Of a stretch of 64,000 nt of DNA, positions 1 to 64,000 are shown piece after piece. The position numbers and the translations under genes were made by a program. Numbering within the stretch: the first letter of the stretch is position 1; every line of letters starts with the position of its first letter. The notes under the pieces were generated by a model. It was not told where the DNA came from. It worked only from the letters and a program-made list of their open reading frames with translations, and searched no databases. Origin of the DNA: Geosiphon pyriformis uo1 (lineage: Eukaryota > Fungi > Glomeromycota); the NCBI GenBank assembly GCA_016748015.1, contig JAAOMT010000039.1, forward strand, positions 22,426 to 86,425, in the 5' to 3' direction.

Positions 1-1151
1 AAGATTCGAAATGTATAACCTTATGGGTCGTTAAAAAGATCTTGCTAAAAACGAATGCTATACGGGGACGCATTATTGGACGGGGGCTACTTGTGTTAAA
101 AATTGTCCTAAAATTATTATAATTAACCAAAAAATACTGATTATTTAAAAAGAAATAAATGATAGCTGTTGAAAATCTATGATTGATAAATGTTTTCAAC
201 GTCAAATTATTCAGGAAATCAAAAATTTGATTCACCAAACTGAAAGCCACGACTTGGAGGAGGCAGTCTTTACTGGACGGAATACTAATCAATTAGAGAC
301 AACTCTTCAATTTATTAACTCGATGGTGAAATGGGTTAAAGAAGGTATAAAAAGAAAGGATTATGCCATCCATTGGTTTATGTTTTTTTATTTATTTAGT
401 AATAAAGTTATAACGAAAAAAGTTACTTTTATTATGTATATATTGGGTAAAAAGAATTGTCATCTTTTTTATCTTGAAAAAATTAATGATAGACATTATT
501 AAATATTGCAATCTGAATCGGGAAAAATTATGACTAGGAAAAAAAGCAAATTGAAATATCTGTATATAAATATTGGTTTTTTTTTTCCAGGTAAAAAATT
601 TTATATTTGAGATTATCTATCAAATTATGCAATTTACAGACTACATTACTAAAGAACTTTTTTTTTAAAAATGGTTAATTTGTAAAAACTGTAATTTATA
701 AATTTATAACTGATTATAAATTTATAAATGATTATAAAATTACATATAAAATACAAGAAATATTAGGAATATCTGTGTCAAGGTAAACACTAGTCTTGAT
801 TAGCACAATAAATGATTTAGGCATATCATAATTTATCATAACAAATAACAGTTTTGTTCCTGATCAGCCAAAAATCCAAGCATGCAAATGATAAAAATGA
901 GTTTTTCTTATGTTTTCACAATATTTAGTTGATTTGTTTATAATTTGAATTTATTCTAGTACCGATGTATTTAACCTGCCATTAAAAACCTGAAAAGTTT
1001 AGAGATATCGTTCAAGACAATTTTAATGATGCTTTTGGTTACAGCAAAAAAAATATTTTTTCTAATCCCTAGACATGAAGTGCAAAAAAATAGTCCACTT
1101 TTAGATTTAAAAAATTTCTTAAGGTTTTCTCAAAATGTTAATACAACTAAT

Positions 1152-2833
1152 ATGAAAATTGCTTTACAAAATAGTTTAAAATCTATTTTTAATATTTTTC
1201 TCTTTGTTATTATAGCGATATCATTATTTTTTTTTATAAAGATAATTTTCATCGAATATTTTCTAAATACTAGTTCAAGTGATCTTCAAAGTAAATCGAC
1301 TTTAATAGAACGTCGGGTCAAGAAGCTAAATGGAAAATATACTTCAAAAAAACACAATTTCTCTGAAAATAATTTATTTCCCCAATTCTTTGAAAATGAC
1401 ACTCCCAGTTCTTTAAATAATAGTATTTTCTTAAACTATACAATTTTTAAAACTCTTAACTTTTATGATCGCTTTTCAAAACTCAAAAGAAGAGACTTTT
1501 TGAATAACCGAGACTTCACATCCTCTCCAGAAATTTCAGGCTCTTCTCTAAACTCACTTCAGTTATCGGTAGGGCCAGGTGCAAACAGACGATTAATGGA
1601 TGACAGAGTTATTGGGGATCAAAAAATGATTGAAAATTTTGCCCAATTCGCATTTTATGCGCAAGAAGCATATTGTTTGGATGAGAATAATGGAAAATAT
1701 GGTCCTGGTTTTTGGGGTGAGTATTTCGTGAAAATTTTGAGAAAGTGTTTTTTAGAAATCTGAAATAGTAAAGTACAAAAGAAAGGTTCTTTCATTTTAG
1801 ATATCAATTGCAGCTGACTTTTTCATCATTTAAAAAATATCATTTTTATTGATTTCATTTCTCTCACTTCAATTACCTAACTCCTCACCAGCCTACGCAT
1901 TTCAACCAGATAAACGTTATTCAAATTTATCCATCCAATCGAAACAAAAAAATACAAAAGTAATAGTCTACTTTCGTGGAAACCCCATCGATCCAGAAAA
2001 CTTGGTTTTTCGACAAAATGCTTTTGCTAGTTATCCTGGCGTTTCTGGCTCTTTTGTTGATATTGAATTGTATACAAAATTTCAAAATGGAAGTCCGGAA
2101 TTGATAGAAAGGATTGAAGCGTTAGTACCTGTTAATATTGATAATAAGTGTAGTATTTTTCTAACAGGGCATGGAGAGGGTGGTGGTAGGTTAATAGAAA
2201 ATTTTAATTCTTAATTTTTTCATCAATCCATTGAAGAAAATTACTCCACAACTAAATCAAATTTTAATCTCAGCATTCGCAGTATTCACTGCACTAAAAC
2301 TTCATGATACTCGACTCAAACGCTGTTCAATATTCACGTACACCTATGGAATGCCACGATTTGGTAGCTCAATTTTCGCGTCTCATATAATCGCCACCTT
2401 AACTCAAATTTTCCGTATAACATATAGCAATGATAATATACCCAGGCTCCAAATAGCTTCTAATGATCCACTTGATACTTTTGAACATCCCCCGACTGAG
2501 TATTGGATTAGTGATGGCTCTAATTGTCAGTGTAGAAATACTCCTACTCCAGAGTACCCTTTAAATCCTTATTACGTCTATGAATGTCCCCCAATTAGGT
2601 TTGGTCATTATGAAAACCCGGTTGGTATATATTTTTTTAATGAAAATAAATTTATGGCAAAAAATTTAAAGTTTTATTCTAAAAATTAATTTTTAATTTT
2701 TAATTTTTAATTTTTTCATAAGGATTGTAATTTAGGAGAAGAGTGGCTCGATGATTCAATCGTTGCTCCATCACATAATGGACCTTATTTCGGATACTTA
2801 ATGGGTGTATGTCCAAAACCCATATTTGGATAA
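1152..2833 (+). CDS. Class 3 lipase-like alpha/beta hydrolase with N-terminal TM/signal anchor, about 438 aa, nucleophile Ser replaced by Gly
   Basis: Exons 1152-1716, 1892-2185, 2274-2620 and 2723-2833 are joined by GT-AG introns and give one open frame. Lipase_3 motifs: VIVYFRG, FLTGHGEGGA, YTYGMPRFG, RITYSNDNIPRL, HPPTEYW, HNGPYFG. The start could be the upstream ATG at 1026. Confidence 0.85.
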
Positions 2834-2974
2834 TTATTTTTGAGGAATTCTATATTTTGTAATTCATTTTTGTGAAATAATAAAGAATATTTAATTTATT
2901 TAAATGAATTTTCATTTTTAGACTTGAATTTGGTTTTAGATATTTATTAAAATCTTTCTGACATTCTTATTTAT

Positions 2975-4005
2975 ATGATCATTTGTTTCGGAGAACTTTC
3001 AAAGATAATTTTCAAAATTTTCAAAATCAAAACTAATCAATATGAAAACCTTCTTTTAATTTATAATATCACAATTCGAAAGATTTTAACGATGGAGATA
3101 GAATTTGAATTTTTTTTACGAAAACTGTTAATTTGAGTTTGTTTAATTTCTACTTGATCTAATTTTGCTCTTGTCAACATAAAAGCCGTTAGAATTTAAA
3201 ATTCAAATTTTTTTTTTTCAATTAAGATGTGGTAATAAATTTTTTTCTAATTCAAAATAATGAATTTTGAGATATAATTTATAAAAAAGTTTTTGTATGT
3301 GATCAGTTATTTAATAAAATAAAATAAAATAAAATTATATATTTTAAAACTATATTAAGTTCTTTTTAGTGTGATCTTTTCTTTTAACTCAATTACTAGA
3401 AAGTTATGAGCAAAATATGGTACTATTGCTGCTAAAATTTGTGAAAGAACATGAAAAGTTTAGTTTTTATAATATATTATCGCTTGGCATTATATGAAGA
3501 TTTAACATAAAGAAATAAATCTTATCTTTAATAGAAACAATATTTTAACTCCCTAATTACCAAGTTTGAATTTAAGTTTGAGCAGCTCTAGATGAAAGGA
3601 ATAATTTTGGTTTGGTAATCAAATGAACTTCAAGAAAAGACAGGATTATTAGATATCCGAATTTCAAATTTTTTTATACCAAATTTCAAAAGCACGAAGG
3701 AGTCGTCTGACAATTTAATTAAGTGGAACTTGATTTATCTAATTTTTTTATTGATCATGAGATTGGCACTGGTAAATAAAAGTTTTAAATTTTAAATTCA
3801 AATGAAAAAATGTGCAATTTGCTTTTGTTAAATAAATTTTTTAATGGAAATTTGATTTTAAATTAGTATACACAACTTTATCGGGAAATCATTGTAAATA
3901 TGGTACCCTCTAGAGTTAAAATCGTATATATTTAAGATGTCGACATAAATTTGTCTGCCTATTGTATAACACATTCAAGCAATTTTTGTTTCCAAGATCA
4001 TTATA
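2975..4005 (+). pseudogene. Degraded tandem paralogue of the lipase-3-like gene
   Basis: Broken frames read FYTKFQ (about 3673), FFIDHEIGT followed by a GT donor at the same position as the GHGEGG intron (about 3745-3775), and YCITHSSNF (about 3960; compare FRITYSNDN). Many stops; boundaries approximate. Confidence 0.55.
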
Positions 4006-4533
4006 TAGATATTTATCTTTCACATGAATTATAATTTCTAAAATAAATTCAGTCTAACTAGTCTATTCTAGGTCTAATACTTTTACACATATATTTAAAA
4101 ATTTATTATATGATTCATATTTTATAAATTACTGTTTTCATACTGCTTTTAAGTATATTATATTGTCAATTTTATCAAAGAGATCTCTCAAAATTAAATT
4201 TAATTGTTTATTTTTTTCAATTTTAAAGGTGTAACATAATTTGAAATTTTAAATAAGATGTCAAAATAATTATAATTTTGCTTTTTTCTTTATAAAAGCT
4301 TTTATAATACTCAAAATTAATATGATTTTTTTTAATGCTTAATTAAGAAATATTATATATTTTTAAAAAGTGGTATTTGTAATATTCTTGTAATTTTTAA
4401 TTGTAACACTCTAAAAATAATTTGTAACAATAAGTTTAAACAATATAATTTATTGTAATGTTATCAACCTTTTTTAAAAGATTGGTTTTAATTAAACTTA
4501 ACAATTTAATTCTGTGACTTATTTTATGAAACA

Positions 4534-4988
4534 CAGTAATTGACAAAAATTTCTGGATTTTTTATGTTCATAAGCCTGCATAATTTTACAAATTTTAGCT
4601 TCATTTGAATAAAGTTTAAGGTTTTTAATTGTTTTAACTTGCTTGATTGGTCAGCTAACTCTTCAGATCTCGATCTAATTGAAAATTTGTGGGCTATTTT
4701 GAAACAGAGGTATAAAAAAGATTTAATATTTTGGATAAGTAATCATCATTAAATTGTAATTGATTTCAATCAATAATTAAAAAGATTGGAAGAGTTTAGA
4801 TTTGAATATATTTTTATTTAGAGAATAACATTAAAGATCAATTAAAAGCTATTGAAAAATATGAACAAAAGATAGATTATTCGTTTTTTTATTGTTAGCT
4901 TTATATTAAATTTACGCTTGTTTAAATAAAATTTTATATGTTTTAACTTTGTGCATAAAAAAAATTAGGAAACTTTTGTCCACCACTT
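4534..4988 (+). mobile_element. Degenerate non-autonomous Tc1/mariner element
   Basis: Imperfect TIRs of about 35 bp (CAGTAATTGACAAAAATTTC... / ...GAAACTTTTGTCCACCACTT, then TA). An internal fragment reads DWSANSSDLDLIENLWAILKQR, matching the Tc1 WPxxSPDLNPIENLW motif. Confidence 0.65.
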
Positions 4989-5589
4989 TAGGTATTCAAA
5001 CCTCTCATTGAAAAAAACATAAATTTTAATTTAAAATCAAAATTTTACAATAATTGATATATGCTGCAAATGTTCAAATTCTGAATTCTAAATATTTTCA
5101 TACAAAATTTTAACTTAACTAATGAATATTTTTATTGAAATTTTTCTACTGCTTAAATTGATGATTTATAAATAAATATTCATAAATTTTGTTATTATCT
5201 AATTTAATATGTATTAAGCTTTTATTTCTTAAATATTGACTACTTGAATTTCTTAAATGGTTAACACTTATAAATTGTTAAATATAGTTATAAACGCGTG
5301 ATATTAATAACAATAGCGTTATATAAGAAATTTTGAGCTTTTTTAAGATCAAAATCAAAAATTTTTTTGTACATTACTTATCATAACTAATTATTCAAAT
5401 AATAATATTAAGAATGAATTTTAAAATTCTTTGGCTTAAATATTATAAAATATTCCCTTATTTTCTGATGAAACAGAATTTCTACTATTTCCAAATGCAA
5501 TTAAATATTGGTATAAAAGAAAAATGGCCAGTTTCGCCAAGACAAAAGATAATCTAAAGTTTTTTTCATGGGGGTTTTTTATGTCAGAA

Positions 5590-5870
5590 AAAGCTAGCTT
5601 ATTTTGTTTTCGATGTATCATAGATGTTTAGTTTTATATAAAAATTTTGCAACAGCATGTTGGAAATACTTGGAAAGAAAATCCTAAGCATACAAGTCGA
5701 GTATCTCTAACGTTTCTTGCGGAAAATGTACTCGAAGTTATTGAGTAACTGCCACGCAGTTTGGATCTAAATCATATTGAAAATCTGTGGGGAATCATTA
5801 AGTGTAAAAGAGAAAAACGAATGCCACAAAAATAAATGATTCGGAATAATATATGGTTGAAGAATGAAAA
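5590..5870 (+). mobile_element. Tc1 transposase remnant (DDE C-terminal part)
   Basis: Reads NPKHTSR...FLAENVLEVIE*LPRSLDLNHIENLWGIIK...EKRMPQ. Related to the elements at 20960-22218 and 56278-56456. Confidence 0.7.
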
Positions 5871-6140
5871 TGTTGGAATAAATAAAATCAGTTGCTTTTA
5901 GCCTTTCCAACAATATATAATAAGTATTATTGCTTTACTTCAAAAATACAACCTGTTTGATAAAAACAAATTATTATAAAGGTATTTAAGATTAATATTA
6001 ATGGAATAATACAGTTATATAATAATTAATATTTATTTATTGAAAAATAAATATTCATATCAAATCAAAATTATCCCTTAAAAATTGTTACAACTTGCTC
6101 TTCTAATTTATTTTAAAAATTTACAAATAATGAAGAATAT

Positions 6141-6739
6141 TGTTATGATTGAAACTTACTTTTTAGTTTTTACTTATTTACTTAGCCATATTTAGTCACA
6201 TGTATTAGCCACTGATGTCATTAGGTAGCCACCCTATTTTTAGATGTGATCACTTACTTGATCCCTTTTCGAGAGTATATAAGTGAGACTTCCCAAAGCC
6301 GTAGAAAAACATTCACACTCAGATCAAAATCATTCAAAGCAAAGATCAATACAACGATGTCAACTCTTTTATTTCTTTTTCACTATTTTTTTTCCCTTTT
6401 CTTTTCTTGATTTGTATAATTGTTAAGTTTTTGTGAAGTATATTGAATAAACATTTACTGAAAAGTACAACTGATACCTGATATTGAATTCTAAGCGTAC
6501 TGATGTGAGGCATAGAATTATACCAGTGTGTTATCTTTTGTTGACAGTACAGACTATCCCTCTACCTTCAGATTCCTTTGTTACCTTTTAAAAAGAATAG
6601 CAACTGAGAATGATTTCGCACCTTGAATCCTTACTAATTCAATTTGCTCATTAAAGTTGAATTGCTCTTTGATTATTTTATTGCCATACAATAATACTCT
6701 CCCTTGCTATCTGTTAGCATGTTAAATCTGACCATAACA
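6141..6739 (+). mobile_element. Solo LTR (599 bp), probably Ty3/Gypsy type
   Basis: Termini TGTTATG...CATAACA (TG..CA with a 7-bp inverted repeat). Flanked by a 4-bp ATAT duplication (6137-6140 and 6740-6743). Internal TATATAA (about 6276) and AATAAA (about 6446). No internal gag-pol. Confidence 0.7.
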
Positions 6740-7416
6740 ATATAGTGAATATGTTCTAAAATTTTGTCCATTATAGCATAAAATTGTATAACATATGTTG
6801 TCTAATTTATAGATGGTAAATTACCCACAAAATTATTATGCCTTAAATGATTTTTTGAACCTAATTTTTTTCTTTACAAATAATTCATTTTTTTAGAAAA
6901 AATTAAATATTCCATTTATAGTATAGGTAATCTGTTATATACTCATAAAATAATATAATTATAAATGATAATGCTTTTAATTTTACATTTTAATCAATAC
7001 CAACTTAGAAAAAATATTAAGCCATTTAATACAAAAAAACTATCTATATAAATTAATTCAATATTTTATTCCTTAATTATTACAAATAAATAATTACACC
7101 TTTCCAAAAGTAACACCTGATTTTTGTTATAAAAATCTAGACTTCAACGATTATTCGTTAATAAAATACTTTTATGTAATTAATACTTTTTTTACAAGTT
7201 CAAAGAAAATGTCATTTAAAAAAGCTTCATAGAGTAACACTCAGTCAGAATATATTAACGCTTAAAATAAATGAAATAAAATTGCATATCCAATTCGATC
7301 TCTTTATTGTGCTTAGAGCAATAAGCTATAGAAGACTCTTAGTACAAATTCCCAAATAGGAGCGCTATTTGATACAAACTAAAAACATAGATGATTGGAT
7401 TATATGATACGAAGTT

Positions 7417-8912
7417 TTACAATTTGATTATTTGAAAGACTTCATACTCCTCGACAGAGAAGTTTACTCTTTCATGTTCTGAATCAGGCATTATAGCGTG
7501 CTCATAAGAATTATCGCTTCGACAATAGCATCCAGACTTATTTTGAAAATCATCACCTCCCATTACAAGATTAGACTCGCCAAATTTAGGTCCATATTTA
7601 GAGGAATAATTACCTCCATGTTCGACACTAAATTTGCTAAGTTTAGCATTTTCAGCTTTCCCATTTCCAAGGGAGAAAATAAAACTTCCATCTCCCTTTG
7701 ATAAACGGCCACCAGAATGCCAAGATACTGGGTTATATCCGCCAATCAGTTGACCAGTTTCTTTCACTTTGATAACAGTGACTGTTGCTCGTTTATCATT
7801 ACATAATCGGTGAAAATCGGCTGGAGTGAATCCGTCTCGACTGCCTTGAAGTAACAAAGTAATTTTATATTCAAGTTGGTTTTGAAAAGGAGTATTCTCG
7901 TCTTTGTCCTCAATCCAGTGAAGAAGCTGTTTTAAATTATGTATTTCAAGAAGTTTTGTTCGTAATCGTAATGGCTGAGCGTCTACAGACGTTTGATGAC
8001 TCCCCGGTACTAAATAATGATGTAAAAGATCCTCATATAAAGTTCCGGGCAAGATTTTTTCAAACGGTTTTACTTTGTAGTAGAAGTCAACGGAAGATAT
8101 ATGAAAGAAACGGATAAAAGGTAGAAATTCTTCAATTATCCCATTAAAGGCTTCAAAGTTTTCATCCGTCCAGTTAGAGATTTCTTTTATATCAATATTG
8201 TTAGCCAATTTAGCAGCTCCCCATTCCACAACCTTTTCCCATATTTCAGCTTCTTGCAAATCAAAGAGATCTCTTTGTAGGAATGAAACTAAAGCACATT
8301 GATCAAGCGAGGTGAAATCTTGAGAGTTGAAGATCGCAGCTGGATTTCTAACAGCTATCTCGGTAAAGAAATCCTGTAGCTTTTTAAAGGATGGATACTT
8401 GTATGATGTTTCACGTAAAGTGAGAAAATTTTCTTTCAACTCTTTTGCATGGTGTTCAATTAAGTAGTCTTCAAGGTGGTTAATGAGCTTTTCCAAAATG
8501 AGCTCTTCAGCGGCAACGATTAATTCTAAAATTTTAGGCACTTCGTATTTGTTAAGTTCTATTTCACCGCTATACATGTATCTAAACAAAAACCAAAAAT
8601 ATTAAATACTAGAAATAAAATACTAATAAATGTATATTGAACAAACTAAACTCACCGAAGTATCACCTCAAAAATTTGAGGAGAAATATTAGGTTCAGAA
8701 AAAAGAATAATGCCATTTTCTCTTTGAACCAAATTACTAGAGAGAGCAGCGGCAAAATACGAGGATCTTGTTGCTAAGACCAACCCATGAGCGTGAAAAG
8801 TTATCGCATTAGGTCCATTACCAACGGTAATTCTAACATCAGAACATTTTTGGTTATTCAATAGGCTCGCAAAATCGAAAGACAAATCGTGGAGGAGTTG
8901 TTGGGATCCCAT
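7417..8912 (-). CDS. BTB/POZ-BACK-TLDc protein (copy A, 473 aa)
   Basis: Exons 8912-8656 and 8581-7417; a GT-AG intron splits EVILR/YMYSG. BTB: FHAHGLVLATRSSYF. BACK: FTSLDQ...EAEIWEKVVEWG...IRF. TLDc: LLLQGSRDGF...FHRLCN...IGGYNP...GPKFG...EYEVF. Confidence 0.92.
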
Positions 8913-11236
8913 GAATATCCAGAAAGCAGTAGCTGAAAGAAGATTATCTTTTGCCCACTTGCTTATGTTTACCTTTAAAAAAAATCAATGAGACACGTAT
9001 TAGAATCTATGACGCAGTCTCTCATATCTTAATCTGCAATTGATTATCACCGATAACAAGATTTTAGTCTAATTTTTTTGATTTTATTTATAAATTAAAA
9101 ATACATATATAAAAAAACTGGATATAACATTCAGAAACAAAGTTAAAAAATTGAATAAATTTTTGTATTAGCTAAAAACTAATATGTCGATTTTTTAGAA
9201 ATAGAAATAAGAATTTTATGCATTATATTGTTCTAAACAAATAAATTTATTTAATAAAATAAGTCATTAATGTTGGAAATTTTACTTATTCTATTTTTAA
9301 AAGTAATTATTAACTTGGTTATCACTTTAACTATTAATCAAATTGTCAGTTGTCGATTTGGTTATTTACAAATAAACTTAAATGCAATAATTAAATCATA
9401 TCTTATTACGAATTTAAAAATAATTAAAGTTTGTCAAAATTAAATAAGTTGAGTATAGTTTTTAAAATTTTTTTAATATGAAAATATTAATTTAACATAG
9501 TATTGTTTAAATTTTTTATATAAAACCTAATAATATTAAAATAATTAAACTTAAATAGATAGCTTAACATCAAAATTACTAAACTTATTATTATTACAAT
9601 TTTAATAAACTTAAGAATGATTTTTATTATAACTTATTTTTAAAAATAATAATTTTTATTTTTTATATATAATTATAGCCCAAATATAATATACTGCAAT
9701 AATTCATATATATATATAAAGTAAATATCATGCATCCATTTGTTTACATTTAATTGATAATTCAGATCTGTTAAGATTATTCTAAATTAAAACATTAGTA
9801 TTTACAATTATATTACTAATATATTTAAAAGTCTTATAGCTTTTAATAATTTGCAAAGTTTTACTTTGCCATTTGAAAGATGATAGTAGCAATAGTGATG
9901 AAAAAGTGGCTTCGCAATAGTAGTGACAACACTAGAAATGTTTTGATATACTACTTGACAATTTTCTTATGAGAGTCCCGTGCAATTATCAGTTTCATCT
10001 GGTATCGCCCTAATCCTAAGAAAAAGAAAGCAATGTGTTTTATTTATGCAAAAAACCAAAATATATATTATAGGAATTATATGACTAGCATAAATCTTGT
10101 TATATCAAATCAATAATTCCAAATTCTTCAAATTCAAAACCTAAATATTTTATAAATTGAATTCTTCATTTAAATATTTTTCTTATTCTATCAAATATAA
10201 AATCAATTTTGCAGTTTTTACTTACAAGATGAGTCCTTAATCGATGCGAGATTATCTTGATTAAAAATTTGTTTGGTTGTTTTGAAAGCACCTTGCTTCT
10301 CTTTAACTAAAGGTACTTTAGTCCAAGTAGTATACCAAAATATTTCTAGTGTTGTCACTACTATTGCGCAGCTGCTTTTTCATCACTACTGCTACTATCA
10401 TCTTTCAAATGGCCAAGTAAAACTTTGCAAATTATTAAAAGCTATAAGACTTTTGAATATATTAGTAATATAATTGTAAATACTAGTGTTTTAATTTAGA
10501 ATAATCTTAACAGATCTGAATTATCAATTACATGTAAACTATTTGGGCTATAATTATATATAAAAAATAACAATTATTATTTTTAAAAATAAGTTGTAAT
10601 AAAAATTATTCTTAAGTTTATTAAAATTGTAATAATAATAAGTTTAGTAATTTTGATTTTAAGCTATCTATTTAAGTTTAATTATTTTAATATTATTAGG
10701 TTTTATATAAAAAATTTAACAATACTATGTTAAATTAATATTTTCATATTAACAAAATTTTGAAAACTATGCTCAACTTATTTAATTTTGACAAACTTTA
10801 ATTATTTTAAAATTCATAATAAGATATAATTTAATTATTGCATTTAATTTTTTTTGTAAATTTTACAAATTAAATTATTATTCACCAAAAAATTAAAATA
10901 AATTTATTTGTTTAGAACAATATAATGCATAAAATTCTTATTTCTATTTCTAAAAAATCGACATATTAGTTTTTAGCTAATACAAAAATTTTATTCAATT
11001 TTTTAACTTTGTTTCTGAATGTTATATCCAGTTTTTTTATATATGTATTTTTAGTTTATAAATAAAATCAAAAAAATTAGACTAAAATCTTGTTATCGGT
11101 GATAATCAATTGCAGATTAAGATATGAGAGACTGCGTCACAGATTCTAATACGTGTCTCATTGATTTTTTTTAAAGGTAAACATAAGCAAGTGGGCAAAA
11201 GATAATCTTCTTTCAGCTACTGCTTTCTGGATATTC

Positions 11237-11256
11237 NNNNNNNNNNNNNNNNNNNN
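11237..11256. other. Assembly gap (20 N)
   Basis: The N run lies exactly where exon 1 and the intron of the inverted BTB copy should be. Confidence 0.99.
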
Positions 11257-11990
11257 GAAGAGCTCATTTTGGAAAAGCTCATTAACCACCTTGAAGACTA
11301 CTTAATTGAACACCATGCAAAAGAGTTGAAAGAAAATTTTCTCACTTTACGTGAAACATCATACAAGTATCCCTCCTTTAAAAAGCTACAGGATTTCTTT
11401 GCCAAAATAGCTGTTAGAAATTCAGTTGCGGTCTTCAACTCTCAAGATTTCACTTCACTTGATCAATGTGCTTTAGTTTCATTTTTACAAAGAGATCTCT
11501 TTGATTTGCAAGAAGCTGAAACATGGGGAGCTGCTAAATTGGGTAGCAATATTCAGGTAGAAGAAAGCTTTAATTGGACAGATGAAAACTTTGAAGCCTT
11601 TAAGGAAATAATTGAAGAATTTCTACCTTTAATCCGGTTCTTTCATATATCTTCTGTTGACTTCTACTATAAAGTAAAATCATTTGCAAAATATTTTACC
11701 CGAAACTTTATATGAGGATCTTGTACATCATTATTTACCAGGGAGTCATCAAACGTCTGTAGACGCTCAGCCATTACGATTACAAACAAAACTTCTTGAA
11801 ATACATAATTTAAAACAGCTTCTTCACTGGATTGAGGATAAAGACGAGAATACTTCTTTTCAAAACCAACTTGGATATAATATTACTTTGTTACTTTAAA
11901 ACAGTCGAGACGGGTTCACTCCAGCTGATTTTCCCCGATTATGTGATAATAAAGGACCAACAGTCACTGTTATAAAAGTGAAAGGAACTA
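11257..11990 (+). pseudogene. BTB-BACK-TLDc pseudogene (copy B, 5' part in the gap, 3' truncated)
   Basis: Internal deletion in BACK (EAETWG), frameshift at about 11690, stop at about 11897; homology ends at VKGT, about 11990. Confidence 0.8.
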
Positions 11991-12249
11991 GTGAATGAAC
12001 ATATAAAAATAGAAAATCTATAAATGGTATGTGTCTTATCATGGATTGTTACCTTGTGCATATACATGTATAATTATTTTAATCAATTTTGTGTTATTGT
12101 GCTATGCAACTTGGCTGTCAATTATTTAATATTGATAAAATTTATTATTTTTAAATTTTCAGGCCAACGAACTTGAATTGTATTCAAAAATGACTTTTAG
12201 TAGTAATGAATAACCTTGAAATTATGTGTGCAAGGATAAAATATATTTC

Positions 12250-13656
12250 TGTAGGAAATATCAACTTAAAAAATGATCGATTAACTTTTTGGGAAAAATA
12301 TTTTTCAATAGATTTTTGTCCAATTGAAATAAATATGACATCTTTTTCAAGTAGTCTATCAGTGAAAAGATGTTTTTAAATTTTATTTTATAATATTTAT
12401 ATTAAAAAGTATCAAGTTTTTGCTGCGCGGCTTACGTGTAATAAATTCATTTCTTTTTTATAAGATTTTATTTAAAAGCTAGTTTCTCTAATTTTTACAC
12501 ATTTTTTGATTTAGAATATTGATCTAATTTTTGGTGATTTTAAAATAAAAATGTTCTTGATTTATTGAACAAAACTTTCAAAGCCTTGTTAAAACTACAG
12601 TTTCTAAATCAGTTTTAAATCTTGAATCCAATTTAACTTGATTTATTCATAAAATCAGCAAAATACCATTTTTTTCTTGGTTAAATGCTTTTTTATAATC
12701 TAAGCCCATCATATTTGAATATATTTTTTAGCCTAAATATTAAACTGACAATATATTCATTTTATATATTGAACCTGAATTAAATCTTAAAAATTGAAGT
12801 TTTCATCATAAATAGATATTTTAGAATAACATAAATCTTTTAGGATTATTTAATATCTAATATTCATCAGAATTTAGCAAATAGGAAGTTAATGGATTGT
12901 TCTAAAAATAAACTTTTTATAATCTGATTCATAAAAATCATTATAAGGATTGAATGAATAGCATGTTGATTGCTTAGCGATCATTTCTTGCTAATAAAGG
13001 AAAAACTCTTTTTATGCAAGATTTTATTGAAATAGTTAATAAACTGTTAAGCAGAATTACCTATTAATCTTTCAATCATGGTTCTGGATTGGGTTTGTTA
13101 GAATGAATTATACAGCCATAAAAATAAAGATATTTTCAAGATAACCATGATTAAATCTTTGACGTCTCTTAATTCAAATTTTAAGTTTACTTTTTCAGAT
13201 TATCTCTTCCATTTCCCGGTAGTTACCAAATACCATCGCCATTTATTTATATTAAATCTAAATTTACACTTTGAAGAGTGAACAGCTATAATCATGCGGA
13301 AACATGTAGAAGTGACTTTTCTAATGCCATTTAATGAATAACATGATAAAGAAAAAGATCTTGAAGCGTTTTATCGTTTAATATCTTCAAAAAGTGAACT
13401 CTAAGAATTTTAAGTGAGCAATATGTTTATTTTTTTCCAAGTTCTAACTAATGTTCTTCAAAAAAAAGCTTCATATATTCAGAATGTTCTGATCATTAAA
13501 ATAAATGAATATTACTTAATATCCATTCCACTATTTCCTATATACTTAGAGTAATAGGCTATAGAATACTTTGCTCGTGCAAATTTCTAAAATAAGAAGC
13601 CCTTTTCGATATAAACTTTAGAAAATATAAAAACTTAATTATTTGATTTATATGAA
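12250..13656 (-). repeat. Downstream flank co-duplicated with 34925-36256
   Basis: Reverse-complement similarity, e.g. 13200-13330 vs 35270-35400 and 12253-12282 vs 36222-36256. Confidence 0.7.
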
Positions 13657-14966
13657 CTAAGTTTCATGTTTTCTAATTTGAAAAACTTCATACTCCTCGA
13701 CAAGGAAGTTTACTTGTTCATTTTCTGAATTAGGCATTATCGCGTGCTCATAACATGTATCCTTTCCACAAGAGCATCCAGGCTTATTTTGAAAATCTTC
13801 ACTTTTCATTACAATACTAACCTCGCCAAATTTGGGTCCACCATTTCGGGCTATCAAAAGATCCATCCTCGGAAATAGATTTGCTAAATTTAGCATTTTC
13901 AGCTTTGCCATCTCCAAGGAAAAAAATAAAACTTCCTTTTCCATCCAACCAATCAACCCTAGAGTTCCACGATTGTGGGCTATAGCCGCCAATTAGCTGA
14001 CCAGTTCTTTCACTTTTATTATACTTATTGTTGCTCCTTTATTATCGCATAATCGATGAAAATCCGTTGGAATGAATCCGTTTCGACTGCCTTGAAGTAA
14101 CAATTTAAAATCATTTCTAAGCTGATCTTCAAAAGGAGTATTTTCGTCTTTGTCTTGAAATCTACATTATGCAATTGAAAAAGCATCGATTGAATATTTA
14201 TTCGAAAACGAAATGGCTGAGCGTCTACCGACATTTGACGACTCCCCGGTACCAAATAATGTTGTAAAAGATCCTCATATAAAGTTCCGGGTAAGGTTTT
14301 TTCAAATGGTTTTACTTTGTAGTAGAAGTCAACGGAAGATATATGAAAGAACCGGATTCTCCTTAAAGGCTTCAAAGTTATCATCCGTCCAGTTAGAGAT
14401 TTCTTTTATATCAATCTTTTTAGCCAATTTAGCAGCTCTCATTCCACAACCTTTTCCCATATTTCAGCTTCTTGCAAATCAAAGAGATCTCTTTGTAAAA
14501 ATGAAACTAAAGCACATTGATCAAGTGAAGTGAAATCTTGAGAGTTGAAGACCGCAACTGAATTTCTAACAGCTATTTTGGCAAAGAAATCCTGTAGCTT
14601 TTTAAAGGAGGGATACTTGTATGATGTTTCACGTAAAGTGAGAAAATTTTCTTTCAACTCTTTTGCATGGTGTTCAATTAAGTAGTCTTCAAGGTGGTTA
14701 ATGAGGTTTTCCAAAATGAGCTCTTCAGCGGCAACAATTAATTCTAAAATTTTAGACACTCCGTATTCGTCAAGATTTATTTCACCACTATACTAGAGAG
14801 AGCAGCGGCAAAATACGAGGATCTTGTTGCTAAGACCAACCCATGAGCATGAAAAGTTATCGTATTAGGTCCATCACCAGCGATAATTCTAACATCAGAA
14901 CATTTTTGGTTTAAATAGGCTCCCAAAATCACGAGACAAATCGTGGAGGAGTTGTTGGGGCGCCAT
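13657..14966 (-). pseudogene. BTB-BACK-TLDc pseudogene (copy C)
   Basis: ATG at 14966 (MAPQQLLHDLS). A deletion at about 14793 removes the end of exon 1 and the intron. Several further frameshifting deletions; ends EYEVFQIRKHET*. Confidence 0.88.
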
Positions 14967-16051
14967 GAATGTTCAGAAAGCAGTAGCTGAAAGGTTCACT
15001 TGCTTATGTCTACCTTGTGAATCGCGTGTAGCAGAATCTATGGCATAATTGATTATCAGAGAAATCTAGAAATATCGAGTTATGTAATAAGAGTGTCAAA
15101 TCGATGTTAAATTTCATTTTGACAATATAAAGCCAATACTCAAGTTTCATTATACATGTACAATAAATTCTAGTATAAGTGGCATTTTTTTAAGAATGTG
15201 CAGTAGCTATTGGGAGCTAGAAAATCAAAAAAATGGTCAAACAGCGCTGAAGAATGTTTATGTCCTGTGTGCATTATATTTTACAATCCAAAAATTTCTC
15301 GAATTCTTATCATATGAAATGCTATTTAATATTTAATCCTAGAGGAAAATTATCAGATTCATTGAAAAATCAATTTTCAATTGATATCTGTAAGCATATT
15401 TTTGTTTCTATTCGCAAAAGGGTAAACTATTGTTGGAGAAAGTTTTGGAAACTTATCAAAGAAGAATTTCATATGCTTGTGATTAAGGATTCTAATAAAT
15501 TTATGATATATTTTCCCAGAAAATTTTCTGCATTAAGAATTCCGCATGGTATGGCCTTTCACACCATGAAGAAATTTAAGTATTATACGAAAAATTTCTT
15601 TCGAACCCACGGAAAATTCTTAAAATTGAAGACTTCCACCCCAAAATATTTTCTTCATTTCAAAAATTGGGTAAAAGGCTTTTCTTTCGCATATTTTAGC
15701 TCTGTATAAATTTTCATGATTATAACCCTCATTCTTTAGCAATCAAATTTTCACAGAGGTTTAGTATGATATGAAAAATTATAAACTTATTCTTATTTAA
15801 ATCCCACTTAGAATCCCCTATATTAGAAATCCATTATCTACGTCAACTCAAAATCAGAACCTTGTTGACGACTGATAAGCGAAAAGATTTATGATTTGGA
15901 AGATTGAATGTATATAACAAATCTTAGAAGCAGATAAGGAATTTAAGAATAGAATTTTTTTGACCGAATTTATCACAACTAACGATATTCCTCTAATATT
16001 AAAATTATGGATCACTAAAATTTCCTGGCTCCTAAACTCTCAACCTCTCAA

Positions 16052-16994
16052 TCATCCTAACAAAGGAGCCGACTCGCCTCGTCGACCACGAATCCAACCC
16101 TTCAGGAAAGGCGTAAAGGAATATATTAAGGTCACCAAACTTAACCAGAAAGCAGTGATCCTAAACCCATCATAATCCTGTTTGACGGAAATTCCATACA
16201 ACACATATGCAAGGACCAAAGAGCCAACAATATCTCCCTTTCCAGCAACGTCGATATAACTTAGCGCAGTGAATTCGATAAAAATCAATGCCCCTGCTAC
16301 AACCACACGGACCCAAATGGCTGGTTCTTGGCCTCTAACAGCATCTGGAATGAACGCGGCAAAGAAAGAAATGAGGAGAGATTCGATTACCCAAGCGTGA
16401 TAGACTGAAAAGGGAGCATGGATGAATATTTTATCAGCCAGATTTTCTGCTGGGTATTCATTTCTGATGTTGTAATAAGCGTAGGAAACTTGGAGAGTAA
16501 GAACGAGAAGGAACAAGAAGGCGATGATAGTATTGCCTTGTGAAAAAGCGATGAGAGCACCAGAACTGAAAAGTGTGATGCCGATAAAATGAAATTTCAC
16601 TCCATCTACCACAGTATTTTCTGCCGACTCAAAGAATTGATAAATTATTAAACCACCGAAAAGGATGCTTGTTAAAATAGAAAGTGTGTAAAATACGAAT
16701 GGAGCTGGGGTAATGTAGGTAAGTGGATTATAATCTTCTTCATCTCTCTGTAACATGGTTGAAGAAAACGACTGGATTAGTTATTTGAATATTCATTTGC
16801 AAATAGACCTTTTCTACCTCAATAGTTAAAAAAATAAAAGTTTTCAAAGTAATAAAAAATTATGATTTTCCTAAAGAGAATTCTTTCTGTATTCCTACCG
16901 GCCATAAACCAAAATATGCATGAAAATGAACAACAAGGTATATAACATAGCTCAACACATTTGCGATTTGCAATAGACGAAGTTGATTTGCCAT
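16052..16994 (-). CDS. Multi-pass membrane protein (271 aa), TspO-like/DUF1774-like fungal family
   Basis: Exon 1 16994-16899 (MANQLRLLQIANVLSYVIYLVVHFHAYFGLWP), a GT-AG intron, then exon 2 16771-16052. About 8 hydrophobic segments, TYITPAPF and FIHAPFSVYHAW motifs, C-terminal ESAPLL. The family label comes from motif recall only. Confidence 0.8.
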
Positions 16995-17639
16995 CTTGCC
17001 AATGTCTTGCTTTCTTCAACAAAGGTAAATCGTGAGAATTTATATCAAGAACACAAAAGGTAGAAGAGGAGGTGAAAAGAATCCCCGTTGATCTTTCTTA
17101 TGATCTTAAATATTCAGTCAGGATACCATCATTGTTGTTAGTTTAAGACGTACACACCTATATACGGCTTGCATATTCGAGTATTGAGATTGCTAGTGAA
17201 AACGGGTTTTAACAGGTAATTAGTTGATTGTGATTAATTTCTTTATCGGTGTGTTAGATTGGCGGAACTTCCTAGAGATGGAAATGATATGATTGTCAAT
17301 TTTTAATTTTTTCATGCAAAAAGCCCTAAATGAACTCAAAAACCAGCCTTTATTTATTACAAAGAGTTGGACAAGTACTTTGGGGAAAAGTTTCAAATTG
17401 CATTTATGATAAAATAAAAGTAATTGGTCCAGAAGCATGTTAACGAGAAGAGCTCCTAAGGCAACAATGATATTTGGATCATACCAGCCCCCGAGAATAG
17501 AAAGTGGCTCAGAAAAGTCATCGTGCCACCCGAGAAAATTTAGATATCACGAGATAAAAAATAAAATCTTTCGTTAAAGATCTATTTTTGTACGATAATT
17601 GTGCCATTATTTTGATTCTAATTCAGACACTTCAGTTTG

Positions 17640-18260
17640 CGAGTAATTCTGCCAATATCACATGATTTTGAAGATAGTCTTGGGTTTGATTTCAGACAAA
17701 TTTACGTAGAAGCTTTTTCTCTCTATTTCTCTGTCTTATCTCATTACTAAACTTTCCAACGATCTAGGATGAAAGATGTGAAGCATTGAGCTGTTGTATC
17801 TGAGGACATGAGTTCAGCATTATTCATCCCAAAAAAAGTATTCTCAGTAGGTGATGAACCAGATGATGACTCTCTAGAATCACTCGTTTGGGCCTGGAGA
17901 GTTCTTAGTAAGGAGGGATGTGAAAGCATGTTTCAGAGAAAGTACATACTGTGTATTAGTAACACTTTGATTTCACTCTTCTCAATAACTTGTTTTTACT
18001 TTGTATTGTCGATTAATTTTGTATTTTCAGCCTCAAGTTCGAAAACTCGAATAATTTCCCATACGTCTCTACCGCGACTGTATTGTGGCGTTCGCTTTTT
18101 ACATATAATTATAGAAACAACTTGGAGTCTGAATTTACGTATCGTGAAAATTATGTATTGCTACGCAGGAATTTTTTTTGCTAATTTATTAAACTACGGG
18201 TCAGGAAGAGGATCTTCTATCTTCAAATCCCGTTAAGCATGTGTCAAATCTGAAAGAATC
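17640..18260 (-). pseudogene. Possible decayed gene of unknown family
   Basis: Coding-like composition; broken frames include IIRVFELEAENTKL (coiled-coil-like) and a Ser-rich stretch, with multiple stops. Confidence 0.25.
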
Positions 18261-19269
18261 GATACCTTCATTGGAGATATTCAAGAGATTGAATGAAAAA
18301 CATTATCTTTTATTGTTTAGTGACTTATGCAATTAAATAACTTAATACTTATCTTGTATTATTTCATCTTTGGGCAAAATGCCCATACTACCAAGCGGTG
18401 AACACGATGTCTTTTTTGATTCTAAGGTATTCTGCATCTAGAGATCCTCGAGAAATTAAACTATTGGGAAACTGAACCCTCCCTAAAGAAGAAACTCTAA
18501 ATTAATCATTGAAATCTTTTTCTATGCAATCTTCATAATACATCCAACACACTCCACAACATTTTGAAATACTGCTCCCATTAATTTTAAGGCTCTCGCT
18601 CACGTGAATGATGGAATCCCACATTCGAACACAATTACAGTCTAATTCCTTTTGTACAATTTTTTGAGACCTAGAATGAATAGTGTTTAGGAATACCTTA
18701 CGTCCAGCGTTTTCTTCTGGAGTTACAAATTCCAAATTAATTCCCGATTATCATCTTTAGTGTCATTTATGTGGTTAACATAAGGCCTATTTTCTGAAGG
18801 TTGGCATAATTAAAATATGAACACCAATTTTGGTACAAATACCATTAATTTTAAACTTCGTTCGTATATAGCCACTCTTTTTGCAGGCACTTAGTCTAAA
18901 AAATTCACCTTTATTGTTCTTAATACGTCTGAATACGATCTTCCATTATAACTCTGTTATTTATAGTAACCTCATTTTTTAAATTCGCCATTCGGATTAC
19001 TATTAAAATATTTTGCTCTAGGTATTATATGAAGACATTGCAAGGATGCATGGAAGAAATTATTGACCAAAGTCTCCCAAGTGCCACAATTAGAAAAATC
19101 ACCAATCAAATTTATATCCTAAAGATACAGAAAATTGACAATATTAATTAAACCTAATTATCATTTTAAGACAAATGGTGCAACTATTCTTGTCAACTAT
19201 TTCAATTAAAAAAAATTCCATTTAACCTTTGCCGGCATAACTTCTATCTTGTTAAAGGACACTCGAATT

Positions 19270-20757
19270 CTATTTCCTAAGTATTTGAAAAACTTCATAC
19301 TCATGGACGAAGAATTTCACCTCCTCATCTTCTGATCCAGGCATTATAACGTGCTGATAGGATGAATCCTTTTTACAAGAGCATCCTGGACTTTTTTGAA
19401 AATCATTACAACGAAATTGAATACTATGATCACCAAAATTGGGACCATATCTTAAACTACCGTAAGGTCCACGTCCCCAACAAATTTGCTAAGTTCAGCA
19501 TTTTCAACTTTTCCATCGCCAAAAGAAAAAAGAAAACTTCCTTTTCCATCTATCCAACTGTCACGAGAATGCCAAAATTCTGGGTTATACCCTCCAATCA
19601 GTTGACCAGTTCCTTTCACTTTGATTATGGTAACTGTTGCTCCTTTGTTATCACATAACTGATGAAAATCGGCTGGAGTCAATCCGTCCTGACTGCCTCG
19701 AAGTAACAAATTAAAATCATATCCAAGTTGGCTTTCAAAAGGAGTGTTTTTGGCTCTGCGCTGAATCCAGTGATCAAGCTGTCTTACATGGTTTATTCGA
19801 AGAAGCGCTGATGGAACACGTAATGGCTGAGCATCTTCTAAGTTTTGATGACTCCCCGGTACTAGATAATGGTGTAAAAGATCTTCATATAAAGTTCCGG
19901 GTAAAATTTTTGCAAATGGTTTTACTTTGTAGTAGAAGTCAACAGAAGATATATGAAAGAACCGGGATTAAAGATAGCAGTTCTCCAATAGATTCCTTAA
20001 AGCCGTCAATGTTTTCATCGGTCCAGTTAAGAACATCTTCTATCTGAATGTTGTTTCCCAATGTGTCAACTCCCCATTCCATAATTTTTTCCCATATTTC
20101 TGATTCTTTCATATTAAGGTCATCCCGGGCTAAAATAGAGGTAAGAACATTTTGATCGAGGGAGGTGAAATCTTGTGAGTTGAAGATTACAGCTGGATTA
20201 ATAGCAGCTATTTCGGTAAAGAAAGCTTGTAGCTTTTTAAAGGAGGGATGCTTATATGATGTCTCATGTGAAGTGAGAAAATTTTCTTTCAACTCTTCTT
20301 CATGTTGTTTAATTAGATAGTCTTCAAGGTGGCTAATTAGATCTTCCAAAATAAGCTCTTCAGCAGCAACAAGTAATTCTAGAATTATAGGCACTCCGTA
20401 TTCGTCAAGTTCTATTTCACCATTGTATATGTATCTAGACAAAAATCAAAAAATATTAAATAGTAGAAATAAAATGAATAAATATATCCTAAGCAAACTA
20501 AACTCACCGAAGTATCACCTCAAAATTTCGGGTGAAATATTAGGTATAGAAAAGATGATGGTATTTTCTTTTTCAATATAGTTACTAGACAGGGATGTAG
20601 CAAAATACGAGGACCTTGTTGCTAAGATCAACAAATGAGCATGAAAAGTTTTGGTATTAGGTCCATCGCCAACGACAATTCTAACTGAGGCTATTTGATT
20701 ATTCAATATGCTCCCGAAATCATAACACAAAGCCTGTAAGAGTTGCTGGGACGCCAT
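19270..20757 (-). pseudogene. BTB-BACK-TLDc gene (copy D) with three frameshifts
   Basis: Full-length homology from MASQQLL to EYEVFQILRK*, with the conserved intron (20507-20435). Frameshifts lie in short homopolymers at about 20522, 19963 and 19476. Confidence 0.85.
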
Positions 20758-20959
20758 GAATGTCTAGAAAGCACAATTTCTAGGCTTTTATAATTCAAAA
20801 TAGCCCACTTGTTTATGTTTACCTTGGGAAAAGATCTGTGAGTCATCGGTAGTGGAATATATGGCGCAGTCTCTTATCTGGTAATATGCATTGATCATTA
20901 CAGTTAAAGACATTTCTTCTATTAAGGATTAACATTCAAATCGTTTCGTTTAAAATATA

Positions 20960-22218
20960 CAGTCTGGTAAGAAAAAAATTGGAAATATAAAAATAATTAC
21001 TATGTCTTAACTAATGTACCAAATTACATAAAACAACTTTTATCAGAAAGTCAAATACCATATAATTTTATTAAAAAAAATTAATAGGAAATTCTTTCAC
21101 CATTTGTCTTAATTATCATTTCACAACACCGCCTCATTGATCCTACTAAACTAATTAAGGTAGATTCAGGAATATCTTGTCACTCTTCCCCCATAAATCT
21201 CTCTAATTCACTACGATTTTGAGGCATTCTTTTTTCTACATTCTTTTTAACAATAACCCAAAGTTTTTCTATTGGGTTTAAGTCGAGACTATTAGATGGC
21301 CACCCCAACAAATCAGTTGTATTCTCTGCAATAAACTCTTTGGCAAGCTTGCTAGTATGCTTGGGGTTATTATCTTGTAGGAATCGCCAATTATCCCCCA
21401 GCATTGCTCTAATTTCAGGTAAGTGGTTATGAAGAATATCTATATAAAATTGAGCATTCATTATTTAAACAAAACAGAATACACTAGTCTTTCCTTTTTC
21501 GTAGAAACCCCCCCCCCCCCCATGCGAGAATTTTTGTTCGATCTTTAAGCATAGGACGAATTGGTCGAGTACCTTTATGCCAACATTTTACCGTGTTTTG
21601 AAAAAGTTGAAAAGATGTTTCGTCAGTAAAAACTGTTCTTTTCAATCGTCGTTCAAGTGTTTTTTATAATTAAGGTTGGATAAATGGTTTTGAATAGTAA
21701 CATAAAAAACATTTATTCCCTTCTTAGCCAACTTTATTGCTAAATATCTAGACAAATCTGAGGAATCTCTACGAATAATTTGCCCTAATACTTTCAAAGA
21801 ATTTCCAATAATTTTTCTTGGCCGACCATTACCACTCGCATGCTTTATTGTTCCTTTTTTTTGAGTTTTTTGAGGATATTATAGATTGTAGAAAGGGGTA
21901 TATTTGTTTTATTCTGTATTTCTTTCACCTTTCATATTTCTTGCTTCCAAAAATGTAATACGACTTGCCATTGCATTTTTTGCTTTGAAGTCGACATTTC
22001 AAAGACAAGTTTTAAAAAAAACTATTAGTTAATATGTGAGAAAATGTTTTTAGAGCTCAGCCACTTACCTAATATTCTGTTTCCATTTTTACCGTCACAA
22101 AACTTACCAAAAATGGTTAAATCAAACGCAATCTTAGTAGATTCATATTTTTCCAAACACAAATCGCTTTATAATATTAATATTTGTTTCAAGAGTAATT
22201 AATTTACACAACAGACTG
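20960..22218 (-). mobile_element. Degraded Tc1 (DD34E) transposon
   Basis: TA-CAGTCTG...CAGACTG-TA ends. Broken transposase from MSTSKQK...LHFWKQ (about 21978) to LQDNNPKHTSK...WPSNSLDLNPIEKLW, with 34 residues between the second D and the E. Confidence 0.85.
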
Positions 22219-23104
22219 TATGATATTAAAAGATAACTTTTTTTATATAAACAAAATTAAAGTGGTTGATTTTAAAAGAGCACCTTAACAATACTTGACA
22301 AGAGTAAGCCAAATAGATAGTTTTCGAAAAAAGTCATAACTTTAGCATATATCTATAAATTTTATTATAATGATAATTATTTACTAAAAAATAAAAGTAA
22401 TTCGGCCTATGATATAAATCAACATTGTGTTGCTGAATATGACTTATATATAGTGTAATAAAAATCGTTAAGTGTTTTTATGGATTAAATATATAAGCTG
22501 ATAATAAATTTATGAACATTTAACAATTTTAAAAAATATGTGATTTCGAATGAATAAATTTTAGAAATTTATATACCATTAAATTAAATATCCAATATTA
22601 AATTTATAAAAATCAAGTAATTGACAATTGAGGGCCAACAATTTATACGTACCTCCTTATCAGATGACCGTCAGATTTTTAAATGAACCCCTAACAGTTT
22701 AAGCAAAGATTCTTAAATGGTCCTGTTTACCTACAAATAGTTCCTTTGGCCATGTAGTTTAAAACTTGGTGCATCTAATCTTGATCAGAAAGATATAATT
22801 GAAAATGATCCTTTTAACGAGGTTAAGTTTTTGATACTACTAAAGGCGATTCAATACAAAACAGGTTTTGAATTTTTGTGCAAAAAAATTTACACAGGAA
22901 AAAATTGCCAACTAAATTTAGAACAGCTCCAATTATAAAATGCCGTTTAAAAGATATCAACTGAACTATAAATCTACTAATTTATCTGGTTTGCAAGCCT
23001 TAAATATTTACAAGATCTGAAATCAAAAATTTAACATTTCCGGATTATTTTTATATTCGCTGCCTATATTTAGGAAGATAGTTACCTTAACCTTCATACT
23101 ATTT

Positions 23105-24871
23105 TCAACTACGACTCGGTGACCTTGACGGTTTACTATTGCGTCGTTCGGCTGATCGTCCACGAGGGGGAGGTTCAAGGGCTAAAGGATTGTAAGATGT
23201 CTGATGTTGTGGTGATGAAGCGTGGTATAATGACATCGGATCAACATGACTTTGTTGAGCTGGAATAATAGGGGGGTATGATTCGGGACCTTGTAATTCG
23301 GCACCTTGCTGGTATCGTGGATATGATGGTGAGTAAAAACTTGGTTGAGATGGATATGAATCTGTTGTGGCGGTCGGGTAGGGTGGATATGGTTGTTCTT
23401 GAGGATAAAGTTGTTGGTATGATTGTGGTTGCGGAATTGGAAATGCTTGTTGGAATTGTTGAGAAGATGAATTTTGATGTTGCCATTGTTGCGGTGATTC
23501 TTGGTATAATTCTTGCATTTGTGGCTGTTCCACTCGATGATGTGATTGTTGGATTGGCTGTTGTTGAGATTGCTGCTCAGGGTTTGAGTTTACTGAGGAG
23601 GGTCTAGTTCGTGGTCCACTAACAGCACCACTACCACTACCCTCAGACGAAAGTGAGTTTCCACGGCTTCGACCTTCAACTGATGGGGAAGGAGATTCAC
23701 CACCTCTCCCTTTACGTAGCATACTACGCCGAAGTGATCCGGTTCCTTCACCAACACGTGCAGGTGATGATTCACGATCTTTTCGATAGATGCTTCTTTT
23801 AAGAGTGGTTGGAGTACGTTTCAAGGGACGTTCTACTATAGGATTATGCTCGATTTCATTTCCACCTAGGTCGATTTGTGTCATCGAAGCTGCCGATTCT
23901 TGAACTGATTCAGTCGCATAAACGATACTATCGGTACTCTGATGATGTGAAACATTATCCAGACTTTCATGGTGAAGATCATATTCAGGGCTTGGCAAGT
24001 TTTGTTTAGATAATGTACTTTGTATCTGTGGTTGATGAGCGAGGATTCCACTTTCCATACTTTGATGATGTGAAATTGATTGTATCGGATTTTGATCTTC
24101 TGGAAATCCACTAACATAAGCGTCCAATTTGGAAATATCAATTTGTCCAAAGGGTCCTTTTGTAGGTGTTGGAATCAAAATTGAATCCCGATTTGACATA
24201 ATCTGTGCTCCGGTTGTATTTGTTTCAACATTCTCAGCATTAAAACTTGTAGTTTGGGCTACAAGAGAACCAGGTCGTGAGGATGGGCCTCGTGTTATAG
24301 TTGGGCTATTGGTCGAGCGGCTTGTCGTGGTAGCTGAACGGCTCGATGAATTACTATAGGGTAGTTGATGATACAAATTGTCACTCGATTGTTGTATGCC
24401 TAGGATATGATCCAAGGTTGCTGTAACATTTCCAGGTTTGGGGGGTTTTGATGAATTTCCCGCTGAGATTCGGTATCTACGAAGTCGATGACGTCTATAA
24501 CATCCAAATCCGAAGCTAACCACTAAAATCAAACCAATAATGCCAAGAACGATGCACACCAGATATGTAGCACCTGCTGATACGTTTTGTGTTGACTGAA
24601 CTGTATCTGAACCAGTTGGTGGGTTAACTGCGGTAACAGCAGTTTTAGATGAAGTTCCAGTTGGTTTTATCGTAGATGATGTGGAAGGCATGGCTGTAGT
24701 GGAAGGTTTTGTTAAATTTTTGGCGCCATTATTATCAACTGAGTTATCGGAATTAGGGACATCATTTTCGTCATTTGAACTTGAATTATCGTTATTGTTG
24801 TTACTATCAGAGCTTGATCCATTTGGAACACTATTGGGATTAAAATTTGAAGATAGTCGATTGGAACTCAT
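23105..24871 (-). CDS. Single-pass membrane protein with Ser/Thr/Asn-rich N-terminus and long disordered Q/P/S-rich tail (Mid2/Skg6-like architecture)
   Basis: 588-aa ORF; TM segment YLVCIVLGIIGLILVVSFGFGCY followed by basic RRHRLRR. No clear signal peptide; an upstream exon via the TAG acceptor at about 24891 is possible. Confidence 0.8.
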   Translation of the reverse strand: MSSNRLSSNFNPNSVPNGSSSDSNNNNDNSSSNDENDVPNSDNSVDNNGAKNLTKPSTTAMPSTSSTIKPTGTSSKTAVTAVNPPTGSDTVQSTQNVSAGATYLVCIVLGIIGLILVVSFGFGCYRRHRLRRYRISAGNSSKPPKPGNVTATLDHILGIQQSSDNLYHQLPYSNSSSRSATTTSRSTNSPTITRGPSSRPGSLVAQTTSFNAENVETNTTGAQIMSNRDSILIPTPTKGPFGQIDISKLDAYVSGFPEDQNPIQSISHHQSMESGILAHQPQIQSTLSKQNLPSPEYDLHHESLDNVSHHQSTDSIVYATESVQESAASMTQIDLGGNEIEHNPIVERPLKRTPTTLKRSIYRKDRESSPARVGEGTGSLRRSMLRKGRGGESPSPSVEGRSRGNSLSSEGSGSGAVSGPRTRPSSVNSNPEQQSQQQPIQQSHHRVEQPQMQELYQESPQQWQHQNSSSQQFQQAFPIPQPQSYQQLYPQEQPYPPYPTATTDSYPSQPSFYSPSYPRYQQGAELQGPESYPPIIPAQQSHVDPMSLYHASSPQHQTSYNPLALEPPPRGRSAERRNSKPSRSPSRS

Positions 24872-25729
24872 TGCTATAATGAGTATTCCTCTAAGAAAAA
24901 AGAGAAATTACCAAAAAATGGAAATTCTCAAGGCGAACGAAATAAAACCGTTCAAAAGTAAATATTAAAAATTTTCAATTGTAAAAATCTATGACCATAC
25001 AATTAAATGAAAAACCAATTCAAAAGCGTAGGTTTTCATAATTATGATACCACTGAAAGCCGCGTACTAAATTACGATTTATCAAAATTGTGAGCCTAAT
25101 ATAAGTAGCTAATTAAATCGAAATAACTCAAATAACAACGAAGAGAAAATGCATACGACAGCACACCTCTAAAGGGGACTCTATGGGATCTTTTTTAGCT
25201 TAAGTTGACAAAAAGACGAGGCTGTGTATAAAATTTCTTTGCCATATTTGCTTGTCAACACACGCGGTGCTTACTAGTTGTAAAGCCTCATATCTGGTTT
25301 GCATATTCTGAGTGGCAAGGTTTGTATGACAAATAGTGCTATTTATACAGGAAAGAGAATGATAAAATCGAGTTTCGTAATTTGATTTGGCTTGCAGGTA
25401 CGATATAATCGATATTTTTTGGACTATTTTCAAGCTTTAAATGCTAAATAAGGAAATTTTTTCACCTATAATACCGTTTCTCAGTTCATTAGATATTTCT
25501 TCTCTACTGTGATGAAATTTCCTACGTGTAAATTTGTATGGAAAAATTCGAAGGAAAAAGTGAGTCAATCAAGAGGTAAAAATTACTTTAGATAAAAAAA
25601 TTACAAGGAAAATATTTTATAAATTCTTTTTTTATTAATTTAAAGAAGGAAAATCAACATGAAATGAAGAAGAGAAATGTCTTACATCTACGCTAATATA
25701 ATTTACATATGAAGTTTGATTTTAAAATG

Positions 25730-26449
25730 TCACCCCTCAAACTCTGCATCAATTGGAGAACTAGGAGTTGGTGTCCCTTTTAAATGTGATGGGACAGGAA
25801 TATCCGATAAATCACGTCTTATACTTGGGGTTTTTACTTTTTTCCCGATTTTCACACCTTCTCCATTTTGTCCTTCTTTCTTCTCGGTTCGGTCGTCATT
25901 AGTATTTACTTTCTTGTTATTCCAGTTAGCTGGATCCCCTTGCTCGAATTCAAACTCGTCAGGACTTTCTGACTGTTCATCATTGTAGCTTTTTCCTGGG
26001 TAATATGGTTGAAAATCTCGACCTCCTGGTGATGATACTACAACATATGGTGGCGCTTTTTCGTCTGCTGAAGTTTCATCGATGATATTTAAAAATTTGA
26101 GAGATCTAGAGCGAGGTAATTTTATTGCTATTTTTGCTTTCTGTCTTTTGCTGCGTATGAAGATAACGCATAAGGCTAAAACGGTTATCAAGCTTATTGA
26201 TACTAAGATACAAACTCGGATGAAGTCCTGTGTGGTCACGGTGGGATTTTTTTCGGAGTTTCGTATTATTGTCGAGGTAGCAAAGATTGAAATTGATGAT
26301 GTTGAACTTGGGTTTGTAAAACTAGTTATTAATTCTTTGTCAATAACTACCTTTGACAAATTTGCATCCCCAATTATTAGCTTAACACCAAAGAATAAGA
26401 TCAAAACAAGCAGACTTCTCCACCGCTTTTTGCCTAGAAAACCCATCAT
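25730..26449 (-). CDS. Type I-like membrane protein (signal peptide plus one TM), unknown function
   Basis: 239-aa ORF: N-terminal hydrophobic stretch, short Ser/Thr-rich segment, TM VCILVSISLITVLALCVIFI, basic stop-transfer, and APPY in the tail. Confidence 0.7.
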   Translation of the reverse strand: MMGFLGKKRWRSLLVLILFFGVKLIIGDANLSKVVIDKELITSFTNPSSTSSISIFATSTIIRNSEKNPTVTTQDFIRVCILVSISLITVLALCVIFIRSKRQKAKIAIKLPRSRSLKFLNIIDETSADEKAPPYVVVSSPGGRDFQPYYPGKSYNDEQSESPDEFEFEQGDPANWNNKKVNTNDDRTEKKEGQNGEGVKIGKKVKTPSIRRDLSDIPVPSHLKGTPTPSSPIDAEFEG

Positions 26450-28519
26450 TGATCAAAATTGCTGGTGGTTAAAGTCAACTATTAATATCTACAAAATATC
26501 TGTCACTGCTATCCTTCATGAATTTAGAACTTGTGCTAATCCTTTCAATTTTTAATCGACTAACATCCAAGGCATCTTATACCAACAATTACCCATTTTG
26601 GGTGTCTCGTTGTACTACTCTTGTCATGAGGCGGTGGTAAGTAGATTAAGTCTTTCTTGTTAATAGGCTTGTCTTGCTCTTTCGTAAATTTCTTTGAGAT
26701 TTGATATGATAACCAAATTCAAGGTATTTCATGCGGGGTTATCTAAAAAATTTAACGCATATTTTTACCTGATCAAACGTGGCTTTCGCATGAAATTTTA
26801 GATTTTACCAGACATGGCTATGCTTAAACATTGTTATTAAGCCATGTTGGCAATTTTCAAGAGTACAAAATTCTAAGCCTCATTTTTGGTAAGATATTTA
26901 AAACCAACTGGATTGAGCAGACCAACTCAGTGAGATTATTGGAATCAGGATTTTGAGGTGGAAGATCATATAACATATGAATGAGATTTCAAAACTTGCC
27001 TTGCTATTCTAAATTGGATTCCAGTGTAAGGAGTGGCCGTGACAGATATATGCCTATCCAGTATCATTAATGAGAGTCACAGTATCAACTCTTGATTACT
27101 TACAGTAATTTTCTAATGTAGAAATCTATGAACTTTGGAGATTTATTAATCCTTAATTTCTCTTATGAACGTTCAATTAGGCAAATGGTTCCTTATAATA
27201 GAAAAAATAATGGGATTTTCATAATGTTATGTGTATTTTATTTTGATAGCTTAGTGTTTCTCGAAAACAGAAAAGTCGAAAAAGTCATGACCAAATCTCA
27301 TACTTTAAGCCCAATTCATTGAAGCCACATTTTAAACAGGGTAAATTTAGGGTTATAATAAAGGAGAAAATACGGGAGGTTCGTGACCCATCTCATTCAA
27401 ACTGAATTTTATGGGCTTTAAATATTTTTGATGAACATATTTTTTGTAGGATCCTGAAGGAAACGTAATGTAAATATATGCTTATAACCAAATGCTTGTC
27501 TAAATTATTGTGTTTTAATTGTAGGTATATGAAGCCAAATTCTGGACAAATTTTTAGTTCTCAATAATTTTTCCAGAGAGATTTTTTCTTGTAAGATTAA
27601 TTATAAATGATTTTGGACTAATAAAAAACTTAATTGGAATATTAGAATTTTTATAATTTATTAGCATTATCATTGCTATTTGAGTTATTGAGAAGTTCAA
27701 AATAGATATAAACGGATATTTTGTTGAGAGCATATTATTTTTTATTGAAAGGAGGCGTGCGTGTAAATGAGATTAATGTCAATTAAAAATACCTGGTATT
27801 TTCCAGAGATTCAGAATCATCAAAGTGTACCGAGTTATGAATATTTGGTAAGAAAAAATTTGATCACAAAATTTAAAAAATTTCGAAATTTGTATTATAA
27901 TCTACATTCCAATTTTTATTTACTTTCAATTGTCATTCGTTTTCTCCTTATTATTATTATTATTATTACATTATAGTATAACTTTATTTGGTATTTTTTG
28001 GGATATAAACTTTCATTAAATTTGTTTACAAATAACTTTATTCTCACACGCACATATTAAAGTAACAAGAAAATACATTTGTCTAAGGTAAAATAATTAT
28101 TCAATCATTAGTGTAACAAATTGGAAAATTTTAGCTTCCAAAATAAAAGATTTGATTTTTTGTTAATCTTTTATGTTAATTATTGGGGTCAATGGAAAAA
28201 AGTGAAAACTGAAATTTTCAGATACCAGATCATATAAATATTTGTTACGTTTATATAATATAAATGTTTTTTTTTTAAAAATAACATGATTTTCTTGTTT
28301 GCCTTGCATTTTTTAAAAATTTAAAAGGAAAGATTTCATCGTTTCAAAATTAATTTAGAATTTACAAAATTTATTTCTAAACATATTTTTATAACAATTT
28401 AGTCACCAGGATTAGAATGCTTTGGATGGCAAATTTTCAATCTATAAAGATTTTCCACGCTTGAAACTAGCAGTTTATTAAATTATTAGACTACAAAACA
28501 AAGACTTCAGCAGATTATC

Positions 28520-30179
28520 TTATAAGATAGTCCTATTTCTCACCAATCTGGGACTTTTCAAAGATCCTGGTACCACTTGAAAGACTTCATAATCATCCAC
28601 AAAGAAATTTACTCTTCCATTTGCAGCTTCCTCTAAAACAGGAAACTCATATGAGTTTGATTTTTTACAATGACATCCAAGTGTTGTTTGGAAATTATCG
28701 CTACACAAAGCCAAATCATGGCCTTTACCAAAAATTGGACCGTAGGAGGATGAATACGCAATTCCATCACCAGATTGGAATCTACTGATTTTAGCGTTTC
28801 TTGTTCTTCCGTCTCCCAAAGAAAAAATAAAACTTTCATCACCTTTGATCCATGGGTTACGTGGATCCCAGCTGACAGGGTTATAACCACCAATCATATT
28901 TCCAGATCCCTTGACTTTGATGACGATTATTGTGGCTCCTTTTTTATCGCACAGACGATGAAAATCAGCTGGCGTGAAGCCATCTCTACTGCCACGAAGT
29001 AAAAGTTTTAGCTCATATTGAGATGTGGCTCTCGGAGGTGTCATTTTATCATTTCCTTCGATCCAAGCACTTATTCTACGTATATGCTTTGCTTTCAATA
29101 GTGTGGAAACAGAATTAAATAAGGAAGGTAATAAAGAGATCCTTCCAACTGGCATTGTTTGAGTAGAGTTTCGTGTCGATGGTGGTATACTTTGAGATGG
29201 AGGAAATGAAGGTGAGGGCGAAATTCGATTTATTATCACAGAATTTCGGATAGAGTTTCCATCAACCAAAAAGTGACGCAGCAATTGTTCATATAAAGCC
29301 GCTGGCAATATCCTTGCATATGGTTTGACTTTGAAATAAAACTCATCAGAATCCATATTAAAAAATCGAATCAACGGAATCAACTGTTTTAATGTCATTT
29401 GCAAATCACTAAAGTCTTTTTGAGACCACGTTTTAACATTTTCTTTGATCGAGGGATTCTGAGCAATACCCCATCGTAGTATATTTTCCCAAATATCGAC
29501 TTCATCAACATCCAAGTCATCTCTCTTTAGCATTTCTAATAAGGACGTTTCTTGGAATGATATGAAGTCATCAGATTTAAACAAGATGGTTGGAAAACCT
29601 GTTAACAAATCTTTACAATAGTCTTGAAGTTTAGTGAAGGATGCAAAGAGGTAGGCGGTTTGATGAACGGCGATAAAATTTTGTTGAAGTGATTTTGAAT
29701 AGTTTTCAATTAAATGATCTTGAATATAGTCGATAATTTCTTCAAGAAAAAATTCATCTGCTGCCACTAGTATGTTAAAAACTGTGATTAAATCAAGCCC
29801 CTCCAAGGAGATATTGCCACTATACAGATATCTAAATAAAAAAATAGATCGTAAGTAGAGTTTAAAAATGATGAGATATAAAAATGAAATTTATAAAGAA
29901 TTCTAAATAATTAATATACTTTAAAATAATTTCAAAAGTTTTGGGTGCCATATTTGGCTTCTTTATAATATACAAATTATTCTCACGTTTCACCCAATCA
30001 TTCTTTAATGCAGCCGCAAAATAAGGTGATCTAGCAACCAGCACAGCCAAATGAGCTTGAAACGTTTTCTTGTTCTGTTCCTCGCCAACAGTAATAATTG
30101 CATCATAGAAAACGTTACTTTCTAACAACGAAGTCAAATCTTGAGATAAATTAGCGAAAAAATTTTGATTTGGTGCCAT
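28520..30179 (-). CDS. Divergent BTB/POZ-BACK-TLDc protein (copy E, 523 aa) with Ser/Pro-rich linker
   Basis: Exons 30179-29920 and 29831-28520. The intron has the same position and phase as in the other copies (EIILK/YLYSG). All three domains are intact. Confidence 0.92.
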
Positions 30180-31749
30180 TATTTATCAATATTTCGTTAT
30201 TGATATTTGCAGTTTTAGGGATTGAGTATTTCAATTTTCAAATAGTTGTGGAGTCTAGCTTCGAAGTATGTGTGAAATCAAGAAGATGGAAGGGCTTGTT
30301 TTGATTTTCAATTTTTTTTTGAAACATATTTGATTTATATAACTTTCGGCGATATAGTTTTTTATTTGCTTTAGGTAAAAAAAATATTATACTGTTTGGC
30401 TCTCTTCCTATCATTAAGTTGTGCAAATGACTATTTGGTTATAATGAATCGTTATCACACACTTAAAGATTGTACTACATTGGTGAAATGAAATTTAATA
30501 TCATCTCGGGAAGCTCGCATTTGAATATTCTAAATGTAAATATTTTCAATTTTGCGAATTTTGAGCACTTCTAAAATTCTTTTCATGTGTGTTAAGTTCC
30601 TTTTATAGAATAAAATTTTTTTAATGCCAAAGCTTATAATTCTCACAGTATATATACAAATACAAATAAACTGAAATTAAAGAAAATTCAAATATCTTTA
30701 AATTTCAGTTCAGAGATGAGATTTTAAAAAAGTATTTCAAAGTGCAAATTGTTTCATTAATTTTTTTTCTAAACTTGAAGATTTTATCTGACCGTTGGCA
30801 TGATAAATTATGTAGTCTTTACCGAATATATTCTAAAAGAAAAGTTTTTCCATCATTTAAAAATGTCGGGTCTTTGCAAGCCGCAAATTTAATTTCACTT
30901 AATAGTCTAAACCATTCTTGAATCATTTCTTGTTTAATTTCCAATTTAAGAATTATTTGATTTGTGAAAAATTTGTTTCTTGATGAATTTTAATCAAGCT
31001 GAAACTGTTTGCTATAATCAGTTTTGGTTTTGTTTCCGAAATGTTTCGAAAACAATGTTCCACATGGTTCTAGATAGGAATTACATTTTTCACACACCCT
31101 GATTGCCATGGGGTTTAACAAAGATGATCTACAGTCAAACTTATGTTTTCGAAATTTTTACGTAAGAGTAAATTTATGAGTATGGAAATTTTTTTATTTC
31201 AAGTTGAAATTCCTATATTCATTTTTTTACTTTCCCAGTATTAAGTATATGACGTTCAGAAAATTATTATATATATGCGGCAAAGAGTTGTACCAAGTCA
31301 GTTAAATTTTTATCCCCTTGAATGAATTGTTGTATTGCTAAGAATCTGACTGATAAGTCTAGAAGATTCTTATAGATGATTAACTTTTGTGTATGAATGC
31401 AGGCACTATTTTATATCGAGCATTTAGAAATTAAATTTTATCGAATTCCAAGATTTTAATAAAAAAGAACTTAATACAGTAGTTAAAGAACATCGGGATA
31501 CTCATGGTAGACACTTATATTGGTATGGATCTTCCAACGAAATATTATATCTCAATGTTTACAACCTTGAAACTCTCGCAATAATAACCTTAATGTGAAC
31601 TTGAACATTAAAAAGTTTTTTCAATGAAAAGGAACTTTGTATTCTCTAAAAATTGCTAAAAAATTTATCTTTATATATCTTAAAATTTATATTTCAAATT
31701 TCAAGAAGCGTGTAACAATGATTAAATGTAAATGTGCATTTAAAAGTCA

Positions 31750-32110
31750 CAAACACTTATTGTTATCAAAGTAAAGGAGGTCGACTGATTGACAGCTAGT
31801 ACACAAGAACCTTGGCATTCTCGGGGTGATTGGATAGAGAGAAAAAGAATTTTTATTTTTCCCTTGGAGATAGAAAGCTGAATGTGATAAACTTGAAAAT
31901 TTTTGTTAGCGGATATGGACTATATGGTTACTCTAATTTGGCTCGTATAGTATTATAATAAAAGATGATAATTTTTAAAATAGCCTAGATGCTCTTGTCG
32001 AAAGGATAAATTTTACAAACATTTTATAATGACTGGTTTAGAAAATTAAATAGTAGACTTCTTTGTGGAGGAGTATAAAGTATTTCAAATAATTAAAATA
32101 AAAAACTTAG
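31750..32110 (+). pseudogene. TLDc-domain fragment of a BTB-TLDc copy
   Basis: Decayed IVIKVK...WHSRGDW...VDFFVEEYKVFQIIK. Its 3' flank (32110-32360) matches the 3' flank of copy A (7180-7416, reverse complement). Confidence 0.75.
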
Positions 32111-32639
32111 TTTCACATAATTCAATCAGCTATGTTTTTAGTTTGTTTCAAATAGCGCCCCTAATTTGGAAATTTGTACTAAGAGTCTTCTATAGTTTAT
32201 TACTCTAAGCATAATAAAAGGACTAAATTGGATATGTAATTTTATTTCATTTATTTTAATAGTTAGCAAGTTCTGAGAGAATTTTATTCTATGAAGTTAT
32301 TTTTGAAGAATATTTTCTTAAAATTGTAGAAAAAAAAGGATTGCTTACATAAAAGTATTTTTTTGGTTCTTAGACATATTTATAAAATTTTATATAAGTT
32401 TTTTACATTAAATCGGTAAAAGTTCAAACCAATGTAAGCTTTATAAGGGAGACCTCTGGAAATAATTCACAATTCAAATTTCAATTTATTAATTACTATT
32501 AATAATTGTGAAATATGATACAATTTGGACAATTTTCAAACAATTAGTTTGGATAATTCCAAACTCAACTATTTAATAATTCAAAGAACAATTGAATTAC
32601 AGCCAATAAAATCTTTTCACCATTATAAATAATTTCAAA

Positions 32640-32777
32640 ATGGCTTTAACTTACAAGCTTTGTATCACAATTTCGGGTATTTTTTGAACACTCAGAATTT
32701 CTTTAATGTTAGGATTATGGTTGGCATCTAATACCAAAAATTTTCGTGCTCATTCGCAAATTTTAGCAGCAAGATCG
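32640..32777 (+). pseudogene. BTB exon-1 fragment
   Basis: ATG followed by decayed ...VRIMVG...NTKNFRAHSQILAARS. Confidence 0.65.
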
Positions 32778-33427
32778 CAAAAGAAGCTCGAGATATTTAA
32801 TTTTAACAAAAAATAACTAGAAATATAATTTTTTATTTAGAAAGTAGAAAGTAGAAAATACATTCTTTTTTTTGAATTGTTTCAAATATTTTTAGTAAAT
32901 ATTGAAATATTAGAGCTTTAAAAAAAATCTATTGTATTAAATTAAAATTTAATTAAACGTTATATTATTTTTTAAAATCGATAATTTATAAATTTCTTTA
33001 TGTTAAATTTGCAAAAAATGAAGTAAAAGGGATGTTAAAATTTAGCTTTTCAAATTTTAAGCAGTTGAACTAGTCTAATAAAATTTTTTAAAATAATTTA
33101 GGTCACGTTAGAGCTTTAACAAGTTAGAAAATTTTATTAGATAACACAGCTACCAATTTTTTAGGTAAATCGGATTCTTGTCTGCATTTTATATACACCC
33201 CTACAATAAATATCTATAACCAGTCACGTATTATGTGTCAGCAAGAAAATGAGTTAACTACTATAATGATGAATTCAGATCAGAACAGATAAAAGATTCC
33301 GCCATAAATTCCACTACTAGTGACTCACAGATCTTTTCACAAGGTAAACATAAACAAGTGGGCGCAACGTAACTAGCTTTAAGCTGCTGAATTATAAAAA
33401 CCTAAGAATTTTGCTTCTTAGATATTC

Positions 33428-34924
33428 ATGGCGTCTCAACAACTCTCCCACGCTTTATCTCACGATTTAACGAGCTTATTGAATAATGAAATATTCTCTG
33501 ATGTTAAGATTATCGTTGGTGATGGTCTTAATAATAAAACTTTTCACGGTCATTCGCCGATTTTAGCAGCAAGATCCTCTTATTTTGATGTAGCACTCTC
33601 TAATAATTGGGTTAAAAGAGAAAATAAAACCATTATCTTCTCTAAGCCTAATATTTCACCACAAATGTTTGAGGTGATACTTCGGTAAGTTTAGTTTGCT
33701 TAAAATATACTTGCTAATATTTTATTCATACATTTTATTATTGTTTTATCTAGATATTTGTATAGTGGTGAAATATCTCTTAAGGAATACGGAGTACCTA
33801 AAATATTAGAATTGCTTATTATCGCTGATGAGCTCATTTTGGAAAATCTAATTAACCACCTGGAAAGCTATCTAATTGAAAATCATGCCAAAGAGCTAGA
33901 AGAAAACTTTGCCTCTTTGTATGAAATATCATTTATGCATGATTCGTTCAAAAAGCTGCAAGAATTCTGCACACAAATAGCAGCTAAAAGTCCAGCTATA
34001 ATCTTCAGATCCCAAGATTTCACCTCCTTAAGTAAGAATTTTCTTTCCTCAATTTTGTCCCGCGATGACTTTATTATGGAAGAAATAGAAATATGGAAAA
34101 AGATTGTGGAATGCGGAGTTGCTAAATTGGGTAACAATATTAAGTTAGAAGAGATTCTTAACTGGACAGATGAGAATTTTAACGCCTTTAAGGAAATAAT
34201 TGAAGGATTTCTACCTTTAATCCGGTTCTTTCACATATCTTCTGTTGACTTCTATCACAAAGTAAAACCATTTGCGAGAATTTTACCCAGAACTTTATAT
34301 GAAGATCTTTTACATCATTATCTAGTACCGGATAGTCATCAAAAGTCTGTAGATGCTCAACCATTACGATCAAATGTTGATTCAAAGCTTCTTCAGTTGC
34401 ATAATGTGAGGCAGCTTGACCACTGGATCCAGGGCAAAGATAAAAATACTCCTTTTCAAAGCCAACTTGGAAATAACTTTAATTTGTTACTTCGAGGCAG
34501 TCGAGACGGATTTACCCCATACGATTTTCATCGATTATGTGATTACAAAGGATCCACAATTAGTGTTATCAAAGTGAAAGTAACTGGTCAACTGATTGGC
34601 GGGTATAACCCACAATCTTGGTCTTCTCGTGGAAAATGGTTAAATGGAAAGGGAAGTTTTATTTTTTCCCTTGGAGATGGCAAAGTTGAAAATGCTAAAC
34701 TTAGCAAATCTGTTAAAGAAAACGGACCTTTTGATAGCTCAATCCGTGGACCCGAATTTGGCATGTATAGTATTGTAATGAAAAGTAAAGATTTTCAAAA
34801 TAACCCTGGATGCAATTGTAGAAAGGATTCATCATATGAGTACGCGATAATGCCTGATTCAGAAAATAAACAAGTAGACTTCTTTGTCGAGGAGTATGAA
34901 GTTTTTCAAATAAGAAAACTTTAA
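33428..34924 (+). CDS. BTB/POZ-BACK-TLDc protein (copy F, 475 aa)
   Basis: Exons 33428-33684 and 33754-34924 with a GT-AG intron (EVILR/YLYSG); domains intact. Confidence 0.92.
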
Positions 34925-37900
34925 ACTTAGTTTATACAATCAGTCAATTGAATCTTTATATTTCTAAAGTTTATAACAAATGGGACCCCCTTCATTGGAT
35001 ATTTACACCAAAAGAGTCTTCAATAGCCTATTGCTCCAATCTCTACAATAAAGACACAGAATTAGATATGAAATATTATTTCGTATCCTGAATAGGTGTT
35101 ACTTTATGCAGTCTATTTTTTTAAAAAAATTTTAGAGATTATAACTATTCCTCTTTAAAACTTTTTCTTATAGAGTTTACCTTTTGAAAGTCAGTCATTT
35201 AGGTATTTTATCACAAGCTAAAAGCATAAAACGCTTAAAAAAAATTTTGTCGTTATTCAATTAGCTAAATAGCCTTAGAAAAGTCAGTTTTACACATTTG
35301 CGCTTGCTTATAGTTCTCTACTATTTAAAAGCGTAATTTTAGATTGAATAAAAATAAGTGGCGGCGACATTTAGTAATTTCTGGGAAATGGCGATGGAAA
35401 AGAATAAATATTAAAAAGAAAACTTAAAACATAGAATCAAAAGACTTGACGTATAGGATTTCAATTATCTTAACTATGTATTTTTTATAGCTGCATAATT
35501 ATTCTAGTAAGTCAATCGAGAACCGTGATTAAAAGCTTAATAGGCAATTCTGCTAAATCAAAATTTATTAAAGATTTTATTAAAATCTTTGCAATAAAAA
35601 AAGGTTCTTCTTTACAATTGTTTTTATTAACTAAAAGTATAATAAGTTTATTGAACAATTATTCTAGAATAATCTTTTAAATTCTTTACTTGTTAAATTC
35701 CGATGAAATATTAAATATTACAAGAATCTTGAAAGTTTATACCAATTTTAAGATTAAACTAAGATTCAATTCAGGTGTATATAAAATAAATGTATTGTCA
35801 GTTTAACATTTTAAACCAAAAATATATTCAATAATGATTATAATAAAGCATTCAAACAAGCAAAAAACGGTTCAAAAATTTTTATTCAATTAATAAACGA
35901 AAAATTAGTTCAATATTCCAAATAAGCAAATGGGGTAAAAATTAAATTACGGAAAAAGGTATATGATAGGAAAACCAAGGGAAACTCGTTGAAATTGAAC
36001 GTTTTAAAAGTTTATTCGGTCATTTATAGTTTTCAAAATGAGGGAATATATTAACTGTTAATAAAGAAATACAAAAGTCACATCGCAAAACTTTCAATGA
36101 GTTAATAATTTTTATGATGAAACCTCAAGCCTTTGTGATTCAAAAACATCTCTTTAATGATAGAACACTTAAAAAATATATCGTTTGAACAATAAATTAT
36201 TTAAAAAAATTGTTACTTAAGAATCGATCATTTTTTTTAGGTTGATATTTCTTACAACGTTCGATTTCCAGTATCACTCCTTTCTTTAAGCTCAACTCAT
36301 CAAACAATTTAATGAAGGCTTATAATGATATATTCAGCTATTTTTTTATATAATTTCAATCGTTTATTCAGAATATAAATTAATATTAATTGTTTGAAAC
36401 AGTTTGAATATCACTTTTAGATTTTTCCTAAATTCTTTACTTCATTTTATAAAGTTTTATGTTTTATTGACTTTTGATAAAACTAAATATTAGTGTATAA
36501 GTAATATATAAAAATAAGATAATGAAATTAAATAAAAAATTAAAAAGATTTTCTCTTGTTTACTTTATTTATTCATAAAAATCCTTTATATTCAATATCG
36601 TTTCGCTGCCTTTTTTTGATCAATGTTATTTAAATATTTTTAATTACCATAAATTAAAGAAAATTAATTTTTAATATTTCAACTTTGTTATATCAATGAT
36701 TTAGAGGGTTTAATATCTTTATTCAAAATTTTTAAATGATACATTTGCTGTAAAGAATTTTCAGTCGCAATTTAAATTTAAACTCAAATGTAAGTTAAAA
36801 AGAAATGTAAGTGTTTGAAAAGAAAAACCAAAGTTAATAAGGCAAATACAATTAACAAATTTTTTTCATATTAACGAATAATATGTACTTAATGATGAAA
36901 GAATATGTTTATAATTCAGAGTTATACAATATAGTGTTTATATGATTTTTAAGTTTAGATATAACAAAATATTCATTAATAATTTTTAAATTTAACAAGT
37001 TTCATTATATTTAGTAAATAATCATTGTAAAAAGCATTGTTCCTTTTAAAGTTCTAATTTGGATGATTAAACTTGAGTAATAAAAAGGAAAGAGGTTACT
37101 GATTGATCCAAAAATAGTAGACCATTTTTTAAAATATTGAGAGATTATTTAAAGAAAAAAAGGAATTATATTTATAAATTCTAACTTCAAATGAAAAATA
37201 AGTGAAATGGAAAATATCATAATTTAAAGATTAATTCAAGTTTCGGAAAAGTGGAATTATCCTAAAAAATTAAGAAGAAAAGCTTGAAATCTTTGCAAAA
37301 TTATATTTTTTGCTTTAAAAAAGAATAGTAATTATTTTAAATTGAAAATTTTCATTAAAAAAGATGCAACTAAAATCATCGATACTAAAATCAAGTTTAT
37401 GCTTGTATCTTTACACATATAAAATTTTTATTTTTTCTGTCTTTTGTTATCATCACGATGATGAGTATTTTAAATAATGTCTATTTAAAAGTATGATTAT
37501 TTAAATTTCAAAAATTTATCTTATAACCAGAAAAGCAGTATAAATCTTAGTTTATTTTTCAAAATTACAAAATTTTAATGTTCTGTTTATATATCACTGA
37601 AAATTTGAAAATATTAGATATCTTTTAAAAATTAATTTCTCCTAATCTAAAAGCAAAATGGTATGCAAGATATAGTAATACCAATGCAAATCTTTAAAAT
37701 ATTAAGAGCCTAAAAATAAATCTTTTATACTGAAAAGAATAGTGATATTTCACTAAAGGTTTTATTAAATAAAAAACTATATATCTTAAATAATGTCGAG
37801 TAAAAGCTATTAATGAGCATTTTTTATATTGGATCCTAAATATATATTTGGGGATTTTTAATTAAAGTCATTTTCAATACAAGGAACCAAAATTATTTTA

Positions 37901-38270
37901 ATGTTTTTTCTATACAAATAGTATTTAAAAATACGAATTTCACATAAGAAATTTTAAAATTTTCATGCAAAAGAATTTTTTATTTTTCTTAATTTTTAAA
38001 GTTTCCTTCATTATTTCCTTGATTTATCATTTATAAGGATAGATTTTAAAAAAGACCATAATATTTAACCATTATATATTAAGATTATTAATTTATATGA
38101 AGAAATTAGACATAGTATTCTCTAGATATTAATCGTCTTTTTTTTGTCATATATTTGATTTAGCCAATGGCACATCCTGCAACGTGAATTGATTTACATG
38201 CAAGTATATGGATGATGAATGTAAAGTTATAAATTTTTATAAAATATAAATAAAAAAGCTTATTAACATA

Positions 38271-38596
38271 GAGTCTGGGACAAAAAAAATGGAAATTATT
38301 ATTTTTTAAAGATAAAAAATTTAATTATAAAATATATTACAAGTATTTTTTCAATTTTATATATATAAATAATTATTAAAAAATGGAATTTTTTTTTAGA
38401 AAAAGTTATAAGTAAAAAAGTCATCATATTATTTTTATTAATTGTATAATCAATAATTATTAGACTTTAATAAAAATATAATTGTATATTATTAAGAAGC
38501 TTATAAATAAGTTTACTTAATAATATTTATTAAAATAATTTGGAATATTTTTTTAAAAAATTCTATTTAGATTTCCATTTTTTTTGTCCCAGACTG
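38271..38596. mobile_element. Tc1-type MITE (326 bp)
   Basis: TIRs of about 26 bp, (G/C)AGTCTGGGACAAAAAAAATGGAAAT, flanked by TA on both sides; AT-rich non-coding interior. Confidence 0.8.
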
Positions 38597-40125
38597 TAAT
38601 AGCTTAGCCAATCAAATAATGCAAATCGTACAATACATTTTATTTTGAAAAACTAGCAATTTCGTTTAATTAATAAAAATTCATAATTTTAAAAAAACTC
38701 AAAATGATTAATTTGTTGCAAAAAGCATTATGATATTAGAAAAATCAAAAAAAATAAAGAAATAAATAGTACTCTTTTTTAATTATTTTACCAAAATTTC
38801 CAAAAACTTTAAAAGTTCTTATCAAGCAGAATTTAAATAATATTTATGATTATAATAAAACAGCTTTTTAATGAAAATTAAAATCATATAAGTTTTTTAT
38901 AATATTTTATTGTTGATACAAAAAAAAAACAGAGTTATAATTCTTTTGTATTATAAAGTTACAAAAATTTTAAAAATTACTTTCTTTTTTATTTACAATA
39001 CAATGTTTTAATATATATATATATATAGCTACTTCTCTGTATATTGTTATTCAAATAATACTACATGGATGCAATCAAAAATTTTTTACATTTATTACAA
39101 AAATTTAAAATTTAAATACAAAATTCTACCAAACTATTTTATTATTGTTGAGTAATATATATTCGAAAAAAAAACCCAATTATGTAATCCTAAATTTAAT
39201 TAATTATTTGTAAATTAATTATTTGGCACAAATAATAAAAATATTGTAAGTAAAATATTAAAATGGCTAATAATGTGTAAAAAGTACGTAAATTGTTTTT
39301 AATATAAAACATATAAGTATTGAATATATTTAAATAGTGATTGGATCGCACCATATGCAATGAAAAAAAGTAATAATAACTTTTTTTGTATTGGTAAATT
39401 TGATAATAATAGTATAAATTTATTATCAAATTTATAAAAATCTAATAAAAAATATACTATTATATTATTAATAACTTCCAATTAATGAATTTCTATTTGC
39501 TAAAAATATTGTAAAATTGATTTTATTTTACAAATTAGAATTTTACTATTTAATAAAAAATTTATTGAAACTGTTGATAATGTAAAATATTTTAAAAATT
39601 TTACAAATTGAAAATATTGAAAATATTGTAACCATTCTTATTCATTGAAATTTAAATCAAAAATATAATTCACCAATATCCATATTATAAAAAATGAAAC
39701 AATAATTTTAACTCATATTATGATTTTTAAGTTCAAAAATATGCAAAAAAATGTTTTTTTTATTAAAAACAATTTTTTAAATAAAATTATTTAAATTAAA
39801 TGTGTTATTTTTTTTCAATTTGCAATTATTGATTGTTTTAATTTTTTTTAACACATATTATTAATTTTTAAACCGTTTTTTTATAAAAACTTGATTATTA
39901 TTTTTAAAAAAATAATTTTAGATTTACTTTTTAAATATTCAACAAAAAAATTATTAAACCCAAAGTAAAATAATAATAATAATAATAATAATAATAGATG
40001 TTTTTAAAAAACAGTTAACATTATTTTAATTTATAATACTTAAAAAATATACTATAACTTATTAAATTTACATTAGCTATATATAATATTAACCAAGTTT
40101 GTGCTAAAGAATTGGTATTAAGCTA

Positions 40126-40710
40126 CAGAGGGTGTCCAAAAGTTTCCGAACAAGATTTTATTTAACAATAATATTTATTTTTTTATAAAATAAAACAAAA
40201 TAAACAACACATTTATAATTTTATAGTAATTTTCTAAATTTTTCCATTAAGTGTTACTAAACGTTTAAGTCGGCGATATTTTTGGTGAGTAAATAAACGT
40301 GGACGTCCTGAACGAGGTCTTGAATCAATTGAACCAGTTTCTTTAAATCGTTTTATTGTATCCGAAACTGTTGTCAAGCTGCAATTGACTATGTTGGCAA
40401 TATCACAATATTTCTTGCCATGCTGTTGTAATAAGCATATAGTTTTATGTTGAGCAATCATTAATTCTTTTTTTGCTCCCATTTCGTTTTAATAAAAACG
40501 ACGAAAAAATCTTATATGCGCGTTACATTTCATTTTTATAAAAAAAACGAGTATGAATAAAATCGATTATGCGCGTCGCGAAAAAACATTATACACGCGT
40601 GTTTAAAAAATAAAAAACGCGTAATTAAATAATTAACTAACTTAATTTAGTAATAAACTCGTGCTTTTCTAATTATTCAAGCATGTTCGGAAACTTTTGG
40701 ACACCCTCTG
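40126..40710 (-). mobile_element. Internally deleted Tc1 element (585 bp) with perfect 27-bp TIRs
   Basis: TA-CAGAGGGTGTCCAAAAGTTTCCGAACA ... TGTTCGGAAACTTTTGGACACCCTCTG-TA. Confidence 0.92.
40234..40482 (-). CDS. Truncated Tc1 transposase: N-terminal HTH DNA-binding domain only (82 aa)
   Basis: IANIVNCSLTTVSDTIKRFKETGS...RSGRPR is the Tc1 HTH plus GRPR linker; no DDE domain remains in the element. Confidence 0.75.
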   Translation of the reverse strand: MGAKKELMIAQHKTICLLQQHGKKYCDIANIVNCSLTTVSDTIKRFKETGSIDSRPRSGRPRLFTHQKYRRLKRLVTLNGKI

Positions 40711-43700
40711 TATATTGAAAATATAAAAATATGCTAAATCAATAACAGATAAGATTATAAAATTTCTCAAGTTATTTTTAAATTTTTACAAAAACAGAAT
40801 TTGAATTTTTATTAAAAAAAAATTAATATATAATGAAGATCTGAAAATTATAAATTGTATTTAAAGTAATAATATTAAAAAAGTCTTATTATCAAATTCT
40901 ATAACCTTAATATTAGGTAAGAATTTATTTTCAAGTATTATTTTTGTTTAATAGAATAAATAGTATATATTAAGAACATAGTTAGTTTAGTTTAATATTG
41001 TTTTAACATAATTTATATAACTGGTTATGTATAAAAATACATGATACATTTTTATAGTTATCTAAACTATAACTAAAATAAATAAAAGAACTTTATTTTT
41101 GTTAAAACATAATATATAAAAATTACAACTAATTATAATATAAGCAAGTAATCTAAAAAATAATATTTTAATTAAATTTAATATTATTGAAAAAACCAAT
41201 AATTTTTTGTTTTGTTTTGTCGAAGATGTCGTTCAACCATTGACTATTTTTATATTTAAATATTTCTTTTTTATTAAAATAATATTTTAATAAATTATAA
41301 TAATGTTATATTTGCCAGCTATTTTTAAATTATTTAAATAATTGTAATAAACAAAAAATAGAGTAATTTAATTATTCAATTTTTTAATAATTTGAACAAT
41401 AAATTTGTTTTAATAATTTTTTGTACTTATTATTATTTTTTTCTGTTTTTATAAACAAAAGTATTGTTAATAAAAATTAATATTATATTAAACTTTATAA
41501 TGTTAAAGCATTATAAAAAATGCACACCATTTAATAAATAAAATGCTTTTGCAATGCAGACAAAAACACTGAACTTAAACTACTATGAAAACCATTGAAG
41601 CAAAAAATATTGAAATGAAAGTAGAAACATACTTTAAAAATGTTCCGTTTGATTGAAATGCAATTCCAAAAAAGATTGTGATGTCTAAACCAATAGCGAT
41701 ATTCAACTCATTCTGAGCAAATAGAAAGCTTTCTTTAAACTGCGGTAGTTTTGTCTGAATTGTTTTTCTAGGAGATGAAATTTTAGCCCAAAATCTTGAT
41801 ACGATATAGAAGTGACAACAGATATGCTCTAAATGAATTACTATTGTTTTGAAATCCATATTTGCACATTTAAGGTGATTCATTTTTTTCAATGTTAAAT
41901 TGTCCTCGGCTCTGTTATGAAACTGAACTTTTTCTGAATATCTATTTGGGAACAAGCATGATTCTACTCTGTAGGTTGTCCTTTATCTGTTATGGTTGAA
42001 GGGATGATTGCTCAGTTTCTGTTATGGATTGACAAGTCATGTCGCTTGTATTTTACAAGAAATAATAGCCAGATTTCTAGAATTGTGCATCCGACCTTGT
42101 TTTCCGGGAAGTTCATCTAACAATCAACCCCTGCAATAAACATTGAATTTTTATTTGATTTACAATATTGGATATTTGTTCTTTAATTTCACTAAAGCGA
42201 GAGATAAAAATCTTTTGAATTGATCAATTATGCAAAGGGAAATCAATTATACTGATTAGAATATTTGAATCTCTTTCTGACGAAAACTTGCAAATATAAA
42301 GGAAGTTGATACTTGGGTAAACAATTTACTTTAAAAAAGTGAACCTTCGCTTGTGATTCAAGACCTTTGTAATATTTCCATATTTGTAAGCAGTGGCAAA
42401 CCAATTCTATGGTGTGTTTCAGCCCCCATTCTTGGTTCATACAAATGGAAATTTCCATACAAGGATGAGAAGGGCAGTTTATCAGAATATAAAAAGCTCG
42501 AGGTAAACCATCCAATTCATGAATTCGAACGATTTGATTTTCAAGTTCTAACATTACAATACAGACTTACTGACACACAGTATTCCCTTTTTTTCTAGAG
42601 CCCCCAGCACATCCGTCGGATTATTTCAAAGATCCAAGGGGCAGCAGGCACGTTCAGATTACATAACGGTTCACGAATTCCCCATAAACAAACCAAAACT
42701 GGCATATTTATTTTTCTGCCTTTGGTCTTGTTTTCTAAGTCTCCCTGGTTCCGGTTTTTTGGTGATCGGAAATTAAAAGATGCATCGGCGATCAACATAG
42801 CACCTGATAATGACATTTCATAAATTGACATTCTAGAAAAGACCTGGGCGATCAACTAACAAGTTCGCACGGCAAATTTCTGAGTCCAACCTTAAAACGA
42901 CAAGTACTCAATGGATTTTAAGATTTCTGAGCAATTGAAAATGACCGATTTTGAAGAAGACGCAAAGTAATACCAATTATGCATTGTTACACGATGACGG
43001 AGAAACCTATTCTTTGAAATTTATGCACAATAATCATTCGACTTTGATGATCTCTATCCAAGATTGAATTTGAGGCTGAAATAGTTAAATGGCAACTTAG
43101 AATTCATCGATAGAATAAAAAAAATGCTTCTCAGATTGCCATCTTTTCTGAAAATCTCTCCAACCCGAATGTGCTTAATTGATTGTGCGAAAATTTTTAG
43201 CCATCTTGAGTTGCTAGTGAAATTATCACCGATGAACGAAATCCTGCAATCCCAACCTGAAGTTATAATCGGGATTTGCTATTGTTTTTACCGACCTACA
43301 ACGCCGATTTTTAGTCAGCTCATTCTTGATCCTCGGTATTATCACTACATTTGGAGCTGCATGTATCGCGTTCGACGATCGTTATTATCAATTCTAATAA
43401 GTGCGTGTTTTGACCATCATGAAAAAAATTAAGCACTGAAAATCTTTTCTTTCTATCTTGTTTCTATTATAAAATTTCGATATTCTTGGTCACATGATAA
43501 CTCATTGATCATGTAGAAATTTTAACGAGGATCAGAAATTACATCTAATTTTACGATCTTCGAACGCAAAAACTGCAGGTTGATCGAAACCGTGATAATA
43601 ATAAACAGGGTACTTTTAAAATTTTAACACTTTTCCTTTTTTCAACAGATCTCACATCAAAAACCTTGGAAGACAAAGAAGACTACCAAGAGAAACACTG

Positions 43701-43751
43701 GCATTAATTACCTTTAAATCAGCACCCACAACTTAACATATTTATTATACA

Positions 43752-45410
43752 ATGTTCAGGCTATTTTCACTCTTTGCGCACCGAAGTCATGATGACAATA
43801 CTTCAATAAGGACACCCCCCGAGAATCCATTAAGGCTTATATTACCTGCAGAATGTCTGCAAGAAGTTTTCAAATATTACGAAAATGACCCACATACACT
43901 TCGTTCTTGCTTATTAGTTGACCGTTATTGGTGTCAAAACGCTGTCGCAGTGCTTTACCGAAATCCGTTCGAGATCATACGCGAACCATCAGCCAAACTT
44001 ATCCTCACTTTTCTCAGCTTTCTTGACGATGATGTGAAAATAAAACTAGAAGAAAATGGTCTTGAACTCTCTTCTATGTTCACAAAAACTTCAATGCTAA
44101 ACTATGCCGCGGTTTTAAGGACACTTTCGTATAAAGCAATCTACGATTGTGTTTTAAAAATTGTACCGCGCAACCATCCAAAATTTACACGACAATGGAT
44201 GCGCGAAAAGTTTTGTCGAGTAGTGGTTGAAGAGCTTTGCAAATATTTTACCTTAAATTGCTTAATGTTGAATGAATTATCTTTCGACACAAAGAACATG
44301 ACATTTTATCCACCTGAAGTAAAAATAAAGTTTCCCGCACATCCAGGCGCCGGATTATTACTGCATCAGATTCGAAAATTCTCTTGTGGTGGAAAATACG
44401 ACAAGGGTAATTTAATGAAAACCATGTCAAGAGTATGTAGAGATTTGCATACTCTCGAGTTGAATTTCAGTAGCCACGACATGTATGATCCGAAAAATGG
44501 TGATAGGACAGAGACCAATCAGATGGGTGCTTTGATTCTAGCACAAAGAAGGCTTCAAAAATTTGTCATAAGAGGATCTTATTGTTTTTTATCGGATTTA
44601 ATGCCAGCACTCGCCTCCCAATCTTCCTCGTTAACACATGTGGAATTTATACAAGTACTTTTCCAAAATTCGGACCCACTTGAAGTGGTTGCTTTATGTC
44701 AAAACTTGGAGACACTCATTTTCGATGATTGTAAATCCCTCACAAATGAGACATTGGCACCTCTGGCGAGAACTTCGTTTACTCGTCTCAGAAAATTAAT
44801 TTTTAAAAATGCTCATCGCCGAGAGCTTCATAATTTGATCCCAGTAATTGAAAATACCAATGGAAGCCTTAGAGAAGTTCGATTCAGGCGACGAGAATTC
44901 CGCAATTCAGTTGTACGAGGCATACCAGATATGCCTCCAATAATTATGGAAACTGTGGCAAAGTCATGTCCGAAATTAATCACATTTGAGGGGCATATTG
45001 AGCAAGAAACAATGAGACCTTTAGTTTTACTTTTGGAAAATTGTTTAAGACTTAAAAGGTTGGCAATTTCTGTTGAAAGTCAATTCAATGAATTTTTCCG
45101 ATCAAAAATTGCTCTGCTCCTCCCAGTTACATTGTGTCATCTGACTATATCTTGGATGGGAAATTTTTCTGCAAGTGAATTGGACATATTCTTAAGGAAT
45201 TGCCGTGTACCATTGGAGATTTTACAACTCACTACCTCTAGTCTGATCGATGATCAATTTCTCATAGCCATCATGCACTATGCAAGACGTACTGGTTCTC
45301 TCAAACGATTAGCTTTATCACGTAATGCTCAAGTGACTGAAGAGGGAATCGAAAAAGCCCTTGCTGTGATTAACTCCGTTACAAAAACTGGCGAATATAC
45401 AGAATGGTAA
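43752..45410 (+). CDS. F-box / RNI-like leucine-rich-repeat protein (552 aa)
   Basis: F-box LPAECLQEVF...LRSCLLVDRYWC...LYRNPF followed by LxxLxL repeats; single exon. Confidence 0.9.
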   Translation: MFRLFSLFAHRSHDDNTSIRTPPENPLRLILPAECLQEVFKYYENDPHTLRSCLLVDRYWCQNAVAVLYRNPFEIIREPSAKLILTFLSFLDDDVKIKLEENGLELSSMFTKTSMLNYAAVLRTLSYKAIYDCVLKIVPRNHPKFTRQWMREKFCRVVVEELCKYFTLNCLMLNELSFDTKNMTFYPPEVKIKFPAHPGAGLLLHQIRKFSCGGKYDKGNLMKTMSRVCRDLHTLELNFSSHDMYDPKNGDRTETNQMGALILAQRRLQKFVIRGSYCFLSDLMPALASQSSSLTHVEFIQVLFQNSDPLEVVALCQNLETLIFDDCKSLTNETLAPLARTSFTRLRKLIFKNAHRRELHNLIPVIENTNGSLREVRFRRREFRNSVVRGIPDMPPIIMETVAKSCPKLITFEGHIEQETMRPLVLLLENCLRLKRLAISVESQFNEFFRSKIALLLPVTLCHLTISWMGNFSASELDIFLRNCRVPLEILQLTTSSLIDDQFLIAIMHYARRTGSLKRLALSRNAQVTEEGIEKALAVINSVTKTGEYTEW

Positions 45411-46114
45411 TATGGCCTACCATGGTTGAAGTGTCGCCAAAAAATACCTCCATTTACTATTAATTCATTATTACTGTACAATATCGACAATTTCTCTCTC
45501 ACCTCTTGTCGAATAATCCACTTAATTTTGACGTTTTGACGCGTCTTCTTATATATCTTCCCCACTTCCCCTTCTTTCAAACTATTATAAAAATAAATTA
45601 CTTTTATTATTTTGATAACTTACTTGGATAGAAATGACATTATCTTTTATAAAGTATTATAGTCTTTGTAAATTCCTCAGTCCTATGATAGTCGTTAATG
45701 TACGACGTCAAACAATTGGTCTTAGATTTCGCAAACTTTAATATTATCCGATCATCTTACCCATCATCATGACATTTATCATACAACTAGAAATCATAAT
45801 TCAAAGCATAAATTCATATCTTATTTTAGCATTTTAAAAAAAACCAAAATTGACGACAAAAAGCAAATAAATCGTATCTCAGTTAGAATACACTATTCGT
45901 CGTGCACTCTAACCTTTAAAAGCGTCGATCGTTGTTTTTGACTACTGAAAACATTAAGGGTGCCTATGTTTACGATTAAAGATTATTTGTTACATTTGGA
46001 AATGACATTCATCAACTTTTTTGCTATTGATCGATTTCCTTTTCCGGTTTGATCGATTTGCAGATATTGTATTTTCTAAAAATAAATAAGCATTTATAAT
46101 TTGAAATAACTCAG

Positions 46115-46398
46115 TGGATAGATTGTAACATAAATAATAGAAAATATTAAGCATTGCTTTAATTATTATTTCTTGCATGGTCAGGTTTTATTAAGCAATG
46201 CCTAAAAAGAATCTCTATTTATCATAATTCCACAATTCCAGCAGTTGTACATGTTGAGCTCTCTAATTTTTTAGATAATAGATATTTTTGATTTCTCAGT
46301 TTTGATGATTAAATATTGTTAAAAGCAATAATATGCCCAACAAAAGTATTTTTAAACAGCTTTTTAAATGATTTTCTTTGTCTTGCAATTTATCCTGT
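46115..46398 (-). mobile_element. 3' remnant of a second IS607/Fanzor element
   Basis: Colinear similarity to 51573-51890, e.g. ATAATATGCCCAACAAA and TTGTCTTGCAATT. The minus strand reads YNCWNCGIMINRD; the terminal segment is shared. Confidence 0.8.
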
Positions 46399-46776
46399 TT
46401 TTTTTTTGCATTGAGGAGTGCGCCCCAACTACCACCTAATAAAATATGAAACTCGTTAATTTATCATGTTTAATATTTTAAACAATAATATTCAATTAAC
46501 AAATAAAAATATGTAAATATGTAAATTTACTTTGCGAATATAAAATAATATTATATTATATATATAATTAAGATTTTTACATAATTAACTATATAAATAA
46601 AATATTTTAAAGTCGTAAAAAAATATCATTAATTTATTCTTTATTTAAAAATAATCAAATGTTTTTTGAATATTCTTTTAAATTAAAATCAATTTTATTT
46701 TATTTGTATTTCTTAAAATTAAAAGAATAGACAGTGGAAGGATCACACTTTGTTAAAGCAATAAAATAAAAATATT

Positions 46777-46811
46777 TAATTACAAAAGTAAGAAACTTAC
46801 TTTTGTAATTA
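46777..46811. repeat. Perfect 16-bp-stem hairpin
   Basis: TAATTACAAAAGTAAG-AAA-CTTACTTTTGTAATTA. Confidence 0.85.
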
Positions 46812-48194
46812 TTAATGCTGACAGAGAATGACACATGATAGGAGCAGCTAACGTGTGACCAGCCATCGGTGCGATTTTTAAATAAATAAGTATTTAAAAT
46901 AATTAATTTTTCTGTTAGTAAAATTGAAAAAATACCAATTAAAACATTAAATTATAACAGTTTAGCATTTTTTATTAACAATTACAAAACTAGTTTTCTA
47001 TTTTCAAAAAATTAACAAATGCAATTTTTAAAATTAATAAAATTAATAAAATTGCTTATTAAATTGTTTTTATGTTACAATTTTTTGAATATCTTATATT
47101 ACTTTTACATTATTATTATTTTGCTATTTGTTAACATATTATTTTAATTTATAACAATATAAAAAATGTATAACTATTAAAATTAATTTTTCTATTATTT
47201 ATAGTTAAATTTTACTAATAATAATAAATTTTTACAAAAGTTTTTTTAAATAAATTATTTTTGTATAATTTTGTTAAATTAAAATTAAAAATTAGAGAGA
47301 TGTTTTTATCAAATTGTAAGGCTATAAGTTTGGATCACTTAAGTTTTTTTTGTGTTTTTTATAATAATAACTAAAGCAATAATAAGAAAAAGCCAAAACA
47401 ACCAAGAAACAATCTTTTTTTTTTTCTTAATATTAAAGTTAATTTTTATAAAATATTTTTATTATTATTTTAAAACTTGGTTTTTTTACATATTATTGGT
47501 TTTTTTTATTTGCATTAATTATAATGTTTAATTCTTTTTTATCTATAAATAATAATTTTTTATTTTTAAATAATAACAATAATAATAATATATTTGTTAA
47601 GTAAATATGTATTAGTATTTGGTTATATTATTTAATATATACAATTTTAATTAATTATTACTAATTTTAAAAACAAACAAACAATGTTTTTGCATGTGTT
47701 TTTATTATTATTTAACCAAAAAATTGAATTAATAAAATAAATATAAAAAGTTTGTTTTTGGTATTTAATTTAATTCATTTAAGTAATTAATAATGTAATA
47801 TTTTTATAATTAATATATAATACTTAAATTGTATAAAAATAGTTGGTGGTTAAATAGTATTTGTTTTAATATTACAAAAATAAATAAATAATAATAATTA
47901 ATTGTTTTTATCTAATTTTTAAAAATATTAATAAAATTTAAACTTTGCAAAAAAATTATTATCGATTGAACTACACTTTGTTAAAGCAATGAAAAAAAAT
48001 TATCATAATAATAAGTTTTTAAATGAATCAAAAATACAATTTTAATTAAAAATATTATTATTGTTATATTTTATATTTAATTTGAATAATAATTAAAATA
48101 TTATAATATATTACATATTTTTTAATTTATATAATGTATTTTAACTTTTAACAAAATAAAAAATATCTTGTATAAAACCATTCAAAAATTTCAA

Positions 48195-48314
48195 TTAAAA
48201 ATATTAAAAAACATAAAAGTCTTTTCCAATTAAAAATTAAGACGCTATTTAAAAATATTAAAAAACATAAAAGTCTTTTCCAATTAAAAATTAAGACGCT
48301 ATTTAAAAATATTA
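48195..48314. repeat. 54-bp tandem duplication
   Basis: The unit containing AAACATAAAAGTCTTTTCCAATTAAAAATTAAGACGCTATT occurs twice (GACGCT at 48241 and 48295). Confidence 0.9.
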
Positions 48315-48714
48315 TTAGATTTAAATATTATAGTTTTGAAATTGAAGTAATTGATAAAAAAAACAATAATATATATTATTATTTAAAATTAGAATTATCA
48401 AAAAAACTGATTTTTTAATATTATTAGTTCAGTTATTCTTGGACTTTCTCATATTAGCTATTTAATCAATGATTATTGCTCATCACGCACAGGAGTAAAC
48501 ATTTAATTCCACAGATTATGGGATTTAGAGTCGTGTCCGTCTAGGTTTCACAAAATAATAACTCAAACAACCGTCTTGCCCAAGACAATCAAACATTTTC
48601 TTTAGGCGTCAGAAAAGGTAATAAGATACTTGAAACCCTGTTTAATCACAAGAGATTCTTTAAATAATTAACCCCCATGCCGTTTCGTTTCATGGTTCAA
48701 TTAAATCTTTTGAG

Positions 48715-50081
48715 ATGAGTTTCTTGCGAAGTCAATCAAACTCTGCTACCCCCATTCAAACCACCACTTCCTTTTTACGCCGTAGCGGTAACGCACGCAA
48801 TAACACACTCACGGAGGAAGATGTATCGGAACGGGACGCTGAGGGTGAAAGACAACCAAAGCCACAGTTCAACTCTGAATGTTTTCGTAGGATGGAGTTG
48901 ATGATTGAATTGTTAGTAGCAATTTTTTATGGTTACTATAGTTGACCAAAGTACGTTAATTAACTTCATCCCATTTTAACTAAACCTTTATGTGCGAATC
49001 TAGCACAAATCTTCGTAACCCAAGGCACTGTCCAAGTGGGGTTTATGTCATGCCAGCCGCTGATAACTTTCATAGTGAGTCTAGGGGATAGTGGGATATC
49101 TTTACGATTTTTTTATATTAATATTGTTTCTTATTCATGCAATAGTGTGGTTCGGCGTCATTTTTGTCCACAAAGGATACTATAAAAATGGAGTATTTAA
49201 ATTTCGTATAATTATTCCCAATGAATATCCTTTGTCATCGAAAAATTTTTCATTCTTTGACCTGAGAATTGTACTTTCAACCTATAATTTCATTCCTTAA
49301 CCCTAAATATGTTTCTTTCATTACATACCCGGAAAAGCGACCTACTGTGTCCTTCATCGACAGTGATCTATTCCATCCACTGATTGATCCCAACACCGGC
49401 GCTTTTTCGTTGGCCCAGGAGTTTAGAGATTGGGCCCCGCACAAATATTACATTTTCCATATTCTTCATTATATCAAAAAGTCATTCAAGAAAATGGTGC
49501 TAGATAATTTAGTCGAAAAGCATTGCCTCAATAAGAAGGCTTTCAGCACGTTTGTATATCAAAAATATTTAAATCTTCAAGAAATTTAGCGAGAGAACGA
49601 CTAATTCCAGTTTCTAAATCTTTAGTTATCGTGATGAAATATATACATTCGACAAAATGGCAAAACAATGTGCCAATCTCTCAATTTCTGGAACCAAATT
49701 ATATGAAAATCACATCGAGTCAAATGATGCAAGCTCCAAGAATGATTCAAACCCCATTCGTTTTACAAAGCTGGAGGGCGAGGATTTTCGTAAGCCGAAA
49801 TTTATTGCATTTGTTTCTTTTTGCAACAGAATTTTTATTTACTGGTTTTCTTATCCTGATAATTTAATAGAGCTATTGGAAGAGCTTAAGAAGACTTATC
49901 TTGTAACCCCGGTAATATATTTAATGCAATTCTTTGTTTTCAGTCAAAGCTAGCTGTGATGAAGTCACAAAAACTTACCGAATGGTCAATGTTCATTAAA
50001 TCATAGGTGTCACCTGAGAAGGATAAGGAAAGGCTTACTCTTCCGTCAAGAAGGAGTTACTCTACTAATTCGATTCTTTGA
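48715..50081 (+). CDS. AKTIP: AKTIP/Ft1/crossbronx-like ubiquitin-conjugating enzyme variant (283 aa)
   Basis: Exons 48715-48911, 49004-49074, 49146-49224, 49325-49549, 49626-49789, 49871-49911 and 50007-50081 give an open frame. Motifs PSGVYVMP, WFGVIFVHKGYYKNGVFKF and FHPLIDPNTGAFSL (the catalytic Cys position is Ser). Confidence 0.85.
49225..49324 (+). other. U12-type (minor spliceosome) AT-AC intron, 100 bp
   Basis: 5' splice site ATATCCTTT, branch site TTCCTTAAC (49293-49301), 3' end TTAC. Removal gives in-frame IPNE-YPEKRP. Confidence 0.9.
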
Positions 50082-51572
50082 GGATGAACGCTTTTAAAAA
50101 CAAGTTCTTTTTATTTATAACATCGTACATGTATCTTCTATTCTTTGATCTTTCTTGAGTACAATAATTTTGTAATATAAAATAAATAAATTGAAATCTC
50201 CCAACTTTTAAGGCATTTTCGCAATTTCTCCTGTTAGCATGCTTTTAGTGTCAAATCCCATTTGAGAAATTGTGCTCGTTGATTAGATTCATTTTATCCA
50301 ATGATGCCTATTGATTGTAAAGATCAAAGTCTACTCTTACAAGATTAAATTAAAAATTATGCGATCAATATGAATGAATAAGCGTAGAAAATTATTAGTG
50401 TGAGTTGTAACTCTGAAAATCCAAAAAAAATACCCGCGACGCAACGCGCAGCACGACGTCTTGTCCTTTAAGAGTTTATTAGAAATTTTCAAAAAGAGCT
50501 AGCAGCGCGTGACTTGTCCTCCCAACATCAGGGCTTATTTCGAACTACACTCTCCTTTCTCCATGGCCTTTTCCAAAATGACAAGGCCATATTTTGATAA
50601 AACTTCAACACTGATGCCACAAAGTTCATCAGGAGTTTCACTACGAATGGTTATACTCGATTCCTCATTTTAATCCGCTTACCAAGGCTTATTTGAAATC
50701 ATTGCTTAATTCAGTGAATACTTTCAGTTTTTCCATGTTAACCCAGAATCCGTCCAATAATGAACTGTCAAGTGGTGTGAGAAACAAAAATCGATGAAGC
50801 CCCATTCACCTTTGACGCTTATACTCCAGACAAAACAATTAAACCCGAGGATGCGAGTTCAGTAGATCAATTTTTAATGACGGAAATATTGGCACAGTCG
50901 ATCCATAACTAATACGGCAAATTTGGTCAATCTTTCACTTTCTGATGCCTTGAAAAACATCACAATCGGGATCATTTGAAAATTGGAATATAATTGTTTT
51001 TTATATACATCCAGCCTTTTTCTAAAAAACATTAGTATTATTTAAATGTTTTTTCGAGCAGTTGAAAAGATCACTTGTTAACACCAAATTCATTCTAAAG
51101 ATATATTTTAATTTGCAATTCTGTAACTTAGCAGCTTGGAAGAATAAATCATTCAAGGTTTTAGCTAAAATACTGCAGAATAAACAATTATTAAACATAT
51201 ATATATTAATTGATATTGCTATTTTTTTATAATTTGATTCATTAAAATAAAATAAAAAATATAATGCAATTATTGGCAATATTTTACAAATTTATTTTCA
51301 AACTACATAATAGCTTATTTATTTTATATTTTTGATAACAAGTAAAACAATTAAGACTTTCTATTATAATTGCTTTTCTTATTTTTAGTTTTGATAATTT
51401 TTTTTACTTTTTTTTCAAGTAATATCTCTTTCCTTTTTATTAACACCTTATTTTTAAAACACCCAACAATTTATTTAAACCAGGTTTTTAACAATAAAAA
51501 TTGGGATTATCAAAATTCTTAGAAATTTGACTTTTAAAATTTCTTATTAAAGCTCAAATAATAGTTTAACAT

Positions 51573-51660
51573 CGGATGGATTGTAACACATCAATAATAG
51601 GCAATACTAAGTATTACTATGTAACGCCTATTATTTCCTGTATGGTCACCGTAGGATCCC
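51573..51660 (-). ncRNA. Candidate omega-RNA/reRNA scaffold at the element right end
   Basis: 10-bp stem AAUAAUAGGC/GCCUAUUAUU (51593-51635) enclosing small hairpins, directly 3' of the nuclease ORF. The region is retained, decayed, in the second copy. Confidence 0.5.
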
Positions 51661-52560
51661 CCGAGCGCCACTTTCATCTCTATATTTAACAATCACACAA
51701 TTCCGGCTGTTGTACACTTTGGACCCTCCAATTCTTTGATATCTAAGCTTCGTTCTGGATAATAACACGGATCCCCAATTCCTCGGCCTTGATGATCAGA
51801 CGTTGTCAAAAGCGATAATATGCCCAACAAAGCATTTTACGAACCATTTTTCGTGTAATATTTGTTGTCTTGCAATTCACCATGTCCAACACTGTAAAAG
51901 GAAAAATGACAATGGCGTCGAATTCACGGGTAAAGAATCCAATTGATTTCAGGTGAACTTCACTTTGCAAATGTATAACTTTTCACCGCATCTGAAAAAT
52001 TACATTTCCAGTAGCCGGGCCATTTTATTCTTACGTTTTGAGGAGGATACTAATAACTTATCCTTTTGGAAGATGAGATAGTCCAAGTAATTACAAATGC
52101 AAACTATAAATCCAATAGAACGTTCACCAATCTTGCCTACATCTTTCGTGGGAGAGTACCATATAAAAGGTATACGGATGCCGTGATAAATGGAGACTGC
52201 ATGAAAGATCCATCCGCTTGGGTTTCGCGGAGCTGTTTTTGTATCTCGTATACCTAGGTAAACTTCCACACGTTAGTTTTGCGAGAGTAGGCTAGCTTGT
52301 TATCTGACATTATCTTGGAAAACCGGTCACCTATTATTATTCCTCTTTTTTTTCGAAAATGAAGAGGCCACAAAGCGTGCTTGCCATTATCCAGAATGGT
52401 AATAGGCTTGTAACTATGTGTGGTAAGCACCGACGGATTATGGAGATGAGTGATATAAAACCTGCTCCATGTGGATTTGAAAAATTTTGCGTACGAATTG
52501 TCATTGTTTATCGCTGATCTTTTCGAGATCGAAATGATCGAGTGTGCTGATAAAAACGTT
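51646..52560 (-). pseudogene. tnpB: Fanzor/TnpB RNA-guided RuvC endonuclease pseudogene
   Basis: FRSRKD; ETQA...AVSIYHGIRIPF.WYSP (decayed DPGxR, RuvC-I); LQSEVHLK...EFDAIVIFPF...RKMLCWAYYRF*QRL..KAEELG..VIIQNEA*ISK (relocated Glu); IGGSKVYNSRNCV...RDESGARGI (RuvC-III). 5' boundary approximate. Confidence 0.88.
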
Positions 52561-52689
52561 TGTCCCTTTTTGGTTCAGGTTTGAATTTTGCTAATTTATA
52601 TTACGCCTAATCAGTAATCAATGCTTCATCGAAGCAAAATACCGAAATACACAACAGTTCACATGAACTTGCGCTTGCCCCATTTTGGA

Positions 52690-53070
52690 GTTTCTTGTCT
52701 TCGTGTTCATTAGCTCTCCTTCCCTGTAGTAGCAAATAAAAACTATATTGATGGCAAGAATATCTTGTGAAAGATGTATTGGAAGAGGTCGAAGGCAAAG
52801 CGGCAAAGCCTATCGCGATGGGTGATCACAATTTCCGAGACCATTGCGCGGCTTCTTTCTTCCAATAGGATCTTTAAGCCCTAATCGTTTGAAATTGATA
52901 CCTGACCCGAGATCGCTGAGGAGTTCTTAGGTTGGAAATCGAGAGAGGAGGAGTTGTTTTTGTCGCTCGAGATCCTGTTTTTGCTTGTACTAGGCGTAGA
53001 AGTAAAGTTTCTTGGTGGTATCAGCATTTTGAGAAGTTTGTTCAGGAAAGGAGTATTTATTTTCGCGGTC
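52690..53070 (-). pseudogene. tnpA: IS607-type TnpA (serine resolvase/transposase) pseudogene
   Basis: YFYA*..KQKQDLERQKQLLLSRFPT*ELLSDLGSGINFKRLGL / SEIVITHRDRLCRFAFDLFQYIF / QDILAINIVFIC..GRRA. The YARVS catalytic motif is disrupted. Confidence 0.85.
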
Positions 53071-53549
53071 AAGCATTACTAAGCAGGTTATTGGTATTTT
53101 TATTGATGGCATTATTAAGCAAATCTTTCATCAGTTAGAATGTCTTTTAGATTTTCCTAATGTATCATTGATTGGTGCTACCAAACCCAGCCAATCCACA
53201 ATAAGGATGATGACATCTAAGCGGGAGTGTAATGTGACGCAACAGTTGACATAGGTTATAAACAGAGCATAGGATTGGTCCGCGGCACAAGAAGAGAGAC
53301 AAATACTCAACTTATGTGTTTTAGACCTTATCATTTCTATTATAAAATCATCTCAATTCACACCCTCTGATCCTCGACGTTCCAAGGTTCACAACTAGCG
53401 AACACAAGGCGCTTTTGAGAAACTGGTTTCTTTCCTCCTTGGACAAAAGGCCACACTTCGAGCAGATTATTTATCATTCCTTTAATCTCAAACATCTTAA
53501 CTATCCTTCTATAAAGTTACCTAGCTAAAGCGTAAAAATTTTCACAACA

Positions 53550-55017
53550 ATGTCAGTTGACCTCGAACCTCCAAATCAACTCTCGTTTACTCGTATGTAT
53601 GAAGTTCGATTGCTACCGAGACATATGTATATTTTGGTTTAGAGTACTTCAGATCAAGACTTTGTCGATATTTCTTTCACCTGATCCTGTACATCCAATG
53701 GTCAAATTATTTTTTGTGCTAAATTCTCTTTAATTTTAGGGCCTTTTACACAAACTGTTAAAGAGTGTCTCACCGTGAGTAATCCTAATCATGAGCCTGT
53801 CGCTTTTAAGGTTAAGACAACTGCTCCAAAACAGTATTGCGTAAGGCCAAATTCCGGAAGGATTGAAGCTGGTCAAAGTGTTACAGTCCAAGGTAATTTC
53901 TATAGGGCGTCATCTACTTTTATATGTGTCAATTTATTATCTATGAAATTCTGGTATTGCAATAAATGTTATTTAAACTGTTTCCTTACTATTCTTAAAT
54001 TTCATTTACAATAGTTGTTCTTCAGCCCATGAAAGAAGATCCACCTCTCGACTATAAATGTAAAGACAAGTTTTTAGTGCAGAGTGTTGCTATCACGCCT
54101 GATCGGGAGACTTTAACTTTGCCTGAATTGGTTAGAAATAATATATACCTTAATAAGGTCATTGCCACATATTTCCTTTGATTAATCATAAAATTTTTAC
54201 AGTGGGCCATAACGGAAAGACAATCAAAAGAGCTGATCAAAGAAAATAAAATTCGATGCATTTACCTTCCACCCCTTGCACCGAGTTTCCTTAATCATAC
54301 TGCCGTTCAACCTTCTTCTTTACCATCTGGCTTCAATCCACCACCCTCACCGACCGAGCAATTTAGTGTTCCTGCCACCAGTATAGCTTCTGATTCAATG
54401 GTATATATCATTCAAAATGTTTATAGCCTGCTTTAGAAAAACATACCCTTTAAAAGTGGTTTGTTTCTGCAATTTCTTTTTCACAGGCCAATTCCCCTGT
54501 TGATCGGCTGACGCACTCAAATTATTCCACAGTCAAGGAAAGTTCTGCTTCACCATTTGAAAAAAATCCGATTTCAAACGTTGAGCGCTCTTCAGCTCCA
54601 ATGAACGTCACCAATGGGAATGATCATAATCAAATCCCCCCAACACCAACTTTTGTAGGCACATTCCCGAAAGATGAGAAAGAACACCATTTCAGATCCA
54701 AAAATACCTACATCAGTGATGCTTCATCTGGCGTTGATGATGAAGCTACTCGTTTACGACGTCAATTAAATGAGGCACAAGAAGAAATAAAACGCCTCAA
54801 TCATGTAGTTGAAAATTACAAGCAAGAATTGGATACTGCCCGTATGAGGCAGCGTAAGAGTGAGGAGGTCGCTGAAAAAGCTGGTAGAAATAGTTCTTCG
54901 GCTAATGCTGGTTTTGCTGTCCGAACACAAGAAAAAATTCCCGAAGGATATTATCCATTTGAATTTATTGTGGGTGCAGCTGTGGCCGCCTTTTTGTTTG
55001 GAGTTATGTTTTTCTAA
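53550..55017 (+). CDS. SCS2: VAP/Scs2 family ER membrane adaptor (MSP domain, coiled coil, C-terminal TM), 346 aa
   Basis: Exons 53550-53592, 53740-53892, 54015-54130, 54203-54400 and 54487-55017. Signature [18 protein letters not shown] and CKDKFLVQ; tail anchor [17 protein letters not shown]. Confidence 0.93.
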
Positions 55018-56277
55018 ACTAAGGTCGCTTAAAACAATGATGGGGAACAAATTTCAGGTACTTGGTTTTCCTTCTTGTTCTTTCGTATATGAGATTTGAT
55101 TTATTTATCGCTTCTAAAGATATCTTTTCCTTTGAGTTTCCCATAATTAATTGAACCTAATAATTTCATATTATTTCTAAGTAGGTAAATTCTATTTCTC
55201 ACGAACATTGGATATATGAATCGCTAGTCCTGAAACCTAGATATACAAAACTGAATCCCTGGGTTTTCTTCCTTACTTTCTCTTCATCTTTCTCATCACA
55301 CATTATCACGATGGCATGATTGCTTTGGACTTTCTGCTGATTAGTAATCTTAGCCTGTTAGAAATTAGGACGGGGTCTGGAATGTCTCTGCCTATGATCA
55401 TTTTTGCTCCCTGGCTATAAACATTTTAAAAACTTTATTTTTGAAACCTTTTTAACATAATAGCATCCTCTCCCGCCTCTAATGCTGGTGTAGAAATTAT
55501 ATCGTATAAAGGTTTAAATTACGTTGGACCTATATTCAATCCAGCTTTAATGTTTTATATGATATTCTTAACCATATATATTCACCTTTTTTCTCAAGCT
55601 GTTATATTTCGCTTCAATCTTTTGTATTATTAGAAGTAACAGCAAGATTTCATTCTTTAAGTCTATCGAAGTTTTAGCCAAGTATTTAAAAAGCGGGGAA
55701 TCTGCCGCGCCGAATTTGAGTGATGTATGATAGAATTTTAACAAGTTGATAACTTGTAACATTGGCTGGCTGAGCAATCACGGATAAAAACCATTCAAAT
55801 AATTCTGTTTTTGAATCGATTAAAAAGTTAATAACTAAAATTTTTATTATCAATTGTATACGATTAAAATCAAAAAATCAAAAAATAATAACAATAATAA
55901 ATTATTATGAAAATGTTTAATTCAATATTTTATTTAAATTAATGATTATTATTATATCTAAAAAAATTCAAAATATTTTATTTTTACATTTTAATATTAT
56001 AAAATTAAAAATTAATTAAACATTAAAATTAATTAACAGATTAGTGAATAGAATAATTCTATTTTGGAAACCTATGAAAATACATGTATTAGAAAAGATA
56101 TTATTTTCGATTAGAATGATTTATATTTATTAAAGTCAAACCTTTTTCCAGCAAAAGCCTTCTTTTTACTAGATTCAAATTTATTTTGATCAGCTATAGT
56201 TTACAAATGATCCTGATGAAATAGAAGATTCCAAAAACCAAAAGATCATGAAAATTTTTTGCATCGTATGAAAAGAA

Positions 56278-56456
56278 AAACTAGCTCGTTTTGTTTTGAC
56301 GTATCATAGATGCTGAGTGTTATGTTGAAATTTTGCAACAGCATGTTGGAAAGTTAATGGAATAGTTGGGAAAAAGTGACGCTTTCAAAAAGATAACAAT
56401 CTCAAGAAAACAAGTCGAGTCGCTAGAAAATGTCCCTGAAGTTATTGACTAACTGC
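56278..56456 (+). mobile_element. Tc1 transposase remnant
   Basis: Close to 5590-5760 (ATTTTGCAACAGCATGTTGGAAA); reads FQKDNNLKKTSR. Confidence 0.65.
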
Positions 56457-57519
56457 AAAATATGGTTTATCAATTCAGTTAGTTGAATTATCGAATATAT
56501 CAATATATTAATCATATGATTCCGTGCGATCTTCGTGAAACATATAAAACCAGCCTATATTTTGAATTTGGAGGTAGAAAATCTATCAAAAGATTTCGCA
56601 AACGGGAGCACTTTTAAAGTTACCCTAGCGAAGATTATTGTATTCCATCGACTAACACTTCATTTGTAGATTGGAATTTTTGAAGAAGACATTTTTAGCC
56701 CCAGGTTGTTTATAATGGAATTCGGATCACAAAAGTTTAAAAATAATGTTTTTCTAATAGTTGAGATCATTATATATTTGAAGTCTATTTTAAATTTTCA
56801 CTGTAATTAAATTCAGAAATCCAAAAAGTAAATTAAAAAATTGATACAAATTTGCATTCAAAGTGGTTTCTTATTTTTCAGCATTATTTTGTGCAACGCT
56901 TTGAAATGAGAAAGTTAAAAAAAAATTTGGAATTTGGAATTAGATCGTAAATTTGCAAAAATTTATTTCAGAAAACACTGTTTTTACCCCCTGGAATTAG
57001 AGTATAAAATCTTGAAGATATTTCTACCATTTTTTTTTTGCAATCGAACAGATAAACCTTGCAAGAGAAAATTGAAATACTAAAAAATAAAAATTTATTG
57101 CAATATTTATTACTAAGGACAAATTTGTTCAATTAAAAGGTAACTTTTATATCCTGAATACTAAAAAAATATAGGCAAGATTTTTGCTCTTAAGATAGAA
57201 AAAATTGCCCAAAATTTTTATATTTTTTAATAGATGTATACGATTCGTTAAAAGAAATGCCGAGCAATCTTGCGGGTTCTTCAATTCTCGCAATAAGAAT
57301 TTCTTGAGACCTTGAATACAAATTGGCTTCCATGATCATAAATTGGCCTCTTGATATGTAAATGGAATTTGAAAGTTGTCTTCTAATACAATTTTATAAT
57401 AAATAATGATGCAAATATTTGGCTTTTCCTGTATAAAAGCCCGCAACAAAATTAAACAATCACAAACATAGCAAAATGGGAAATTAAAGGTATTTTTGAA
57501 TTAACAATATTTTAAAACT

Positions 57520-58640
57520 TCATATATCTTTATCTCACGATATCAGGAATTTATTAAATAGTCAAAATTAGGATTGTCGTTGGGGAAGCGGCTAATAGCG
57601 AATTTGGCAGCAAGTTCATAATATTTTGTTGTGGCACTTTCCAGTGGTTGATTTTAGGAGAACAATACAATTCTCTTTACCAAACCCAAAATTTTGAGAT
57701 GACAATTAGGTAAATATGAGTGCTTAAAGATATTATACAAAAATAATTCACGCATTTTATTATCTGGATAGATATATTTATAATGGCGAAATTTCTCTTG
57801 AAGAACACTGAATACTTAAAATCTGGAATTGTTTGTTGCTGCTAACGAGTTCATTTTGAAAAATCTTATTGACCACCTGGAAAACTATCTAATTAAAAAT
57901 CATGCAAAAGATCTAGAGGAAACTTTGCCTCTGTGCATGAAATATCATTTATGCATGATGCTACAAAAGGTCTGCAGCTAAAAATCCAGCTATAATCTTA
58001 ATCCCTAAATAAAAGTTTTCTTTCCTCAATTTTATCACAGGATGACCTTAATATGGAAAGAAAAGAGATATGGAAAAGATTGTGGAAGAGAGAGTTACTA
58101 AATTAGGTAACTATATTCAGGTATAAGTTTTAACTAGATGGATGAAACTATTTGCAAGAATTCTATCCGGAACTTTTATATGAAGATCTTTGACAACAAA
58201 AGTTTGAATAAACCATTTAAGACAGCTTACCCCTGAATTCAAAGCAAAGACGAAATATACTTTTTTTCAAAACCAACTTGGATATTATATTAATTTGTTG
58301 CTTCTAGACAGTCGGGACAGGCTCATTCCAAAAAAATTTCATTGGTTATGTTATAAAAAAGGAGCAACAGTTACTATAATCATAGTGAAAGAAACTGGCA
58401 TTCTCGCGGCAGTCGTTCAGATGTTTTATTTTTTCCTTGGAGATGGCAAAGCTGAAAATTATAAATGGTAAATTTTTAGCGGATCTGTACCTTTTGGTGG
58501 TTCAAATTATGGAGCTCGAATTTGACGTGTATAATATTGAAATGTGGAGTTATAATTTTCAAAATAGTGCTGGATGCCATTGTCTCAAGGATGGATCTTA
58601 TGAGCACGAGAAATATAATCATTTAAATATAAAACTTGGG
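57520..58640 (+). pseudogene. Heavily degraded BTB-BACK-TLDc copy
   Basis: Fragments IRIVVG, YIYNGEISLEEH, FILKNLIDHLENYLIKNHAKDLE, FQNQLGY and GCHCLKDGSYEH, with the conserved intron position. Confidence 0.8.
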
Positions 58641-59703
58641 TTTATATAACTTGGTTTTTTTTACATTTTCTAAGGTTTGTATCAAAATTGACCTATTTCT
58701 CAAAACAAGGTTAGCTTCATTTGAAATTTTAAAAATTTGCAAAGTGAATCATTTTATAATTTGAGTCTAATAAGAATTGAAAGCAACAAGCCTATGTTAT
58801 TGTGAAATTAAAGAAAGAAGTTGTTTATATTTTGGTATATTTTGGTTTTTTGGCTATGGCAGAAATTTATTTAAGAAATCTGAAAAATAAATTTATCCGA
58901 CTTCCAAAATAAAATAAAATCTTTTAATCTTATAAATTTATACGTTAAAATATTAAACAGAATAAAAATCAGGACTTTTTTTATTTTTATATCTCAAAGG
59001 CTAAAAATAAAGCGTTACTTTTGAGAGTTTTAACCCCCGTCTTTGTTAATAAAAAATTGATACATACAAAATCTAGCTTCTAATTCAAAATTTTCCCCAC
59101 GACCCAATATCCTATTTAATTTCAGTGTACATTTAATGTGTTTTCAGAGTTAGCAATTTGCCAAGTTTTGAATTGCAGTAATTGAAGCTTCTCATTTAAT
59201 ATTTTTTTAACCATGGTTTTTCCATCACCAGATGTATTCTAAATTTTATTAAACTACGAAATATCTAAAATTTAGAAAATTGGTAAAACTAAATGAGTAG
59301 AACAGTTGGGTCGATACTTCTGAACTCCACAATTGAAAAAATTGACGCGGTTTTTCAAGTCTTGTGTTCAACTTACGGCTGCTGAATTCTATTGAAACTT
59401 GCTCAAGAAACATCGATTTGATTTTCTCACTTTTTGAGATCAGACACATTGGAAATATGTTTGTTTCTTGTGTAAAGGTTACTGTATACTAGAAAGTTGA
59501 TGTTCATAAAGCCATGAATTTATGCAGGAAAACATTTATTCGAAACAATTATTAGCCAGATATCTTCCGCTAGTTTTAAATAATGGTAGCTAACATTAGA
59601 CCAAATATAAATTTGTAAAAAATCCATACATCTTATCTTAAAGAAAAAAATCGCTATCTAATTCTTACTACTTAATCATTCTATATTTTGACATAAACAT
59701 CTG

Positions 59704-62176
59704 TCAATTTCTTTGATTAAAAACTGTAGCTTTAGCTTGGAAAACCAATAAACTTAATTCTCTTTCCATCGGCATTCTAATTTGAAAGTTACGTTCAAGT
59801 GTAAATGTCCTTTCAAGATCAACTATTGCGTCCGTGTGTTTATGAACAGAAAAGTTTATTTTTCCTCGCACAAAAAAGGCCCAAGCACAATTAGGATCAA
59901 GAACCAAAGCCGTATTTATATCAACCAAAGCTTCCTCTCTGCGCCGAATTGACCATAATAAGTCTGCTCGTGTACACAAAGCCGACAAATTAGTAGGATC
60001 ATGCCGTAATGCTCGATTGAAATCATTCAAGGCGAGTTCGTTTTGTCCTTTTGACAAATATATTTCGCCCCTATCACACAAAGCCTGAACATCTTTGCCT
60101 TCTATTCGCAAATATCGGTCGAGATCCAATAATGATTCGTCCCATCGATCGAGCAGAAGGTAGAATTTACTACGACATCGAAGGGCCATCGCGTTAGCTT
60201 TTATTGAGACTGCTCTTTCAATATCTTTAAGGCCTTGATGAGTTAGCCCCATCATACAATAAGTTTCGGCGCGACGGCAGAGAGTTGAAACACTATCTTT
60301 CTTAATTTTCAAGGCTTGATTAAGATCATTGATGGCTTCTTCAAATCGTGATTGCAAGCAGTAGACCTTTGCTCGAAATTTCAAGGTAGAGGGACTGTCC
60401 TATATCAAAAAAGAATTTTCGATTTTCAAATGAATTTTAAAACTCTAATCAAAATATGTACTTACTGGTTTGTATTTCAGGCCTTGATTAAAATCTGTCA
60501 GGGCGGCGTCAAAGAGGCCCAGTGTTCGATTCAATTCACCACGGTATTTGAAGGCGGTAGCGTTTGTAGGTTTTTGGTGTAAAGCTTGATTCAAATCTTG
60601 GAATTCGAAGAGTAATTAGCGAGTGGAAAAATAAATTTTCCTGAAACTAGAAAAATCACATACCAATCAAGGCCTGGTCACACATTCCCATACGCCGATA
60701 AACATCTCCACGACTAGCCAAGGCTGAGGAACTTTCAGGCCTCAACAACAATGCCGCATTTAGATCCTCCAATGCCTCTTTATAGCGATGCTGCATGCAG
60801 TAAACATCACCACGATCTCGAATAGCACAAAAGTTTGCGGGATCAATTTTCAATATTTGCTCCAAGTCAATTAAAGCTTTGGCGTAATATCCTTGTTGAT
60901 AGTATACATCACTGCGATTTTTGAGGAGCGATAAATTATTAGGCTGGATCTTTAAAGCTAAACTAAAATCAGCGACTGCCTGATCTAGCCTTCGCAACTT
61001 GCGAAAAACCTCTCCCCTCTTCTCCAGAGAGGTGACGCTTTTAGGTCGAAATTTGAGTGCAGCAGTAAAATCAGTTATTGCGTTATTATATCGTCCAATT
61101 TTGAGGAAAACTTTTCCGCGATCACGCAAGGCGAACGGGTCTTCCGCCTCAACTTTGATTATTTGGTTGAGTACGGTTAATGCCTCGGTGTAGCGATGAA
61201 GTTGATAATAGGAATCGCTTCGAATCTTGAGTGCTGTTCCACTGTGATTACGATGCTTTAGGACTCGGGAAACGTCTGTCAAAGCGTCTTCATAGCGATT
61301 GAGAAAAAAGTAAACATCTGCCCGATGTTTAAATAAACAAATACTCCAAGGTTTGATTTTCAATGCTTGGTCATAGTTTTCCAGAGCTTCTGCACATCGA
61401 CCTAATTTTCGCAAGACTTGGCCACAAAATCGTAGGGAGCTTACTTTTTTTTGTGCAATTTCAAGTTTTAAATCAAATTCTCCCATCGCAAAAACATTGC
61501 CAGCTTGCTTTTGCAATAATTCCTCGAGAACTGCCTTTTTCGAAAATTTTATAGTCGGCATGTATTTTGGATTTTGCAACTTTTCGATGGTGCAGTTCTG
61601 AGGGTCTAATTGAAAAAGTTTCTCCAAATCTGAACGGGCAAGCTCATGATTCCCCATTTTCCGAAGAATTATTGAACGCCCATTTAATGCAAACTTGTTA
61701 TTTGGGATGGACTGGAGAATTATTTCAAAGTCTGTGATAGCTTCTTGAATTCTATTTGTGTATAAATATATTCCAGCTCTGATAAGTCGTGCTAGTTTTA
61801 TTCTCGGCTTTCTATTAAGAACAAAATTTGAATCATACAAAGCCTTGTCGAAATCTTTTAGCATTCCAAATACAATTGCTCGTTGACACCTTGAAGTGAA
61901 CTCATTAAATTTCTTTTGTCGATGTGATAGATGATTAAATGTTTTTTCCCGCAATATTTCCTCAAGATAAAATGTCAGCCACTGGAGCCCTTCCACCCAT
62001 TTTTTTTGATCCACTGCAACCAAAGCTTTATAATATGACGAACATGGGTCAATATTTCTAAATTTGGAATGTTTTGGCCGTGTGATAGTTCTTATTGCCG
62101 GAGTGAGGTCATGATCGGGTCTTACAAAAGCCTTAAAGTCGTAAGTGGAAGTTTTGTGAAACTTTTGTTGACCCAT
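59704..62176 (-). CDS. Long TPR-repeat protein (about 779 aa; 5' end may extend upstream)
   Basis: Exons 62176-60664, 60596-60466 and 60399-59704 are in frame across GT-AG introns. Many TPR units of the form RG..Y..L.RY.EAL.D...AL...P. Confidence 0.88.
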
Positions 62177-63220
62177 AGGGAATGCGGCCTTTATCCATGA
62201 AGAAACTTGATTTAGAAATTTCTTTGAAAATTTGTAAGATCATTTAGGTAAATTTTTTTGGTCAAAGCAAACCTTGGCCCACAGCTTCTCTTTAGTTAGA
62301 CCAATTATCATGTTTCTCCTGTAAAATTTATAGGAATTAATATAGTAACAGTGAATTACAAGTCATTGAATCGAGTCTTTCGATATTTGAAACGCATAAA
62401 TGATGGGAAGATTAGCACCATGATTTGGTTGGGCATGAATGGTTGATAAAATACAATTATCAAATTTCGTCTTACCTTTCTGAGGCATTCAAATACAGAA
62501 TATGATTTCAAAAATTTTTTTTTTCTCTTTCCAAGAAATGGCGATAGTTTATTACCATCACCAAAATACGCAAAAAACAGAACTTCTCGTTAATCAAACT
62601 AACAATTTTTTCCTTAAAACAAGAAACATAAAGGCTAGTAAGTTCAAAATTGTTTAATAGTAGCGCTGGTTTTATCACTGTAACAAATAGTGATGATCAC
62701 CTGGTATTACAAGTCAAAGCAAAATTCCGATTGGAGAGTGACTTTGACTATCCTTCCATTTCTGGTCTCACTCAAAAGCAATATACAAATGCAAGCAGGT
62801 ATTTTTTCCTGCTCAAATTGTAAAATTGGCAAATAGGCTCATCGAGAAGATTATCCGGAATGTTTGATTAAAATTTTACTTTTAGTATTAATCAAATAAC
62901 TTTTGAAATCTGACGTGCTGATGCTATAACCAGAAATTAAAGGGACCAATTGATTGACAGCTGTGAGATTGGAAAAATGCTTTTTAGGGTTGGATTTTGT
63001 CTGGTGACATTAAAATACAATCCTGTTGGATTCAACTTATGAAATAATATTTTTTGCTTATGCTATATTTTTATTTCTCATAATAAAGCTTTATAAATTA
63101 GATTTTTGACCGAAAATCTTTCTTATTTGGTTAGGTTGAAAGGTTACCACATTTGCTTAGTTAACAAGTAAAAATATTGTGATTCATATAAGTCTTGGAT
63201 GAGTTATTTTTATTAATATA

Positions 63221-64000
63221 CAGGGGGGTATAAAAAATATTGGACACTTTTATAATATGTTATATAAAAGAACTAACTTATTAATCGTTAATTTTTTATT
63301 ATTATATTAAAATACATGTTAGTATTTTGTTTGACCCCCATTTGCTTCAAGAATAGCTTGAATTTGACGTGGCATAGACTTGATCAAATTACGATAGTAA
63401 TTTACAGGTATCGCATCCCATTCTTCCTTAACCCACTGTTCCAATTGTACAATAATTGAGGGTTGTGAATTATGTTGACGAATTTTAACTTCAATACATG
63501 ACCAAAGATTTTCTATTGGAGTAATATCAGGACTCTGTGCTGGCCAAGGAAGTAATTCAACATTTGAAGAGGTAAGAAAAGAACGCGCAACTTTTGATGT
63601 GTGGATTGGTGCATTGTCTTCCTGAAAAAAAAAACTAAAAAAGTTTTTTTTGCATGAAGTTTTACCACAGGAATTGCATAATTAGCCAAGGTTTCGCGGT
63701 GCATAACTCCAGTAATATGACCAACCAAAGGAACTAAAGGACCCAAACCAACCCATGAAAAACATCCCCAAAACATGCGACCAAAGCTTTTTCTAACTGT
63801 GGCTGCAATACAATCCTTATGAAACTCTTTGGAAGGTTTACGCCATACACGTCCAAATCCTGTAGTTCTTAATTGTGTATATGTAGATTCATCTGACCAA
63901 ACACCTCGTTTAAAATCTTCTACTGTCCAATTTTCATAAGTACGAGCCCATTGTAAACGTTTTTCTTTATTTGATTTGGAAATTAATGGCTTGAGACGAG
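63221..64000 (-). mobile_element. Tc1 (DD34E) transposon, 3' part, runs off the window
   Basis: TA-CAGGGGGGTATAAAAAATATTGGACAC terminus. Transposase reads WSDES...MFWGCFS...(frameshift in a T run at about 63625)...QEDNAPIH...WPAQSPDITPIENLW...GGQTKY*, stop at 63319. Confidence 0.9.

Follow-up and report, generated by a model that had tools for sequence, protein, structure and literature searches.

The window analyzed here, a stretch of 64,000 nucleotides from Geosiphon pyriformis, carries on its minus strand, at positions 51573-53133, what we consider with a probability of about 0.9 to be one copy, now a pseudogene, of an IS607-type DNA transposon belonging to the Fanzor2 / pro-Fanzor clade. 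The kind of element, IS607 with Fanzor2, is already known; what is new is the fungal lineage and the abundance of the element there. The whole decayed copy measures 1,561 bp, and its bounds are the positions where similarity to approximately 29 sibling loci begins and ends. An earlier note on this DNA had delimited the element as 51573-53070, of which the 3' boundary was exact, but the 5' boundary is at 53133 instead. Full-length siblings are about 1.9 kb long, and the window copy is short by about 360 nt. As the note had argued, the context is that of a fungal chromosome, since the element sits between spliced fungal genes: its neighbours are a UBC-fold gene and an MSP-domain (VAP) gene whose introns run from GT to AG, in agreement with the AKTIP-like and VAP genes named before.

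Single pieces of the window gave almost nothing against Pfam, being too short (Resolvase at E 0.097 only), while longer sibling ORFs reached Resolvase at E 1.8e-4 and one sibling piece from the Fanzor part had no match in a PDB search. Because the pieces are so short and decayed, profiles built from natural stop-free sibling pieces were needed. For the 5' half, the majority-rule sequence of 30 copies guided the choice of reading frame, as a window-seeded jackhmmer search drifted to wrong frames. Against PDB, profile A2 (22 natural pieces) matched the IS607-family TnpA catalytic-domain structures 6dgc, 3lhk, 3ilx, and 6dgb with E values from 2.9e-12 to 4e-6, and profile A3 (42 natural pieces) matched the mimivirus Fanzor2 9b0l_P with E 1.4e-22 and Cas12f-type chains at about 1e-10. 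The NCBIfam model transpos_IS607 (NF033518) was the top match of the sibling TnpA pieces tested (E 1.5e-13 and 9e-10), and a library search for the Fanzor core retrieved 5,615 homologues with a top score of 314 bits. At the level of sequence, the similarity of the element to TnpA and Fanzor2 is beyond chance. The proposal of an IS607-type TnpA serine recombinase together with a Fanzor2-type nuclease that has the DPG / alternative-Glu signature is borne out by motifs as well as by the sibling-piece profiles, and every motif quoted for it was found in the minus-strand translation.

The recombinase and nuclease remnants

The remnant of the TnpA serine-recombinase catalytic domain (52746-52992, minus strand) is spread over frames and was recognized from its motifs and from profile A2. 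YKQKQDLERQ is located at 52989-52960, LSDLGSGINFKRLGL inside 52926-52813, and THRDRLCRFAFDL inside 52880-52746. The nucleophile motif YARVSS is reduced to YA*Y in the window copy, with an 8-nt deletion; it is retained in the natural sibling L016 (HLYARVSS) and in L041-L046. A MerR-type HTH ahead of the catalytic domain is absent in the TnpA of the genomic family, where the left end (LE) lies only about 140 nt ahead of YA(RVSS), compared with 321 nt in L041, and where 65 of 66 TnpA matches begin no earlier than residue 49. One weak trace of an HTH-bearing TnpA was seen in the genome (G000:C667:97832-98344, 28% identity). Since the family TnpA is devoid of the MerR-type DNA-binding domain, mobilisation in trans is probable, and an autonomous relative probably supplied it.

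The TnpB/Fanzor core remnant (51649-52574, minus strand; profile A3) comprises the WED, REC, RuvC, and zinc finger parts and is interrupted by stops and frameshifts. The RuvC-I catalytic Asp codon (52186-52188, minus strand) has become a Tyr codon, changing DPG to YHG: the window piece 52003-52272 reads AVSIYHGIR where sibling L026 reads SLDPGIRT, and DPG is invariant in relatives. At the canonical RuvC-II Glu position the window has IFPF (AIVIFPF, inside 51982-51809) and the siblings have IPPFE, with a Pro and not a Glu at the position. The alternative RuvC-II Glu (codon 51749-51751, minus strand) is found six residues ahead of the first CxxC, in IIQNEA in the window and in QNEAYTSKNCSQCG in siblings. 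IIQNEA is followed by a stop (51805-51743), where siblings read on as QNEAYTSKxCSQCG, and a deletion of about 29 nt at about 51739 takes out the first CxxC; in the second CxxC of the window copy a Cys is changed to Ser. The RuvC-III Asp codon (51676-51678, minus strand) is kept within YRDESGARGI, a motif inside 51795-51649, and both the C4 zinc finger and the RuvC-III RD are complete in siblings L007 and L024. Natural siblings bear YARVSS, DPG, QNEAYTSKxC, CxxC..CxxC, and DRDENGA, and both P0001 and the majority sequence of the family satisfy the regular expression given in PMC10711439. The active site and lesions described before, with IVIFPF at the canonical Glu, a late Glu, the D to Y change, and the CxxC loss, were all seen. 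Stops and frameshifts break both reading frames of the copy, as do deletions that range from 29 to 325 nt. That the copy is dead, as had been concluded from its stops, RuvC-I substitution, and missing first CxxC, is confirmed: it no longer has the RuvC-I Asp, the first cysteine pair of the zinc finger, or an intact nucleophile motif, and it cannot act.

The TnpA and Fanzor genes share one 1.56-kb unit. The earlier description of two adjacent pseudogenes is right in that both genes are present, but they are not simply adjacent, as the Fanzor frame crosses tnpA in the +1 register, and it is this stretch that encodes the Fanzor2 N-terminal domain. The coding remnant of this domain, at 52826-53027 (minus strand), starts with an ATG at 53027 and runs to ...RSYWKKEAAQWSRKL*, a decayed FW..LWLP motif preserved as a remnant at 52873-52826. 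In sibling L017 (624-1202) one 193-aa frame leads from the FW..LWLP motif into the TnpB core, and the same overlap is present in viral, cyanobacterial, and metagenomic relatives. Residues W78 and W117 of the N-terminal domain are invariant in 33 sequences. The AF2 model of a relative, P0151, which passes guided_TnpB, has a pLDDT of about 90 at residues 81-90; its best match is 9b0l_P (Foldseek E 1.9e-20, VIA Z 22.2 over model residues 74-636), and from residue 74 it aligns to 9b0l residues 53-518. It is tempting to extend the overlap to the entire pro-Fanzor / Fanzor2 IS607 clade, comprising cyanobacteria, giant viruses, metagenomic eukaryote-like elements, and this fungal family. Tentatively, and with rather less than even confidence, we suggest that throughout the clade tnpA sits, shifted by one nucleotide, inside the 5' part of the nuclease gene, and that the Fanzor2 N-terminal domain (RuvC-R, thumb, NLS) shares the DNA of the recombinase catalytic domain, having been overprinted on tnpA before the jump to eukaryotes and thereby locking the two genes together. 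No mention of the overlap was found in the searchable Fanzor literature.

Transcription of the window copy

RNA-derived contigs cover the window copy on the sense strand, the evidence being contigs and not raw reads. The candidate 5' end of the element RNA is at 53070 (minus strand), where a contig from run X2 ends and passes into letters resembling a template-switch oligo, as is also seen before the VAP mRNA start at 53323; a TATA-like AATAAAAATA is situated upstream of 53070. In runs X2 and X3, both of which also bear spliced VAP contigs, a joint 52251->52329 (cut +2) reveals a cryptic intron of 77 nt (52254-52330, minus strand) with the signals GT..ACTAAC..AG, which is spliced out in some transcripts and which is adventitious, because splicing removes conserved coding sequence.

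A transcribed copy whose 5' end is divergent from, and only about 250 bp away from, the VAP start could be taken for a domesticated Fanzor-derived gene or a regulatory RNA locus, with its transcript or its LE promoter serving VAP. We consider this very improbable, as both frames are destroyed by the stops, frameshifts, and 29-325 nt deletions, as the 14% divergence, high for the family, gives no sign of constraint, and as the spliced intron takes out conserved coding sequence. Divergent transcription from the VAP promoter would account for the element RNA, with no need for a promoter in the element. The copy is a transcribed pseudogene, otherwise of no functional consequence.

Ends, copies, and relatives of the element

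The LE (53071-53133, minus strand) has the terminus (C/T)GATGAAAAG and is 90-94% conserved among copies with differing flanks. It contains two direct subterminal repeats TGCTTAnTAATGC, at 53122-53108 and 53086-53071, and the motif recurs beside the right end (RE). The RE terminus GATGTGTTACAATCCATCCG (51573-51592, minus strand) is common to 22 distinct genomic copies, which finish ...ATCCATCCG and diverge beyond; distant subfamilies have it too, as do the intact elements L041 and L043 from metagenomes. Junctions with unrelated flanks were obtained for 22 right ends and 7 left ends. The four copies bearing both ends have no TSD, and there is no long TIR, the sole terminal symmetry being a weak CxGATG..GATTG; C(C/T)G is present at both junctions of the element. 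No empty site that would place the crossover dinucleotide was found in this genome. Next to the RE terminus, folding predicts a stem-loop of 11 bp with inner helices (51593-51635, minus strand), which is a candidate for the omegaRNA scaffold hairpin and/or a TnpA site. Over 26 copies and relatives 82% of the cells pair, against 77% after shuffling (0/500) and 31-56% in slid controls, and the double-sided changes number 15 against 5.9 expected (0/500), a modest covariation. Rfam had no match to 51400-53300.

At least 40 loci of the element's subfamily, and more than 80 Fanzor-like loci, are present in the genome. In a DNA search about 40 loci gave 106 matches of 68-80% identity, and protein searches gave 107 and 69 matches at further loci; the candidates scored in the genome searches were the best 40 of 171, 150 of 221, and 68 of 393, and among these no intact copy was found. 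The copies sit on more than 40 contigs, are decayed by 10-26%, and have the LE and RE termini in common but unrelated flanks. Their divergence from the family majority has a median of 11.7%, with C>T and G>A predominating, and the window copy, at 14% (K2P 0.16), ranks among the more diverged members. The genome-wide search for copies called for in the earlier note shows that the window copy is no isolated relic: its family, amplified in an old burst, comprises dozens to hundreds of copies. That so many copies end identically while their flanks are unrelated is strong evidence that this IS607 element transposed and proliferated in the fungal nucleus. The idea that the genome hosted a complete OMEGA system was not demonstrated, as every scored copy is broken, the amplified family is without the MerR-type HTH of TnpA, and a guide RNA was not directly observed.

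Outside the genome, L041 and L043 are intact 2.29-kb metagenomic elements with the same RE terminus as the fungal family. Their TnpA scores 132.7 with transpos_IS607 (cutoff 110) and passes Pfam Resolvase and MerR, the MerR score of L041 being 28.6 against a cutoff of 28.2. In IMG/VR, 247 viral-contig relatives show 30-48% identity and the same tnpA/Fanzor architecture. The nearest prokaryotic relatives are mostly cyanobacterial, and over the RuvC part prokaryotic sequences reach about 45-52% identity at best, versus 47-70% for the metagenomic relatives. In a quick tree the fungal family and the metagenomic sequences form a clade of their own, sister to the cyanobacterial plus viral sequences (SH-aLRT 80-84). 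Because of this sister position no donor was identified; horizontal acquisition, as proposed before, is plausible for the clade, but the tree points to no direct cyanobacterial source.

These relatives bear on two further readings, both of which we likewise hold to be very improbable. The viral contigs, together with the enrichment of Fanzor2 in giant viruses (PMC10530073), would fit an integrated fragment of a giant virus (Nucleocytoviricota) carrying IS607/Fanzor2 in place of a cellular transposon family. However, the repeat unit is just 1.5-1.9 kb, the same two termini occur at more than 20 loci with unrelated flanks, the neighbours are spliced fungal genes, and the family groups with metagenomic sequences outside the viral clade. 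DNA from a bacterium (a cyanobacterium or an endobacterium, for instance), whether wrongly assembled into a fungal contig or very recently transferred from a symbiont, would agree with the mostly cyanobacterial closest prokaryotic relatives but hardly with one DNA contig that bridges the LE junction into VAP and another that crosses the RE by 29 nt, with decayed copies on that many contigs, with a best prokaryotic identity of about 45-52% against 47-70% for metagenomic relatives, or with a family that is not nested among cyanobacteria.

Known systems and implications

To our knowledge IS607 is the only prokaryotic insertion-sequence family known to enter eukaryotes. The crossover dinucleotide of the canonical IS607 element ISXfa1 is GG. 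Canonical IS607 / ISXfa1 and ISDra2-type TnpB systems resemble what we infer for the fungal family, namely serine-recombinase transposition and a right-end omegaRNA, and the P0151 fold matches 8h1j (Z 18.6); they differ in that their RuvC-II Glu precedes the zinc finger by about 50 residues, at a position where the fungal family has a Pro, and in that they have no N-terminal domain. Fanzor1 (Spizellomyces punctatus SpuFz1, PDB 8GKH) likewise belongs to the TnpB relatives of eukaryotes and has both DPG and the alternative Glu, but its carriers are Mariner, Helitron, hAT, and comparable elements that have no TnpA, and it matches P0151 far less well in structure (Foldseek rank 22, E 3e-8). The cyanobacterial pro-Fanzor IS607 TnpBs (Yoon et al. 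2023, PMC10711439) share the DPG and alternative-Glu fingerprint, the IS607 TnpA partner, and an upstream open frame overlapping tnpA with invariant Trp motifs. Their hosts are prokaryotic, however, whereas the fungal family falls in a separate clade with metagenomic sequences, and the left end of its intact relatives has TATA-box and TGACGTCA motifs.

A close likeness is to the Fanzor2 IS607 elements of giant viruses and amoebae (ISvMimi, ISvAR158, Acanthamoeba ACa-1/2; ApmFz2, PDB 9B0L), which also pair TnpA with a TnpB-like nuclease, have the DPG RuvC-I, the Glu six residues before the zinc finger, and the RuvC-III RD, and lack a TSD. The N-terminal domain is shared with ApmFz2, the P0151 model aligning to 9b0l from residue 74 but to TnpB structures only from about residue 178, and contig L143, which has the size of a chlorovirus, shows the same tnpA/Fanzor overlap. 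On the other hand, identity to viral relatives is just about 30-48%, the Ser/Thr/Pro-rich N-terminal extension of the close intact relatives is much longer (about 185 aa before the TnpB core), and the TnpA of the genomic family is without HTH. Gilbert and Cordaux 2013 described IS607 in Amoebozoa, Ascomycetes, Basidiomycetes, and Stramenopiles at 1-22 copies per genome, with no proof of IS607 transposition in eukaryotes; the present host is a fungus outside those phyla, and its copies number dozens to hundreds. Our literature search found no paper linking Fanzor to Glomeromycotina genera, and none of these genera is named in the supplements of PMC10711439.

By analogy with the family literature we infer the transposition, crossover motif, TAM, and omegaRNA of this genome's family as follows. 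TnpA would excise a live element as a double-stranded circle, which would be re-inserted by crossover at a short matching motif without target duplication. An omegaRNA from the right end would load the Fanzor2 nuclease, which may cut DNA beside a TAM and so favour retention and spread of the element. As for what the sequences themselves show, tnpA lies inside the 5' part of the Fanzor frame, one nucleotide off, and the same DNA encodes the recombinase catalytic domain and the Fanzor2 N-terminal domain. The family spread to at least dozens of loci in the old burst, and the dead copy is still transcribed from near the LE, beside the divergent VAP promoter.

If the overlap reading is true, one capped eukaryotic mRNA could give both proteins by leaky scanning, and both the source of the Fanzor2 N-terminal domain and the coupling of recombinase and nuclease would be explained. 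The family further points to a clade with intact metagenomic members, which could be tested as compact, eukaryote-adapted RNA-guided nucleases.

A decayed IS607/Fanzor2 copy between two fungal genes

The motifs quoted in the earlier note were all found in the minus-strand translation of the window: YKQKQDLERQ, LSDLGSGINFKRLGL and THRDRLCRFAFDL in the TnpA part, and AIVIFPF, IIQNEA followed by a stop, and YRDESGARGI in the Fanzor part. The two lesions read there are likewise real, since RuvC-I has YHG where sibling copies in the same assembly have DPG (codon 52188-52186), and the first CxxC is gone with about 29 nt absent near 51739. The second zinc-finger pair of this copy carries a C to S change, and further blocks of about 325 nt near 52729, about 63 nt near 52775 and 24 nt near 51651 are missing relative to the majority-rule sequence of the copies (the family majority). 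As the note had it, the element lies between a UBC-fold gene (UQ_con, E 1.5e-5) and an MSP-domain (VAP) gene (E 4e-13), the GT..AG introns of the latter being absent from RNA-derived contigs. The left junction is spanned by one DNA contig and the right junction is crossed by another, by 29 nt. One DNA contig of sequencing run X1 skips 144 nt (CG..CA) at window 52538-52683, either because a shorter variant exists or because the contig graph merged a paralogue.

For identification, only natural stop-free pieces of the copies were used as search queries, with no joined, repaired or consensus sequence; the family majority served only for reading frames, divergence and tree placement. A profile of 22 TnpA pieces matched solved IS607-family catalytic domains, with ISC1926 at 2.9e-12 followed by MJ0014, ISC1904 and IS1535, and in NCBIfam those sibling TnpA pieces that were tested scored highest against transpos_IS607. 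A profile of 42 RuvC-region pieces matched the mimivirus “TnpB-like protein L79” (Fanzor2, 9b0l) at 1.4e-22, with Cas12f-type chains following at about 1e-10. Natural siblings carry YARVSS, DPG, QNEAYTSKxCSQCG...CRNC and DRDENGA, and have IPPFE at the canonical Glu position. DPG together with an alternative Glu is the fingerprint defining Fanzors and pro-Fanzors (Yoon et al., PMC10711439), and the regular expression from that paper matches both the family majority and P0001, a metagenomic homologue. The IS607-type/Fanzor classification was right, and the window copy is a dead transposon of known kind, in that sense ordinary.

An amplified family with a shortened TnpA

In the Geosiphon assembly (792 contigs, 128 Mb) a DNA search yielded 106 matches, spread over about 40 loci and 68-80% identical, and two protein searches gave 107 and 69 matches with 28-60% identity, many at more distant loci; all of these copy counts are lower bounds. 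Sibling similarity starts at 53133 and stops at 51573. The right terminus ...ATCCATCCG is common to 22 distinct copies whose sequences diverge beyond it, the left terminus (C/T)GATGAAAAGATTTGCTTAATAATGCC is common to 7, and no target duplication was found in the four copies with both ends. The motif TGCTTAnTAATGCC is repeated directly, with two occurrences at the left end and another next to the right end, an arrangement that would fit serine-transposase binding sites. The element belongs to a cellular transposon and is neither virus nor provirus. A full-length copy measures about 1.9 kb (L017:529-2439). Median divergence from the majority-rule sequence is 11.7% among copies and 14.4% for the window copy; C>T and G>A changes dominate, and GC falls from 45% in the family majority to 39% in the window copy. 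None of the copies scored in the searches of this assembly has an intact gene. At one locus (L025, G000:C784:797885-799224) two family copies are arranged head to head, one inverted relative to the other.

Only about 140 nt separate the left end from YA(RVSS) in the family, versus 321 nt in L041, a metagenomic relative, and 65 of 66 genomic TnpA matches begin at residue 49 or later, so the family lacks the MerR-type HTH. The amplified family probably arose by deletion and was mobilised in trans. The single genomic TnpA-like match into the HTH region (G000:C667:97832-98344; residues 7-183, 28% identity) is weak; an autonomous subfamily may have left it behind.

A quick maximum-likelihood tree built on 90 sequences places the family majority beside P0001 (SH-aLRT 94), joined next by P0004 and P0005 (99) and then by P0011 (99); the sister of this clade mixes cyanobacterial with viral sequences (80-84). 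The family does not fall inside the cyanobacterial sequences, and the tree names no donor.

Right-end stem-loop and transcription of the dead copy

A stem-loop at 51593-51635, about 20 nt before the right terminus, had no match in Rfam. Among 26 copies and relatives its positions pair in 82% of cells, versus 77% after shuffling and 31-56% in slid controls, with 15 double-sided changes versus 5.9 expected; this alignment gives modest covariation support. The stem-loop could be part of an omegaRNA scaffold, a TnpA site, or both.

Runs X2 and X3 are RNA-derived, because both contain spliced VAP contigs (plus strand, gene region 53323-54300; introns 53593-53739, 53891-54012 and 54130-54201). Contigs from both match 51577-53070 without any difference, while none was found for the AT-rich flanks of the window copy. 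In both runs a minus-strand GT..AG joint with an ACTAAC branch site removes 52254-52330 (77 nt), an intron that we consider cryptic because conserved coding sequence is removed. An X2 contig ends at 53070, followed by letters resembling the template-switch oligo, which in the same run is attached to the VAP mRNA start at 53323. Together, the contigs, the minus-strand joint and the 53070 end indicate that the dead copy is transcribed on its sense strand, the evidence consisting of contigs, with RNA levels and true ends lying beyond them. This candidate start is divergent from that of VAP and about 250 bp away. Transcription could be driven by the divergent VAP promoter or by the element's own TATA-like left-end motif.

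Intact relatives and the tnpA/Fanzor overlap

Searching 1.84 billion representatives with a profile returned 5,615 homologues, the closest being metagenomic: P0001 is 70% identical to the family majority over 282 aa, and P0005, P0004 and P0151 are 46-51% identical. Two contigs of one assembly, L041 and L043, hold intact 2.29-kb elements that are 84% identical and both have the family's right terminus (...AAAATCCATCCG); a third right end, inverted, also lies on L041. This metagenome assembly holds at least three copies (L041:1973-4264, L041:6668-6829 and L043:763-3070; 84-97.5% identical), and the clade looks recently active in its organism. The TnpA of the intact L041 and L043 elements (246-248 aa) passes transpos_IS607 at 132.7 (cutoff 110, NCBIfam) as well as Pfam Resolvase and MerR, and in their left ends the tnpA ATG is preceded by a TATA box and a palindromic TGACGTCA. 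P0151 passes guided_TnpB. Its AlphaFold model (mean pLDDT 65.5; confident core, long disordered linkers) best matches the mimivirus Fanzor2 structure 9b0l_P (Foldseek E 1.9e-20; VIA Z 22.2), followed by ISDra2 TnpB (Z 18.6), with Fanzor1 far weaker. The chromosome of the phagocytic planctomycete Candidatus Uabimicrobium has at least nine nuclease relatives (L156-L163, L171, L176), some with the tnpA overlap described below and others with separate, non-overlapping genes. The top “prokaryotic” matches, L147 and L148, are short contigs in Synergistaceae MAGs from goat rumen and could be eukaryotic or viral DNA that was binned wrongly.

The 601-648-aa relatives P0151, P0005, P0016, P0029 and P0036 are extended at the N-terminus by a segment with the motifs [FY]W-x(about 10)-LW(L/S)P and SWF, and intact tnpA lies inside the DNA of that extension, the Fanzor frame being +1 relative to tnpA. 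Examples are L041 (tnpA 2078-2815, nuclease 2202-4148) and L045 (2994-3755 and 3001-4914), and L143, L166 and many others are arranged in the same way. The overlap spans 614-755 nt at five of the six loci, and this arrangement was present in 33/33 viral contigs with both genes and in 32/37 prokaryotic loci, mostly cyanobacterial. In 42 TnpA representatives (pairwise <60% identical) the +1 frame has 1.36 stops versus 4.58 in synonymous-codon shuffles and is stop-free in 17 versus 1.2 expected; the +2 frame shows no such depletion (12.0 versus 13.1). Across 33 sequences from bacteria, viruses and metagenomes, two extension tryptophans never vary, so wobble bases in tnpA must be fixed. The Geosiphon family retains traces: a decayed extension motif, RSYWKKEAAQWSRKL followed by a stop, lies at 52873-52826 in the window, and in sibling L017:624-1202 a single natural 193-aa frame links the motif to the TnpB core.

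That the extension is an annotation artefact is ruled out by the P0151 model, which from residue 74 onward aligns to solved ApmFz2 from residue 53 onward. In ApmFz2 the RuvC fold is completed by the N-terminal domain (53-130), which also supplies a thumb that clasps DNA (PMC11832414); that paper mentions neither tnpA nor any overlap, and such an overlap is also absent from other Fanzor literature, as far as searchable. Judged from sequence, tnpA appears to overlap the Fanzor N-terminal domain across the whole pro-Fanzor/Fanzor2 IS607 clade, which, if unreported, is new. Also new are the HTH-less TnpA and the host lineage of the IS607/Fanzor element, as is its copy number, evidence for real IS607 proliferation in a eukaryote.
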